DNA of 64,000 nt from assembly GCA_963796105.1 (NCBI GenBank), contig CAWCKJ010000004.1:1440001-1504000 (forward strand). The letters run 5' to 3'. Origin of the DNA: a candidate division FCPU426 bacterium. GTDB taxonomy: Bacteria > Oederibacteriota > Muellerivitia > Muellerivitales > Muellerivitaceae. The notes under the pieces are model-generated. The model saw only the letters and a list, made by a program, of their open reading frames with translations, had not been told where the DNA came from and did no database searches. A program made the translations under genes and the position numbers. Position 1 is the first letter of the stretch. Every line of letters begins with the position of its first letter. This document shows positions 1-64,000 of this stretch, one piece after another.

Positions 1-2
1 CG

Positions 3-1571
3 CCGACGGCAACTCCGACTCGGACATCAACGGCTACTTCTACTAATACTGCCACCTCCACTCCAACTTCGACTTCAACAGCTTCGATGACGCCTACGGC
101 ATCCCTCACCGCTACCACGACGGTCACGAACACGATGACCGTTTCGGCTACGCCAACTCCAACCCAAACAAGAACGAATACACCGACTAATACTTCCACA
201 AACACCCCGAGCCCGACCAGCACATCCACGAGCACAGTCACCTATACAAGGACCAACACACCCACTAATACCGCGACTTCGACGAACACCAATACACCGA
301 CAGTGACTCCTTCCGCCACCAGTACCAACACCGGAACGCAATCACCCACCAACACGCCGACGATTACCACCACCTATACGAACACCCCCACGCGCACCCC
401 GACGCCCACGCCGACGAATACCTCAACATTTTCCCCGACGCCGACAATGACCAACACACCCACCAACACGCCAACCGGCACGGCAACCAAGACCCCTACT
501 CCTACCGCTACCAACACAGCTACCCCGACGCACACTTCTACAAATACGATGTCCTCAACACCCACCAACACATTCACGTATACCGCCACGAATACCAAGA
601 CCAACACACCCACCAATACCGGGACCCCGACGAACACGAACACGCCGACGGTGACGCCTACCGCCACCAATACCAACACCGGAACCCAGTCGCCCACGAA
701 CACGCCGACAGTCACACCCACCTATACGAACACTCCTACATGCACTTCGACGCCCACACCAACGAATACCTCAACAGCTACACCGACCCCGACTGCCACC
801 AACACCTCCACTAACACTCCGACTTTCACTTTCACGAATACGCCTTCTTCCACCCCCACAGCGACATTTACTTCAACGAACACTCCTACCAATACAAGTA
901 CGAATACACCGACGAATACGCTGACTCCGACTGTGACCTTTACTCCGACCAATACTAATACTGGAACCCAGTCGCCCACGAACACGTCGACGGTGACTTT
1001 GACCTACACCCATACTCCGACAAACACGTCCACTCCGACGATGACGAATACGCTGACGCCCACTAACACCTTTACCAGCACCAAGACCAATACACCCACG
1101 AATACAGCCACCCCCACGCCGACCTCAACAAGAACATGGACCAATACCCCGACTGCAACAGCCACCGGGACCCCCACGGCTACCTTCACGGCGACGTTCA
1201 CCTACACGAAGACGCCGTCTTCCACACCGACTTTCACCGCCTCGTACACTCCGACCTCCACCTTGACGGGGACTTCGATCCCAGTTGGCAAGAATAGTGT
1301 GGTTATCTATCCGAACCCGGTTAATGGAACGGAACCAGTGACGATCCAGATCACCCTGAATAAAAGCGAGCCGTTGGTTCGAATCGAGATATTCACATTG
1401 TCCTTCAGGAAGGTGAATGAGATTGACCGCACCCAAGTGCCTGCTGGGGTGACGGATGTTCCGATCCCCCTGACGGACAAGGCGGGGAAGCCCCTTTCCA
1501 ACGGGATCTACTACGTGGTAGTCCAGACGTCCCAGGGCCGCCTCGTCGCCAAATTGCTGGTATTGAGATAA
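3..1571 (+). CDS. 5'-partial secreted Thr/Pro-rich repeat protein with C-terminal T9SS-sorting-like/FlgD-Ig-like domain
   Basis: Frame open from the window edge; long TNTPT repeats; C-terminus VIYPNP...IFTLSFRKV...[10 protein letters not shown]...KLLVLR. Confidence 0.8.
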
Positions 1572-1708
1572 TCCGCTTTTTATTCATGCTTTCTTGTCGG
1601 GATTTTCCTCCGTAAACTCCTTCATTTGCTGATATAAATCATCCAATTTAGCGTGTTCAAGCGGTATTCTTTGATCGTCCGGAAAGGGGAGCGGACGGAG
1701 GCAAAAGA

Positions 1709-2095
1709 GTGATTCTTTATCAATACGCTCCCCGGGCGCTTTTTAACGATGTTCTTCATGGGAAAAATCCAGTCTCGTTTGAATATTGGAATCCCTCCGA
1801 TAAAACTCCCCCGCAAGGGTGGTACTTCACGGATATTTCCCCGAGACAATGCAATGTGTTGAATCTCGCTTTTTGTTGGCGAAATGTTTACGCTTTTACT
1901 AAAAATGACTGCTACCTCATGTTTGATGTTCCTGAGCAACTTTTAGAAGGCTGTGGTGAACATCTTCACCACGTCAGTTCATGGGATCAAAGAATAAGGC
2001 TTATGGAGAGCGGAGAAACCCCCAAATGCACACGTGGACCCTGCCTCATGTGCGAAAACATTCCAAAAGTAAAAAAGCTTCTTCGTTTGGGATAA
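1709..2095 (+). CDS. Small HYD1-type ADP-ribosyltransferase-like protein, possibly degenerate
   Basis: LYQY...GWYFTDISP...YLMFDV resembles Tox-ART-HYD1 (HYT...GxYFTD...YxxxD); C-terminal Cys cluster. Confidence 0.5.
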   Translation: MILYQYAPRALFNDVLHGKNPVSFEYWNPSDKTPPQGWYFTDISPRQCNVLNLAFCWRNVYAFTKNDCYLMFDVPEQLLEGCGEHLHHVSSWDQRIRLMESGETPKCTRGPCLMCENIPKVKKLLRLG

Positions 2096-2402
2096 GACAA
2101 ACATTGTGGTTCATGCCGTGTACCCAATAGACGAATGAATCGGTTGGCCCCGCGACAAATACGGAAAGTCTAAAAACCTATTAAGTTTAGTTTTTCCGGT
2201 TTTTAGGTTCCAGCCGTGTTTTGCGGGTGATTTTTGTTAGCGGTTGATTTAGTCCGAGAGCTTAAATCGGTGGAAAATTCCCTTAAATTTCCGTTTTAAT
2301 TAAGTGATTTCCTATGTTGTTTGAAAAGCCGTGGGAGTTCTGTTGTGGTAAGCTATGGTGCCTGTTCGTGAATTATATCTTTTGAGAGAGGGAGCAACAG
2401 TC

Positions 2403-3263
2403 ATGAAAAAAGCGTTCATGTTTTCCCCTTTGTGTTTTTTAACCGCACTCGTATGGGGCGCATTGACCCCGGTCCAAATCCGGGAAGTTACCCAGGAGTG
2501 GGTCAGTCAGCACAACACCAAACTCACTTTAAAGGTTGAGGATTTCAAACTTGGGTTCAAGGCCTTCCATCAAGGAATGGCCCTTTCTTCTCATGGAAAA
2601 CCATCATTTCCAATGAGCAGGATTTCAACTAGGGGAGCGGAGAGCCTGGGGATACCCACCGAAAAGGATTTTTCTAACGGCGCCTCGGTTAACTTGACAG
2701 CTCTTTATAGAGTAAGCGCGGGCGGGGCTTCTTTCCTCATCGCTGATTACACGGATGAGTACGACGATGTGCGTTCTTCTTCGGATATCTATTTGAAGAT
2801 AGGGCTTGAGTATCATTTGCTCTTTCAAGGAAAAGGTTTCCGCGCTTGCGCCAGGATCATAGGCTTGGGGAAAGATTCCCCGGTTTTCCTAGAGGTGGAC
2901 GAATACGGCGGGGGCAGCCAGTGCGTGAGGACTTTGTATCGCTTGAAAACCGACGCTGTAAAAAACATGGACCAGGATATTTATGACCATGTCATGGATT
3001 TGGATCCGAACAATTACGTCGAGCAAGCCTTGCAGCTCAATGTCTTGCTGGAGGGATTCACGCTTTATAAGGATATGGATCATGACGGTTCCCTGGAAAT
3101 TCTCAATGGCACCCGGGCGGATTATCCGGGAGAATTGAAAATGAAGCTTAAATCCACCTACGGTTTGACCGACAATGACTTGGGAACTCTGTCCCTTAAA
3201 ACCATTTCGGCGTACAAATGGGATGGTTCCAAATTCATCGATCTCGGGGATTATTTTTTGTAA
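2403..3263 (+). CDS. Hypothetical exported protein
   Basis: GGGAG RBS, MKK signal-peptide-like start, DMDHDGSLEI Ca-binding-like loop, YKWDG end. Confidence 0.65.
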   Translation: MKKAFMFSPLCFLTALVWGALTPVQIREVTQEWVSQHNTKLTLKVEDFKLGFKAFHQGMALSSHGKPSFPMSRISTRGAESLGIPTEKDFSNGASVNLTALYRVSAGGASFLIADYTDEYDDVRSSSDIYLKIGLEYHLLFQGKGFRACARIIGLGKDSPVFLEVDEYGGGSQCVRTLYRLKTDAVKNMDQDIYDHVMDLDPNNYVEQALQLNVLLEGFTLYKDMDHDGSLEILNGTRADYPGELKMKLKSTYGLTDNDLGTLSLKTISAYKWDGSKFIDLGDYFL

Positions 3264-3305
3264 GACATAGTTTCCTATTTCTTTTGATGTTTCCCGGGTA
3301 AAAGA

Positions 3306-4766
3306 ATGATAAAAGATCCCGGAATTGGCTTTTGCGCGCAAATGTCAGGAATGTTCCCGTGTGGCTCCTGCCGCATTGTCATAGGAATTTTAGCCGCTAT
3401 CTTCTTTTCTCCCCCATTCCTTTATGGTTATCAAATCCTTTTTTATTACAACGGAGCGGATCAACCCGGTTCCGCCGTCTTGAAATGCGCGGATCTTCTC
3501 CGGGAAAATGGGAATCAAGTGACGGTCATCAACGTCAACGGAATAAACAGGGACCCATCGCGGGATAACTGGGGCCCCCCTTACGACCAGGTCTGGGACA
3601 TGAGGTTTGTGGAGAGGGACAGGCCCGGTTGCGGTTACGGATCCCCGGTGGAAGCCGATTATTTTGATAAAAGATGGCGAACCAAGGCCGAGGATTACTT
3701 GGGCCGTTGCGGGCGTCTCTTTATCGCGGGGGAGCATTACCAATTGGCCGACCGCGATGAGGGTTTATACCAGTTCCTGAAGGAAATCCAAGCCGTTAAA
3801 AGGGGTTATAACGCCTGTCCGCCTTCTCCCAGCGGCAACAGCTCAACAGACCGGGAGGCTTTTTACCCTGTCGAAAGCGGTTTTGGGGCTGTTTCTTTTT
3901 TCGGCGCTTACGTGGGGGGCATTCCGCTGGATTTGCTGAATGGGAAGAGCTTTGTGAGCACCAAGACCGGATGGCAGGATTACGATGGGGTGGTCCGGTC
4001 CATTGTATCGGCTTGGGAAGGGGACCAGTTAAACGGGGCGGTCCATTCGGCTCTTTGTGCCAGGGGAAAACTACTCATGGTCTGGGATGCTTCCATGTGG
4101 ACCGTGGATGAACTGCAAACATCGGAGGGGAAGAAAGGGGAAAAGATCCCGATTTGGGATCAGTCGTCCTGGTTTTCCTTGGGCGGTAAAAAGAAGGAAA
4201 GAAAAAGCCTGGACGTTAAAAAAGCCAAGAAATTCACCGGCCAATTTTTCACAGCGGTTTCGAATTGGCTGGGTTACTATGAATGTCCATGCCTATCCCG
4301 CCAAGCAGTGGCAGTCTCGGTAAAAACCGCGGGTCAGACGAATATTCCATTGGCCTTAAATCTTGAATCTGCCAGCAAGTTGAAACCTGAACACTCAGAA
4401 GGGACCTCGTCCCAGACGTCGACGCCGTCCTCTATTTCTCAATCCGGCAAGCCGCTATTCAAAAAACCAGCCGGTTCTCCTCTTGCCCCCCAAACCATCG
4501 TATTCAAGGCACCGCCTGTCAACATTTACATGAGGTTCAAGGATGGACCGGGCGAATATAAACTGGATATCCTCGATTCCCATGGAAACCATGTACGCAC
4601 TTTATTCGACCAAGTCGTTAAAGATTCGACGGAGTCTTGGGCGAGTTGGAATGGGCTTGATGAGGAAGGGCAACTTTTGCGGGAAGGGAATTACACCGCG
4701 GTCTTCACCAAGAGTGGAATTCCATTAAGGGAAATTACCCTTGAATGGTTGTTGCCAAGCCGCTAG
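3306..4766 (+). CDS. Hypothetical exported protein with C-terminal FlgD-like Ig domain
   Basis: 486-aa ORF; C-terminal ILDSHGNHVRTL...WNGLDEEGQ...GNY; start codon uncertain. Confidence 0.65.
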   Translation: MIKDPGIGFCAQMSGMFPCGSCRIVIGILAAIFFSPPFLYGYQILFYYNGADQPGSAVLKCADLLRENGNQVTVINVNGINRDPSRDNWGPPYDQVWDMRFVERDRPGCGYGSPVEADYFDKRWRTKAEDYLGRCGRLFIAGEHYQLADRDEGLYQFLKEIQAVKRGYNACPPSPSGNSSTDREAFYPVESGFGAVSFFGAYVGGIPLDLLNGKSFVSTKTGWQDYDGVVRSIVSAWEGDQLNGAVHSALCARGKLLMVWDASMWTVDELQTSEGKKGEKIPIWDQSSWFSLGGKKKERKSLDVKKAKKFTGQFFTAVSNWLGYYECPCLSRQAVAVSVKTAGQTNIPLALNLESASKLKPEHSEGTSSQTSTPSSISQSGKPLFKKPAGSPLAPQTIVFKAPPVNIYMRFKDGPGEYKLDILDSHGNHVRTLFDQVVKDSTESWASWNGLDEEGQLLREGNYTAVFTKSGIPLREITLEWLLPSR

Positions 4767-4968
4767 CGGGTTGGCGGAAATGGGAGAAGATGCGGAAGAA
4801 GGAAATACCTGGAAAGTTAGTATTTTTTATCATTTATGGCCGTTTTACCTATAGAAATCAAATATCCACTAGTATCGTCTTTGAATAACTTTCATCTTAT
4901 AATAAAAACCGTTTCTTTTCCCGGATACGATCCGGCTGTAACCAGATCGATTCCTAAAAGGCGAAATC

Positions 4969-6033
4969 ATGGCTACATTCTCATCCGTAAAAAAACGCGC
5001 TTCCTCCTTTAAGGTCACTCTTTTTTTCTTCCTGTTTCTCATCATGTGGTCCGTTCTGGCAGGACGGCTGGTTTGGTTTCGAACCCGTGATTTGAAGATT
5101 TCCCTGATCGTCTTCGGTGTTTCCGCGGCGGTTCTTGGAATCGGATGGTTTTTACTTCAATGGCAGTCCAGGGTGACCTGGTTATGCCGCCTCCAGTTGA
5201 TATTGCACAAGGCCGGGGCCCTTCCCAGCGACTACCGTTTCACCGACGACGCCCTGCCTTGGAATGTGAACGCGAAAACCCAGGATGTGGTCAATATCGC
5301 GGAGCAGGTCGTGCAGGAAAACATCAAAAGCCTGGCCGCTAACCGGCACGCGCTGGATAAGTATTTGGGTTCCCAGGCCTCCCGCCATGCCATTCAAGGG
5401 GCAGGTACGGGGTTCGGGGGCCAGATGCAGATGGTATTCATCCTGTTTTCCGATATCCGGGGTTTCACCCAAATGACCGAGCAGTTGACATCACAGGAAA
5501 CCATGAGGGTTTTGAACCAGGTTTTTTCAGCCTTGGCGACGGTGGTGGAGCACCAAGGCGGGGAGATCAATAAATTCATCGGGGATGCCATCCTGGTTTA
5601 TTTTCACAGGACTCCGGAAAACGAGCGGAAGGAAGCTGAGAAAGTGGTCCGGGCGGCCTTGGAAATGCATGAAAAATTCAGGGTCGTCACGAGTAACAAC
5701 ACCGATTTGAAGGCCAGGAATGTCAGTATAGGCCTTGGAATCGGCATCGTGGCGGGGCAGGCCATCATGGGCAATCTCGGTTCGCGCAATCGAATGGAAT
5801 TCACATTGATAGGGAATTCCGTCAACCTGGCTTCCCGCCTTTGCGGAATCGCCCCCCAGGATGAGATCCTCATCAATGAGGAACTGGCCATGCTGGTGAA
5901 CGACAAATTCCATATTGAATCAAGGCTCCCGGTGCAATTGAAAGGGAAAAAGGAAAAGACCACCCCTTATTGCGTCATGGGGGATTTGAGCAACCGCGAT
6001 GACATTCGAATGGCCACGGAATATCAAATTTAA
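4969..6033 (+). CDS. Membrane-anchored class III adenylate/guanylate cyclase
   Basis: Two TM helices; FSDIRGFT, KFIGDAIL, IGNSVNLASRL motifs. Confidence 0.9.
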   Translation: MATFSSVKKRASSFKVTLFFFLFLIMWSVLAGRLVWFRTRDLKISLIVFGVSAAVLGIGWFLLQWQSRVTWLCRLQLILHKAGALPSDYRFTDDALPWNVNAKTQDVVNIAEQVVQENIKSLAANRHALDKYLGSQASRHAIQGAGTGFGGQMQMVFILFSDIRGFTQMTEQLTSQETMRVLNQVFSALATVVEHQGGEINKFIGDAILVYFHRTPENERKEAEKVVRAALEMHEKFRVVTSNNTDLKARNVSIGLGIGIVAGQAIMGNLGSRNRMEFTLIGNSVNLASRLCGIAPQDEILINEELAMLVNDKFHIESRLPVQLKGKKEKTTPYCVMGDLSNRDDIRMATEYQI

Positions 6034-6179
6034 CCGAGTCATCGGCAATGAATTTGGAAACGCTTTAAATACTCGACCCCATTGATTTCCAACTCCAACC
6101 GCTAATACCATCATTCCTAAGCAAGTGGTTAAAAACCTAACCCGGGCATGGGTTTCCGGAATTAATTAAGGGGTCCTCT

Positions 6180-6671
6180 ATGACAGTCTATGATTTCAAG
6201 GCCAAGACAATCGAGGGAAAAGAGCTGTCCCTGAATGACTTAAGGGGGAAGGTACTCCTGATCGTGAATGTTGCCAGCCGCTGCGGTTTTACCCCCCAGT
6301 ATGAGGGTCTGGAAAAACTTCATAAGAAATATATAGACCGCGGGTTCGCGGTGCTTGGGTTTCCCTGCAACCAATTCGGCTCCCAGGAGCCGGGTAGCGA
6401 GGAGGAGATCAAGAGTTTCTGCGACCTCAATTACGGGGTTACTTTCCCCCTTTTCACCAAGATCGACGTGAACGGGGATAAGGCCCATCCCCTATATAAA
6501 TACCTGGTCAATTCCCAGCCGGGAATCCTCGGGACCACTTCCATCAAGTGGAATTTCACGAAATTCCTGATCGACCGGCACGGGGATCCCGTGAAACGTT
6601 TCGGTTCCGCTGACAAGCCTGAGTCCCTAGAAAAGGAAATAGAGGTTTTGTTAAGCCAGGACGACTTATAG
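6180..6671 (+). CDS. Glutathione peroxidase (Cys type)
   Basis: VNVASRCGFTPQY, GFPCNQFG, KWNFTKFL motifs. Confidence 0.95.
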   Translation: MTVYDFKAKTIEGKELSLNDLRGKVLLIVNVASRCGFTPQYEGLEKLHKKYIDRGFAVLGFPCNQFGSQEPGSEEEIKSFCDLNYGVTFPLFTKIDVNGDKAHPLYKYLVNSQPGILGTTSIKWNFTKFLIDRHGDPVKRFGSADKPESLEKEIEVLLSQDDL

Positions 6672-6729
6672 GGTGAAGCAAGCCAGCCAAATCATGGCCG
6701 GGTTTTCCCGATATGGGTGCCCCGTATTA

Positions 6730-7269
6730 TTAGGGAAATTGGTGGCGGATGACCTTGCTTTGGAATGATTCCTTTCCCGCCCCTACGTATAATTCCCCCT
6801 CTGAGCGGGTGATTTCCCAATGGTTGTCCCTCTCTAATACTGCCCCTAAGGCGTTCAGGAATTTTGAATCCAGCGAGTACAGTTCGATCTCCTCCAAACG
6901 ATGGACCTTTTCATCCATGAACTGCCGTGCCAGCATTTGCGCGTCTTTGTGGGTGTAGATTTTTACCTCTTGGGAGGATTTCATGGCTTTGTGGATTCTT
7001 TTGGCCGCAGGATTTCCTATGTCAATCCAAAGGTCCAAGTTCCCGGTCAGACCCGTCACCCGAAGGGCGGGTTCTTCGGGGGAACTGATACCGGGGGAGA
7101 ATTCCAGGCCATTCCGGTATTCAAGCGCGTATGCCAATATCCGAGTGATAAAGAAAGGGATGGATTCGGAAGGGTGCATAGCCGCCCTGAATTCCAGGAT
7201 TTGGTAAAGATTGCGGTCCACGTCAGAGAGGCCGATTGTAAAACGGTAAAGGGTAGAAGTTAAGCCCAC
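6730..7269 (-). CDS. yaeQ: YaeQ family protein
   Basis: LSDVDRNLY, AMHPSES, LWIDIGNP motifs. Confidence 0.9.
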   Translation of the reverse strand: MGLTSTLYRFTIGLSDVDRNLYQILEFRAAMHPSESIPFFITRILAYALEYRNGLEFSPGISSPEEPALRVTGLTGNLDLWIDIGNPAAKRIHKAMKSSQEVKIYTHKDAQMLARQFMDEKVHRLEEIELYSLDSKFLNALGAVLERDNHWEITRSEGELYVGAGKESFQSKVIRHQFP

Positions 7270-7573
7270 TTTAGTTTCCTTTCATATTTGTCTGGGATAA
7301 GATACCAATTTGGATGGAAAAGGCGGAGAACTATTGGTTCAATAGTTCGCGGTAAAAAAAGTCATTCTTAAAAACTAATTTGGATTAATGGAAATATTCC
7401 GCTGAGGGAATAGTCCAAATAATAATGAATTAGAAATGATTGGAAAACAGTTGAAAAAAGTCCCGCAAAGCAGCCTGCGACCCCAAAGACACCGCAAGAA
7501 TCGCGGGGTTTCCGCAAATGTTGTCGACTGAATATTCCGTTTCGGGAACTTTTTAAGCGCACTTTTAGGATTT

Positions 7574-9505
7574 TCACCCAACGATAATCAAATCGGCCGA
7601 AACGGGAAGACGACTGGCCAAGTTCTTCAACATGCGGCCTCTGACCATTCGCCAGAAAAAAGTGCGTTTGGAACTGCCGACAAAAACATGGGCCACGCCA
7701 AGGGTTTTTGAGGCCTCGGCAATTGAAAAGCCGGCGTCCTCTGCCATACGCCAGATGGGGATGCCGTTCATTTGGTGCTTGTGAAGTTCCGCGCAGGATT
7801 CAACCAGAACCTTAATGGCATCCGCGGAGGGTTTCACTTCCTGGGGTAGGAAGAGTCCCGGCATTTCATCAACGAATACTAAATAAATGTTCTTGCGGTT
7901 CAAACCTCGCGCGTGAACTGCGGCTTCCAACAACAACTTGGAATTTACTTGGCGCAATGCAACCAATATCGGCGATGATTCAATAGAACTGGCTTCTTTC
8001 GCTTCCTCCAAGGTTAAAATATTGTTGGCTTCCGGCAGGTCGGCAACTTCAGATTCGGCTTTGGCGAAGACTTCCACGGCTTTGCGGGCTGCACCCACAC
8101 GATGCCAGACGCCTGCCAGCACGATTACCGTCGCAAGGGTACCGCCGAACAACAACGCATGAGGTTTATGAACCATGTTGATGAACCAAGCGGCCAAGAG
8201 GGCAAGGGTAGTGAATACCCCTGACCAGAACTTGAATCCCCGGGTTCCATCCCGCCACCGAAGGCGGTCGATGGCAATGGAGGACAAGGAAAGAGTGCCC
8301 AGAAGGCCGAAATTATATAGGTCGCCCAGGGCGTCCACGTTGGCGCGGGTGAGAATAATGATAAGCATGGGAACCGCCGCCGAGGCGATGATTGAAAAAT
8401 AGGGGGTTCCCAGCACGGGGTGGCGCTTGCGCAGGAAGGAAGGTAGAAAACCCAGGTCTGACAAGCGAACATTGACATGATAATTTCCCACGATGGCGGT
8501 ATTACAGGCCATGAAGAGAAGGGCCGAAGCGGCTATTACTACCGCGATGCTCAGCAAATGGCCCCCCACGGCGAAACCCAATGCGGACAAAAGGGAATCA
8601 GACTGGTTGTCCTTCACTTGGGCGGGCAGAATATAAAGGGCCACAGCCGTCATGGGGGAAGTGATGAGGGCGATAGTGCCAATAACCCACCACATCGCTT
8701 TACCTGAGGTTTTTTTGACTGGGGTTTTCATGTTACCCGATATCTGCGCCACCGATTCCAACCCCGAATAAGCCAGCCATGTGGTCGCATATCCTATGGC
8801 TAGGGAACTGAAGGACAATTGGACCCCTGGATGGGTAATGCTGTTGAGAAGCCCTCCCCAACTGAGGCCGGGCCTAGTGGCGATGAAAAAGAATGCAGAT
8901 CCCAAAAGTAGGAAAGTAACTACGATTTCCACCGAAGCGAAAGAAGATGTGACCGAGGCTGATTCCTTAATGCCGACTAAGTTGATCAAAAGAAGGACCA
9001 GGAATAAGATAAGGGATGCAGTGATAACTAGGTCCTTGGTACCGGGCACGATGCTTGAAAGGTAATAAAGACCTGAGACCCCGGAGATGGCTGAAGTGAG
9101 GAAGTAATCAACTGTGATGAATGAGCCCCCGACCAACGGTAGAAACTCGAAGGCGGAGAAAGCCTCCCGGGTGATTGAGACAACGCCGCCGCCATCAGGG
9201 CAACGTTCGCAGATTTCGACGTATTTAAGGGCGATTGAAATAAAAACACCAGTGGTGATGAACTGGGCCAGTGTGGCAAGGTTGCCGATGGAACCATAGA
9301 GGATGCCCGGGGTGTAGAAAACCGAGGTGCCGATATCGGCGTAGACCACCGCAAAAACCAGCGCCCATCCTAATTGTTGGACTTTGACTGTAGGCGGTTT
9401 GGAAAGGGAAATCGGAATAGCCTCCAGCGGACGGGGCTCCACGTGGGTTTCGCCTAAATTCTCAATCATCTTTTGATTAGGCTCGCCATTTATTATAGGG
9501 CACAT
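7574..9505 (-). CDS. APC-superfamily permease with C-terminal USP-like domain
   Basis: About 12 hydrophobic segments, VYADIGTSVFY, AYSGLES; C-terminal VFVGSSKR...LIIVG USP-like. Confidence 0.8.
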   Translation of the reverse strand: MCPIINGEPNQKMIENLGETHVEPRPLEAIPISLSKPPTVKVQQLGWALVFAVVYADIGTSVFYTPGILYGSIGNLATLAQFITTGVFISIALKYVEICERCPDGGGVVSITREAFSAFEFLPLVGGSFITVDYFLTSAISGVSGLYYLSSIVPGTKDLVITASLILFLVLLLINLVGIKESASVTSSFASVEIVVTFLLLGSAFFFIATRPGLSWGGLLNSITHPGVQLSFSSLAIGYATTWLAYSGLESVAQISGNMKTPVKKTSGKAMWWVIGTIALITSPMTAVALYILPAQVKDNQSDSLLSALGFAVGGHLLSIAVVIAASALLFMACNTAIVGNYHVNVRLSDLGFLPSFLRKRHPVLGTPYFSIIASAAVPMLIIILTRANVDALGDLYNFGLLGTLSLSSIAIDRLRWRDGTRGFKFWSGVFTTLALLAAWFINMVHKPHALLFGGTLATVIVLAGVWHRVGAARKAVEVFAKAESEVADLPEANNILTLEEAKEASSIESSPILVALRQVNSKLLLEAAVHARGLNRKNIYLVFVDEMPGLFLPQEVKPSADAIKVLVESCAELHKHQMNGIPIWRMAEDAGFSIAEASKTLGVAHVFVGSSKRTFFWRMVRGRMLKNLASRLPVSADLIIVG

Positions 9506-9621
9506 TATCTGATTCCGCGCGAAAGTTTTTTGCCCATCCGTGAACCCTTTAATCGAAACTAGGAATAAGTCGCGTAATTACCAGAACTCCGTCTTGTTAA
9601 ACTTTAAAATCCAAAAGGAGT

Positions 9622-9657
9622 CAAAATAAAGCCCCCCGTAGAATCTACGGGGGGCTT
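9622..9657 (-). terminator. Intrinsic terminator of glnA
   Basis: AAGCCCCCCGTAG-AAT-CTACGGGGGGCTT hairpin followed by a T-run on the minus strand. Confidence 0.75.
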
Positions 9658-9672
9658 GGTCGTCACCCGATA

Positions 9673-11088
9673 TTAGATATCGTGGTAAAGAACGAACTCG
9701 TAAGGATGAGGGCGCAAGCGGATCGGATCGATTTCCTTGGTCTTCTTGAAATTGACCCATTCCTCGATCAGGTCATCGGTGAAGACCCCGCCCTTCAACA
9801 GGTACTCGTGATCTTCCTCCAGCGCCTCCAACGCCTCCGGCAGGGAGCCCGGGACGTTCTTGACCTTCTTCAACTCACGCGGCTCTAGATCGTACAGATT
9901 GACATCCATCGGCTTGCCCGGGTCGATCTTGTTCTGGATTCCATCCAAGCCAGCCAGCAACATGGCCGGGAAGGCTAAGTATGGGTTGCAGGATGGATCC
10001 GGCGGCCGGAACTCGACGCGCTTGGCTTTCGGGCTCTTGGAGTAGAGCGGGATACGGCATGCGGCCGAGCGGTTTCTCTGGCTGTAAACCAGGTTGACCG
10101 GCGCCTCGAAACCCGGGGTCAAACGCTTGTAGCTGTTGACCGTCGGGCAGATGAAAGCGCAAAGCGAGGCGGCGTGCTTCAGAAGGCCGCCGATGTAGTA
10201 AAGGCCGGCCTGTGAGAAACCGGCGTAGCCTTTCTCGTCGTACATGACGTTGGTGTTTCCCTTCCAGATGGACTGATGAACGTGCATGCCAGAGCCGTTG
10301 TCCCCAAAGAGGGGCTTCGGCATGAAAGTAGCCACCATGTTATGGCGGCGCGCCACGTTTTTGATCACGTACTTGTACTTCAGGAGCTTGTCGGCCATGC
10401 TCACCATACTGTCGAACACGATGTCGATCTCGGCTTGTCCGGCCGTGGCCACCTCATGGTGGTGCTTCTCGATCGGCACACCGATCTCCTGCATAAGGGT
10501 GGTCATCTCGGAACGGATATCCTGCTGGCTGTCGTTTGGCGGAACCGGGAAGTACCCTTCCTTATTGCGGATCTTGTAAGCAAGGTTGGGATACTCGTCG
10601 CGGCCCATATTCCATAAGCCCTCGGTGGAATCCACCGAATAGTAACCGGCGTTCATGGTCTGGTCGAACTTCATGTCGTTGAACACGAAGAACTCAGCTT
10701 CAGGCCCCCAATAGGATAGATCTGCGATGCCGGTGGTCTGCAGGTATTTTTCCGCTTTTTGTGTGACATACCGCGGGTCGCGGGAGTAGGACTGCCGAGT
10801 GACGGGGTCCACCACGTTACAGATCAAGACGAGGGTGGTAGCCTCAAAGAATGGATCGATGAAGGCCGTGTTGGGGTCCGGTATCAGGAGCATGTCGGAC
10901 TCGTGGATGGCCTGGTATCCGCGAATGGAGGAGCCGTCAAAACCGCTACCGTCCTTGAATACATCCTCATCGAAAAACTTCACGGGCTGGGTCCAATGCT
11001 GCCAGACGCCGGGAAGGTCGATGAAACGTAAATCTACGTATTTCACGTCCTTCTGCTTGATTAAATCCATTACTTCCTTCGGGGTCAT
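9673..11088 (-). CDS. glnA: Glutamine synthetase type I
   Basis: FDGSSI, HHEVATAGQ, FMPKP..GDNGSGMHVH, RVEFR; adenylylation-site motif NLYDL present. Confidence 0.98.
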   Translation of the reverse strand: MTPKEVMDLIKQKDVKYVDLRFIDLPGVWQHWTQPVKFFDEDVFKDGSGFDGSSIRGYQAIHESDMLLIPDPNTAFIDPFFEATTLVLICNVVDPVTRQSYSRDPRYVTQKAEKYLQTTGIADLSYWGPEAEFFVFNDMKFDQTMNAGYYSVDSTEGLWNMGRDEYPNLAYKIRNKEGYFPVPPNDSQQDIRSEMTTLMQEIGVPIEKHHHEVATAGQAEIDIVFDSMVSMADKLLKYKYVIKNVARRHNMVATFMPKPLFGDNGSGMHVHQSIWKGNTNVMYDEKGYAGFSQAGLYYIGGLLKHAASLCAFICPTVNSYKRLTPGFEAPVNLVYSQRNRSAACRIPLYSKSPKAKRVEFRPPDPSCNPYLAFPAMLLAGLDGIQNKIDPGKPMDVNLYDLEPRELKKVKNVPGSLPEALEALEEDHEYLLKGGVFTDDLIEEWVNFKKTKEIDPIRLRPHPYEFVLYHDI

Positions 11089-11142
11089 GATTTTCCTCCT
11101 TGATTAAGGTTGAATTTATTTTATGTAAATAATGTTGTGGTA

Positions 11143-11183
11143 TAAAAGAAAGGCCAGAAGTCGATGAGGCGGCTTCTGGCCTT
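11143..11183 (-). terminator. Terminator-like hairpin between the APC-PII gene and glnA
   Basis: AAGGCCAGAAG...CTTCTGGCCTT stem followed by TCTTTT on the minus strand. Confidence 0.55.
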
Positions 11184-11199
11184 ATTAATTTAAAAATTT

Positions 11200-13158
11200 T
11201 CAGACTGCGCCGACTCCCGTTTCACCGGTGCGGACTCGGACTGCCTCGTTTGCATCCAGGACGAAGATCTTCCCATCGCCCACGTTACCGGTATTCAGGA
11301 CCTCCTGCATGACGTCCATGACATGGGGAACGTCCCAGTCGTTGACCACCACATCCACCCGGGTTTTCGGGAGGAACTTGATCTTGGCCAGGCCGTCGCC
11401 GTTGGACTTGGCGCCCCTCTGCCGGCCGAAACCTTTGACGTCGGTTACGGTCATTCCCTGAACCAAGCTTTCCTTGCTCAAGGCTTCTACCAGGTCATCC
11501 AAGGCATCCGGCCTGATCATGGCTGAGATCATCTTCATTCCATGGGACTTCAGGACCGACGTGCCCATCACGTAAAGGAAGTAGAGAATGGCCGAGCCCC
11601 CAGCGATATAGAAGAAGATATTCGCCTCAGCCTTGGCATCGTCATTCCCAATCGTGTAGAGGTAAATGACTCCCCAGCACATCACTAGGTTCATCAGGAG
11701 CCCCAAGAACGGAATAAGGAAGTGCTTGAAAAGGCTGAAATCCTTGCGTTTCTTAAAGGCGATGAAGGTCCAGATGCAGACCGCGCCGTAAAGAACGAAA
11801 GTCCCAAAGTTCGAGGCCAAGGTGATTCCGGTCAAGCCGCGGACTGATTGCACACCGATGATGGCTATTCCGCTTGAGACGGCTGCCAGCATCCAGATGG
11901 CCGTGTGCGGGGAGGCGTGTTTTCTATGCAGGAAACCCAAGAAATGGGGCAATTCCCGGTCTTCCGCCATTCCGAAGGTCACGCGCACCGCAGTGTTCAT
12001 GCAGGCCAGGGTTGTGCAGACAATCGCGATGGCGACCGTCAGGGCCATGGAAATCATCAAGGCGAAACCCAAACCGCTGAACAAGTGGTTCCCGATGCTA
12101 GTGATCATATCGCCGATGGGGGCGCTGGAAGCGGCCATGGCATCCAAACCCATGACGATTTTAGTAGTGGCTGGCGCAGCGGCGACCGCGGCCACAGCCG
12201 GGGTGGTGGCGGTGGCGGCGATCGCTTGAACGGCAGCGACAGCCGGAACAGGAACGGTTCCAGTGAGTTTCTCGCTGACCATCATGTTGGCCGCGAAGTA
12301 CTCGAACAAGTAGGCCAGCAATCCCTGTACCACCAGGGCGATGATGATGGCCTTCGGGATATTCTTTTCCGGCTGTTTGGTCTCGGCCGCCAGGGCGGTC
12401 GAGCTCTCGAATCCCACCAGGATCAGGATGGCGATGGTGGACTGGACCAGGACCCCCTTGATCGAGTGGAACTGTATGATGTCAACAGGTCCGCTAAAGG
12501 ACCAACTGGCGGCGTGCTCGGGATTGATGAACCGATAGGCGATAGCCATGATCCCGAAGACCACCAAGGTTCCCCACTGGATAATGTTTCCCCAGAAGTT
12601 CAATTTGGTGGAACCCTGCACCCCCCTGTAGGCGATATAACTGACGATGAACGCAAAGACCACCGCGATCACCATCTGCCATGTCACCGTGACGGTAATC
12701 CCGAATATCGCGTTTAAAATATAACTGATCATCGTCGCCATCATGGCCACCATGACTCCGGGATATACCCAATAGAAGAGATGGGCGGCCCAGCCTGTGA
12801 TCAGCTTGGCGATGCGGGCCAGGGAAGTCGGCCCCGGGCGCTTAATGCCCTGATCGTCAATGAAGGCCTTCTCCGCGAAATATACGCAGCTGGCGAAACC
12901 CGCCTCGGGATAAATTTTCGCCAATTCGGCGTACGAAAACGCCGTCAAAAAGGCCAAGGCCAAGGCGACCAGGATTCCCGCCCACATGTCATTGGCGCAA
13001 GAAGCGCCGCTGGGCAGAGTCGCACCGGCTTGAAGCTGGTACGTAATCCACAAAAAGGCGCCCGGTGCGATCAGCGCCATAGCGTTTGTGGCCGCTCCCT
13101 TCCAGTCCAGCGTCCTCGTGACCAGGGACGCCTCCTCGGTTTGCAGTTTAGTTGCCAT
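11200..13158 (-). CDS. Amino acid (APC) permease fused to a C-terminal PII domain
   Basis: N-terminal APC TM region (LVGFES motif); in-frame C-terminus MKMISAMIRP...GFGRQRG...FLPK...TGNVGDGKIFV...RVRTGE. Confidence 0.9.
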   Translation of the reverse strand: MATKLQTEEASLVTRTLDWKGAATNAMALIAPGAFLWITYQLQAGATLPSGASCANDMWAGILVALALAFLTAFSYAELAKIYPEAGFASCVYFAEKAFIDDQGIKRPGPTSLARIAKLITGWAAHLFYWVYPGVMVAMMATMISYILNAIFGITVTVTWQMVIAVVFAFIVSYIAYRGVQGSTKLNFWGNIIQWGTLVVFGIMAIAYRFINPEHAASWSFSGPVDIIQFHSIKGVLVQSTIAILILVGFESSTALAAETKQPEKNIPKAIIIALVVQGLLAYLFEYFAANMMVSEKLTGTVPVPAVAAVQAIAATATTPAVAAVAAAPATTKIVMGLDAMAASSAPIGDMITSIGNHLFSGLGFALMISMALTVAIAIVCTTLACMNTAVRVTFGMAEDRELPHFLGFLHRKHASPHTAIWMLAAVSSGIAIIGVQSVRGLTGITLASNFGTFVLYGAVCIWTFIAFKKRKDFSLFKHFLIPFLGLLMNLVMCWGVIYLYTIGNDDAKAEANIFFYIAGGSAILYFLYVMGTSVLKSHGMKMISAMIRPDALDDLVEALSKESLVQGMTVTDVKGFGRQRGAKSNGDGLAKIKFLPKTRVDVVVNDWDVPHVMDVMQEVLNTGNVGDGKIFVLDANEAVRVRTGETGVGAV

Positions 13159-13196
13159 AACTTCCTCCTTTATTTTGAAGTTGCATCTATCCCTAG

Positions 13197-13212
13197 AGCA
13201 ACTCTCGTGCCA
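13197..13212 (-). promoter_or_regulatory. Sigma54 (-24/-12) promoter of the APC-PII gene (and possibly glnA)
   Basis: Minus strand TGGCACGAGAGTTGCT matches TGGCAC-N5-TTGC. Confidence 0.85.
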
Positions 13213-13727
13213 TTTTCCATACGCTAAAAAAGCTTCAATTTTTGATTATGACGTTAGGAAAAAGTTAGTATTCTTGGATTTTAGTCAAAAAGTACAAAAA
13301 AGTATAATATTACAATAATGTTTAATAAAACAATTTAGTTATGTATATACACTAAAAATCGCAAAAAATGTCGAATTGAGGGTATTTCGAGTCGCCTAAA
13401 TAATCTTGGTTAAGAAAGGGGCCTTATGAAACATAGGTCGGTTTTATTTTGAAATACAAATATGAGTTTAATCGAACCTCGTTTTTGTTTTCCCCATAGG
13501 TTGCATTTAAAGAGAAAAGCTTCCTTTGATCCATCTTCGAAAAGGAATCAAGGTGATGAATGGTTTTACTGTTCCGGTAACTCAAGACCTTGGTTAGAAG
13601 GAAATATGTTGAAACCCTAAAACTCAATAATCAATCTTCGGAGTATCCGCTACAAAAATGTCTTAATGAAAATTTAATACAAATGGTTTCTAAAGATAAA
13701 TCCCTATTTTGCTAACACTTTCAAAAC

Positions 13728-13743
13728 TGGCACAAGGCTTGCT
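13728..13743 (+). promoter_or_regulatory. Sigma54 promoter of the porin-PII unit
   Basis: TGGCACAAGGCTTGCT consensus match. Confidence 0.85.
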
Positions 13744-13828
13744 CATGTCTCTTATACATTGATGAAAGGTCCTTCATCCCTGAAGAATGAAGGGCCGGTT
13801 GAAGTTTTTTAACTTTAAGGAGGATGAT

Positions 13829-14968
13829 ATGAGAAAGACAATCAAGCTGATCTGTTTTATGGCTTCGTTCGCTATCGCCGGGTCGATGTCCCCGGTGTTG
13901 GCGGATACCGCCGCCCCGGCCGCCACGGCGGCCCCGACGGCCGCGGCCACACCCGCCGCCCCGGCGGTGGTGGTGGATGGTTTGGTGGATGGCTATTACA
14001 GCTATAACTTCACCAATTCTGCACACTCCATGAATGGAGCGGGAAATGGCGGTCTCTATGGATTCAACCTGACGGATAACTCCTACCGGTTGGAACTGGC
14101 CGAGGCCACGTTGACCGCGACCCAAGGGCCGGCCAGCGGGCACTTGACTTTGGCTTATGGGGAGACTGCGGACATCCTGAGCTTGACCACGGGCCTTCCG
14201 TTCGTGGAACAAGCTTATGTTTCTTATGTCGCAGGTCAATGGACTTTCAACGCCGGAAAGTTCGTCACATGGCTAGGGAATGAGGTAATCGAAAGCAAGA
14301 GCAACTGGAATTACAGCCGCTCCCTGCTTTTCTATGCTATTCCCTTGTTCCATACGGGTTTAAGCATCAATTACGCTCCCTCCACCATATTCGGGATTAC
14401 CGGATATGCCGTCAATGGATGGAATAACGACACTGCCACGAATGTGGACGGAGAAAAGTCCTTTGGATTGCAGGTATCCATCAAACCGGATTCCGCTTGG
14501 ACGATTCTATTGAATGGGATCGCGGGACCCAATCCCGCTTCCACGACGGATGGAAGCACGAATATAGTGGGTGAGGCCATTATTTCGTATAACGCGACAG
14601 ACAAATTGTCCTTAGCTTTAGACGGCGAATACATCAACCAGGATTTGCCCGCGGGACCGCCCAATGCCGATGGAATCATGGGGATTGCCCTCTATGCCCG
14701 CTACCAGATCCAGAGCGACTGGGCCGCCGCCCTCCGGTTGGAGCAGTTGAGCAACGACAATGGCGGGTCACCCGCTGTCAGCTCGGATGCCAGGGAAGCC
14801 ACTTTGACGATCGAGCATAACCTGACGGCCAATACGTTGTTACGCTTGGAAGGCCGTTATGACTACGCCTTGGCCGGTGGAACGGAACTTCCTGCCGGAT
14901 CAGGGCCCTATGCCGGCGGCGATCCCGACCAGTTGACGGGAACATTCTCAACTGTGTTCAGCTTCTAA
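13829..14968 (+). CDS. Outer-membrane beta-barrel porin (BBP2/DUF1597-like)
   Basis: AAGGAGG RBS, signal peptide, GLVDGYYSYNF, GKFVTWLGNEVIE..NWNYSRS, terminal FSF. Confidence 0.8.
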   Translation: MRKTIKLICFMASFAIAGSMSPVLADTAAPAATAAPTAAATPAAPAVVVDGLVDGYYSYNFTNSAHSMNGAGNGGLYGFNLTDNSYRLELAEATLTATQGPASGHLTLAYGETADILSLTTGLPFVEQAYVSYVAGQWTFNAGKFVTWLGNEVIESKSNWNYSRSLLFYAIPLFHTGLSINYAPSTIFGITGYAVNGWNNDTATNVDGEKSFGLQVSIKPDSAWTILLNGIAGPNPASTTDGSTNIVGEAIISYNATDKLSLALDGEYINQDLPAGPPNADGIMGIALYARYQIQSDWAAALRLEQLSNDNGGSPAVSSDAREATLTIEHNLTANTLLRLEGRYDYALAGGTELPAGSGPYAGGDPDQLTGTFSTVFSF

Positions 14969-15048
14969 TTTGTAAATCGAAAGCGGGGGGTGCCCCTCAA
15001 TCTAAATTCGGGGCACCAACCTCTTTGAATCGGAACAAGGTGAAAATC

Positions 15049-15390
15049 ATGAAAAAGGTAGAAGCGATCATCCGACCGGAGAAATTTGACGAGGTCAAAG
15101 TAGCGCTGGAGGAAGCCGGTTACGCCGGAATCACGGTGACCGAGGTCCAGGGACACGGCAAACAGAAGGGGGTTACCCAAACCTGGAGGGGACGCCAGTA
15201 TTTGGTGCAACTCCTGCCGAAACTCAAGCTGGAGGTCGTTACGGCCAATGAAAAAGCCGCGAAAATGGTCCAGGCGGTTTTGAAGGCCGCGTCGACAGGC
15301 AACTTGGGCGACGGCAAAATTTTCGTCTATGACGTCGCGGAAGCCTACCGGATCAGCAGCGGGGAAAAGGGTGAGAATGTGGTCTTGTAA
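15049..15390 (+). CDS. Nitrogen regulatory protein PII
   Basis: KKVEAIIRPEK, GHGKQKG, TGNLGDGKIFV; T-loop Tyr retained (WRGRQY). Confidence 0.95.
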   Translation: MKKVEAIIRPEKFDEVKVALEEAGYAGITVTEVQGHGKQKGVTQTWRGRQYLVQLLPKLKLEVVTANEKAAKMVQAVLKAASTGNLGDGKIFVYDVAEAYRISSGEKGENVVL

Positions 15391-15588
15391 GCAACCACTC
15401 ACCCAAACTCTCTCTCTGGGCAACACAGGGGGCCAACCCGGCCAAGGTTGGTCCCTTTGTTGTTTTACCGGTAGTTTGGAAATAGGTTTTGGCCCGCCAT
15501 TCAGTTGCCGCACGGGAACGCCGCTGGATGGTTTGAATATAAGGCGTTAATTTTCCGTGTTTAACTAGAGTTGTAGAGGAGGGGGAAT

Positions 15589-16035
15589 ATGAATACCCTT
15601 AGGATTATTGGAAAATCAATTTTCATTGTTGTCCCATTTTCTCTTATGATTTGGTATTTTCTCAGCCACCTTTCGTCCCTTTCCAATGCGCGGAAAGAGG
15701 GAGTCTTTAGACGATTGGAATTGTCCAAAAGCCAATACGAGTTCATACGCAAGAGCCAGGCTACTTCACGGAATAAAATCTCTGAAATTAATTCCCAACT
15801 TGCGTTGAAACTGGTGGAATTGGAAACCGAATACGATAAGGCGAATCCGGATATGAACCGTTTGGACTCGTTATGCGGGGAAATCTGGCAATTAAAAGGA
15901 AAACGGGCGGAAGAGTACATCATCGTCCAGTTGGAGTTGGAAAGGAAAATCCTGACGCCGAAGCAATTAGGGTTATTGGAGGAAGTCCAGGGGAGGCAGG
16001 TTTCCGCGAATGGAAGCCCAGGAACTTGGAATTAA
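15589..16035 (+). CDS. Membrane-anchored Spy/CpxP/ZraP-like helical periplasmic protein
   Basis: N-terminal TM, LELSKSQ...ILTPKQ (LTxxQ-like) motifs. Confidence 0.55.
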   Translation: MNTLRIIGKSIFIVVPFSLMIWYFLSHLSSLSNARKEGVFRRLELSKSQYEFIRKSQATSRNKISEINSQLALKLVELETEYDKANPDMNRLDSLCGEIWQLKGKRAEEYIIVQLELERKILTPKQLGLLEEVQGRQVSANGSPGTWN

Positions 16036-16070
16036 GTGTAAAATCAATCACCGCTTAAAGGAGGTGGTCC

Positions 16071-16442
16071 ATGCTTAAAATTGAAGCCATTATACGCCCT
16101 GAGAAATTGGGTGATGTCCAGCGAAGACTCCGTAAGATCGGCTATCCCGGCATGATGGTCACCGAAATGGAGGGGCATGGCCGCCAGAAGGGCCTTCACT
16201 CCGGCTGGCCCGAGAGCCTGAGGGTGAATTTCTTGCCTAAAACCAAGATTGAGATCGTCGTGGAGAAAAAGCATAAAAAGGAAGTTCTCAAGGCTATCAT
16301 CGGAGGTGCCCGCACGGGGGAAATGGGAGACGGAAAGATATTCCTATCGGATGTCCGCGACGCCATCCGGATCAGCACCGGGGAGCGGGGGAAAAAAGCA
16401 ATCTCGATGATGGTTAAACTCAAAAATACAAAAAAACACTGA
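16071..16442 (+). CDS. PII-family protein with divergent T-loop
   Basis: KIEAIIRPEKL, GHGRQKG, RTGEMGDGKIF. Confidence 0.9.
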   Translation: MLKIEAIIRPEKLGDVQRRLRKIGYPGMMVTEMEGHGRQKGLHSGWPESLRVNFLPKTKIEIVVEKKHKKEVLKAIIGGARTGEMGDGKIFLSDVRDAIRISTGERGKKAISMMVKLKNTKKH

Positions 16443-16551
16443 AAAAACATCTTTTTACCAAAGGTCCCCATGGGGGACCTTTGGTTAATTGTTCTTTCTA
16501 AGCGAGTCCCTAAAGTGAGATTGATTTTGCTTTTTTGAGGAAGGTTCAACC

Positions 16552-17910
16552 ATGGATATCCTGAATCCCTGGCGGCAAATGAATGGGACCATGGCGGCCC
16601 TTCATTCCATCCCGTTTCTTTTCCTGTTAATCTCCATCGCCATTTTTCCTTTCACCGCTTTAACGTCCCGCTGGTGGGAAAAGATGGAAAATAAAATATT
16701 TTTATCATCTGTTTGCGCGGTTGGGGGTGTTTTGCTCTACTTAAGGCCGGCCGGAGATTTACCCAAGGTGTTGGAAACCTACATGGATTACCTGTCTTTC
16801 CTGGTCCTGTTGGGATCGCTTTTCACCGTATCGGGGGGGATTCACATCTCGGGCGCATTCGCCGGCTTTCCCTGGTTAAACACTCTTTTCATGGCAATCG
16901 GGGCGCTATTGTCCAACGTACTTGGCACCACCGGAGCCAGCATCCTATTGATCAGGCCCTTGCTTCATGCGAACCGGCACCGAAAACACAAGGCTCATGT
17001 CGTGTTTTTCTTCATTTGCATCGTGTCCAATTGCGCGGCTTGCCTCATCCCCCTGGGGCCCCCGCTTTATTTGGGGTACTTGAGGGGCGTTCCGTTCCTT
17101 TGGACCCTGCGGTTGGCGGCGCCTTGCGGGTTGGTGATGGCCTGCCTGCTTCTCTCGTTCTATTTTTACGACGAACTGGTTTATAAAAAGGAGGATTTGG
17201 AAAGTCAAGGCTATATGACAAAGGAAGTGGTGGAGGCCCGTAGGAAAATCCATATCCAGGGTTGGGGAAACGTAGGGTATTTGGCGTTGTTAATCATCGG
17301 CATCTTATTCGCCGGATATGTCCTGTTCCCGGCATTGTCCGTATCGCTCGGGGAGCCGCTTGGGGGCCTTTATTCCAAAGCCATCCAAATTCTTTACATG
17401 GGCCTCATCGGGGTCCTTTCCTACCGCACTACTTCCGAGGTAGTGCGCCAGCAAAACCAATTCCACTTTGGCCCCCTTTGGGAAGTGGCCATTCTTTTTT
17501 TCGGCATCTTTGGCGCCATGGTGCCGGTGTTGGCGATTCTCGAAGCCTGGGGCCCTTCCATAGCCATCCGCCAACCCTGGCAATTTTTTTGGGTCTCAGG
17601 AATTTTAAGCGCTTTTCTGGACAACGCTCCCACCTATCTGACCGCTACGGCCCTGGCGGCCAGCCAAAACGGGATTGCCCCCGGTCATCTGGGGGATCTG
17701 GCGGAAAGGATTCCCCAATTCCTGGCAGCTATTTCTTGTGGTTCCTCTTTTATGGGTGCGTTGACTTATATTGGCAATGGGCCGAATATGATGGTCAAGT
17801 CCATCGCCGAACAAGCCCGTGTGAAAATGCCCTCCTTTGGGGGTTACATGCTTTGGTCAATGGCAGTACTCGTACCAACGTTCATCATTGTCACTTTCGT
17901 GTTTTTCTGA
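16552..17910 (+). CDS. Ion-transporter superfamily protein (CitMHS_2 / putative Na+:H+ antiporter)
   Basis: GTTGASILLIRPLL, SAFLDNAPTY, GALTYIGNGPN, MPSFGGY motifs. Confidence 0.85.
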   Translation: MDILNPWRQMNGTMAALHSIPFLFLLISIAIFPFTALTSRWWEKMENKIFLSSVCAVGGVLLYLRPAGDLPKVLETYMDYLSFLVLLGSLFTVSGGIHISGAFAGFPWLNTLFMAIGALLSNVLGTTGASILLIRPLLHANRHRKHKAHVVFFFICIVSNCAACLIPLGPPLYLGYLRGVPFLWTLRLAAPCGLVMACLLLSFYFYDELVYKKEDLESQGYMTKEVVEARRKIHIQGWGNVGYLALLIIGILFAGYVLFPALSVSLGEPLGGLYSKAIQILYMGLIGVLSYRTTSEVVRQQNQFHFGPLWEVAILFFGIFGAMVPVLAILEAWGPSIAIRQPWQFFWVSGILSAFLDNAPTYLTATALAASQNGIAPGHLGDLAERIPQFLAAISCGSSFMGALTYIGNGPNMMVKSIAEQARVKMPSFGGYMLWSMAVLVPTFIIVTFVFF

Positions 17911-18015
17911 GGCTTTCAATTAAAGGCTTCCTCAACGATTTTTCACAGCGGTGTGTTGGGCCCTATGGATCTCAAGAGTACCCTTTGGCGAAAGTGTTTT
18001 TTCTGGAGGTAATTT

Positions 18016-18327
18016 ATGAGCCGATGGTTCATATTGGTTTTAGCTGCGTTTTTGGAGGTGGGAGGCGACGCCCTGGTGCGCTGGGGGTTGAAATCCGGAA
18101 GAATCATCGGCTTTGTCTTGGGCGCGATCGTTCTTTTTTCCTACGGCCTGACCGTGAACCTGCCAGATTGGGATTTCGGGAAATTACTGGGTATTTATAT
18201 CGTCTTGTTTTTCATTATTTCCCAATTGGTGAGTGTCTTTGCGTTCGGCGAGACCATCCCTCCTTCTCGAATGGTTGGCGGTGCCTTGATTATTGGCGGA
18301 GGGCTGTGGATGATGTTCGCGAAGTGA
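18016..18327 (+). CDS. Small 4-TM SMR/DMT-like membrane protein
   Basis: AAFLEVGGDAL, FGKLLGIY, GGALIIGG. Confidence 0.75.
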   Translation: MSRWFILVLAAFLEVGGDALVRWGLKSGRIIGFVLGAIVLFSYGLTVNLPDWDFGKLLGIYIVLFFIISQLVSVFAFGETIPPSRMVGGALIIGGGLWMMFAK

Positions 18328-18348
18328 AAAACTTCCGGAATGCCCAAA

Positions 18349-18572
18349 TTCACCACAGGTCCTCTTCGAGGACCACAGGGGCACAGAAAGAGAAAGTATT
18401 TCCCGAGTTTAAACGGCAAAGACTAATTATTTATGATGCGGAAAAATTCGAATTAACCTTAGGTTTTCAATAAAAATTAAAGATTCACCACTTTACTGGC
18501 TCTGTAAAGAAATACCTTAAAATAAATGGGTTAACCGTGCTTCTGTGCGGTGCGAAGCACCACTGTGGTGAA
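18349..18572. repeat. Gene-less copy of the GxxExxY-associated element (left end, AT-rich filler, right end)
   Basis: TTCACCACAG-GTCCTCTTCGAGGAC-CACAGGGGCACAG ... CTGTGCGGTGCGAAGCACCACTGTGGTGAA. Confidence 0.75.
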
Positions 18573-18660
18573 AGAATTTTTAAGGTTAATGTTTTAGTGG
18601 GGTTTCTTTTTAATAAATGAATTAGTACTATACGGTTTCCAATCCCATTTGGAGGAAAGC

Positions 18661-19113
18661 ATGGCTGAAACCTATCCGACTCCCTATGTCTTCGTCTATG
18701 ACGTGTTCCTCAAGGACGCCGTCAAGCACGTCAAAATCTTCCCCTATATCAAGACTTGGGCAAGGGCCGAGATGCCGGGAAAGCTTTACCAGCTTCCCAC
18801 GGGTCTTCCAATCGTCGTGGATGAGCCGGGGGGTACTGTTTTTGGGGAAGTGATGACTTTCGAGAGAATGGAAGACGTCCTGAAAATCATCGACGCCCAG
18901 GAGGGTTTCAGGCCAGAGGCACCTGCCATGAGCCGGTTGATGCGCGAGGTGAGGGAAGTGACCATTCCCTCAACCGGCGAGAAGGTTCAGGCCCTGGTTT
19001 ACCTGTTCCCCAAGGAAAAGTTCAACGCGAAGGAAATGTTCGCGGTTCACGCCCATGGCGGGGATTGGCGCAAGTTCGTCATGATGCCCCGGTTCGATGG
19101 GTACCAACACTGA
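18661..19113 (+). CDS. Gamma-glutamylcyclotransferase (AIG2-like) family protein
   Basis: VFVY, GKLY, VFGEV, DAQEGF, ALVY, GDW pattern. Confidence 0.7.
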   Translation: MAETYPTPYVFVYDVFLKDAVKHVKIFPYIKTWARAEMPGKLYQLPTGLPIVVDEPGGTVFGEVMTFERMEDVLKIIDAQEGFRPEAPAMSRLMREVREVTIPSTGEKVQALVYLFPKEKFNAKEMFAVHAHGGDWRKFVMMPRFDGYQH

Positions 19114-19390
19114 GAAGACGCGATTAATCCATTTCCCTGTAGTACCAAATAATGGAATAAAAAGCGCAACCGATATTTCCTCTATTCTCTTTGTCCTCAT
19201 TTAACCAATATTACTTTTATCTTCTGCGGTTGCTACGGCAATCCCATTCCCAATAACGCCCTGTCCCCGGAAAAGTGTCGCCTTCCCCAAAAAATATTTT
19301 TTAAAAAGCCTTATTTCCCTATGAAACCCGGTTTTAAGAATATTCGTCTTATCCAGTGAAGATTAAAATTCGCTGGAAGGGAGAAATAAA

Positions 19391-19660
19391 ATGAAAAAGA
19401 TCACAATGATTTTTAGCTTGTTGGCGGTTTTAGCCTCAGCCGGGGCGGCCTCAGCCCGGGAGGTGGTAGTCGTGGGCCCAGGCCCGGGAATTGCCGCGGT
19501 AGTGGCGCCTTTTCCTGAGGTGCGGGTGATCGTGGGAAGACCCGGCATATATTGCTGGTACCAGGGCCGCTATTACAGCCGCCCGGCTTGGGACCGGTAC
19601 TGCCGATTCCATCCAGCCAGGTACGCTTACCGCTACCACCGGAATCATGGTTGGTACTAA
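19391..19660 (+). CDS. Small exported protein
   Basis: GGGAG RBS, signal peptide ASA-REVVVVG, Y/R/H-rich tail. Confidence 0.65.
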   Translation: MKKITMIFSLLAVLASAGAASAREVVVVGPGPGIAAVVAPFPEVRVIVGRPGIYCWYQGRYYSRPAWDRYCRFHPARYAYRYHRNHGWY

Positions 19661-19734
19661 AGCGTAAGCCGGCCAATTAAGCGCCGATGAACCTATCCAT
19701 TTGAGGATCATCGGCGCTTTTTCTTTTTGGTTAC

Positions 19735-20178
19735 CTAAGGAAGCATGAGGTTGCCCGCTTTGTCCATCTTGAAATGCGGGTTCCAGGCCACTTCCCAAAG
19801 GTGCCCGTCCGGATCGGCGAAATAACCGCTATGTCCGCCCCAAAAGACGTCCTGGGCTGGCTTCACGATTTTCCCGCCTGCCTCTTCCGCTTGTTTCAAA
19901 ACAAGGGCAACATCCCTCTTTCGCTGGACGTTCTGGGCCAGGGTCACCCCCCTGAACCCGCTTCCCTTGGCGGGAACCAACGCGTCCTCTGCTAAAAGAG
20001 CGCGGGGATAAAGCGCAAGGATGGCTCCTTGGGTCTTAAAGAAGACGATGTCCCCCTTGCTGGACTTGGAGACAGGGAACCCCAGGCCCTTTCCGTAAAA
20101 ATGCCGGGATTTCCCAAGGTTGGAAACACCCAAGGTGACGATGTGGAACCTTGGTTTTATTTTCCCGGATTTAGCCAA
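19735..20178 (-). CDS. VOC/glyoxalase family protein
   Basis: KPRFHIVTLGV...FWGGHSGYFADPDGHLWEVAWNP; the true start is probably the TTG at 20178. Confidence 0.9.
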   Translation of the reverse strand: MAKSGKIKPRFHIVTLGVSNLGKSRHFYGKGLGFPVSKSSKGDIVFFKTQGAILALYPRALLAEDALVPAKGSGFRGVTLAQNVQRKRDVALVLKQAEEAGGKIVKPAQDVFWGGHSGYFADPDGHLWEVAWNPHFKMDKAGNLMLP

Positions 20179-20183
20179 GGGTT

Positions 20184-21455
20184 TTAAATCATCGACAAGT
20201 TCAGGTCCCCGCAAAGGTGATAAACCCCGCCCAGGGCCGGGTCCAGGATCATCTTGGACATCGTGACACAGAGATGGCCCGAGTTCATGGACAGGTAGGG
20301 CTCGGTCAAGTGGCTTGGCCGCTCGTTGGTCAAGGCGTAGAAATGCTCTTCTAGGGAATGGTCGGTCCCTTTTGGGGCCGGACGGAAAAGGAACCGCTTG
20401 CGGACTGGGATGCGGTACGGACTGCAGACGGTCTCGCTGACTTGGATTCCGCCCCCGTCCAGCAGGTACAGGCATTCGAGGGCGGGGTGCTCATCCAGGA
20501 CCAAATGGAATTCCTTCTCCAATGAAGCGACCGGCACGTCCTGGAGCCGGGTGTAGATGAACCCCGAAAGTTTTTGGCACCTGTTTCTCAAGCCCCAAGT
20601 TTGGTTGGCCCGCGATTCCAGGCGCCGTCGGAAACGGTGGGCCAGGAAAGAGATGCGGGCCTTCAAGCCTAGGGTGGAGTCGGAACCGCCCTTATCCTTT
20701 TGCGTGAAATATTTCCCCTGAATCAGGTCGGCCCCCAGTTCCAGGGCCGCCAGGGCGTCTTCCTCGTTGTTCATGCCGCCCGCCACGACGGCGATCCCCA
20801 ATTCGTGGGCCAATTTGAGCGTCTCAGAGAACTTAGCCCTGGTTTCGGCGTTGCGGGCCAGGCCCTGGGCGAAACTTTCCTCCAATTTCAGGAGGTCCGG
20901 GTTGAAGCGCCTGAGGTAATCCTGGTGGAGGGATCCACCTTGGACGTCGCTGGCCGAAATAAGGAACTCATGATCCCTTTGGAGCAGAATGAAGCGTTCG
21001 ACCATATTCGGGTCCAGGTTTTGCGATAGGGGGATTTGCACCACCACCTGACGCGGGTCCAATTTGAACTCTTCCACTTGGTGGCGGAAATAACCGGAAC
21101 CAACGGTACCTTCCCCTAAAATCGAGGGCTCGATGTCCAGGAAGTAAAGAAGGTCGGGGTTCTTGGTGCGGAAGGCGCTAAAACCTTCCAGCCCTTTGTG
21201 GCGGAAAAGGCGGTCCAATTCCAGCTTGGCCTGGAAATCCTCTTTTCCCATAACCCGGAACAGGTCCCTGGAATCGACCATTTCGAAACTAGCCGGGTCC
21301 AATGTCCGGTAGAGTGCCTCTAGGCCGATAATCCCCATTTTTTGGACCGAAAAAATGGGCTCGTAGAAAGCCGCTGCGTTATCAGCGGCCAGGATTTGGT
21401 GGGACTTGGACGCTTGTGATTCCGTCGGTTCCTTGAAAAGTATGTCGTTACTCAT
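20184..21455 (-). CDS. EAL-domain protein with YkuI-like C-terminal sensor domain, likely degenerate
   Basis: IGLEAL, PDLLKL, IQGKYF; DDFGTG replaced by SDVQGG; C-terminal LTEPYLS. Confidence 0.8.
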   Translation of the reverse strand: MSNDILFKEPTESQASKSHQILAADNAAAFYEPIFSVQKMGIIGLEALYRTLDPASFEMVDSRDLFRVMGKEDFQAKLELDRLFRHKGLEGFSAFRTKNPDLLYFLDIEPSILGEGTVGSGYFRHQVEEFKLDPRQVVVQIPLSQNLDPNMVERFILLQRDHEFLISASDVQGGSLHQDYLRRFNPDLLKLEESFAQGLARNAETRAKFSETLKLAHELGIAVVAGGMNNEEDALAALELGADLIQGKYFTQKDKGGSDSTLGLKARISFLAHRFRRRLESRANQTWGLRNRCQKLSGFIYTRLQDVPVASLEKEFHLVLDEHPALECLYLLDGGGIQVSETVCSPYRIPVRKRFLFRPAPKGTDHSLEEHFYALTNERPSHLTEPYLSMNSGHLCVTMSKMILDPALGGVYHLCGDLNLSMI

Positions 21456-21530
21456 GACTTGCCTCCCCTTTTTTAAAAAAACTCCTTATCTCATTTGCAC
21501 GGCTTAATCATTAGGTTAAACGGTTAATAA

Positions 21531-21546
21531 AGCAAGGCCCGTGCCA
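21531..21546 (-). promoter_or_regulatory. Sigma54 promoter of the EAL gene
   Basis: Minus strand TGGCACGGGCCTTGCT. Confidence 0.8.
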
Positions 21547-22209
21547 AGATTTAATCTTTTGGAAACATTCAGGAAGTTGAAAAGTAAAAATCCGGCGCGA
21601 CAAGTTAAAATTTTCGGGACATCGGATCGATTTTAGCCGCGATGTTTTAGGATTTCATTTCATGGTTACTCTGGGTTACCACTTGGTAATCAAACGCGAG
21701 CTGACACAACTTGGACAAAATTGTAGTTTGGTTCTTTTTTTGGGGAGAAGTGATGGAAAATTTTAACGAATATAAACTTGAGAGACTCTGAAATATATAA
21801 ATCCAGATCGTGTTTCTTCGTAACCACAGGGCCGCGATTAAAAAGAAATTTAAGTTTTTTTCTTCTTGGATTTTCCCGAAAGGACCGTATGCCATGAGGT
21901 GGCCAACTGCTCGAGGGTGAAATCTTTCGCCCAACTGAAACCGCTTTCAAGCTCTTGCATGGAAAAACGGGCCTCCAGGGATTTCGCCAGGTTTACCATC
22001 CGGTCCTTTGTTTGCTGGCGGCAGGTGGGATGGGAAAGAACGATCATCAAAAGCCCGAGGGCCTTGCTAGTCTCGCCTTGGCACTTGAGCAGGCGGGCCA
22101 GGCTTGTCAGGGCGTCGGTGGAACGCGCCCTACAAGTTGGACAGTTGAAGCAAAAAATAGAGAATAGGGAAACGGCTCAAGGGGTAACCCCCCAAAGGAG
22201 CATTTCCAA

Positions 22210-22557
22210 ATGGGTAAAATAAGACGGAAGTTCAGTATTGATTTCAAAGAACAAGTCGTCCACGAGGTAGAAACTGGCCTATCGCTCAATGAAGCTGCTC
22301 GTCAATACCAGCTCAATCCAAGCGTTATAACCCGTTGGCGCGATAAATATCGCCAAGGAACCTTGGTTGAAAAACCTTCCCTTCACGAAAAAATATTGGA
22401 AAAAGAGAATGAGAAACTCAAAGCCAAGATTGGGGAATTGATCATGGCGATAGACCTTTTAAAAAAATTCCAAAAATACGCGGAAAACCAGAGAAAGCTC
22501 GATACCTCCGTGATCACCTCAAGGAATTTGGCTCAATTTCAAGAGGATGCCAAATGA
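22210..22557 (+). CDS. IS3 transposase OrfA (HTH)
   Basis: RRKFSIDFK...AARQYQL...RW; A7 run near the 3' end is a possible -1 frameshift site. Confidence 0.9.
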   Translation: MGKIRRKFSIDFKEQVVHEVETGLSLNEAARQYQLNPSVITRWRDKYRQGTLVEKPSLHEKILEKENEKLKAKIGELIMAIDLLKKFQKYAENQRKLDTSVITSRNLAQFQEDAK

Positions 22558-23390
22558 TGGGGCTTCCTCGAAGTACCTATTATTCTGCACTTAAAAGTGA
22601 ACCGGAGATTCAGGAACAAAGAGATTTGGACTTAAAGAACCGAATCGAGCAGGTGAGATTGACCTTCCCCTACTACGGCTATCGGAGGCTCTACCACCAC
22701 TTTTTACGGGAGGGATTAAGGATTAACGCCAAACGGATTCGGCGGGTGGTAAGGAAATACGGTCTTTACCCTATTATTTGGGGGAAAAGGTTCAAGATCC
22801 AAACCACCCAATCCAATCACGACCTGCCGGTGTTCCCCAACCTCTTGGAAAGGGTGGCAGAAACTGCTGTCAATCAAGTGTGGGTGGCGGATATTACCTA
22901 TATCCGAATCCTCACTTGCTTTGTTTATCTGGCGGCCATTCTGGATCGTTTTTCCAGAAAGGTGATCGGGTGGGCGGTTTCCAAGAGACTGGATCGGGAG
23001 TTGTCGCTTTCGGCTTTACGCATGGCTTTAGAGGAAAGGAATCCTCTTCCGGGATGCATCCACCATTCAGACAGAGGGGTGCAATATGCCTGCTGGGATT
23101 ACGTGGCCCTGCTTGAGTCCAAAGGATTAAGGATCAGCATGTCCAGGACAGGCAACCCTTACGACAATGCAAATGCGGAATCCTTTTTCAAAACCTTGAA
23201 ATATGAGGAGGTGCATCTATTCAATTACGAAACTTATCAGGAAGTGCTTCAAAGACTTCCATACTTCATCGAGGAGGTGTATAACAAAAAACGGTTGCAT
23301 TCTTCTATCGGCTACATGCCGCCTGAGGAGTTCGAGGCTTTAAAGTCACTCAAACCAATCGCCGGAAAACCTATTCTCAACTTGGAGTAA
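22554..23390 (+). CDS. IS3 transposase OrfB (DDE)
   Basis: WVADITY, HHSDRGVQY, DNANAESFFKTLK, YNKKRLHSSIGY. Confidence 0.95.
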   Translation: MMGLPRSTYYSALKSEPEIQEQRDLDLKNRIEQVRLTFPYYGYRRLYHHFLREGLRINAKRIRRVVRKYGLYPIIWGKRFKIQTTQSNHDLPVFPNLLERVAETAVNQVWVADITYIRILTCFVYLAAILDRFSRKVIGWAVSKRLDRELSLSALRMALEERNPLPGCIHHSDRGVQYACWDYVALLESKGLRISMSRTGNPYDNANAESFFKTLKYEEVHLFNYETYQEVLQRLPYFIEEVYNKKRLHSSIGYMPPEEFEALKSLKPIAGKPILNLE

Positions 23391-24489
23391 AAACTGTCCA
23401 AGGTTTGGGGCGCACACCACGGCCAAGAGGGGCTTGCATTGGGTGGGAATCACCAGACGGGCGCACTCGATAAAATATTTTTCGGCGGACGCGTAATCTT
23501 TCTCGTCACAGGCGATCTCGACCAAATGGGTGAGGGTCGCCACTACCCCCAAAATATCCTTTATGTGCCTGAATATACGCAGGGCATTCAGGAAACCCTC
23601 GCGCGCGGGAATTAAACGGACGCGAAAAAGTTCCACTGCCGCCAGGTGGTACTGGTTCCAAGCGTCGCCCTCGGGGCTTTCGCCTAATTCCCTCGCCATG
23701 TCATAGGCGTCGCGGTGGCACTTTTCCGCCTCCTGGTCCCGGCCCTGGGCCAGGTGGAGGTTGCCCAGCATGTCCATCACCCAGGCCTGGCCCGGCACAT
23801 CCTTCTTCACCATGAAATCCTGGAAGGCTTCCCCCAAAAGTTCCTGGGCGCGCGGGTAATCCCCCTCGGCCCAAGCCACATTCCCCAAATAGGATTTACA
23901 ACGGGCGGTGCCTAAGGGATCGGTCAATTGCTGGTAAAGGCCCAGGCTTTCCCGGTAGGTATCTCCGGCATGGTCATATTCCCCCATGAGTTCCAAAACC
24001 CGCCCCAGCTTCAGGAGGCAAAGGGCGGTTCCGGGGGTATCCGAAGCTGACCGGTAATTTTTCAAGGCCCCTTCCAAATAGACCCTAGCAGGGCCCAATT
24101 GGGCCGCGGTAAGGCAGGCCTCACCCCGCTTATATTGGGCGTCAGCCTTTTTATCCAGGCTTTGGACGGCCTTTTTGGATTTTGAATTCGATTTACGCAA
24201 ATGACACCTTCTTGACGGATCAGGTATTTAGACGAAATTCCAGGATCGTCTGACCCGCTGACTGGTTGTTAAATGGGTGGTGACGGTGGATCATGCTATT
24301 TGAAAGACTAGGGGAGTTTCCTGGAGGCATCCGAAGAAACGACGTTAATTAAATTATATCACTACTCAATTTTCCTGATCTTTCATGGTACCGGGAGACG
24401 AGAAATCCCTCTCAAATAACGAAATCAATCAACGAACCAGCCAGGAAGGAAAAAAACAAAAACCCAGAAATTTTAAAATGGGGGGGTAA

Positions 24490-25272
24490 TTATTTCAGCA
24501 ATTGGGGTTGATTCTTGGCTACTACTTTTTGCAGGAAATCCGCGACCTCCAATATGGAATCACGGGTGATCTGGTGTCCCATCGGGAACTCCCTTAAAAC
24601 CGGGCGGTACCCGGCCTTCCTCAGCGCGTCCACCGCCTCATGGGCGCGGGCCACAGGGACAATGGCGTCGTCGGTTCCGTGAACCAAAAGGATGGGTGTC
24701 ATAAAGAAGGCCCTGTGATTCGCCAGGGTCTTCTTCGGCTCTCCCATATAACCGCTCATGGAAACGATCGCCTCGATTTTACCCTTGTAGTTCAACCCCG
24801 CCTCCAGGGACATGACACCGCCTTGGGAAAAGCCCATGATAATCACGGGTCTGGGTTTTTTGGCTTTCAATGGTATGGGGGCCTTTGAATCCCTCCCTGA
24901 AAAATGGTCCATGACCTCGAATAGGTAATCCCGGCTGTTCTCGATATCCGCGCGGCTTTGGGTAGCCATGTCGTACCAGGCATGGGCGGTTTGACTCTCG
25001 GGAAGGGGAAGGGGAGCGTCCGGCAGGACCATCCGGCAGTAGGGAAGGTGGAGCTCGTCGCATAGGGGAAGCAGGTCATTCGCGTTGGCTCCCAAGCCGT
25101 GAAGGATCAGAACCACAGGCGCGTCAGGGGAAAGATGGGCCGGTTCCGAGACCAGGCAGCGGTGGTTTTGGACATTTACGTATGAAACGGGGTTTTCCCC
25201 CATGACCGGGTGTGCGGGTAAAAATATCCACATCAATATCAACGGCTTAATCACCCCGGAAATCCGACTCAA
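24490..25272 (-). CDS. Phospholipase/carboxylesterase (alpha/beta hydrolase)
   Basis: LHGLG, GFSQGG, HGTDD.VP, MGH catalytic triad. Confidence 0.9.
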   Translation of the reverse strand: MSRISGVIKPLILMWIFLPAHPVMGENPVSYVNVQNHRCLVSEPAHLSPDAPVVLILHGLGANANDLLPLCDELHLPYCRMVLPDAPLPLPESQTAHAWYDMATQSRADIENSRDYLFEVMDHFSGRDSKAPIPLKAKKPRPVIIMGFSQGGVMSLEAGLNYKGKIEAIVSMSGYMGEPKKTLANHRAFFMTPILLVHGTDDAIVPVARAHEAVDALRKAGYRPVLREFPMGHQITRDSILEVADFLQKVVAKNQPQLLK

Positions 25273-25355
25273 ATTTTTCCTCCGGAACCCCCAAAAAAGA
25301 AAAACGGGTTTACGACTAATTCCGCGTAATTGGGACTCGGTGAGGTTTTACCGGC

Positions 25356-25451
25356 TGTCAAGGCCCCGGGCTTGCCCGGGAGCCTAGCCGTGTACTTGGG
25401 CGGGGTTCCATGCCCCGCCCAAGTGGCGACCCGAAGGGTCGTCCCTTGACA
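25356..25451. repeat. Compact multi-hairpin intergenic unit (MITE/REP-like)
   Basis: Closed by TGTCAAGG/CCTTGACA with three internal hairpins. Confidence 0.5.
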
Positions 25452-25471
25452 AATAAATACAGCGAAAAAAG

Positions 25472-26479
25472 CTACAAATTGAAGTTCAGCCCGACGTTGA
25501 GCGGGAACTCGATAAAGGTATAACCGGGTACCGGTACTTGTTCGGTGAAACCCATCACGGTCTCGGTCAGGGTGGATCCGCCCACGAGGATGATATTGAA
25601 TTTTCCCTCGGCGAAAAAGTTCATGTTGGGGCCCGCCGGCATTTGAATACCACCGCCCAACTGGACCATGGGGGCGAAAGAGGAGGTCGATGGGATATCG
25701 ATACCTTCATTCAAAATGCCGGTCATGGTGACCGAACCTGAGGTGCTTACCTGGGAAAAACCCAATCCGCCCATGAGATAGGGTTGGATGTTATCACCCC
25801 CCAGCTTGTACTTACCCCCGACTGCGACCTCGATGTCGTTTTGGCTGTTTTTGACGGTGATACTCTCACCATAACCCGAAGCGGTGGGGGAAGTGCTGGA
25901 GGAACTGAAGGTGTAATATGAAACGTTTCCCCCGATCAGGATTTTATCGCCCATTGGGAAATAAATCCCGGCTCCACCCCCGAATCCCGCGCCATATCCA
26001 CCCCCCGATATATCGGAAGTATAGGCGGCGGGCACGCCGTAAGCTCCATTGTTACTCAAGGCGAAATTCAATCCCACCATGATATCCAACTCGGGTCTGC
26101 CAGTTCCCGCAGGGGAGGAAGCTGATGGGGTGGATTCATTGGTAGCCGGGGCGGATGTTCCGGTTTTAGCCCGCAAAGTATTCGCAAAATTCGCCAACTG
26201 GGCATTGCTGGGATCCAAGGCCAGGGCTTTATCAAAGGCCGCAAGGGCGTCGCTCGTCTTGCCTTGCTGGTAATAGCTGCTGCCCAATCCCTGGTAAGCG
26301 GGGGAGGACTTGGGGTCCAATTGGGCCGCGGCCTGGTAATACTGGACTGCCTTGGCGTAATCCTTCGCGGCGTAAGTTTGGTTCCCCGCTGCGAGGTATT
26401 GTGCCGCCGTTTGGCAGAGAGCCGTGCTGGCCAATCCAATTGAAACCAAAAGGGACAAGAATAAACCCAGAAATTTCAT
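25472..26479 (-). CDS. TPR + outer-membrane beta-barrel protein
   Basis: Signal peptide, two TPRs, Ser/Pro linker, amphipathic strands ending NVGLNFNL. Confidence 0.8.
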   Translation of the reverse strand: MKFLGLFLSLLVSIGLASTALCQTAAQYLAAGNQTYAAKDYAKAVQYYQAAAQLDPKSSPAYQGLGSSYYQQGKTSDALAAFDKALALDPSNAQLANFANTLRAKTGTSAPATNESTPSASSPAGTGRPELDIMVGLNFALSNNGAYGVPAAYTSDISGGGYGAGFGGGAGIYFPMGDKILIGGNVSYYTFSSSSTSPTASGYGESITVKNSQNDIEVAVGGKYKLGGDNIQPYLMGGLGFSQVSTSGSVTMTGILNEGIDIPSTSSFAPMVQLGGGIQMPAGPNMNFFAEGKFNIILVGGSTLTETVMGFTEQVPVPGYTFIEFPLNVGLNFNL

Positions 26480-26707
26480 GCTGATCTCCTTGACGAAAAT
26501 TTTTAAAGTTCTTCCCGTTAACGGCAATGAAAGGGAAGGGAACGCCTAAGGATAAATATTGGAACTTCCAAAATAAACTTAACGGGAAAACTTCGCGAAA
26601 TTTCCGTTCATTATATTGTTTAACTCCCTCTTTTCCACTTTGATTTACTTCCCGGTTTAAGACTCAAGCCTTAATCCATGAGGTTTTTTACGGAAAATGA
26701 AATGGGA

Positions 26708-27424
26708 TCAGTATGGCGCCGAGGCCACGTCATTGACGATGACGCAGGATGAAGTTTGGGCGCCGGGAAAAGCCGAATTCTTGAATTGAACGATATGGAG
26801 GTTCACCCCGATGTTTCCTGCTCCCGGTGTTTCGCTCCCGGAAAAAGCGCTGTTGGGAACGACATAGGGATTGCTGGGGATCGGGGGACCAATCACGGAA
26901 ATGGGCTGGGCCGACCCATTGGTAAGATCAATAAAATTGGCGTTTCCCACTCCGGTGGACCAGGAGCAGGTGACCCCCGCCGACCCACTTGAGGGCTGGA
27001 TGATGGGATTGCCCCCGATGGCCGTGACGGTCGAGGAATAGACGGTGCCGCCGACATCAACGCTGAAAGTGTAGGTTTGTCCCGCCGAATAAGTGATTGA
27101 ATTGGTGTATAAGCCGCCAGTGATATTGGGCGCTCCCAACAAAGTAATGGAGCCTGAAGGGCCGTTAGCGAAGAATGTCAGGGGAATGGAACTTCCGTTA
27201 TTGACGAGGGTAACGGAGGTATTGGCCGTTCCTGAATTGCCGGAACTATCAGATACGATCACTGACAGGAAACCGCCGACTCCATTCTCACCCAGCTCGG
27301 TCACGATGATTGGCCCGTTGTTAGCGGCGGGGGTAGCGGGGTTTTTACTCGAACTGCAAGCCTGGAACATCATAGTCATCACGGCCGGAATCAGGAAATA
27401 CCCTAAGCTTTTTTTCAACCGCAT
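26708..27424 (-). CDS. Hypothetical lipoprotein
   Basis: Lipobox-like FQAC-SSS. Confidence 0.7.
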   Translation of the reverse strand: MRLKKSLGYFLIPAVMTMMFQACSSSKNPATPAANNGPIIVTELGENGVGGFLSVIVSDSSGNSGTANTSVTLVNNGSSIPLTFFANGPSGSITLLGAPNITGGLYTNSITYSAGQTYTFSVDVGGTVYSSTVTAIGGNPIIQPSSGSAGVTCSWSTGVGNANFIDLTNGSAQPISVIGPPIPSNPYVVPNSAFSGSETPGAGNIGVNLHIVQFKNSAFPGAQTSSCVIVNDVASAPY

Positions 27425-27519
27425 GAAACCCCCCCTGAAAATTCTTCTGTAAGACTTATAAGTACTTACTCCATTGTGGAAAGAGGTATTAAACCTTTTG
27501 ATTTTGGAATATTGCTATT

Positions 27520-27558
27520 CTGTGCCTCTGTGAGCTGCCGTGGGCAGCCTGTGGTGAA
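27520..27558. repeat. Solo right end of the GxxExxY-associated element
   Basis: CTGTGCCTCTGTGA-GCTGCCGTGGGCAGC-CTGTGGTGAA. Confidence 0.65.
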
Positions 27559-27570
27559 AACCTTTTTGTA

Positions 27571-29901
27571 TTATATCCCGATATTCATGCCGACGATGAA
27601 GCTTTGGGAGGCCAGGTCCAGGCGGCCCATTTCCGAGCGGTAGTTGAGATAGGTGAAGGTCCTGTCGCTCCAGCGCAGGTTCAAGCCCACCTCCAGGAGC
27701 GCCCAATCCCGTCCGAGGTTGGGCCCCACGGTGGGATAGGTAAAAGTCAGTCCGGAGGTATCCAGCCCCGCCTTCAGGGAATCCAAGCCCATCATATATT
27801 CATGCTTCCAGGCGGCGCACAGGCTGGGAACCAGTTCCAATCCTCCCGTCTTCCAATTGCCCGATACCTTCAAACCCCATTCCCCCACCCGGGATTCCTC
27901 GTTCTGGTCCGTTGTCCCATCCGAAAATATCGGCCCAATCTCCTTGACCGGCAATAGTTCCACGTCGCTTTCGTGGACCGCGCCATAGGGGGTGAAAGTA
28001 AGGGTTCCCACCTTAAGGTCATAGCCCGCGCCAAGGGACAGGGCGGACTCGATGCCCTGTGTGTTCGCCCCCAGGGTTTCATCGAACCCCATCCGCTGAA
28101 GGTTGTAGAAATTAAGCCCCAGGGCCGCCACCAGGTCCATGTGAAAATCACTGGGGAACCAAGTGACGAATAGTCCCGCCCGTCCGCCGTCCACTTTCCC
28201 GGTTCCTGCCCCATCCAGGGTGATATCCGTATGGCTGTAGCCAAAGACGGCGCCCATGACGACATTTTTCTCAGATCGGTAGTCCAGTTCGCCGAGGGTG
28301 AAATCATTCGTGCTGAAATCATAGCCTTGGGCGTTGGTGTCGCTTCGCACTTGGACCGACTGGCTTTCGGCGGATAGGAAATCGCTGTGTCCGTTGTCCC
28401 CTGGCCCGTCGGGGCCCATGTAATCCCGGTCCGAGAACCCCGCGGCGGCGAGAAGCCCCCCGGTCCTCAGGAAGCCCGGGCCGAAGGAACCGGGATTGGG
28501 CAGCCTCCTCGCGTCATCCCGCAGTTCGGCCAGCCGGCCTCCGATGCCGGAAACCAGCCCGTCCATTTCCTCGAAACCAGCCCGGTAAAAAGCGGTCCAG
28601 GGCTCCATCGTGGCCTGGTCGTAGGCATGGGCGTAACCGGATGTGGGAAGGGCAATGAGACCGGTGATGATGCCGTTTAAGCCTTGGGAAATGTAATCCT
28701 GGTCCAAGTCATTTGCGAAAGCCAATTCGTTCGGGGTAACAGCGTATTGGGAAAAAGATTTCGGGATTACTTGCAGGACCACTGAAGTGGGGAAAATTTC
28801 AAGACGGGGGCGGGTGGTGGCGAACATATCCGGATAGGGGCCGTAGGGCAAGAATGAAATTCCCGGATTGACGCTTTGGGCGGTGAGGATGGTGAAGGTA
28901 TCCCCGATATGGGGCTGGTAGCCGTTGACGGCGTAAAACCCGAAGGTGCCATTGAGGGTGGCAGCCCCCGAGACCCGCAGGGTGTCATATTGTCCGGCGC
29001 CGGTGCCTCCTAAATTCAGGAAGGTATAGCCCCAATAATCCTCGGTATAGTTCCCTTGGATGCGGATGGTGGTGGGGATTCCGCCGCCAGCTAGTATCCC
29101 ATTGTTATAAACCGACCCGGTTCCCAGGGCGTTGGGATTGGCCACGTCCAATTCGGCTCCCAGGATCGATGTGCCGCCAGAGTAGGTATTGCCGCCTGAG
29201 AGAACCAGTTTTCCCCCGCTCACGCAGAGGGTGCCGCCTGTACCTCCTCCCAGGCCGCCGTCCGCAATTACGCCCGAGACCGTGGCCGCCTCAGCAGTGA
29301 CCGTCAGGGCCTTGGAACCCAGGTAGAAATCGCCCGCTCCGCCGATGGAACCCACCGTCATTCCCGCGGAAGTCAACTGGCTGATGTCGAATTGGGCCCC
29401 TGCGTTCACGGTGAATTTTGAGTCACCCCCGTTGGAGGTGTCGTAAAAAACGAACTGGCCGCCGCTGTCGGCGGTAAATATATGGGTGCCGTAGAGTCCC
29501 GCGCTGGAGGAATTATGGAATTCAACAATTCCGTCACCGCCGATGGTGAGGGTGCCGCCCTGGCTGTAGGTCAAGCCCGATCCCCAGAAACTCAGGGTGT
29601 GGCCATTAGTCGAGATGCTGTAGTCGGTGGAGGAGGGATAGTCCTCCACCAGCGATCCCAGGGAAACGTCGGCGCTGAGACTGAGGTTGGTGACACTTGA
29701 GCTTGAAAGGGTAGCGCTGGCGGTAGTGGAATCAGGGACCGTGGCGGGGCTCCAATTGGTTGCCGTGTTCCAGTCGCTGGTACTTGGATTTGTGGCCCAG
29801 GTCTGGGCCATGGAGAATGCCGGGATGAGCCAGCTCAAGGCCGCAAATGATACCAGGACGAACCAACCTGAAACCGCTGAACGCCTCTTGTAACAGGACA
29901 T
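27571..29901 (-). CDS. Autotransporter (type Va) protein
   Basis: Signal peptide, WNTATNW, LVLSGGNTYSGGT strand repeat, C-terminal beta-barrel. Confidence 0.85.
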   Translation of the reverse strand: MSCYKRRSAVSGWFVLVSFAALSWLIPAFSMAQTWATNPSTSDWNTATNWSPATVPDSTTASATLSSSSVTNLSLSADVSLGSLVEDYPSSTDYSISTNGHTLSFWGSGLTYSQGGTLTIGGDGIVEFHNSSSAGLYGTHIFTADSGGQFVFYDTSNGGDSKFTVNAGAQFDISQLTSAGMTVGSIGGAGDFYLGSKALTVTAEAATVSGVIADGGLGGGTGGTLCVSGGKLVLSGGNTYSGGTSILGAELDVANPNALGTGSVYNNGILAGGGIPTTIRIQGNYTEDYWGYTFLNLGGTGAGQYDTLRVSGAATLNGTFGFYAVNGYQPHIGDTFTILTAQSVNPGISFLPYGPYPDMFATTRPRLEIFPTSVVLQVIPKSFSQYAVTPNELAFANDLDQDYISQGLNGIITGLIALPTSGYAHAYDQATMEPWTAFYRAGFEEMDGLVSGIGGRLAELRDDARRLPNPGSFGPGFLRTGGLLAAAGFSDRDYMGPDGPGDNGHSDFLSAESQSVQVRSDTNAQGYDFSTNDFTLGELDYRSEKNVVMGAVFGYSHTDITLDGAGTGKVDGGRAGLFVTWFPSDFHMDLVAALGLNFYNLQRMGFDETLGANTQGIESALSLGAGYDLKVGTLTFTPYGAVHESDVELLPVKEIGPIFSDGTTDQNEESRVGEWGLKVSGNWKTGGLELVPSLCAAWKHEYMMGLDSLKAGLDTSGLTFTYPTVGPNLGRDWALLEVGLNLRWSDRTFTYLNYRSEMGRLDLASQSFIVGMNIGI

Positions 29902-29978
29902 TAATAGATCTCCGACAAAATATTACGGCAATAGACTGATTTAAACCAATTAATTCCATCCAGCTTTAAAAGTGGTTT

Positions 29979-30716
29979 TTAAAATTGACTTTCCGCCGGT
30001 ATCCACAAAATATTTTGGGGGTCGTAAACAAAACTATTTGTTGGTTGTTCGGGGTCCATCAGGACCACGACCGGGTCTTCCAATTCGTTATTCCCGCTGT
30101 AATAGTTTACCGGCATATTTAGAATATGAATTTTACCCTCAAACTCAAACTGGATTTCCGCCGTCTTGCGGTTCTTGCCGGTCACACGTCCGTTTACGGC
30201 TTTGCCCAGGACCATCAGGGCCCTTTTTTTCCTGGCTTGGATGAAACTCCTAATGGCGAAAAAAATAATAACCAAATAAAAGATGCCCGTGAAATAGGAC
30301 GGCGGAGAAGCATCCAAGGACGGTCTTCCAGGGAAAAGAGAAAGGTAATGGATATTCACCATTTGCCCGACCGCGACTTGTCCGTAGGCCGCGAGGGAAA
30401 TACTGATTTTACCCGTTTCGTACAGGGAACCGATGGCGTAATACACCTGAATATCATTGGAGGCGCCCTTGCCATGGGTTTGCCACCGCTGGAGCACCTT
30501 GGCCTGGGCGGGTGTTCCATATTGATGGGCTAGAATCGGTGTGAAAGTTTGATATGACATTAAAGAAAAGAAAAGGACAAAAAATACGGCGCCAAAGGCA
30601 ATCATGGCCCACAATTTCGGGGCTTTTCCGAAGGGCCTCAGCCGCAAGGGACGGGGTGTGGGGATATCCAGTTCTCGCTGGGCTTGCTGGATTAATTCGG
30701 CGCGATCAATGGCCAA
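29979..30716 (-). CDS. Hypothetical membrane protein (DUF3592-like)
   Basis: Two TM segments, each followed by an OB-like beta segment. Confidence 0.55.
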   Translation of the reverse strand: MAIDRAELIQQAQRELDIPTPRPLRLRPFGKAPKLWAMIAFGAVFFVLFFSLMSYQTFTPILAHQYGTPAQAKVLQRWQTHGKGASNDIQVYYAIGSLYETGKISISLAAYGQVAVGQMVNIHYLSLFPGRPSLDASPPSYFTGIFYLVIIFFAIRSFIQARKKRALMVLGKAVNGRVTGKNRKTAEIQFEFEGKIHILNMPVNYYSGNNELEDPVVVLMDPEQPTNSFVYDPQNILWIPAESQF

Positions 30717-31076
30717 AAAAGAACTCCAAGATTTATTGGTGAATAGTTGGGACCTGAACGATCTTAGATTCTCAAATCATACCATGATGGGAATAATCGA
30801 AACCTGATATTAAATACATTGGGGGAATTCTTGGGCCGATGGGGAAGGTGTGAATACTCAAAAGGGGGTTTTTAGGCCCATCGGGTATTGATGTGGTTTC
30901 TCCGGAAGATGTACGCGGCGAGAATGAAAAAACTGAAGGCTGAGTATAAAGACGTACCAGGGGCCAATAGGACTGAATTACATAAATAGACTACAATTAC
31001 TCATTGTTCATTTTTCATTGTTTACGGTTGGTGGCATAATGAGGCCGGTTTTTGACATGGGGTTTTGAGGTGAATT

Positions 31077-31109
31077 TAAAGTGATGAATGTTGGCCCGAC
31101 CCCTTTGTT
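31077..31109 (+). repeat. RAYT-associated 33-bp end repeat, copy 1
   Basis: TAAAGTGATGAATGTTGGCCCGACCCCTTTGTT; near-identical to 31806 and 42753. Confidence 0.7.
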
Positions 31110-31640
31110 TCAAAGCCTTTGGCCAACGGTTCCAGGCAACCTTCGTACTCCCGGCAGGAAACCCCTCGAACCATATGCCGAAGGGCGCTTTCAGGTATGG
31201 CTTCGGGATTTTGGAGTTTCTGGTAGGTTTCTAAAACGATCTCACGGCCGTCTTTCATCCGAGCCCGGGGCTTGAGGATGGGCACTTTTCGGCCCGCTAA
31301 AACCACGGTTCCGCCTTGACTTCCCCAACGGCTGATCGACCGTTCCGGCTGGCGTTGGTATCGGGGACCACAAAAGTCTTTGATTTCAGCCTGCAAAAAC
31401 TCTTGGGCCGCCATCACCCCTAACTGGTAAGCCAAGCTGTTAAGCCCGTCCTGAATCATTGCCACCCGATCTTCCGGGCTGAGCGGCATCTGCCAAAGAT
31501 TCTTGTCGCCTATCAAGGCACTACGGTGTAACTTTTTCATGGTGGTTTCCTCTCTTTTTTAAAAAAATTGGTCACCCAGACTTTACAGTCTGGGCAGAGG
31601 AGCCACCACCTTCTTTTCAACTATGAGAGGGACATCTTCC
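31110..31640 (-). mobile_element. Truncated IS256-family element (left end plus N-terminal transposase, CDS start 31540)
   Basis: End GGAAGATGTCCC...AGTTGAA; CGPRY..RWG..G.VVLAGRKV...KPRAR; GVSCREY. Confidence 0.8.
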
Positions 31641-31775
31641 TTCAACCATTTCCCCCAATAACCGAATAAACATCCAGCGGTCGGCGTCATTCATAACAAT
31701 CTTTCGCCTTTCATTACCGCGCGAGGTCACATGGTAAACCGCCCCTTCATAATGGATCCGTTTAGGCCTTGGCAT
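31641..31775 (-). pseudogene. N-terminal fragment of a REP-associated tyrosine transposase (RAYT, Y1 HUH)
   Basis: Manual translation MPRPKRIHYEGAVYHVTSRGNERRKIVMNDADRWMFIRLLGEMVE, cut by the IS256 end. Confidence 0.8.
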
Positions 31776-31805
31776 TAGGACATTGTAAACAACTCACACT
31801 ATTTG

Positions 31806-31838
31806 TAAAGTGATGAATGATGGCCTGACCCCTTTGTT
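31806..31838 (+). repeat. RAYT-associated end repeat, copy 2
   Basis: TAAAGTGATGAATGATGGCCTGACCCCTTTGTT, 30 bp upstream of the RAYT start. Confidence 0.75.
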
Positions 31839-31839
31839 C

Positions 31840-31873
31840 CACATGGCTGTCGCAAAAAGGATGGTGTGCAACT
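31840..31873 (+). repeat. 34-bp direct repeat A (candidate recombination site or element end)
   Basis: CACATGGCTGTCGCAAAAAGGATGGTGTGCAACT; 33/34 identical to 38730-38763. Confidence 0.75.
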
Positions 31874-34847
31874 CCATGGCGACCACCTACGGGTATGACC
31901 CCAACGGTAACCGCACCAGTGAGACCAAATTCGACATCCTTTCCACCTCGAATAAAACAGTCATTACCTCATTTTACAAATACGACGGGAATAACCGCTT
32001 ATATGAGACTGACTACCCCGACGGGACTTTCACGCAGTCTACCTACGACGCCCTCGGCCACGTGGTGGGAACCATGGACCAGAAAGGTAGGAACACAACT
32101 ACCTTCTATGATGCCGCAGGCCGGGCCGCCACAATCCAGTATCCCGACACCCGTAAGAGTGTTTACGTCTATGACAACAACGGCAACCGCGTTACCGACA
32201 GCGAATACGGCACGGACGGGACTGTCCACGTCACCTATACGGGTTATGACACCCTCAACCATCCGGCCACGGTCGCCTATCTGGACGGGAGCAAAACGAT
32301 CTCGGCGTATGACGGCCAGGGAAGGGTGACGGACAGCTTCGATGAGAACGGCAACCAAACCCATTACGATTACGACCAAGCCGGGAGGCGGATAGACCAA
32401 TACGCAGGATTTAACGGCGGCCAGCCGCAAGAAACTAATTACGGATACGACAATAATGGCAACCAGACCTCGGTGATGGTGGGTGGAGTTTTACAATCCA
32501 CGACGGGGTATGACGCCCTGAACCGTGCCGCGACGGTGTCCTATCCCCAGCCATCCGGTCAGTCGATCCTGCCGGTGGTCACTACCTTTGACCCGGATGG
32601 GAGGAAAATAAGCCAAAACGACATGGCTGGAAAAGTGACCAATTACGGGTACAATCCGCTTAATCGGCTAAGTGGAGTTACCCAAGTCACGTCCGTAGGC
32701 AACCTTGCGACGAGCTATGGGTACGACCTTGTGGGGAACGAACTGACGCAGACGGACGCGAATACCCCGGCGCACACGACCTCCTACACTTATGATGTTA
32801 TGAACCGCCGCACCAAGAGAACCCTGCCGGATGGCCGCTATGAGTCTTATACCAATTATGACGCCACTGGGAACCTGACCAGCAAGACGGATTTCGCGGG
32901 GAATCCCTTCACTTACGGGTACAACGCCAACGGCGGGGCGGACGATCTTTTGACCAGCGTTTCCGGTCCGGTCAACCTGGGCTTTTCCTACGATGGGTTT
33001 TTGAGGCGGCAGTCCATGACCGACCCCACCGGCACCACGACCTTTAACTATGACAGCCGCGACAGGATGGTGGCCCAGAATGGCCCGGCAAGTTTTGGGA
33101 CGCTGGCCTATACCTATTGGCCCGGCGGGCAGGTGAACACGGTTTCATCCACGAACCAGTACGGGAACAACCTAACATACCAAATCGACGGCTTGAACAG
33201 GCCAGCGACCATCCTGGACGGCACCAAGACCACAATAATCAGCTACGACCCCATCGGCAACTTGGCTGTAATCACCCTGCCCAACGGCGTGGCCGTGACG
33301 CAGGGCTACGACGTCTTGAACCGTTTGACGGGGGTTTCCATTACGGGAGGAAGCGGCACCTTGGGAAGCTACCAATACACCCTGGGCGCGGCGGGAAACA
33401 GGATGGCGGTAACCGAATTGAGCGGGAGGGCTGTTTCCTGGACGCCGGACGATCTTTACCGGCTGATCAGCGAGGACGTTTTAGTGGACCCCTCAGGCAA
33501 CACCGGCGAGGTGGATTATTCATATGACCCTGTGGGAAACAGGAATACCAGGAATTCCACTTTAGCCCCTGTTTCCCCTCAAAACTTCACGAACGACTAC
33601 AACCCGGCTGACCTTTTAACCCCCACCTTTAGCTATGACGCGAAAACCAGCTCAATGACAGCCAGGGAAGGACTTACACTTACAACGCTTTGAACCAACT
33701 AATTAGGGCACAGGGAACAGGCGTGGACGTGGCCTACCTCTATGACGGCGACGGCTTGAGGGTGCAGAAGACCAACAACCTGACGGGGGTGATAACCAAC
33801 TATCTTTGGGACAGGAACAACCTCACAGGGTATCCGCAAGTTTCTGAGGAACTTCAAAACGGGCAAGTGGTGAGGCGGTTTGTTTACGGACCAACCGGGC
33901 CTTTGTATCAAGTCCAAAATACGGGCGTGAGTTGGGTAACAAGTTATTTCGGCAAAGACGCCACCGGCTCAGTTCGTTTCCTCATGGATGGGAATGGAAA
34001 TATCACGGATTCTCTCGATTACGATGCATTCGGAAACGCCATTAACCAAACACATACTGGAACACCAACACCCAATGTTTACCAATTTGACGGGGAGTAC
34101 CAAGACCCTCACACAGGGCTTATTTATCTAAGGGCAAGGTGGATGAATCCGGTTATTGGAAGATTTATGAGTATGGATACTTACGAGGGCGATCAAACTG
34201 ATCCTATTTCACTTCATAAATACCAGGCATTTTCAAATGATCCAATTAATAAGGTTGATCCAAGTGGATATGATGATGTTTTTTCTATTAGCGCAAGTGA
34301 AAATTTTAATTTGTGGCCAACTTCTTTGATGGGCAGAACTTATGGTCACACTCCAAGCTTTCAACTTGAACAATTTACCAAAAGTTGGGAAGGTCTTACA
34401 TTATTTCCATATGATAAAGATGGCTTCCAAAATTCTACAATTGGCTGGGGACATTTAATGCATCCAGGACCTTTATCCATTTGGGAAAAAACAGAAAAAT
34501 TGTTACACCTAAATTGGATTAATTTGCAACAAGCAGAATCATTTTTCCAACTTGATATAGCTGGAGCGCAAATTATAGTCGATAATAATATTCACGTGCC
34601 GTTGTATCAATATGAGTATGATGCATTGGTTGATTTGGCCTTTAACTTACGGCCCAGTTCATTTGAAGGATCAACAGTGAAAGCTGAAGTGAATTTGGGG
34701 AACTATTCCGCTGCACCTTATGCATTTAAAATTCTTTGTGGCGGGTATGACCAAAATGGAAATTTCCATGTTTTAGATAGTTTGAAAAAAAGAAGAGTCG
34801 CAGAAAGCCAGATTTTTTCCAGTAATATTTATAATTATTCTCATTAA
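31874..34847 (+). pseudogene. 5'-truncated, frameshifted RHS/YD-repeat toxin with GH24 lysozyme C-terminal tip
   Basis: YD repeats; frameshift near 33643 (SYDA/NQLNDSQGRTYTYNALNQL); core end PINKVDPSG; tip WEG..PYDKDG..STIGWGH, YDALVDLAFN, RRVAESQIF. Confidence 0.85.
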
Positions 34848-34863
34848 TATTGGGGGATTTTTT

Positions 34864-35367
34864 GTGAAAATAAAATACATAACTTTTATTTCTTTCATGA
34901 TTTTTTTTATGGGTTGTACTAAAGAAAAAATAATAAGCGACTTGAATCTTGAAGGTAATTGGAAAATTGCTTCCTATCAAGCCGTTGGTATAGTAGAAAT
35001 TACTGACTTTGATGTTAAAAGCAATGTCGGAAATATTGGGAGGCTTCAATCGAATATTTTGAGTATTAAATTGAATGATATGGAATATAAATGTTTGATT
35101 GATATGTCATCTAAGAAATTAGTGGATGTTTATAGTAATGAATATTTTAATACTTCATTTAAAGACCCAAATGACCCTAAAAAATTTAAACTAACATCAA
35201 ATGTTTATGAATTTGATGTAAAAATAAGCAGGGAAACCAAATTTTATGAAACCAAAATGGTTGTTGATGGTACTGGAAATAAAATTGTTATCGGATTGCA
35301 TGGGCCAATTTATTTATTACCTGAATTTTGCACCGAGTTTACCGATTCCGTGGCCAGATCGGCCTGA
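34864..35367 (+). CDS. Candidate immunity lipoprotein; last codons replaced by IS1380 sequence
   Basis: Lipobox FMGC, AT-rich, directly after the toxin; original end GPIYLL-TKME* reconstructable after 36963. Confidence 0.7.
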   Translation: MKIKYITFISFMIFFMGCTKEKIISDLNLEGNWKIASYQAVGIVEITDFDVKSNVGNIGRLQSNILSIKLNDMEYKCLIDMSSKKLVDVYSNEYFNTSFKDPNDPKKFKLTSNVYEFDVKISRETKFYETKMVVDGTGNKIVIGLHGPIYLLPEFCTEFTDSVARSA

Positions 35368-36963
35368 ATCGGGACCCGACAGTGGCCATTTTCATCAGAA
35401 GTGAACTTATGTGCAAAGAATTTTTTGCACCAAGCCACTTCTAGGCCGCCCTGGGTCTTTCCAATCGTTTTCGATCAAGGTATTTGAGGAAACCCAATAG
35501 GCCCGCTGTCCTATCATCATGGATTGAATACCTCACCACATCCCGATGGCCGTGATACTGGATTCGGGCGGCTACAAAGAGCATCTTCAAACGTGCGATC
35601 CGAAGGGTATGGTCCGGCATGGTGATCTGTTCCTTCTCCTGTGGCTTCTTTCCCGGTCGCTTTTCTTTTCCACAATGGCCCACCATTAGTTTCATCCACC
35701 TCCAGAGGTTGTAAGCCAGCATCACGATCTGGAAAAAAGCATGGTGGCTTTGGAAACTCTTAGAGGGAATTGCTAATAACCCCTCCCGTTGCGCCTCACC
35801 AATCAGGTTTTCCACATCCGCGCGCAGGTCGTATTCCTCAACCACCCGATGGGGTGCTCCCAGACAGTTGGTCGCGAAGATTCGGTAGACATATCCTTCC
35901 ATTTCAGGAAGGCTCAATTGTTTCTCCCGCGCTTTTTCATCCAGCGTCCTCATCGCCACAAACCGGACTGGTTGTTGCCAGCCTATGGGTTGATGGACAC
36001 ATTCGTTGTATTCGTGTTCTCCATGGCGGTACCAACCCTTTTTCGTGAAAGGCGGGTCATGCCGCTTGTTCCCGAAGATGAAAGAAAACCCTTCTTTTTC
36101 ACAGGCTTTCACGCTTTCCCAGCCGATCATTTCACCGTCACCGCGCACCAGAATCGTCCGGACACAGGACGGCAAGAGTCGCCGGAATTGTCTAATTTGG
36201 CGGGCCACTTCCTCAGAACTAAGGGTGGTTCCGCGTCTTTGGGTTCCGCACAAATATTCCCGGGTTTCCTGGAGAAAACACAGAATGGGCCTCAGTCCCT
36301 TCTTGCCCCGGTGCTTGGGGTTGTATCCTTTTCGGCTTCCCTCGATATTTCCGTAGACCGTTGCGGTGGTGGTATCGATGTTGATCTCCACCTTCTTGGG
36401 GGCATATTTCACCTGTCCCCAAACCTTGGCCCGTAACGCCCCACTCAGATTCAGCAACGATGCCGACTGCCCGATCCCCAGCGACCTCAGGTATCTCCAA
36501 AAAGTTGTCACTACCGGCAACAAGGGAACCCGCAGTAAACCGCACAGCATGACCTCACCCCGCAGGTAGGCAAAATGGCCAAGTCTTTGGAACCCGATGA
36601 AAAGAAGCATTAGGATGCCGCTTACCATCCGGTAGTGGCCCAAATTCGGAAGGCGTTTAGGTGCGGCATAGTGTTTTTTGAATTCCCGCTCAAAATCAAG
36701 AAGGTCGAACATCTTCGCCAATGCCAACAATCCGCCAAAAGCTGTTAGGCGGTCTTCGCAAATACCTACGGGAGTATTGGCCGTAATCTTGGGCGCGATT
36801 CTCCCGTTTCGATTGGCTTTTTTCTGGACTTGCGGGTTTGATTTCTGAGGCGTATCTTGACGTTTCACCATCTGGGGGACCCTCTTTTAGGATGAGTTGG
36901 CTTCGCAACCCTTATCCTATAATGGTTTCCTAGATGGTTTTTTTATTAGGCGCAAAATTCAGG
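35320..36963 (-). mobile_element. IS1380-family insertion sequence
   Basis: IRs CCTGAATTTTGC/GCAAAATTCAGG, TSD TATTA. Confidence 0.9.
35441..36871 (-). CDS. IS1380 transposase
   Basis: LTAFGGL, IDTT..TVYG..EG..GYNP, VRGDG, YDLRADVENLI, LAYNL. Confidence 0.93.
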   Translation of the reverse strand: MVKRQDTPQKSNPQVQKKANRNGRIAPKITANTPVGICEDRLTAFGGLLALAKMFDLLDFEREFKKHYAAPKRLPNLGHYRMVSGILMLLFIGFQRLGHFAYLRGEVMLCGLLRVPLLPVVTTFWRYLRSLGIGQSASLLNLSGALRAKVWGQVKYAPKKVEINIDTTTATVYGNIEGSRKGYNPKHRGKKGLRPILCFLQETREYLCGTQRRGTTLSSEEVARQIRQFRRLLPSCVRTILVRGDGEMIGWESVKACEKEGFSFIFGNKRHDPPFTKKGWYRHGEHEYNECVHQPIGWQQPVRFVAMRTLDEKAREKQLSLPEMEGYVYRIFATNCLGAPHRVVEEYDLRADVENLIGEAQREGLLAIPSKSFQSHHAFFQIVMLAYNLWRWMKLMVGHCGKEKRPGKKPQEKEQITMPDHTLRIARLKMLFVAARIQYHGHRDVVRYSIHDDRTAGLLGFLKYLDRKRLERPRAA

Positions 36964-36988
36964 TATTAACAAAAATGGAGTAAATACG

Positions 36989-37333
36989 ATGAATAAAATT
37001 ATTCCATTATTTTTACTGGTATTCATCTTCACTCAAGGGGTAATTATTGGTGGTGTTTCACCTACTCCCCTAGTCAACATTCAAGTCAAACATTCCCCCA
37101 TGGACAAGGTTTCCATTCGCCTCCGTCAGCAAAATATTCAAATCCAACGGGATTTGAGGGCGGGAAAGCTGACCAAGGACCAAGCCAAGTCTCTTAAAGC
37201 CCAGGTGGAAACTATCCGTAAGCAAGAAATCACATTCCTCAAGCAAAATGGCACTAAAACCCTAACCGATTCTCAAGTAACCCAGTTGAATCAGCAGTTA
37301 AACACTCTCTCTAAATCCAACCCCATCAAGTAG
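36989..37333 (+). CDS. Small exported helical protein
   Basis: Signal peptide; DLRAGKLTKDQAKSL. Confidence 0.65.
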   Translation: MNKIIPLFLLVFIFTQGVIIGGVSPTPLVNIQVKHSPMDKVSIRLRQQNIQIQRDLRAGKLTKDQAKSLKAQVETIRKQEITFLKQNGTKTLTDSQVTQLNQQLNTLSKSNPIK

Positions 37334-37341
37334 GAGGCTAT

Positions 37342-37755
37342 ATGAAAAAGATAACCCTGTTATTTTTATCGGCCATTGTACTTCTGTTTTCCTTTGCTCC
37401 TGCCTTCTCCCAAACTTCAAACATGGACCCCAAGACCAAGAAACAAGTATTAGGGTGCATCAGGTACATGATCTACGATGAAATCATTATCCTTTCCCAC
37501 CGCTACCTGGATAAAGCCACCACTTCAGCCGATTCCATCAAAATAGGCCAGCAAAAGATCACTGAACTTCAAGCCCAGGTGAAAAGCCTATGTGGTGGCA
37601 CTGATGCCCCCAATTCCTTCTACCAAGAGGCCGTTGAGAAAGCTAAGTCAACGGAAAATAAACAAGTGAAATATTATTTCACCACTGTAGAACAACAGAC
37701 TGAGTTGAAAAAGGTGTATCAGAGGTATAGTCGAATGGGGATACCTGGAAATTAA
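37342..37755 (+). CDS. Small exported protein
   Basis: AGGAGG RBS, signal peptide AFS-QT. Confidence 0.65.
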   Translation: MKKITLLFLSAIVLLFSFAPAFSQTSNMDPKTKKQVLGCIRYMIYDEIIILSHRYLDKATTSADSIKIGQQKITELQAQVKSLCGGTDAPNSFYQEAVEKAKSTENKQVKYYFTTVEQQTELKKVYQRYSRMGIPGN

Positions 37756-37887
37756 ATACCCTCTTGAAGTCTATTTAGATAAAGTGATTTTTTCTTTTCT
37801 CAATGAGTCTTCAATTCATAATTCAACATTCAAAATTCCTAATTCGGGCGGTATTCCCTTAGATTTAACTCAAATGGAGTCCGCCCG

Positions 37888-38250
37888 TTATTCCACCCCA
37901 AACCCTCTTTTAACGGCCGCATCCACGTTGGGGAATGCCTTCAAAATGCTGTTAAATTCCAGAAGCTGAAATACTTCCATTACCTCGGGGCTCATCCCCG
38001 ACAAGACCAAATCACCCTTTTTTGTCCGGATACGTTTAATTTCGCTGACGAAAATACCCCAGCCCGCGCTTGAAATGTAATTCACGTCTTTGAGATCCAT
38101 CACCAGTTTGAATTTATTGTCCTTGAGGACTGATTGAAATTTTTTCTCGAAATCTGGCGCGGTCGTGGTGTCTATGGAACCGCTGACGGAGAGAAGGGTG
38201 ATGGTTCTGTCTATTGAATCTTCGGAAATGCTGATGGATAAATTTTCCAT
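37888..38250 (-). CDS. STAS-domain anti-sigma factor antagonist
   Basis: GSIDTTTAP, VNYISSAGWG, GDLVL...EVFQLLEF. Confidence 0.92.
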   Translation of the reverse strand: MENLSISISEDSIDRTITLLSVSGSIDTTTAPDFEKKFQSVLKDNKFKLVMDLKDVNYISSAGWGIFVSEIKRIRTKKGDLVLSGMSPEVMEVFQLLEFNSILKAFPNVDAAVKRGFGVE

Positions 38251-38641
38251 AATTATCCTACGCTTTCATTAGTAATTATCCCACGTATTCTATGAAAGCA
38301 TAATTAACCCTGAGTTAAATAAAATGGCGGGGAAGACCCTTTTTCCAAAATATGACCTTTTAACCCCCGAATTTTAAAAACTGCACAAATTCTGATCTAT
38401 TCTTACCCGTACTAAAAGCCTTCCCGCTTGTATTTCAACGAATTATTCTTCTTTTCAACATTCCCACGGTTTAATTTTCCTTTTGAATATTTTTGCACAA
38501 ATAATTTTCTTAGCATATTTTCTTAAACTAAAAATGCTTTATCACAATTATTACTTTTCTCAAAGTATTAATTTCGTGGTAAAAATTTGACCGCTTTTAT
38601 TTATTCCAGTTAAGTCCCGCACACTGCACGGATGCTATAAC

Positions 38642-38770
38642 ATGAAAAAATTATTTCTTTTCGGTTTACCCGTTATTCTATTTTCAGCCTTATTGGCAGT
38701 GTACTTTTTAGGGGGATGTAAAAAACCTGCACATGCCTGTCGCAAAAAGGATGGTGTGCAACTAATTTAG
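38642..38770 (+). pseudogene. Lipoprotein signal-peptide stub truncated at direct repeat B
   Basis: MKKLFLFGLPVILFSALLAVYFLGGC-KKP runs straight into the 34-bp repeat, followed by a stop and a terminator. Confidence 0.55.
38730..38763 (+). repeat. 34-bp direct repeat B
   Basis: CACATGCCTGTCGCAAAAAGGATGGTGTGCAACT. Confidence 0.75.
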
Positions 38771-38786
38771 TTTCATATTTTTCTAA

Positions 38787-38822
38787 CCCCGTCCCGCTTC
38801 TGTGGGGCGGGGCTTTTGTTTT
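38787..38822 (+). terminator. Intrinsic terminator
   Basis: CCCCGTCCCGC-TTCT-GTGGGGCGGGG + CTTTTGTTTT; similar to the terminator at 42271. Confidence 0.7.
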
Positions 38823-39033
38823 AAAGTTCAAAATCTGGTATCGCTTTAAAAAATATCCAACCCATCACCCAATCCGGTTAAATTCGGAATTTCAGGCAAT
38901 AAACTAGAGACAAAATAAAAAAATTTCCGGAATTCGGGTTGTCAACCAAATTGTTTACCAAAGAGTGATCAAAATTATTTGAGCCTTGTCACCCGATTTA
39001 CCTCCCGAAAAGAATTAACAAAATATTTTGCCT

Positions 39034-40445
39034 CACTGCTGTCCTAGATAAACCTATTTGTCTTTGAACCTCCCAGGAAAACAAGCGATTTAGGACAGGC
39101 TCGTGAATTTTCTGGGATAAGCCCCCCTCTTTCGTCCTGATGCTGTCCAAATTAAGAATGTATTAATTCCATCTGCTTTTCCAAGGGTTCCAGTCTCGCC
39201 ACTAGGAACGGTGCATCCAACCAGGCCCACAAATCACGATAGGTCAACAGGTTCATCCGTAGCATGGCAGCCAAGTGGGATAAACTCCAGGCGATCCGGC
39301 TCTTCAATTGAAGGAACTTCAACAGTAGCATGGCAATCAATGCTGTCCAAATCTGCGTCTGAACGGCATTCTCAGTGGTACCCACAAAAGTTTTTACCCG
39401 GAGGTTCTGCTTGAGAGCCTTGAAAAACAACTCGATCTGCCAACGTTCCTTGTAAATGGCACCCACCGTCGAGGCGGCAAAACCCATGTGGTTGGTCAGG
39501 AACACCAACTCCCGCTTCTGGTCTTCGTCCCATACCACCACCCGTCGCATCTCTTTAGGGTAGGCTTCATGTGACCGAAACGTCGTCAACCGTATCACCT
39601 GGTCCTTCAGGACGTTGCCCGTTTTCGGAACCGTCAGGCTTTTCACCACCTCGTAGGCCATGTTGATCTTGGCCCGGGTCACCCACCACACGCCTTGGAA
39701 TGTCCATCGGGCCAGAAGAAAGAAATCCACATACCCCCGATCCATCACCACGATTGAATCCACTGGAAAATCGAGCTTTTGGGCCACCTTCACGTCATGC
39801 GTGCCTCCCTCCGTTACGAGTCCCCAGCAGGGCAAGTACCCCTGATGGTCCAGCAGAAGATGGAGTTTGATGGCCCCTTTGGTTCTACGGAATTTCGCCC
39901 AGTCGAACACTGACAAACAAAGGTCGATGGTGCTGGAATCCAGGCTATAAAGAGGATTTTTAAACCTGAATTTTCTTTTTGAGGTGGCCGCCAACAACTG
40001 GCACTTCGATAATAAATGGTAAAAAAGCTTTTGTTGAACCCGCCAAGAACGCTTGGTGTTGGCATAGGCCAAGGTGGATTTAGTGGGAGCTTTGCAAAGA
40101 CCCAAGTGGGTCAATTTCCCAAGGGCCGTACTGAGGCCGCCACAGATTTCCCTCAAGGAATGGGCTGCTCCCATCTGGCAGAAAAGCATGGAAACAAACT
40201 GATCCCAGCAACTGAATCCCTTGGAGTGCTTTTCGGCTTCAATCTCTCGCACGATTCGCTCAAAAGCGGTTCGGTCTACGAGTTTCAACACTTGGGCAAA
40301 TAGACTGGTTGGTGGTACCATAAAAAAGCGCCTCCGTATGTTTGAAGTAGCGACGGCTGGTAACCGTTGCTTTGGGCTGTCATCAAACCCAATTCTACTT
40401 CAATCGGAGGCGTCTTTTTTTAGGCCTTTATTTAGGACAAGAGTG
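39034..40445 (-). mobile_element. IS4-family insertion sequence
   Basis: IRs CACTGCTGTCCTA / TAGGACAAGAGTG; 9-bp TSD ATTTTGCCT. Confidence 0.92.
39152..40321 (-). CDS. IS4 transposase (DUF4372 + DDE)
   Basis: FSCWDQFVSMLF, LDSSTI, MDRGY, YKERWQIELFFK. Confidence 0.95.
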   Translation of the reverse strand: MVPPTSLFAQVLKLVDRTAFERIVREIEAEKHSKGFSCWDQFVSMLFCQMGAAHSLREICGGLSTALGKLTHLGLCKAPTKSTLAYANTKRSWRVQQKLFYHLLSKCQLLAATSKRKFRFKNPLYSLDSSTIDLCLSVFDWAKFRRTKGAIKLHLLLDHQGYLPCWGLVTEGGTHDVKVAQKLDFPVDSIVVMDRGYVDFFLLARWTFQGVWWVTRAKINMAYEVVKSLTVPKTGNVLKDQVIRLTTFRSHEAYPKEMRRVVVWDEDQKRELVFLTNHMGFAASTVGAIYKERWQIELFFKALKQNLRVKTFVGTTENAVQTQIWTALIAMLLLKFLQLKSRIAWSLSHLAAMLRMNLLTYRDLWAWLDAPFLVARLEPLEKQMELIHS

Positions 40446-40555
40446 ATTTTGCCTATGTTGTCACGGATTAAATTAATATACGGCCTGTTGCCAGGGGAGC
40501 GGCGATATCGGACGTAAGTATACGTCTGGTATCAATCATTTTTTCGGAGGCTCCC

Positions 40556-42256
40556 GTGCGCGTTAATTCCTATTGGTTTTTCATCCTCCTTCTCGTGACG
40601 GCGATTCCTATCGCCTGCTCGAACAGTTCCAGCAGTCCCACCACGCCCCATAACAACGCCCCGACGGCGACGTCCACCACGGGGGACACCTCCACCCCAA
40701 CGGCCACTTCAGCGGCAAGCTCAACTTCCACACCCGTCATTACAGAAACATCGACTTCTTCCTATACGTCTACCCTCACTCCCACGCCCTCAAATACCAT
40801 TACGCCGACGGATACGTTGGCCTCAACTTCAACTTGGACGCCGACAACAAACCCAACATTGACCCCGACGCCCACGCCCACTTACATGGCCACCTCAACC
40901 GTTACCAACAGCCCAACACCATTGCCAACGGCCGTAAATACCTCTACACCTACAGCCACTACAACCAAAACCCACACAACGACAATCACGAATTCCCCGA
41001 CGGCAACAGTCACCAAGACCTCTACCATCACCCCCACGTCAACGCCCAACCTTGCGCTCACGGGCACGCCCACTTATTGTTCCGCGTCCGCCCTGCAAAT
41101 GTCCTATCCCTTCTCGACCAGTTCGGATTGCTGGCACGTGGATGCCGCCAACACGAGCGTGAGCTTGACCGTGAACAGTTTCGGCATTTCTTCGGCCCAG
41201 GTATGTTCCGCCTGCGGCAGTACGGGGGCGTTGGCAGTTAGCATGACTATTTCCCCCGCCATGGGGGGGACGGACCAATTGCAAGTGGAAGTGACCTATA
41301 GTACCCCCCAGAATTTAAACGGGAAGCAGATCCAGGCTTATGTTTACGTTGATAACAGTTTGATCACCGGGGGAAATAGCGCCGAAATATTCGACCAAAG
41401 CGGAACGGGAGGGTCGGCTGTCACTGAATACGAAGGTACCTCCATTCAAGGAGGGCAATGGATCGCTTTGCCAGCCCTGGTTTGCGGGACCGGGGGCACC
41501 CACTCGACTGGCGCCGTGATTGCGGGGCAAATTAACCAGTTAGGTATTAAATTTGGGAATATCGCGGTTGGGGCCACCGGCAATATCTATGTCGACGCCG
41601 TCACGATCTCCGCCGCGCCCCCAACCAGCACACCGACGAATACCCCAACGCCGACAAGCACACCGACCGTAACTTATACCCCCACGCAGACTTTTACCCC
41701 AATGCCGACTGCGACTTGTATTACGGGTAAGTTTTCGCCCTTTTTCTATGCTTCCAACAGCAATCAATATTGTGGGAATGCCGATTATCTCGGAACTGAA
41801 TATATCTATACCAGCCCAGCCACTATTTTAGAGGGTGGCGCGGTTACAGCGATGGGAGTATCTGTTGATTGCACGTTTGATAATTCTTATGCAGATCTGA
41901 AAAATTTGGCCCCTAATATGAATTTAGCGATTTACTCAGATGGAGCAGGCGCACCAGGGACCTTACTGACCCAAACCGGTTGCTTTTCCGTTCCCGTTAG
42001 TACGACGGGATGGATTACCGTGGGCGTGTCATCACCGATACCGGTGACTCTATCGGCTGGGGCTTACTGGTTTGCGGGAAGTACGAATGCATGTAATATT
42101 ATGGCTGATATGATTGAGGAAAACAAAGGGGTTAACTATTACATACCATTTATTCCATGTCAGACGTATCCAACATCCCTTAGCCAATCCACGTCTTTTG
42201 GATCATCTGGAATGGGCGCAATATGCGTTCAGGCTTATTACACCTGCGCTAATTAA
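40556..42256 (+). CDS. Lipoprotein with Thr/Pro linkers and two Cys-containing beta-sandwich (CBM-like) domains
   Basis: Lipobox IAC, T/P-rich linkers, INQLGIKF...GNIYVDAVT. Confidence 0.75.
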   Translation: MRVNSYWFFILLLVTAIPIACSNSSSSPTTPHNNAPTATSTTGDTSTPTATSAASSTSTPVITETSTSSYTSTLTPTPSNTITPTDTLASTSTWTPTTNPTLTPTPTPTYMATSTVTNSPTPLPTAVNTSTPTATTTKTHTTTITNSPTATVTKTSTITPTSTPNLALTGTPTYCSASALQMSYPFSTSSDCWHVDAANTSVSLTVNSFGISSAQVCSACGSTGALAVSMTISPAMGGTDQLQVEVTYSTPQNLNGKQIQAYVYVDNSLITGGNSAEIFDQSGTGGSAVTEYEGTSIQGGQWIALPALVCGTGGTHSTGAVIAGQINQLGIKFGNIAVGATGNIYVDAVTISAAPPTSTPTNTPTPTSTPTVTYTPTQTFTPMPTATCITGKFSPFFYASNSNQYCGNADYLGTEYIYTSPATILEGGAVTAMGVSVDCTFDNSYADLKNLAPNMNLAIYSDGAGAPGTLLTQTGCFSVPVSTTGWITVGVSSPIPVTLSAGAYWFAGSTNACNIMADMIEENKGVNYYIPFIPCQTYPTSLSQSTSFGSSGMGAICVQAYYTCAN

Positions 42257-42270
42257 ATAAATCCGGCTCA

Positions 42271-42305
42271 AAAACCCCGTCCCGCAGGAGTGGGACGGGG
42301 TTTTT
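42271..42305 (+). terminator. Intrinsic terminator
   Basis: AAAACCCCGTCCCGC-AGGA-GTGGGACGGGGTTTTT. Confidence 0.75.
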
Positions 42306-42557
42306 GATTTCATCGCCGGAAAGCTTCGTCCTCGGCTGGTAACAACTTTTATTTGAGTTGGCATGATCAACCGCCGTCTCTCTTTGCCGAATCTTTTTAA
42401 TCATTCGGCACGCCTAAGCCTTGTTTTTCTGCTTGAAGTCTCAACACAGGGTTGTGGACGGGGACGGATAATAGTCTCGGGCGGCCGGCACATGTTTTTT
42501 ATGAACATGCACTGGCAAGCTTCACCCCTGACTAGTGGTCAGGGATGACTGGCGGAA

Positions 42558-42752
42558 TCACCCGAATGTTCCAGGGAATAGTTTCGAATAGAGAAACAGC
42601 ATCGAGACGCTGAAAAGGTCGATCAGGAAATGCACCGCGACCAGGGGCGTGATCCGCCGCGTCCTTTGGTAGTAAATGGAAAAGAAGAGGAAAAGGAAAA
42701 AAATGGGGATACAGCGGACCCAGCCCTGGTAAAAATGGTACCCTGCCATAGA
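42558..42752 (-). pseudogene. C-terminal fragment of a CPBP/Abi intramembrane protease
   Basis: YHFYQG...YYQRTRRITPLVAVHFLID; truncated at RAYT end repeat copy 3. Confidence 0.7.
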
Positions 42753-42785
42753 AACATAGGGGTCAGGCCATCATTCATCACTTTA
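42753..42785 (-). repeat. RAYT-associated end repeat, copy 3
   Basis: Reverse complement TAAAGTGATGAATGATGGCCTGACCCCTATGTT. Confidence 0.75.
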
Positions 42786-43277
42786 TCAGCTTTTGCGCTA
42801 ACTTCTCATCTTCCGCCAACTTCTTTTAATTTTCAGCCCAGCTATACCATTTTGGGCAGAATATTTGAGGGGTTTCGCGGAAACAACAATTTAAAGAAAA
42901 ACCAGGTAATATTAAAATGTGCCTGGATATTAGGACGTTCCTTGTTGGAATAGTTCCCGCGAGGCCCCTGCCGCTAGGAATGTGACCTAATTTGAGTCGA
43001 TAGATAGTCAGCGCTAATTTGTAAACTATTCATTCCATGACTTATCCACGACGGGGGGCCGGTTCCAATATTGAACCGGCACACCCAAAGAGTGAACCGC
43101 GGCTTGTGGCCGCGGTTCAGGGGAGGGGAAGTACACCAATTTTAAATTCTGAATTATGAATGAAGGTATAAGCAAAAACTGGATAAAAAAACCAATCCTT
43201 CGGCAATTTCAGCATGGGTTTTGAATTTTAAGTTTTGAATTAAATGGCTTGTCCATGATGGGGCCCTTTGGGGTCAA

Positions 43278-43526
43278 CTATTTTTTCAATTTCAAGCGGG
43301 TTTTCATCTCGGCAAGTGAGATGGTTTTTTGTTTTCTGCGGGATTGGATTAAATTCCAAAATTCAGCATTGGTTTCCCGCACAACCGTTTCCCAGTCCTC
43401 ACCCTCAACCCCGACAAGGATGGCTGACGGCTTGCCATGGCGGGTTAATACCACACGGTCCTTTTGGGAGGCATCGACGCATTCTTTTATTTTTTTCTGA
43501 AGATCCCGGACATTGACTGTTTTCAT
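43278..43526 (-). CDS. Phd/YefM family antitoxin
   Basis: MKTVNVRDL...VVLTRHGKPSAILV. Confidence 0.88.
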   Translation of the reverse strand: MKTVNVRDLQKKIKECVDASQKDRVVLTRHGKPSAILVGVEGEDWETVVRETNAEFWNLIQSRRKQKTISLAEMKTRLKLKK

Positions 43527-43822
43527 AAAATATCCTCCGTTCGGCTGTGAGGCGGTTTGTAACGGATGGCCCGCACATAAACAGTTTGTTCCTCCGCGGC
43601 CACATCGTAAAAAACACGGAAATCATCCACCCTTAATTCCCATATTGGCGGCACATTTTGCCAGGGAGGCACTAGGTTCAATAAGATCTTTCGGTTCCTT
43701 GTTTTTGCCGCGGGCTGATGTGTGAGTTGTTCTTCGATCGCATCGAGAATGATCCGTTGGCCCCGTATGGGGATGGGCTTCAGGTCATTCCAGACACCTG
43801 TCGAAAATTGGATATCAAACAT
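43523..43822 (-). CDS. RelE/ParE family toxin
   Basis: ILDAIEEQL.HQP...RNRK, WELRVDDFRVFYDV; ATGA overlap with the antitoxin. Confidence 0.88.
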   Translation of the reverse strand: MFDIQFSTGVWNDLKPIPIRGQRIILDAIEEQLTHQPAAKTRNRKILLNLVPPWQNVPPIWELRVDDFRVFYDVAAEEQTVYVRAIRYKPPHSRTEDIL

Positions 43823-43828
43823 GTATAT

Positions 43829-43856
43829 ATTATTGCATATGCAAATAATGAGTCAA
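43829..43856 (-). promoter_or_regulatory. Sigma70-type promoter with overlapping palindromic operator for the TA operon
   Basis: TTGACT, then an AATAAT/TAATAT -10 just upstream of the ATG; palindrome ATTATTTGCATATGCAATAAT. Confidence 0.55.
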
Positions 43857-44031
43857 GGGGTTGGGGCTTATTCAGAGACCATTAGTTGGATGTTAAGTAA
43901 ACAGTAAATCAGCTTATTCATGACAATTCTTTTATATACTCAGTAAGAGGTAAAATAAGCTGATGGGTAAGCTTATGCCGGTCCACGATGGGGAAACCAT
44001 CGCACCGCAGCGATGGTTCGTTGCCGCCCCA

Positions 44032-44105
44032 TGCCAGCCTTCCATAAAAGATTTATAGAGGCTGGTATTGGACCGATCACAATATGTTTTTATGGATGAT
44101 CGGCA
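44032..44105. repeat. 74-bp CA-flanked double-hairpin micro-element, copy 1
   Basis: CA-TGCCAGCC...GGCTGGTA...ACCGATC...GATCGGCA-CA. Confidence 0.75.
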
Positions 44106-44167
44106 CAGCTTTGCGCAGGGATCATGGTCAACAATAAGTTCAGAACAATTATTAATAGGGAGAAATA

Positions 44168-45253
44168 ATGCCGAAGTTTGAAAAGGGCATGGAACTTTGC
44201 GAGGGGTTTTTCAAGCAGGCCGTAAAACCTATCCTGGCGGGCCATTTCCAGGATCTCTCCTATTCCGCCGGGCGATTGGATTATGGATCGGATGTGTTGG
44301 GGTTTGACACCCCTCAATCCATGGACCACGGTTGGGGTCCCCAGGTGACCTTGTTTGTCGGCGAAAAGGATTACGCCGAGAAGGGGAAGATCGAGAAATT
44401 GTTGGGCGAGAAACTTCCATTTGAGATCCACGGGATTCCCACAAACTTCTCAAAACACGAGGACGGCAATCCCTTTCCAACGCCGACCACAAATAGGCCC
44501 ATCCAACACAAGGTAACCGTGACCACTTCTGAGCGGTTTTTCCGGGAATACCTCGGGCTTGAATCCCTGGATAAAATGGCTGAAACCGATTGGCTCCTTG
44601 TTTCGCCACAAAGGCTCCGGACTATCGCGTCCGGAAGGGTGTTCCATGACGGATTGGGCACTTTGGAAGAAGCCCGGAAAAAGCTGGCCTGGTATCCCAC
44701 GGACCTCTGGATTTATCTTTTGGCTTGCCAATGGCAGAAGATACATCAAATAGAGCCCTTCATGGCCCGATGCGGTGATGTGGGTGATGAGTTGGGCTCG
44801 CGCCTTTTAGGGGCCAGGCTGGCGGGCGAACTCATGGGATTATTTTTTTTAATGGAAAAGCAATATGCCCCCTATTCCAAATGGTTCGGAACCGCTTTTT
44901 CCCAACTCGCCTGCGCCAAGGAGCTGTTCCCGGATTTCACGGCTATTCTTGAGTGCGGCCAATGGAAGGAGCGGGAGAAAAGGTTATCCGAAGTTTACTT
45001 GGCGGCCATCCGGACCCATAACTCCCTTAAGTTAACGGAAACAATCGAGGAAACCATCCAGTCGTTTCACACAAGGCCTTACTTAGTTCCAAACTCCGGC
45101 AGGATAGTGAGCGCGCTTTATGGAGTTATAAAATCCACGGCGGTTTTGGCGTTGCCAAGGCATATAGGGGCTGTTGGACAATTTTCCGATTCCACCGACG
45201 TGGTAGATTCCATTCAGAATATCAGGAAATTGAAATCCATTTACGTTCCTTGA
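44168..45253 (+). CDS. DUF4037 / nucleotidyltransferase-like protein
   Basis: GSDVLGFDTPQSMDHGWGP, GRVFHDGLG, YAPYSKWFG. Confidence 0.85.
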   Translation: MPKFEKGMELCEGFFKQAVKPILAGHFQDLSYSAGRLDYGSDVLGFDTPQSMDHGWGPQVTLFVGEKDYAEKGKIEKLLGEKLPFEIHGIPTNFSKHEDGNPFPTPTTNRPIQHKVTVTTSERFFREYLGLESLDKMAETDWLLVSPQRLRTIASGRVFHDGLGTLEEARKKLAWYPTDLWIYLLACQWQKIHQIEPFMARCGDVGDELGSRLLGARLAGELMGLFFLMEKQYAPYSKWFGTAFSQLACAKELFPDFTAILECGQWKEREKRLSEVYLAAIRTHNSLKLTETIEETIQSFHTRPYLVPNSGRIVSALYGVIKSTAVLALPRHIGAVGQFSDSTDVVDSIQNIRKLKSIYVP

Positions 45254-45459
45254 CATGTTTAAGAAGAGAAACTGGAAAACCGTTAAAACTGCCCTTAAAA
45301 ATTAAAATCTTTAGATTTTTCTTTTTTTATATAGAGGCATCATCCGGATTCTGGACTGGATCAAGGAGTAGATGTACCATTACATTTTAGTCGTGTTGAT
45401 GTTTCCCCCGCTTGAGTGCGGTTGTTTAAAAGGTATCGTTTTTAATTCAGAGGGTTTTT

Positions 45460-45912
45460 ATGTTCCGAAAATCAATGATTGACTCGATCAAAAGGGATGG
45501 TTGGGCTATAGCCGCCATCATGGTTATGCCGGCTTCCCTTTTAATATTCGCTTACCTTTGGACCAATACCATTTCCCCCCCGAAATTCCGTTACGAGAAT
45601 TACAAGGTGATGGACCCTGGTTTGGCGGCCCTGAGGAATTACCGTTTGGGAAAATACCAGGAAGCCGAGAGTGGTTTTTTGGCGGCGACCATGATCCAAC
45701 CGGGCCGCACCGTGCTTTGGTATGACCTCGGGAATACCTTCTATATGGAAGGCAAATACCACCAGGCCATATCGGCCTTCTTAAAGGTATTGGAATTGGA
45801 CCCCAATGATTCTGACGCCAAATCCAACCTCAAGCTTGCCTGCGCCAAGCTCTTTTCCCCGCGGGACAAGCTTCTTCCCCCAAAACGGACCTTATTACAA
45901 AAACCCTTGTAG
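45460..45912 (+). CDS. Membrane-anchored TPR protein
   Basis: TM segment + WYDLGNTFYMEGKY...ELDPNDSDA. Confidence 0.75.
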   Translation: MFRKSMIDSIKRDGWAIAAIMVMPASLLIFAYLWTNTISPPKFRYENYKVMDPGLAALRNYRLGKYQEAESGFLAATMIQPGRTVLWYDLGNTFYMEGKYHQAISAFLKVLELDPNDSDAKSNLKLACAKLFSPRDKLLPPKRTLLQKPL

Positions 45913-45954
45913 GCGCCTGGAAACCAATAGGTTCCGCCTGCGGAGGGAATCTGG

Positions 45955-46566
45955 ATGGACCTTCTTACCGAAGAAGGCCGGGTCCGTAAGATGAAAGTCT
46001 TGAATGAAAGCGGAAAAAGTCACGTGAAATACTCTATCGCGTTGAATTTCTTCGTGCCGGGCCTGGTAGTGAAGAATCTCAAGAAAGTCCAAGTTGAGGG
46101 GGCGGTTGTTTTCGATTGGCGCCGGTCAAAACTAGCCCATTGCACCCTGAAGGCTATTTCCTACAGAAATGGGCTTCCTACCCAGAAGGAATTAAAGACC
46201 TGGATATCGAAAGCCCGGCGTATATTCTCCAAACAGGAACCGTTTGAGGTCACAGTGAAAGGAATGTCGAAGTTTCCAACCGCCCTTGTCGCTGATGTCC
46301 ATTCCAAAGATCTCCTGGGACTCCATCGGAAGTTGTTCAAGGTTTTGCCTAGCAGCCAGCCCCAATACGAAGGCCGGAATTACCATCCCCATGTCTCGAT
46401 TGCCATGATTGACGGGGAGGCTTGGGCCCATCCGCCCGAGAATAAAAATTTCGGAAAATTCAAGGTGGATGAAATCCAACTGATGCTTTGGACCATGAAC
46501 TTCCTGAACAAACCAAAAGTTTTATGGGTGGTTAAGCTGGATCCCAGGTTGGTTGAAAAGGTTTGA
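45955..46566 (+). CDS. 2H phosphoesterase (2'-5' RNA ligase-like)
   Basis: Two HxT/S motifs: HCTL and PHVSI. Confidence 0.7.
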   Translation: MDLLTEEGRVRKMKVLNESGKSHVKYSIALNFFVPGLVVKNLKKVQVEGAVVFDWRRSKLAHCTLKAISYRNGLPTQKELKTWISKARRIFSKQEPFEVTVKGMSKFPTALVADVHSKDLLGLHRKLFKVLPSSQPQYEGRNYHPHVSIAMIDGEAWAHPPENKNFGKFKVDEIQLMLWTMNFLNKPKVLWVVKLDPRLVEKV

Positions 46567-46572
46567 TTAAAA

Positions 46573-47343
46573 ATGGCTATAAGCGACGAAGAACGAACCC
46601 TTTTCCATAAATTCCTTTTGAAAGACCCCTATCGGTACTTGTTCCATCTAGCCGATTTGGATGACCGCTATGCCGATGATATCCGTTGGTTTTTCCGAAC
46701 AAGGGGTGGGGAGATTTCCACGCTGGCTTTGCTGTTTCATAAACCCGAAATACCCGTTTTCCAGATTTTGGAACAGGACAATCCGGACGCCGACCTCCTG
46801 GTTGAGGAAATCCTCCCCCAATTGCCGGACAAGCTTTATTGCCATTTATCCGACGGCCCAGCCGAAATTTTAAGTAAGCATTATCTGACCGAGTCCAGGA
46901 ACCGATTCCTGAAGATGCGGCGGCCCCAGGCGGGGAAGTTGATGATTGAATCTCCGGATCTTCCGCCGATTGTCCGCTTGACTCCCGAACATGAACAAAC
47001 CATCCGGGAATTTGTTCCGGTGGTTTGGTTTGATCCCCATATGCTGAGGGATGGTTATTACTACGGCATTTTCGATCAAGGACAGCTTGTTTCGATGGGA
47101 GGGTCCTCTCTCTATTCCGAAAAATACGGCGTGGCTGTCATTGGAAGCGTTGGTACCCGCGAAAGCCACCTTCGCCGGGGTTTTTGCGCCAGGATTATCA
47201 ACCGGTTGACCCGTGAATTATCAGCGCAGGTCCCTTATGTCGGTTTGAATGTACGGGCGGATAACGAGCCGGCCATTCGTTGTTATTTGAAATGCGGTTT
47301 TGAGGTGCATTCCGAGTTTTGGGAGTGCAGGTTCAACAAATAA
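46573..47343 (+). CDS. GNAT acetyltransferase (FR47-like C-terminus)
   Basis: VGTRESHLRRGF, LNVRADNEPAIRCY...GF. Confidence 0.85.
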   Translation: MAISDEERTLFHKFLLKDPYRYLFHLADLDDRYADDIRWFFRTRGGEISTLALLFHKPEIPVFQILEQDNPDADLLVEEILPQLPDKLYCHLSDGPAEILSKHYLTESRNRFLKMRRPQAGKLMIESPDLPPIVRLTPEHEQTIREFVPVVWFDPHMLRDGYYYGIFDQGQLVSMGGSSLYSEKYGVAVIGSVGTRESHLRRGFCARIINRLTRELSAQVPYVGLNVRADNEPAIRCYLKCGFEVHSEFWECRFNK

Positions 47344-47477
47344 CCCCAACCAATTACTTGGCGGTTTAGCCAAGAAAATACGTGTAATGAAGGTTGTCGG
47401 AGATAGGGTGTTTTTTAAAGTTTTTTACTTTCCTCATCCCCTTGCTGTTTCCTTGAAAACCCCTTAAAACAGTCCCC

Positions 47478-48257
47478 ATGATTTTACGAACCGCTTTCCT
47501 ATATTTCGGGTTCCTAGCCTGGGGATGCCTAGTCCTATTGCCGGTTGTTTCATTAAAGGAAGTGGGGCAGGGTTTTTACCGCTTTTTTGGGTTCTTCTGC
47601 GTCGCCCTCTATACCTTAGCGGTGGGATTAGCCCTCATGATGGGTCCGGCTTTTGACGCTTCCTATCATAGGGCGGCCTGGGCACTGGCAGTTTCCCTCT
47701 TATTTACCCTCTGCTTTACCTTGGCTTTGCGGGTGAGGGTTCCTTGGTTTCTTTGGGCCAACTTTTGGCTGGCGGTAATTGCGGGTGTCCTAGGGATCGG
47801 CTTCTTTCCTTTATACGCTGGTTCTAATGAGATATGGGTTTCCGCGCATTTTATTTCCTCCGCCTTGCTTCTGGGCGCGGTGATCCTAGCCATGATGCTG
47901 GGCCATTGGTACCTTGTGATTCCCAAACTTTCCATCACCCCATTGAAACGCTATTCGGCCCTCTATATCTTTCTCACACTGATAAAGGCCCTGGAACTGG
48001 CGGCGGCCTGGTGGTTATTCAAAGCGGGCGGAAATACCGGCGGTGAGGTTCTTCTCCGGACGGAGCCTGTCTTCGCCCTCTTCCGGGTGGCCTGGGGAAT
48101 CCTGCCCCCCCTGGGGATGGCTTATTGGATCTGGGAGACTGTCAGAATCAGGTCCACTCAATCCGCGACGGGGATTTTATACGCGGCCCTGGTCTGCACC
48201 CTCATCGGAGAGGGAATGGGTTTGTTTCTGACGCTCCAAACGGGTGTGCCGTTTTAA
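47478..48257 (+). CDS. Polytopic membrane protein
   Basis: About 8 TM; AMMLGHWYLV.P, RSTQSATGILY. Confidence 0.75.
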   Translation: MILRTAFLYFGFLAWGCLVLLPVVSLKEVGQGFYRFFGFFCVALYTLAVGLALMMGPAFDASYHRAAWALAVSLLFTLCFTLALRVRVPWFLWANFWLAVIAGVLGIGFFPLYAGSNEIWVSAHFISSALLLGAVILAMMLGHWYLVIPKLSITPLKRYSALYIFLTLIKALELAAAWWLFKAGGNTGGEVLLRTEPVFALFRVAWGILPPLGMAYWIWETVRIRSTQSATGILYAALVCTLIGEGMGLFLTLQTGVPF

Positions 48258-48260
48258 AAT

Positions 48261-48600
48261 CAAAGGCGGTTCACCACAGGGACTCAGAGACTCAGCTAAG
48301 GAAAAATATATTCTTATTAACCACAGGTCCCCTACGGGGACCACGGGGGCACAGTGAAAGCTAGGATTTTTCTAAAGAACAAATTTGTTTTGGAGGGAAG
48401 CGAAAAGAAGTAAAAGGCAAAGGCGGTTCACCACAGAACTCCTCGCACCGCAGCGAAGAGTCGTTGACAGAGACTCAGCTAAGGAAAAATATATTCTAAT
48501 TAACCACAGGTCCCCTGCGGGGACCACGGGGGCACAGTGAAAGCTAGGATTTTTCTAAAGAACAAATTTGTTTTGGAGGGAAGCGAAAAGAAGCGAAAGG
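48261..48600. repeat. Tandem duplication (157 + 183 bp) of stacked element left ends
   Basis: 48261-48417 and 48418-48600 are near-identical except for a hairpin insert in copy 2. Confidence 0.85.
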
Positions 48601-48804
48601 CAAAGGATTCCATTAAAAAATTCAAAATTAACAACAGGCCCATCGCACCGCAGCGATGGGCAGTGCTTCGGAACCACAGTAAAAGCTTATAATTTGCCAA
48701 AATAAGAAGTTGGAATAATTGGGGTGCTAATATGAAAGACAATGAAGTTCAGACAGGATTACTAAGAGGGCCTCGGATATAAGGGAAAGGGACATCAAAA
48801 TCTT

Positions 48805-49206
48805 ATGAATATTTCAAAGTTTAAAGCCATACCAAGTGACTTAAACCTTTTATCCGGAAAAGTAATTAGCGCCGCTTATGAAATTCATAAGGAACTGGGC
48901 CCGGGATTGCTTGAAAGCGTATATGAAACATGCTTGGCTTATGAATTGAAAGAATCGGGAATAAAATTTGAACGGCAAGTACCGATACCGGTTCGGTATA
49001 AAAATGTTTTACAGGAAACTGGTTTTCGAATTGATTTACTTGTGGAAAAACAGTTGGTCGTTGAATTGAAAGCGGTTGACGCGATATTGCCGATCCACAA
49101 GGCCCAACTTCTAACCTATCTTAAATTAAGCGAATGCCGATTGGGTCTTCTGATTAACTTCAATGTGGATGTTTTGAAAAACGGAATCAAAAGAGTTTTT
49201 TTATAA
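48805..49206 (+). CDS. GxxExxY protein (PD-(D/E)xK nuclease-like)
   Basis: HKELGPGLLESVYE, RIDLLV..VVELKAV, AQLLTYLKL, GLLINFN. Confidence 0.95.
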   Translation: MNISKFKAIPSDLNLLSGKVISAAYEIHKELGPGLLESVYETCLAYELKESGIKFERQVPIPVRYKNVLQETGFRIDLLVEKQLVVELKAVDAILPIHKAQLLTYLKLSECRLGLLINFNVDVLKNGIKRVFL

Positions 49207-49260
49207 CCGTATCTTTGAGGTCCTCGTAGGGGACTTGTGGTGAAATAGGTTTTATCTTTT

Positions 49261-49454
49261 AACCACGGGTTTCTTTGAAACCACAAAGGCACAGTTAGAA
49301 TTATTTTTTTTAGATTATCTTTAATGGTGCTTTGTAATCCTCGTGGAGGATCTTTATTAAGTACGCCTATTAAAATTTTATTGTTTTGAATGGCGGAACC
49401 GAAAAGATAGTTTTTTAACCGAGCCTCTGTGGTCCTCGAAGAGGACCTGTGGTT
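49261..49454. repeat. Gene-less GxxExxY-associated element
   Basis: AACCACGG-GTTTCTTTGAAAC-CACAAAGGCACAG ... CTCTGTGGTCCTCGAAGAGGACCTGTGGTT. Confidence 0.75.
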
Positions 49455-49476
49455 CAATCTGTAGTTCTGAGGTTTT

Positions 49477-49914
49477 ATGGAAATAAATACTTTTTGCCCC
49501 GAATGCGAGAATGGCATTTTCTTAAATGAACTTCCCCAGGCTGGGTTGATCCCCTGCAAACGCTGCGGCAAGGGTAGGGAAGCTCTTGGTACCGGACGAT
49601 TGGCGGGTGATGGTTCCATTGCCGTCTGCGGGTTCTGCGGATGCGCTGAGTTTTACCGGCAAAAGGACTTCAACACGAAACTGGGCTTGTGGATGATCAT
49701 TCTGATGGTGGTGATCGCGCTTATCTTTAATAAATGGCTTATTCCGATTCTTGTGGGGTTCGCGGCGCTGGATACTATCCTTTATTTCAGCCTGGGTGAC
49801 ATTGTGATCTGTTATTCCTGCAAGGCCATCTACAGGGGACTGCCTATTTCAAGCCAAACGCAGGGTTTTGACCTCAAAATTCATGACAGGTATGAGTTTA
49901 AAAAGAAGAAGTGA
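49477..49914 (+). CDS. Zinc-ribbon membrane protein
   Basis: CPEC, CKRC, CGFCGC..FYRQKDF, two TM, CYSC. Confidence 0.75.
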   Translation: MEINTFCPECENGIFLNELPQAGLIPCKRCGKGREALGTGRLAGDGSIAVCGFCGCAEFYRQKDFNTKLGLWMIILMVVIALIFNKWLIPILVGFAALDTILYFSLGDIVICYSCKAIYRGLPISSQTQGFDLKIHDRYEFKKKK

Positions 49915-49964
49915 GGGTTGGATTCGATAGCCGGTTTCGTATATTTATAAAAAGAAAACATCTT

Positions 49965-50604
49965 TTCACCACAGGTTTCTTCGAAACCACAAAGGCACAG
50001 TTAGAATTATTCTTTTTTAGGTTTTCTTATCGAAGCTCTTTGGTCCGAATAGAGGACCTTTTTTAAGTATGCCTATTAAAGTTTTATTGTCATTGCTGTT
50101 CAAATTAAATAAAAACCAAGGAACAAAGATAATAAAATTAGAAGTTTTAAATTCTATAAGCCGTTAAGCAAAATCAAGCCCTTTGCCACAGATTCAGGGG
50201 ATGCAGGGGATAAACCGATTCATCACAGAGACTCGGAGACCCTGCTACTACATAGCAAAGGGTGAATATTTTTAGATCGTGTTGTATGGCTCAGCCGACG
50301 GCCGGTGGAAAAATTAATTTTTCCACGATCCGCAGGCAGGGCCATAACGCCCAACGGGCGCAAAGGCAAAGCCTTTGTCACGATCTAGTCTTGTTGTATC
50401 CCATGAATCCCATGCATGCCGACCTTCCTATAAGTAATAAAAGAAGTCGGTATGGTACCAATCTCCAAATAAGCTTTATGGAAGATTGGCACATCTGTGG
50501 CTAAAGTCTATTTTGGACAGGTGTGTTTTATTGTGTTGAAGGATGGAACCGAAAAAGTTGTTGTTTAACCGAGCCTGTGGTCCCCGCAGGGGACCTGTGG
50601 TGAA
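49965..50604. repeat. Composite element: copy of the 49261 element carrying a nested insertion
   Basis: Same ends and filler as 49261-49454, with ~440 bp added between GTTTTATTGT direct repeats. Confidence 0.7.
50417..50491. repeat. CA-flanked double-hairpin micro-element, copy 2
   Basis: CA-TGCCGACC...AGTCGGTA..GTACCAATC...GATTGGCA-CA. Confidence 0.75.
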
Positions 50605-50633
50605 ATAGGTTTTGTCTTCGGAAAGGCAAATAA

Positions 50634-51497
50634 GTGACCGATTCAACCGAAACGCCGAATAACAACCCAGATCCAATCTATGGGAACGAATCGAAGCTGT
50701 CCTTATTCCTGAAACTATTCATCATTCCAGCCTTGATCGTGGCGGTGGCCCTGGGAATTTTCATGATGGGTTCTTTCGCGCTTCAGCATCCCAAATCCGC
50801 GGAGCAATACCTCGAGGAACTCCGTAGCGACAGTACCGAGAGGAGATGGCAGGCCGCCTATGAGTTATCCCGCATGTTGAACCAAGGCGAGAAAATCGCG
50901 GTTGACGATAAACTTCGGGGACAATTGGTCCAAACCTTCGCCGATGCCAAGAAAGACGACCCGAGGATCAGGGAATACCTGGCATTGGTTCTCGGACACC
51001 TTAAGGAAAAATCAGCCGTCCCGGCCCTTTGCGACGCGGTGAAGGACGAATCCAATGACGTAAAGACCTACAGCCTCTGGGCCCTCGGCAATATTGAGGA
51101 CCCTGCTGGAGGCCCCGCGGCATTGGGAGCCCTGGATGAGACCGATCCAACCGTCCGGCGGATGGCGGTGGGGGCATTGAGCGCCCTGCGTTATGCCCCC
51201 GCCAAATTTCCATTGGAAAAGGAATTGGAATCAAGCAACCAGGCTTTGCGGTATGACTCCGCGGTGGCTCTGGCCCGGCTGGGGGATGACAAGGCCATAC
51301 CGACTCTTTTGGAAATGATGAACTTGAAAGCCACCGGACAGCCTTCGGACGCGATGATCCAATCGGCCAAACTGGCCGCCTTGGAAGGGGCGGGGGTACT
51401 CCATAACCCCGAGGTGCGCTCGCAAGTGGTGAGCCTCAGCAAGAACGACCCGGACCTAAAGGTGCGCGAAGCCGCGATTGAAGCGCTAAAAAAATAG
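50634..51497 (+). CDS. Membrane-anchored HEAT-repeat protein
   Basis: TM segment, RWQAAYELS, repeated ALG/LA HEAT units. Confidence 0.85.
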   Translation: MTDSTETPNNNPDPIYGNESKLSLFLKLFIIPALIVAVALGIFMMGSFALQHPKSAEQYLEELRSDSTERRWQAAYELSRMLNQGEKIAVDDKLRGQLVQTFADAKKDDPRIREYLALVLGHLKEKSAVPALCDAVKDESNDVKTYSLWALGNIEDPAGGPAALGALDETDPTVRRMAVGALSALRYAPAKFPLEKELESSNQALRYDSAVALARLGDDKAIPTLLEMMNLKATGQPSDAMIQSAKLAALEGAGVLHNPEVRSQVVSLSKNDPDLKVREAAIEALKK

Positions 51498-51511
51498 AAA
51501 ATCAAAGGCTA

Positions 51512-51822
51512 TCACCACATGCCAGCCTTCAATAGAACTTTAATGAGGCTGGTATCGTACCGATCTCATTACATTTTTTAATATGATCGGCACAGGTTTC
51601 TTCGAAACCACAGGAGCACAGTTAAAGCTTTTAGTTCTCTATGGCTGAAAAAAATCCTAATTAAGCTTCAAAATATTCCAAAGAATTCTCTGTGAAAAAT
51701 TTGAAATCAATACCAAATCTTATCGCTTCAAAGAAGATTTAATAAACGTTAAAGAAATTGGTTATTCCTAATAAAAAGTTTAAACTGTGTCTCTGTGCGG
51801 TGCGAAGCACCGCTGTGGTGAA
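51512..51822. repeat. Gene-less element whose left end is interrupted by micro-element copy 3 (51520-51592)
   Basis: TCACCACA[73 bp]CAGGTTTCTTCGAAACCACAGGAGCACAG ... CTGTGTCTCTGTGCGGTGCGAAGCACCGCTGTGGTGAA. Confidence 0.8.
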
Positions 51823-51840
51823 TATTTTTCAGGTTTGAAA

Positions 51841-52494
51841 ATGAAATACACAGAAATATACATCGAAGAACATCGCTGTATCCTCTTGGGCTCGCCGGAA
51901 ATGCCTCCTGGAACACCCATCATCATTACCCTCCATGGCCTCGGGACCAACGCCGACGACTTAGCGCCCCTCTGCGAGGAGCTCGGTTTTTCCGGGTGCC
52001 GTTTTATCCTTCCTGACGCGCCTTTCCAACTGCCGGGTTACCCGCCGGGGGCCTTCGCCTGGTATGACTTCATGAGCCACCATCGAGCCGAGATCGAATC
52101 CAGCCGGGATTATCTTTTTAAAATTTTGGACCGGTTTTCCAACAGCCAGAATCCCCTTATTCTCCTGGGCTTTTCCCAAGGAGGGGTGATGGCATTAGAG
52201 GCGGGATTGAACTACAAGGGAAAGATCACGGCTATTGTTTCCATGAGCGGGTACATGCCTGATCCTAAAGCTACTCTCAAGAAACCCCTCGTTTCCAAGG
52301 AGACGCCCCTGCTCCTGATCCATGGTACCGAAGACCCGGTGGTGCCGGTGGATGGCTCCAGGGAAGCGGTTAAGGCCTTGAAGGAGGCGGGATACCAGCC
52401 TGTGTTGAAGGAATTTCCCATGCCCCATACCATTACCGAGGAATCACTGGAAGCCGTTCAGGAATTTTTGGGAGGAATAATTCCAAAAACCTAA
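51841..52494 (+). CDS. Phospholipase/carboxylesterase, paralog of 24490-25272
   Basis: LHGLG, GFSQGG, HGTEDPVVP, MPH. Confidence 0.9.
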   Translation: MKYTEIYIEEHRCILLGSPEMPPGTPIIITLHGLGTNADDLAPLCEELGFSGCRFILPDAPFQLPGYPPGAFAWYDFMSHHRAEIESSRDYLFKILDRFSNSQNPLILLGFSQGGVMALEAGLNYKGKITAIVSMSGYMPDPKATLKKPLVSKETPLLLIHGTEDPVVPVDGSREAVKALKEAGYQPVLKEFPMPHTITEESLEAVQEFLGGIIPKT

Positions 52495-52596
52495 TTTTGC
52501 TAAGTTGGGTTATTCTTGAAAATGCATCCAATAGGTTTGTAACTTATATCACTCGGAAAATCGGTCTTGCTCGAAAAACAATTGGGGGGTTTCACT

Positions 52597-53499
52597 ATGG
52601 TTTGGTTACGAAGGATCGCCTTGTTTTTGCTGGTCAACTTCCTGGTCATGGTCACCCTTTCCATCACCATGAACCTTTTAGGAATAGGGCACTATCTCAC
52701 GGCCCAGGGGATTGATTACACGTCCTTGATGGTCTTCTGCCTGTTTTGGGGATTCGGGGGGGCATTTATATCCCTCCTGCTTTCCAAGGCTATGGTGAAG
52801 TGGAGCATGGGAGTGAAAGTCATACCTCCTGAGAATCCAGCCTCGCCGGAGCAGGAATGGCTTTTAAAGACGGTCCATAAATTGGCCCAAGAGGCCGGTT
52901 TGAAATCCATGCCTGAGGTAGGGATTTACGAGAGCCCGGACCCGAACGCTTTCGCCACGGGTTTCGGGAGGGAAAGCTCCCTGGTATGTGTCTCCACCGG
53001 CTTGTTCCAACTGATGGGAAAAGACGAGATGGAGGGGGTCCTGGGGCACGAGCTGACGCACGTGAGCAACGGCGACATGGTCACCATGACACTCCTGCAA
53101 GGCGTCATCAACGCTTTCGTCATGTTTCTGGCCCGCGTCATCGCTTTCGCTGTCGCAAGGGATAGGAAGAGCAGTTACATGACCCGGATGTTCCTGACGA
53201 TGGCGTTGGAAATCGCATTGAGCATGCTTGGTATGATTGTGGTTATGGCCTTTTCCCGCTGGCGGGAATACCGGGCCGACGCTGGCGGGGCCAGGCTGGC
53301 CGGCCGTTACAAGATGATCAACGCCCTCAAGGCCCTGCAACGAGTCCAGGAGCATTTGATGCCGGTCCAAGAGCCGAAATCCGTGCAAGCTTTCAAGATT
53401 TCCAGCCGAGACGGCTGGATGTCCATTTTCGCCAGCCATCCGCCCCTGGAAAAGCGCATTGAGCGCCTGGAAAATTCCTCGGCTGTTGTGGGGGATTAA
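52597..53499 (+). CDS. htpX: Membrane zinc protease HtpX
   Basis: PNAFATG, GHELTH, NGDMVTMTLLQG, FSRWREYRAD, SHPPLEKRI. Confidence 0.96.
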   Translation: MVWLRRIALFLLVNFLVMVTLSITMNLLGIGHYLTAQGIDYTSLMVFCLFWGFGGAFISLLLSKAMVKWSMGVKVIPPENPASPEQEWLLKTVHKLAQEAGLKSMPEVGIYESPDPNAFATGFGRESSLVCVSTGLFQLMGKDEMEGVLGHELTHVSNGDMVTMTLLQGVINAFVMFLARVIAFAVARDRKSSYMTRMFLTMALEIALSMLGMIVVMAFSRWREYRADAGGARLAGRYKMINALKALQRVQEHLMPVQEPKSVQAFKISSRDGWMSIFASHPPLEKRIERLENSSAVVGD

Positions 53500-53536
53500 A
53501 AAAGACTTCCAAGGTTTTTCAGAAAAGAGATTCCGC

Positions 53537-54622
53537 CTAAGGCCAATTGACGGGCAAACGGACCGGGTGAAAATGGGAACCGGCTTTTTTATACCGCCCC
53601 GCCAAGGGCCTGACTTGTCCATTTCTTAAAGCTTCCACGTGGAGTTTTTCCCAAGCGAAGTCGCTCTTGCCCGCGATGGCCTTGGCCTGTTTCCAATTGA
53701 GCAGGCCTTTGGATTTTTGGCCTTTCAGCCAAGCCGCCTCCGCGAAGCCCAATAGAGTATAAATTCTTCCCCTGGTATCCCCGGTTAATTTGAAAAGTAT
53801 GTCCGCTTTGTGGAAAGCCATGTCCGCGGGCGAGTAGTTACCCAGCAATTTATAGGTGGTCCCAATGGACCAGAGGGTGTAGGCGTAGCTCACCCGGTCC
53901 CCGATGGTTCCGTAGAGTTTTTCAGCCTTGCGGTAAAAGGGAAGAGCTTCAAGAAAACGGCCTGCCATTCGTTCCACGTTCCCAAGCCCGCAATAGGAAT
54001 AGGCCGTGCCGAAGGTATCACTTCTTTGCCTCATGCGGTGGTTGGCATTCCTGTAGTATTTTCCCGACTCCTTGTAGAGGCCAAGCATGCGGAAAATCCC
54101 CCCAAGGGCACAGCAGACATAGGAAATCCCCTCGCTGTTTCCTTGGGTCTTGAACATTTTGAGGGCTTTCTGAAGTTCTTGGAGGCCGGTTTTCATGTCC
54201 CCCGAAATTCTCAGGGTTCCACCCAGGGCCCAATGGGTGAAAGCTTCACCTTCCTTATCCTTCTGCTTCCGATATTCGGATAGGGCGATTCGGAGTTCCC
54301 GCAAGGCTTGGCGGGGCTGTCCCATGGCCCGGGCGGCAAGGGCCCATCCTACTTGAGCGTCCAAAGCCGAATCGGGATCAAGTTTGCCGTATAACTTCTT
54401 AGCTTGTTGATAATGCGCGAGCGATTTTCGGAAGAATCCTTGAATCCGCTCCATGTCGGCCAAACCCTTAAAGGCGGCGGCCTTATCGAGAGGGTCGGTC
54501 GAGATATTTTTCAGGATTTTCAAGTAATGGCGCCGGGCTAGGAGAAAAAGGGATCGTCCGCGGGCTTTTTCCGCGAGTCGAAAGAGCGCATCAGTGTTTT
54601 TGGGTGTTGTTATGTTTTTCAT
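53537..54622 (-). CDS. TPR protein
   Basis: Multiple TPRs (ALGG..R..G); IS1595 inserted just upstream. Confidence 0.8.
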   Translation of the reverse strand: MKNITTPKNTDALFRLAEKARGRSLFLLARRHYLKILKNISTDPLDKAAAFKGLADMERIQGFFRKSLAHYQQAKKLYGKLDPDSALDAQVGWALAARAMGQPRQALRELRIALSEYRKQKDKEGEAFTHWALGGTLRISGDMKTGLQELQKALKMFKTQGNSEGISYVCCALGGIFRMLGLYKESGKYYRNANHRMRQRSDTFGTAYSYCGLGNVERMAGRFLEALPFYRKAEKLYGTIGDRVSYAYTLWSIGTTYKLLGNYSPADMAFHKADILFKLTGDTRGRIYTLLGFAEAAWLKGQKSKGLLNWKQAKAIAGKSDFAWEKLHVEALRNGQVRPLAGRYKKAGSHFHPVRLPVNWP

Positions 54623-54645
54623 GACGCCAAAGTATCCCATTTTTA

Positions 54646-55633
54646 CATGCCTATCCGAACAACGCTTGCGCAGTAATGGGTTTTGCCAAAGCGCAAGCGG
54701 TTAAGGCCCGGTGAAATAAGGAATCTGGGTCATGGCGACGATTGAACCGATAAGTATATTCGCTCAAGTATCCAGGCAGATATTTCACGTTGACTCCATG
54801 ATGGGTTCCTAGGATCCAAGCCTTGGCGTTGGAAATGAATCGGTGGACCCAAGGTAACCAGTGATTTAACACCACTGGGTCATTGGCTGTTACCTGGTAC
54901 TCCACATCCACGTTTTCCAAGTTTCTCAAGCTGGGACTGGCATCCGTGTTTATCATGGCGCCTTTCTGGATTGCTTGATCGACGAATGCTTGGGCTTCCC
55001 ACTTGGTTTCTGCGGTCACCTTTATCTTTGCAAAACCCGCTTTCTCTTTTTTGCGCCCTTTCTCATCTATCCATTCTTTGCTTTCAACCGCCACCAGCAC
55101 TTCAGCCTGGTTTTCCTTTTCTCTCTTGCCGAATACAGCCCCATCCAACTCAATGATTTCCTTGAGTTGGTAATTTTCATCCCTTTGTCGAAGACTTTCC
55201 CGAATCTTATGCAACATCCTCCAAACGGTATCGTAGGAGGGCATTCCCAATTGCCGCTGAAGTTCCAGGGCTGAAATGCCCCTTTTCCCTTGCATCACCA
55301 ATCCAATCATCCTCAACCAGGTTAAGATTGGGATCTTGGATTTCCGGAAGATCGTTCCGGCTCGAAGCCGTATTTGCTTTCGACAATAGTCACATTCCCG
55401 CACTTCGGGGCGGTTTTTGTGTTGCCAGAAACTTTCTCCTTCACATTGTGGGCAAACAAAGTCTTTTCCGGCAAAACGGCTCTTCCACACCCATTGACGT
55501 GCCTTTTCTTCTGTATCGATTTCCTTGAAAATCTCAATCCCCTTCATCCGTTGGTAGTTCATAATTTGCCCCTCCAACAATGAGTATACTCCTGTATTCC
55601 TTTATTTCAACAGGTACCGTTTGGAGAGGCATT
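54646..55633 (-). mobile_element. IS1595-family insertion sequence
   Basis: IRs ATGCCTATCCGAAC / GTTTGGAGAGGCAT; 8-bp TSD CATTTTTA. Confidence 0.92.
54651..55580 (-). CDS. IS1595 transposase
   Basis: CPQC...CDYC zinc ribbon, ISALELQRQL, ELDG, NTDA, YLSEYTYRFNRR. Confidence 0.95.
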   Translation of the reverse strand: MLEGQIMNYQRMKGIEIFKEIDTEEKARQWVWKSRFAGKDFVCPQCEGESFWQHKNRPEVRECDYCRKQIRLRAGTIFRKSKIPILTWLRMIGLVMQGKRGISALELQRQLGMPSYDTVWRMLHKIRESLRQRDENYQLKEIIELDGAVFGKREKENQAEVLVAVESKEWIDEKGRKKEKAGFAKIKVTAETKWEAQAFVDQAIQKGAMINTDASPSLRNLENVDVEYQVTANDPVVLNHWLPWVHRFISNAKAWILGTHHGVNVKYLPGYLSEYTYRFNRRHDPDSLFHRALTACALAKPITAQALFG

Positions 55634-55671
55634 CATTTTTAATGAAAACAGCTAAGAAAATTAACGACTTG

Positions 55672-55707
55672 AACCACAGGTCCTCTTCGAGGACCACCGA
55701 GGCACAG
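55672..55707. repeat. Solo left end of the GxxExxY-associated element
   Basis: AACCACAG-GTCCTCTTCGAGGAC-CACCGAGGCACAG, nearly identical to 18349. Confidence 0.7.
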
Positions 55708-55869
55708 TTTAAAAATTCGCCTTAAAATGACTCTAAACTTTTTTCTAAGGTTTCTAAAAAATACAAAATTGTCAAACTGGACCACAACCCATAATGTATG
55801 GTTCTACATTATTGAACTCCGATTTTTGTCTAAACCCTAAAATCCCTTTCATTTCAATCGCTTTTCACT

Positions 55870-55885
55870 TGGCACGAAACTCGCT
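55870..55885 (+). promoter_or_regulatory. Sigma54 promoter of amt1-PII
   Basis: TGGCACGAAACTCGCT (GG-N10-GC spacing conserved). Confidence 0.7.
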
Positions 55886-55956
55886 TAACCCAGAGGCTTG
55901 TGTTGGGGCCTTGGGGAGAGGGGTTCCATCAATTTTGTCTCAAGGAGCGGGAAGAA

Positions 55957-57297
55957 ATGAAATTTCTTCAGGGTTTAGTTTTGTTCTTGCGGAAGAAGCC
56001 TGCTGTTTTGGCCATGGCGGTTTTTTCCGTTTTGTCCCTGGTCCCGGTTTGGGCCCAGCAAGCGGCGCCGGCAGCGCCCGCTGCACCTGCCACGCCGGCC
56101 ATCAGCGCCGGTGACACAGCCTGGGTGCTGGCCTCAGCGGCGTTGGTCCTGTTGATGACGCCGGGCTTGGCGTTTTTCTACGCGGGAATGGTTCGCCGCA
56201 AGAACGTCATGGCCACCATCATGCAAAGCTTTTTCATGGTGGCCCTCATCAGCGTGCAATGGGTCGTCTGGGGTTATTCCCTGGCATTCAGCCCCGGGAG
56301 CAACTTTATCGGGGGCTTGAGCTGGATGTTCCTCGAAAACATGCCGGCGGTCAACCCGGCCGCGCCGACCATCCCCCATTACGCCTTCATGATTTTCCAG
56401 GCCATGTTCGCCATCATCACCCCGGCCTTAATCTGCGGGGCCTACGCAGAGCGCGTGAATTTCAAGGGCTTCGTGGTGTTCTCTTTGCTTTGGGCCACGT
56501 TCGTCTATGACCCCATCGCCCATTGGGTTTGGGGCGGCGGGTATTTCAAGGACGCCCTGGATTTCGCAGGGGGAACCGTGGTTCATATGTCCTCCGGTTA
56601 CTCCGCCCTGACACTGGCTTTACTCTTGGGGACCCGGAAGAATTATGGAAGGGAACCAATGGTTCCCCATAACTTAACTCTTGTCCTCTTGGGCGCGAGT
56701 CTCCTGTGGTTCGGCTGGTTCGGCTTCAACGCAGGATCGGCTGGGGCGGCGAACGCCCTGGCTTGCAACGCCTTTGTGACTACGAATACCGCTACCGCCA
56801 TGGCCGCCATCACCTGGTGCGTCATCGAGCTTTTCCACCATGGAAAGGCCACCTCGCTCGGCGCCGCCTCGGGCGCGGTAGCGGGGCTGGTTGCCATCAC
56901 TCCTGCCTGCGGTTACGTTGATTTAAAAAGCTCCTTGGTGATCGGCATGATCGTGAGCATCCTTTGCTATACCGCCATTCAGGTCAAGGTGAAGCTAGGT
57001 TATGACGATTCATTGGATGCTTTTGGGGTCCACGGCGTCGGGGGGACCTGGGGCGCCCTTGCCACGGGCTTGTTCGCCCTCAAGGCCATTAACGGCGCGG
57101 ACGGGCTTTTTGCCGGTAACCCCGGCCAATTCTTCATTCAAATCAAAGTCGCGGCGACCACCATTGTTTACGCGGTGGTCCTGACGACTATTATTTATTT
57201 TGTCGTTGAGAAAACCATTGGTCTGCGTGTTTCACAGAAGGACGAGGAAATGGGGTTGGACATTTCTCAACATGGCGAGGAAGGCTACAACATATAA
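55957..57297 (+). CDS. amtB: Ammonium transporter
   Basis: MTPGLAFFYAG, DFAGGTVVH, WFGWFGFN, DAFGVHG (twin His intact). Confidence 0.97.
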   Translation: MKFLQGLVLFLRKKPAVLAMAVFSVLSLVPVWAQQAAPAAPAAPATPAISAGDTAWVLASAALVLLMTPGLAFFYAGMVRRKNVMATIMQSFFMVALISVQWVVWGYSLAFSPGSNFIGGLSWMFLENMPAVNPAAPTIPHYAFMIFQAMFAIITPALICGAYAERVNFKGFVVFSLLWATFVYDPIAHWVWGGGYFKDALDFAGGTVVHMSSGYSALTLALLLGTRKNYGREPMVPHNLTLVLLGASLLWFGWFGFNAGSAGAANALACNAFVTTNTATAMAAITWCVIELFHHGKATSLGAASGAVAGLVAITPACGYVDLKSSLVIGMIVSILCYTAIQVKVKLGYDDSLDAFGVHGVGGTWGALATGLFALKAINGADGLFAGNPGQFFIQIKVAATTIVYAVVLTTIIYFVVEKTIGLRVSQKDEEMGLDISQHGEEGYNI

Positions 57298-57357
57298 CAA
57301 TAAAAGAGGTTTAATTCATTCTTAAGCACGGTTGATCCGTGAGAAGGGAATTATAAA

Positions 57358-57693
57358 GTGAAAAAAATTGAGGCGGTTATCAGACCCAGCGCGTTGAGGG
57401 CGGTTTTGGACAACTTGAAGATCGTCGGTTATCCCGGTGTGACGGTGGCGGAAGTCCAGGGGCACGGAAAGCAAAAAGGAATCACCGAGTCCTACCGAGG
57501 ACAGAGTGTTGAGGGATTGCTTCCCAAGATCATCGTGACAGCGGTGGTCCACGATAAGCAGGTGGGAAAAGTCACTGCCTGCATCATCAAGGCCACAAGG
57601 ACAGGGGAAATCGGCGACGGAAAAATCTTCGTTTCCCCGGTCGCGGACGCCATTCGCATTCGGACAGGCGAAAAAGGGGATAAGGCCGTCTAA
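57358..57693 (+). CDS. glnK: PII protein (GlnK-like, amt-linked)
   Basis: KKIEAVIRP, TGEIGDGKIFV, RIRTGE. Confidence 0.9.
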   Translation: MKKIEAVIRPSALRAVLDNLKIVGYPGVTVAEVQGHGKQKGITESYRGQSVEGLLPKIIVTAVVHDKQVGKVTACIIKATRTGEIGDGKIFVSPVADAIRIRTGEKGDKAV

Positions 57694-57721
57694 TACCTTT
57701 TCCAAAACATTTACTATCAAA

Positions 57722-57752
57722 AAAAGCCTGGGATTATTTCTTGGGCTTTTTT
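57722..57752 (+). terminator. Intrinsic terminator
   Basis: AAAAAGCCTGGGA...TCTTGGGCTTTTT. Confidence 0.65.
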
Positions 57753-57935
57753 ATTAAATCCGGGATAAATAAAGTTGACAAGAATCGATTCACCCAAGAA
57801 AAGACCAAGATTTTTAGTTTTAAGGCAGTTTTGCATGAATTCCCGTCATTTTTAAATAGTGTCAAAGGCTTTGGTTGGTTATTCTTTCTTCGTTTTGAGG
57901 TGGGTTTTTACCCATATTTAAACTGGAGAGAGAAA

Positions 57936-59264
57936 ATGAACCAGAACAGTTTTATATTTTCAATTTTGAAGCGATTGTCCGTTCGCCTTGGCACGGCGAC
58001 AGTGTTTTTTGTCCTTACTGGAACGGCTTTCGCGCAGCAAAGCGCGTCGGCGCCCGGCGCGATCAATTCGGGCGACACGGCTTGGGTTTTGGCTTCTGCG
58101 GCTCTCGTCATGCTGATGACTCCCGGTTTGGGGCTTTTTTACGGCGGCATGGTGCGCCGGAAAAACGTTCTGGCGACCATCATGCAGAGTTTTTTCCTAG
58201 TCGCCTTGATCGGTATCCAGTGGGTGATCTGGGGATACTCCCTGGCCTTCAGCCAGGGAAATGATTTCGTGGGCGGACTATCCTGGACCATGCTTAACGG
58301 CATCGGAGCGGTCAACTCCAACGCCCCGACCATTCCCCATTACGCCTTCATTCTATTCCAGGCCATGTTCGCCATCATCACGCCGGCCCTCATTACCGGC
58401 GCCTTTGCCGAGAGGGTCAAGTTCAGCGGTTTCATTCTTTTCTCCCTGCTTTGGGCCACGTTCATTTATGACCCTGTCGCTCATTGGGTCTGGGGCGGGG
58501 GTTATTGGCAGCAAAAGGGAGCCCTCGATTTCGCCGGGGGAGCCGTGGTCCATATCACCGCCGGGTTCTCTGCGCTCGCCATGGCGCTTATGACTAGAAA
58601 GCGGAAAGGCTACGGAACGGTTCTCATGGTTCCCCATAACATGACCATGGTATTGACCGGCACGGGCCTCCTCTGGTTCGGTTGGTTCGGATTCAACGCC
58701 GGCTCAGCCCTAGGCGCCAACGCCATAGCCTGCACGGCATTCCTCGCCACCAACACAGCCGGCGCGGCCGCGACACTGGTTTGGTGCCTGATTGAGAAAC
58801 TTCACCGTGGAAAATCCACGGCTCTCGGAGCCGCTTCCGGGGCCATCGCGGGCCTTGCCGCCGTGACACCAGCTTCGGGTTTCGTTGACATGACCGGGGC
58901 CATTTGTATCGGGTCCTTGGCCAGCCTACTTTGCTACGGGGCCATTCTGTTCAAGATTAAATTGGGTTACGATGATTCCCTGGACGCGTTCGGCGTCCAT
59001 GGCGTAGGGGGTTTTTGGGGGATCTTGGCCTTGGGGTTATGGGCCAACCCATTGATCGCCGGCAAGGCCGGGTTTTTCTACGGGAACGCCAGCCTCTTCA
59101 CCATCCAATTCCTTTTGGCGGTATCCACCGCTTTGTATTCCTTTATCGGCACGGTTATACTGTTCTACCTGGTTGAAAAAACCATCGGATTCAGGGCCAG
59201 CGAGAGGGAAGAAGACACCGGTCTCGACATATCCCAACACGGCGAGGAAGGCTACAACTATTAA
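57936..59264 (+). CDS. amtB: Ammonium transporter, second copy
   Basis: Same Amt motifs; close paralog of 55957. Confidence 0.97.
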   Translation: MNQNSFIFSILKRLSVRLGTATVFFVLTGTAFAQQSASAPGAINSGDTAWVLASAALVMLMTPGLGLFYGGMVRRKNVLATIMQSFFLVALIGIQWVIWGYSLAFSQGNDFVGGLSWTMLNGIGAVNSNAPTIPHYAFILFQAMFAIITPALITGAFAERVKFSGFILFSLLWATFIYDPVAHWVWGGGYWQQKGALDFAGGAVVHITAGFSALAMALMTRKRKGYGTVLMVPHNMTMVLTGTGLLWFGWFGFNAGSALGANAIACTAFLATNTAGAAATLVWCLIEKLHRGKSTALGAASGAIAGLAAVTPASGFVDMTGAICIGSLASLLCYGAILFKIKLGYDDSLDAFGVHGVGGFWGILALGLWANPLIAGKAGFFYGNASLFTIQFLLAVSTALYSFIGTVILFYLVEKTIGFRASEREEDTGLDISQHGEEGYNY

Positions 59265-59345
59265 ACAATAACCGGGGATTTATGGCCCGGGCCACAAGGA
59301 AAACGGGGAAATAGGTTTTATTTAAACAATTAAAGGGGGATATTC

Positions 59346-59681
59346 ATGAAGCGAATCGAAGCTATTATCAGGCCAGGCGCTTTAAGGGCCGTCATGGACG
59401 GCTTAAAAGCGGTGGGTTACTCGGGCGTCACCGTCGCGGACGTGCACGGGCACGGTAAACAAAGGGGCGTGACCCAGCATTACCGGGGACAAAGCGTGGA
59501 AGGCCTCCTTCCTAAGCTGTTGGTCACGACGGTGGTGAAAGACAAGGAAGTCCAAAAGGTCGTGAAGATCATCATCACCACCAACCAGACCGGCGAAATC
59601 GGGGATGGGAAGATTTTCATCTCGCCCGTGGCGGACGCGATCCGCATTCGAACGGGGGAAAAGGGCGAAAAGGCCCTTTAA
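59346..59681 (+). CDS. glnK: PII protein (GlnK-like, amt-linked), second copy
   Basis: KRIEAIIRP, TGEIGDGKIFI, RIRTGE. Confidence 0.9.
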   Translation: MKRIEAIIRPGALRAVMDGLKAVGYSGVTVADVHGHGKQRGVTQHYRGQSVEGLLPKLLVTTVVKDKEVQKVVKIIITTNQTGEIGDGKIFISPVADAIRIRTGEKGEKAL

Positions 59682-59708
59682 CCGCGCATCCAAAGGGGAA
59701 AAGATCCC

Positions 59709-60689
59709 ATGCTGAAGAGCTGGCTCATGGTTCTCTTGGCTTTGGTCTTTTCCCCAAGCCTTTGCGCCGACAAGTCTTTTCCGGATGTGAGGGTCGTTCC
59801 ATGGAACGGACATAAGGCCGCGACCTCCCTCACATTCGACGACGGCGACCCCTCCCACCTGGATGTTGCCATTCCGGAATTAAACCAACGGGGTATGAAA
59901 GCCACCTTTTTTCTCATCGCCAACCGGATCGACCGCAAGGATGATTGGCGCAAAATCCTGGCGTTTGGCCACGAGATCGGCAACCACACCCTGGATCACA
60001 AGCACGCCCAGGAGCTCTCGGCCCAAGACGCGGAATCCCAGGTGATTGGCGCCCAAAACGTCCTCCAAAAAGAATTTGGAATTTCTGTCGCCACCTTCGC
60101 CTACCCTTATATTGAGATAACCCCGCTTTTGAAGACGACGGTGGGCCGTTCCCACTTGCTGGCCAGGGGTGGGGGCGGGACTGAGGACATGAAACCGGAT
60201 GCGGAACCCGATTGGATGAACCTTCCAGCCTGCATGACCCGGACAGATCTGCCTTTTTCAACCTACAAGCAATGGATTGACAAGGATTTTCAGGATGGGG
60301 CCTGGATGGTTTGGATGATCCACGGCCTGGAAGGGACACTTTCGGGTTGGAATCCCATTTCGAAAAAAGCATTTGAACAGATCCTGGATAAAATCCAGTC
60401 CAAGGATATTTGGGTGGATACCCTTTTAAATATCGGGAGTTATTTCCGGGCGCAAAAAGAATTCGAGAAAGCCTTGGTCAGCGAAACCGAGGGGGAAAAG
60501 AAACTCAAGTGGAAGGTTCCAGATTTATTTCCGCCCGGGAAGATCCTGAAAATCACCTTGGGACCGCAAACAGGGGCTGGCTCTCACGATGAATTGATCC
60601 AAGGCGGCAGGCAACTCATCATGGGTAAAGATGGGTTTTATGATTTGGACTTTTCCTCCGGTGAGCTTGTCATTCGGTTATTACAGTAG
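59709..60689 (+). CDS. Exported polysaccharide deacetylase (CE4/NodB)
   Basis: Signal peptide, TFDDG, HEIGNHTLDH, FAYPY. Confidence 0.88.
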   Translation: MLKSWLMVLLALVFSPSLCADKSFPDVRVVPWNGHKAATSLTFDDGDPSHLDVAIPELNQRGMKATFFLIANRIDRKDDWRKILAFGHEIGNHTLDHKHAQELSAQDAESQVIGAQNVLQKEFGISVATFAYPYIEITPLLKTTVGRSHLLARGGGGTEDMKPDAEPDWMNLPACMTRTDLPFSTYKQWIDKDFQDGAWMVWMIHGLEGTLSGWNPISKKAFEQILDKIQSKDIWVDTLLNIGSYFRAQKEFEKALVSETEGEKKLKWKVPDLFPPGKILKITLGPQTGAGSHDELIQGGRQLIMGKDGFYDLDFSSGELVIRLLQ

Positions 60690-60867
60690 GCATTTCAGAA
60701 ACCTCAAACGACAATCCAGTTCTAAAATCGTTATAAGAATTTTTGACATGGCTGGTAGTAATTTTAATTTAACCTTCAAGAAATGCATTCCATCTGGTAT
60801 TTTCCCGGCCCTCAATTTAAAATGCACTGTCAAAAATATAACGAGTAAGATACACAATAAATTCATG

Positions 60868-60883
60868 ACCAAATCGTTTTGAT
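60868..60883. promoter_or_regulatory. Possible LacI-family operator
   Basis: CCAAATCGTTTTG pseudo-palindrome with central CG upstream of the LacI gene. Confidence 0.35.
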
Positions 60884-60946
60884 TCGAGCACGTAAAATTC
60901 CAGCCGGCCTATTCATCAGGAAATTAATCATCAGAGGAGTCACCAG

Positions 60947-61963
60947 GTGGCGACCATAAAGGACGTGGCGAAGAAAGCTGGAGTAACGATTGGTACCGTT
61001 TCCAGGGTTTTGAACCACAAAAAATGGGTCAGTGACGATTGCAAGGAAAAGGTTTTGGCGGCCATCAAGGATCTTCATTACAAACCCCAAGCCCACGCGA
61101 GGCGCCTTCGACAGAAAGAGTCCCGGATTTTCGGGGTCATCGCTCCCCACCATACGTCCATGTTCAGCAGTCCCTTTTTCACCAATATCATGGAGGGGAT
61201 CGAGGAAGTTTCAGCGGAACACCAGTACCGGCTTTTATTGCACCCATTGAATGACACGGCCCGGGCCCAGCTTTCCTACCGGCTTCTCCTAGGGGACGGG
61301 AGCGTGGATGGAATGTTCGTCTTGAATTCCTGGTCCAACGACGCATCCATCCGGGAATTGATCGAAGCCAGCGTCCCATTCGTCCTGATCAACGGAAAGA
61401 TCACAGGCAAGGAAGAATTGCCCTATGTGGGTTTAAACAACCGGTGCGGGGTCATTAAAGCCATAGCGTATTTAAAGGAACAAGGGCATGAAAGAATCGG
61501 CATGATCAATGGACGCATGACCACGACCAACGCTTTGGAACGCTTCCAGTCTTTCCAGGATGCTCTCGCCGAGAACAAGTTGGAATTCGAGAAGGATTGG
61601 GTCGGCGACGGCGATTTCGAGGAAGAAGGAGGGTTCAAGGCTTGCCTCCAGATCATGAAAGCCATTCGCAAACCCAGCGCCATTCTTTGCGCCAACGACT
61701 TGATGGCAATGGGGGCCATCCGCGCCTTGAAATCACTTGGCTTGATGGTTCCTGAGAATATTTCCATCGTGGGATTTGACAATATGGAGGAAGCGGCTTA
61801 CAACCAGCCGGCCCTGACCACCGTTTCCTATTCCCCTTATGAGATGGGGAAAAAAGCGGCCCAGAAGATGTTCCAATTGGTCGCGGGTGAAAAGCTGAAG
61901 GAAAACGCCACCATCCTGGAATCCCAGTTGATCGAAAGGAATTCCACCAAGAAGATTAATTAG
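60947..61963 (+). CDS. LacI-family transcriptional regulator
   Basis: TIKDVAKKAGVTIGTVSRVLN, ANDLMAMG, ISIVGFD, PALTTV. Confidence 0.96.
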   Translation: MATIKDVAKKAGVTIGTVSRVLNHKKWVSDDCKEKVLAAIKDLHYKPQAHARRLRQKESRIFGVIAPHHTSMFSSPFFTNIMEGIEEVSAEHQYRLLLHPLNDTARAQLSYRLLLGDGSVDGMFVLNSWSNDASIRELIEASVPFVLINGKITGKEELPYVGLNNRCGVIKAIAYLKEQGHERIGMINGRMTTTNALERFQSFQDALAENKLEFEKDWVGDGDFEEEGGFKACLQIMKAIRKPSAILCANDLMAMGAIRALKSLGLMVPENISIVGFDNMEEAAYNQPALTTVSYSPYEMGKKAAQKMFQLVAGEKLKENATILESQLIERNSTKKIN

Positions 61964-61991
61964 CTTAAGAAGCTTGTGAATGTTTTTTAAC

Positions 61992-62020
61992 AAGGCCCCC
62001 TCGAGGGCCTTTTTTATTTT
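61992..62020 (+). terminator. Intrinsic terminator
   Basis: AAGGCCCCCTCGAGGGCCTTTTTTATTTT. Confidence 0.65.
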
Positions 62021-62065
62021 CCGTGAAAAACCTAACATAAGGACCATGGAATCGAGAAAACAACG

Positions 62066-63853
62066 ATGAAAATTTTCCGTTTTATTACCTTATTCCCCTT
62101 TCTATTCATAACGGCGGTCTGGGCCCAGGATTCCAAACCGGTTGCTTCCAACAGTTCCCAAGCAGTCAAAGCCGAGGGGTTTCCTTCCTTAAAACCCGTT
62201 CACGCGGGCGAATCCTTCACGATAGCCGTACGCCTAAGCATCCAGGAGGGATGGCATGTCAACGCCCACAGCGGGCTTCCCGAGTATTTTATTCCGGCCG
62301 TAGTTTCCCTTGGATCCGGTGCGTCCGCTGATTTCTTATCGTCTGTACGATATCCACCCGGCGTCCCGAAACAATTGGGAGGAATGAGTAAGCCATTTCC
62401 GGTTTACGAGAAGGAGGCTGTTTTTTACGCCGACATCAGGCTCAATGACGGGGTAAAAACAGGTCCTCTCGAATTGCCCCTTCAAGTGCAAGTTCAAGCC
62501 TGCAATGACCGGGTCTGCCTGGCCCCGGCTGTCTTGCCTGTAACGGTTTCCCTGGAAATAGCGGGACTCAACCAGCCGGTCGCTCCATTCCATCCGGAAC
62601 TTTTTAAAACGATTCCCGAATCAGCCGTAGGCGTTTCCGAGAACATCATCGCCAAGTTTTTGAGGGAAAAAGGCATTTTCCTTACCTTCATCCTTATTTT
62701 CATGGGGGGGCTGGCCTTGAACTTGACCCCTTGCGTTTATCCCATGATCCCCATCACGGTTTCCTATTTTGGAAGCCAGAAAACAGAAAACGCGCCTGTC
62801 ATTCTGGCCCGGGCCCTGGCATATGTCGTGGGGATTTCGGTGACCTATTCCTCCCTGGGAGTGACGGCCGCCATGACCGGAAAGATCCTGGGTTCCACCC
62901 TTCAATCCCCCTATGTCCTTATTGGCATTTCCCTCCTGCTGGCGGCCTTGTCCCTATCCATGTTTGGGCTTTACGAAATCCAAGCCCCGTCCTGGCTGCT
63001 GAATAAAGTGGCTGCGGGAAACAGCCGGGGCTGGATCGGGGCCCTGGGGATGGGCCTGGTCTTTGGCATCGTGGCGGCCCCCTGTGTGGACCCCTTTTCC
63101 ATCGGACTCCTGACCTACGTGGCGGCCAAGGCCAATCCCTATTTGGGTTTTCTCATGTTCTTCACGCTTTCCCTGGGACTGGGTTTTCCCTATCTCTGGC
63201 TGGGCTTCTTCTCCAATGAAATCCAACGGCTTCCCAAGTCGGGGATGTGGATGGTTTGGGTCAAGAAGGTTTTCGGGATGGTTCTTCTAGGGATGCCTCT
63301 TTATTTCCTGCATCCCCTTCTTCCGGCCGATTTCAGCCGTTACGCGGTTCCTTCCTATTTGGCCCTGTCCGGGATTTTACTTGGATGGGTTTTTTTAGGA
63401 AACGGCGTGACGGGGGGGTTTAGGAAATTCCAACGTTCTTTCGGCTTGATCCTCTTTATATTCGGAATTTTCGTTTATAAATCCTGGCCCCAGCCGGTCG
63501 AACTGCCTTTTCAAAATTACGATTTGAGCTTGGTGCGGGAGGCTCAAAAACAAAACAAGCCGGTCTTCATCGATTTCTCGGCTTCCTGGTGCCTCCCCTG
63601 CAAGGAACTTGAGATAAGGACTTTTTCCGATCCGAAAGTCCATAGGGCGTTTCAATCCTGGGTCATGCTCAAAGCGGACTTGAGCCAATATTCCTCTGAG
63701 CCGGTGGAAGAATTAAAAAAAAGTTACCATATTTTGGGAGTTCCTACTTTGGTATTTTTAGGAGCGGATGGAAAGGAGAGGGTAGGACTCAGAACGGTCG
63801 GCTTTATTCCCGTTCCCCAACTTTTGGATAAGATCAATCAAACCGAGAAATAA
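62066..63853 (+). CDS. dsbD: Thiol:disulfide interchange protein DsbD
   Basis: N-terminal CNDRVC, TM LTPCVYPMIP and APCVDP, C-terminal WCLPC thioredoxin. Confidence 0.9.
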   Translation: MKIFRFITLFPFLFITAVWAQDSKPVASNSSQAVKAEGFPSLKPVHAGESFTIAVRLSIQEGWHVNAHSGLPEYFIPAVVSLGSGASADFLSSVRYPPGVPKQLGGMSKPFPVYEKEAVFYADIRLNDGVKTGPLELPLQVQVQACNDRVCLAPAVLPVTVSLEIAGLNQPVAPFHPELFKTIPESAVGVSENIIAKFLREKGIFLTFILIFMGGLALNLTPCVYPMIPITVSYFGSQKTENAPVILARALAYVVGISVTYSSLGVTAAMTGKILGSTLQSPYVLIGISLLLAALSLSMFGLYEIQAPSWLLNKVAAGNSRGWIGALGMGLVFGIVAAPCVDPFSIGLLTYVAAKANPYLGFLMFFTLSLGLGFPYLWLGFFSNEIQRLPKSGMWMVWVKKVFGMVLLGMPLYFLHPLLPADFSRYAVPSYLALSGILLGWVFLGNGVTGGFRKFQRSFGLILFIFGIFVYKSWPQPVELPFQNYDLSLVREAQKQNKPVFIDFSASWCLPCKELEIRTFSDPKVHRAFQSWVMLKADLSQYSSEPVEELKKSYHILGVPTLVFLGADGKERVGLRTVGFIPVPQLLDKINQTEK

Positions 63854-64000
63854 AGCCGTGAGGTATCTTGAAAACAAAACGGGAAATAAAAAAAGGCAGT
63901 TGATGAGGGTTAATCTTCCTCGACCAGGGTGAATTCGCGGTGATGGGAAAAACAGGATGGGCATTTCTCGGGAAGGCCTGTCTTGCGGTGAACCAACTGT

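Follow-up and report, generated by a model that had tools for sequence, protein, structure and literature searches.

A single GxxExxY gene lies between inverted arrays of CACAG units at an operon junction in the window (the whole 64,000-nucleotide stretch analyzed here), beside gene-less shells, and constitutes an old cassette. It displays mosaic arms, a swap of plain and hairpin versions between tandem copies, long persistence and covarying hairpins of DNA type. The interpretation we favor, at about even chances, is a slow, repeat-armed cassette whose nuclease, of Cas4/RecB fold, cleaves the cassette's own arms once folded and leaves the remaining steps to host repair. A broader proposal, offered tentatively and with the balance somewhat against it, is that GxxExxY proteins are sequence- and structure-specific ssDNA nucleases of ~130 residues, each matched to its own tandem-repeat arm, and that the gene might spread without a transposase through cutting of the folded arms; the hairpin-armed lineage would then provide natural three- and four-way-junction substrates, with its shells hijacked by a second mini-transposon.

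In the accessible literature on GxxExxY, PDDEXK_3 and TIGR04256 we found no account of such arms; it enters the function of PDDEXK_3 as 'Unknown' and mentions GxxExxY only in passing. The arms give a widespread uncharacterised protein family a named candidate substrate and, as cognate and non-cognate pairs, built-in controls. If the reading is true, HUH and GIY-YIG would be joined by a third nuclease superfamily with a gene-plus-repeat lifestyle, one that could supply very small orthogonal enzymes for cutting ssDNA. The locus itself contributes sequence evidence for arms that fold as DNA.

The GxxExxY gene and its arms across genomes

The GxxExxY gene of the original prediction was recovered by profile searches, its product exceeding the PF13366 and TIGR04256 cut-offs with 152 and 157 bits, respectively. 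An alignment of 49 GxxExxY proteins shows the catalytic motifs and residues D77, E87, K89, Q101 and Y105 to be invariant, and one of the two cysteines of the window protein is conserved. A PDB sequence search and the ESM Atlas yielded no match, and the best fold-search match is the Cas4 protein SSO0001 (Z 7.7, rmsd 4.8 over 101 residues); the protein is predicted to be a minimal Cas4/RecB-type nuclease. Against the nuclease-cassette reading, all fold Z-scores are below 8 and dsDNA restriction enzymes tie with Cas4.

Inverted arms (inverted score of at least 30) bracket 76 of the 89 GxxExxY loci; the corresponding counts are 44 for 600 mismatched flank pairs and 12 for 500 control ORFs. The window's own cassette falls below the threshold, with a score of 19, because its arms are displaced and decayed. 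The source genome (G000) encodes two GxxExxY genes, each inside its own arm family. Arm type tracks the protein tree (a quick tree of 89 rows, 22 of them unlabelled), with 20 label changes against 42.6 when shuffled; at the deepest split the unit ends in T in 17 of 18 labelled rows on one side and in G in 49 of 49 on the other. This matching is partly vertical descent, because many tree loci share an insertion site. Among 17 genomes at least 90% complete, those with a CACAG-armed gene or relic hold 2-104 CACAG arms (at least 18 in 9 of 10), and those where none was found hold 0-32 (at most 2 in 5 of 7; p 0.002, kin not being independent). Three genomes run against the nuclease-cassette reading: G003 (98% complete) and G040 (99% complete) contain 32 and 13 CACAG arms, respectively, and none of the 4 and 3 PF13366 matches found in them is a CACAG-armed gene, and G033 has the gene with only 2 counted arms. 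A phage or plasmid vehicle was rejected: viral contigs showed no hairpin arm and one armed gene, and 8 of 72,556 plasmid records had a GxxExxY homolog. None of the Y1, GIY-YIG and four-helix genes of the source genome lies within CACAG arms.

Among 12 relatives, nine have an empty site at the cassette junction, while in the other three it holds a deleted gene, a shell or a solo arm, these being of other types. These orthologous empty sites had been anticipated and, together with the bracketed loci, bear out the original picture of an intergenic cassette with gene-less derivatives, filled in some relatives and empty in others. No clear ortholog of the HEAT gene was found in G001, a member of the same genus too distant for base-level junctions. 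The metagenome contig L149 has an intact, compact and 76% identical cassette at the same site. Its gene differs from that of the window with a dN of 0.16 and a dS of about 1.7, similar to the neighboring genes, and by this comparison the cassette is under purifying selection. Against the nuclease-cassette reading, the window copy, shared with L149 at near-saturated dS, looks static. The host tree of junction states fits repeated gain as well as repeated loss (the L149 row being 27% filled), and no joint across a cassette occurred in one low-share DNA sequencing run comprising short pieces only.

Selection and long residence at a single site would also suit a domesticated host function of Ssn type, which restricts or edits incoming arm-bearing ssDNA, its mobility being mostly ancient. 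A precedent is SsnA, which is reported to lower transformation by repeat-bearing DNA (PMC11893778). We consider this the least probable of the readings: many copies are broken or deleted, and sites, arm types and copy number (0-8 PF13366 matches per genome) turn over between genera.

Arm motif, hairpins and a possible mechanism

Arms start with ACCACRG and are arrays of CACAG units, a spacer of which optionally holds a hairpin. Both arm families of the source genome are abundant, with 164 and 75 sites (about 160 CACAG arms). Arms greatly exceed chance expectation. The strict arm pattern matched 68 times in the genome against 1 and 2 times in two block shuffles, 2 of the 68 resembling chance matches; a pattern without a hairpin requirement matched 60 times against none for its reversal, and a DNA HMM scan run without a decoy gave 98 matches at E<=0.001 and 138 at E<=1.

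All 13 ends originally listed in the window were recovered, 0-3 bases from the positions first given, as forward arms at 18352, 48320, 48503, 49262, 49968, 51514 and 55673 and reverse arms at 18535-18569, 27520-27555, 49207-49241, 49419-49453, 50569-50601 and 51785-51819 (Table 1). That list was incomplete, lacking arms at 48273 (without a hairpin), 48430 and 48630. The 'left' and 'right' ends it distinguished both exist, as one motif in two orientations rather than as two types, and its loop rule (GNA loops in right ends, their reverse complement in left ends) holds for 11 of the 13, failing at 49262 and 27520. The first arm of the duplicated units at 48261-48604 is plain in copy 1 (48273-48295) and contains a hairpin module in copy 2 (48430-48478).

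Table 1. Features of the gene-arm system in the window
Feature	Position	Strand	Remarks
GxxExxY gene	48805..49206	+	133 aa, PD-(D/E)xK fold; profile and fold search
Hairpin arm	48503..48537	+	pairs with reverse arm 49207; stem class that of the L149 arm
Degenerate hairpin arm	49207..49241	-	directly 3' of the GxxExxY stop codon
Tandem duplication	48261..48604	+	two near-identical units, two arms each
Hairpin arm within the duplication	48320..48354	+	
Degenerate arm	48630..48679	+	nested hairpin with 9-bp stem
Empty shell	49262..49453	.	two convergent hairpin arms, differing stems
Second shell	49968..50601	.	next gene junction; interior 78-83% like 49262-49453
Nested IS4-like TIR mini-transposon	50091..50534	.	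444 bp; 9-bp duplication
Third shell	51514..51819	.	HEAT/hydrolase junction
Empty shell	18352..18569	.	two different hairpins
Solo hairpin arm	27520..27555	-	non-GNA loop
Solo hairpin arm	55673..55707	+	
Palindrome	16457..16485	.	29 bp; two outer arm halves round one hairpin

Units recur every 8-10 bp in plain arms, and the addition made by a hairpin spacer is 10-13 bp. These lengths, the lack of a hairpin in most arms and the fold-search tie of restriction enzymes with Cas4 agree with arms that serve as double-stranded tandem sites, i.e. binding or nicking arrays, perhaps autoregulatory, in which hairpins adding about one helical turn are tolerated and folding serves something else. We regard this as distinctly unlikely, as phasing alone requires neither pairing nor a strand-fixed loop, whereas spacers of 13-16 nt are hairpins in 68 of 72 arms of the source genome and, judged by eye, in about 81 of 82 cases from 14 other genomes, and these hairpins are nearly confined to arms (86 of 87). 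The GNA loop is read from the GTGGT strand in 15 different stems and from the opposite strand in none, and stem covariation is 0.84 against 0.20 when shuffled; such compensatory changes and fixed strand polarity point to arms folding as ssDNA. Near the arms of 65 of the 76 armed GxxExxY loci there is no GC-rich hairpin, and in G034 the loop is of a non-GNA type in 16 of the 17 copies of the hairpin arm that has dispersed. GNA hairpins are optional and are not supported as the recognition signal, because only one of the 76 armed genes has one. Thus, the earlier view that the ends are recognized as ssDNA hairpins survives in respect of covarying, strand-fixed folding and is not supported for the GNA hairpin as the recognized element.

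A same-strand stop codon lies just upstream of 67 of the 76 armed cassettes and a start just downstream of 66, opposite-strand controls being 34 and 37. Four-helix-bundle genes of the source genome, whose products we take not to be nucleases, likewise lie in inverted tandem arrays; hence, the architecture alone does not imply cutting. Both the co-orientation in operons and the sharing of the design by such non-nuclease genes could be accommodated by an RNA device, in which pairing of the arms in the operon transcript loops out the insert or leads to its excision in the manner of 23S rRNA intervening sequences, spread being incidental. This is very improbable: triloops of the C(GNA)G type are characteristic of DNA, and a related mini-hairpin is reported to be much less stable as RNA (PMC13037366); the neighboring genes are convergent or divergent at 61 of 148 intergenic arms; and loop polarity is tied to the arm and not clearly to transcription (solo arms 30 versus 18, with crude gene calls). 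Arm orientation showed no clear link to transcription or GC skew, the skew being weak and the gene calls crude, and the 64-kb window had no Rfam match at gathering score.

Returning to the nuclease-cassette reading, the predicted nuclease would bind and nick its own arms once they are folded in single-stranded DNA, and host repair would complete the process. The two arms of a unit may base-pair along a single long stem, with any optional hairpins extruded as three- or four-way junctions. Cuts at or beside the CACAG units would initiate inter-arm recombination, which could produce shells by internal deletion, multiply copies in tandem, exchange modules and, rarely, bring a copy to a new junction without a regular target duplication. 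The surviving copies would mostly be those directly after a stop codon, co-oriented and supplying the ribosome site of the next gene.

Gene-less shells and a TAA/TTA-duplicating carrier

Of the 24 convergent arm pairs in the source genome, five span 102-109 bp and 17 more span 171-755 bp without a gene; 23 of the 24 interiors lack GxxExxY remnants. Direct repeats within 25 nt of the arms show no excess at these 24 pairs, a range blind to the TAA/TTA class described below. Gene-less pairs in the window had been said to enclose only AT-rich filler; two of them contain other mobile elements. The mini-transposon nested in the second shell itself encloses a second-family shell (50185-50501), and the forward arm of the third (51514-51621) is interrupted by a twin-hairpin insert of ~75 bp, with its hairpin half from 51591. 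The reverse arm of the second shell is a mosaic of arms 49419 and 49207. An ambiguous 9-bp direct repeat, containing the next gene's ribosome site, flanks the 49262-49453 shell (49247-49255 and 49470-49478). Fold prediction gives a four-way junction on both strands of the 18352-18569 shell, and the palindrome at 16457-16485, the sole one of its type in the source genome under a strict pattern, is likely a scar of collapse between two arms.

New here is the finding that some of the dispersed empty shells are contained in a distinct TAA/TTA-duplicating inverted-repeat mini-transposon, a carrier of 140-310 bp with short TIRs that presumably resembles an IS5 subgroup; junction-type cassettes such as that of the window, and the arms and shells of the 48261-51822 cluster, are without its ends. 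In G034, a matching 3-bp duplication (8 TTA and 7 TAA, in fixed orientation) marks the limits of 15 of 18 paired units, ~24 nt beyond the arms; among the convergent pairs listed as nearest in G006, G037 and G041, all 13 have such ends, as do 6 of 9 pairs in the source genome. An autonomous transposase with carrier ends was not found among PF13340, PF07592 (no control match), PF01609 ends and 24 PF05598 loci, or at PF13359 loci where they overlap these, in assemblies that often lose IS copies. The clearly recent shell copies are accounted for by this element with no need of GxxExxY, which goes against the nuclease-cassette reading. Empty-shell counts can mislead, because this other element amplifies some shells, and their number alone is no proof of GxxExxY-driven movement. 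Of the idea that shells derive from GxxExxY cassettes, the existence of gene-less copies holds, while their dispersal is partly linked to the TIR mini-transposon.

These observations would fit a passenger model, in which arms, shells and gene are the cargo of DDE-type mini-transposons or of a trans-acting Y1 transposase, GxxExxY has another job or none, and the junction copies are eroded insertion remains. In its favor, carrier ends were also seen by eye around unrelated hairpin repeats in 4 of 31 cases, the IS4-like element holds a second-family shell within the window cluster, and the flanks outside the arms at 49241 and 50601 resemble the inner part of carrier ends. We nevertheless judge it unlikely. 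Two-sided carrier ends occur at none of the 89 gene-bearing loci (a one-sided remnant at 3). The arm-richest genomes are almost devoid of such ends (G010, 99 arms and none; G012, 97 and one), and G010 shells have mostly unrelated interiors, with 10 of 12 within 15 nt of a stop codon. The 16 PF01797 (Y1) hits in the source genome are all at least 848 nt from the nearest arm, Y1 genes having their own ends, and arm-protein matching is left unexplained. Under the nuclease-cassette reading, the unrelated TIR mini-transposon would have captured and amplified some empty shells in a second step.

Comparison with known systems

In loop and closing pair, the arm hairpins match the DNA mini-hairpins GCGNAGC or C(GNA)G (PMC13037366, PMC3201870); here, they are swappable modules of a repeat arm rather than an established signal for priming or promoter function. 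The element that carries some shells is like TIR MITEs with a 3-bp duplication, of PIF/Harbinger (PMC2213677) or IS5 type, a likeness limited to the carried shells and extending neither to gene-bearing cassettes nor to the 48261-51822 cluster. With the Cas4/RecB proteins SSO0001 and Pcal_0546 the GxxExxY protein shares the fold, RecB motifs II and III and the QxxxY residues; Cas4 proteins cut ssDNA and depend on the RecB motifs (PMC4176176). Unlike Cas4, it has 133 aa, no four-cysteine Fe-S motif and no CRISPR context seen.

As in the Ssn GIY-YIG system with its NTS/SRM repeats, a small gene for a single-domain nuclease, here a predicted one, has its own oriented repeat on both sides (76 of 89 loci here) and many gene-less intergenic copies, and the authors of that work compare their gene-repeat unit to a mobile element (PMC11893778). 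In contrast to Ssn, GxxExxY is by profile and fold a PD-(D/E)xK protein and no GIY-YIG nuclease, and its arm consists of 8-10-bp units in tandem, among which a hairpin may or may not occur (absent at 65 of 76 loci), whereas SsnA requires the hairpin sequence itself (PMC11893778). As in REP/REPIN systems, a shell comprises two conserved ends with nested palindromes and a variable spacer, together one imperfect palindrome, and, as in REPIN/RAYT, heterodimers are common, persistence is long and one gene accompanies many repeats (10.1101/2022.05.22.493013, PMC3733652). The REPIN arrangement of inverted ends within ~130 bp is found in 5 of the 24 source-genome pairs (102-109 bp). Unlike REPs, the arms have no GTAG/CGTC tag; unlike RAYT, the enclosed gene is no HUH transposase; and unlike REPINs, most arms of the GxxExxY class are without a nested hairpin. 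On the nuclease-cassette reading, the cassette would work like Ssn/SRM or REPIN/RAYT, and it belongs to neither.

Inverted arms around GxxExxY genes

The original prediction had placed hairpin-bearing inverted ends around the window's GxxExxY gene, and these are indeed where it put them; its separate left and right ends are both present, but constitute one motif in two orientations. This arm consists of an outer ACCACRG, a spacer and one or two further CACAG-like units. A strict pattern matches 68 times in the 4.98-Mb genome (G000), whereas two block shuffles gave 1 and 2 matches; strict, HMM-detected and plain arms give 164 arm-like sites, 16 inside (crudely called) ORFs. Neighbors at most 1.5 kb apart are convergent in 24 cases, divergent in 6 and same-directed in 27. 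One convergent pair encloses GxxExxY and another a 190-aa ORF, presumably Fe/Mn superoxide dismutase-like from a motif recognized by eye, which is either cargo or coincidence; the remaining 22 lack ORF-sized cargo among interiors examined or contain other repeats. The second of the two PF13366 genes in G000 sits in a different arm family, with 75 sites counted.

Across 89 surveyed loci (71 from Muellerivitaceae, 18 from other phyla), 76 have an inverted bracket with a score of 30 or more, against 44/600 mismatched pairs and 12/500 control ORFs, bearing out the anticipated enrichment of arms around GxxExxY genes; the window's own locus, at 19, falls below this threshold. The observation is real, and our literature search, which reached few subscription papers and no supplements, found no account of GxxExxY arms. 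Loci with the same arm type tend to group in the protein phylogeny (20 changes versus 42.6 shuffled), on a quick tree with 22/89 rows unlabelled and with common insertion sites inflating the clustering. Among 17 near-complete genomes, the median CACAG-arm count is ~53 with a CACAG-armed gene or relic and 1 without (p 0.002, uncorrected, with counts added by hand and 2/12 fragments checked for gene status without a match); G003, G040 and G033 are exceptions to this trend. That arms, shells (convergent arm pairs lacking the gene) and gene are all pure passengers appears rather unlikely.

Coordinates of features in the window and elsewhere in G000
Feature	Location	Strand	Remarks
Citrate-transporter-like gene and small ORF	window 16552-18327		between scar 16457 and shell 18352
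444-bp TIR mini-element	window 50091-50534		inverted ends, 9-bp target duplication; repeated elsewhere in G000
Twin-hairpin element	window 51518-51591		inside third shell's arm
IS1595-family transposase	window 54651-55580		near-identical copy elsewhere in sequencing run X1
Second GxxExxY gene	C4:589026-589328	-	arms of 10-bp period; start region looks frameshifted
Arm pair with 190-aa ORF	C4:1067484-1068468
Five hairpin arms in tandem	C4:1183356-1183931		period ~135 bp
TAA/TTA mini-transposon (example)	C4:1589614-1589764
PF05635 four-helix-bundle gene	C2:130910-131215		within inverted 7-bp tandem arrays
PF05635 four-helix-bundle gene	C8:96620-96928		within inverted 7-bp tandem arrays
Small GIY-YIG gene	C4:166527-166745	-	hairpin repeats on its flanks
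Y1 transposase (~318 aa, multi-copy; examples)	C12:332943; C4:1409170		own terminal repeats

The window cluster and its host junction

The host operon's gene order (membrane, Zn-ribbon, HEAT, hydrolase) is kept across the family. Its first junction is empty in 9/12 relatives, with stop and start codons touching or overlapping in several, so that the expected empty and filled sites both occur. The three filled junctions contain a GxxExxY gene with an internal deletion and plain arms, a shell and a solo arm, the latter two belonging to other arm types; in another relative, a complete plain-armed cassette lies one junction downstream. At the same junction as in the window, metagenome contig L149 carries a compact form of this cassette (~475 bp, hairpin arms), the sole GxxExxY among 31 stretches retrieved with the hairpin-arm pattern. 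Its protein is 76% identical to the window's (dN 0.16, dS ~1.7), a divergence comparable to that of the flanking genes, so the window's copy is old and conserved. Relative to L149, the window's cassette has gained three things: a tandem duplication, one more arm and a shell. The two duplicated units are near-identical, except that only one of them has a hairpin module in one of its arms.

A homolog of the shell beside the cassette occupies the next junction, but contains the 444-bp mini-element, a type with 19 left ends in G000 (14 traced to a right end), many copies in G001, and ends resembling those of a resident DDE transposase family (415 aa, 10 copies). The twin-hairpin element has 45 copies by strict pattern, 25 with arm-like flanks, and is also present inside G034 shells. 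The syntenic place in G001 lacks the citrate-transporter-like gene and small ORF.

Hairpins and the predicted nuclease

A pattern with no hairpin requirement recovered hairpins in spacers of 13, 15 or 16 nt in 68/72 G000 arms, the loop being GNA on the GTGGT strand in 57/72; 15 stems have this polarity and none the reverse. An alignment of 23 arms has pairing in 97.5% of its cells, with a covariation score of 0.84 versus 0.20 for a control that is lenient, the rows being related and mostly retrieved with a loop-fixed pattern. Arm-type hairpins are nearly confined to arms (86/87), and occur in 15/31 family genomes and, by a stricter pattern, in 0/68 of other families. Since any GC-rich hairpin accompanies just 11/76 armed genes and the GNA type 1/76, hairpins are optional. 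The latter count, and a non-GNA loop in 16/17 copies of the arm amplified in G034, argue against the earlier proposal that the GNA hairpin is the recognized signal. Separately, arms of other sequence types and phyla, in L023 (G017), L049 and L058, also carry hairpins inserted at this position of the spacer; in L023 the loop polarity is that of G000.

In a DNA energy model, some shells fold into three- or four-way junctions and others into a long imperfect stem. The C(GNA)G loop is a DNA-type motif (PMC13037366); that arms are an RNA-level device seems to us very improbable. We read the hairpin data as evidence for arms folding as ssDNA, not for the loop being a signal; arms acting as arrays read in duplex form are an unlikely alternative to such folding.

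The confident structure model of the GxxExxY protein (pLDDT 92.8) has Cas4 SSO0001 as its top Foldseek match (E 3e-4); by VIA this pair gives Z 7.7 and rmsd 4.8 over 101 residues, restriction enzymes tie and Hjc reaches 6.1. The residues invariant in 49 proteins (D77, E87, K89, Q101 and Y105) match by position the RecB motifs that Cas4 requires for ssDNA cutting (PMC4176176). Sharing a fold with Cas4 does not reveal the substrate. A domesticated role in restricting incoming DNA is the least probable of the readings considered. The account we favor, at roughly even chances, is that the predicted nuclease would nick its cognate arms once folded, that host repair would then yield shells, swaps, duplications and rare moves, and that a separate MITE multiplies some shells.

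Shell classes and comparable systems

Near-identical G034 shells end ~24 nt beyond the arms in short inverted repeats and a 3-bp duplication; 15/18 pairs are in register (8 TTA and 7 TAA, orientation fixed) and 3 off register. The same ends occur at 13/13 nearest convergent pairs in three other genomes and at 6/9 in G000, from which one further pair, with a host gene between its arms, was excluded. They enclose several arm families in 27/31 cases and unrelated hairpin repeats in 4/31 (by eye), and this mini-transposon, carrying shells of several repeat families, is family-wide (G034, G006, G035, G037, G041 and G000). Its ends flank both sides of none of the 89 GxxExxY loci, and searches covering PF13340, PF07592, PF01609 and 24 PF05598 loci found no carrier transposase. 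A look-up for shells carried by MITEs gave no match. Because these ends occur at some shells and are almost missing from the arm-richest genomes, with none found at the window cluster's arms, shells form two classes; those of the arm-richest genomes have mostly unrelated interiors and are positioned after stop codons.

Other G000 loci invite comparison. The PF05635 units have the same design as the GxxExxY cassette with a different protein, the GIY-YIG gene is likely an Ssn-type unit, and three Y1 transposase copies have a hairpin insert within one terminal repeat. The GxxExxY system works similarly to both Ssn/SRM and REPIN/RAYT, but differs from the former in its fold and in having no obligatory hairpin, and from the latter in lacking its tag and transposase; it thus belongs to neither.
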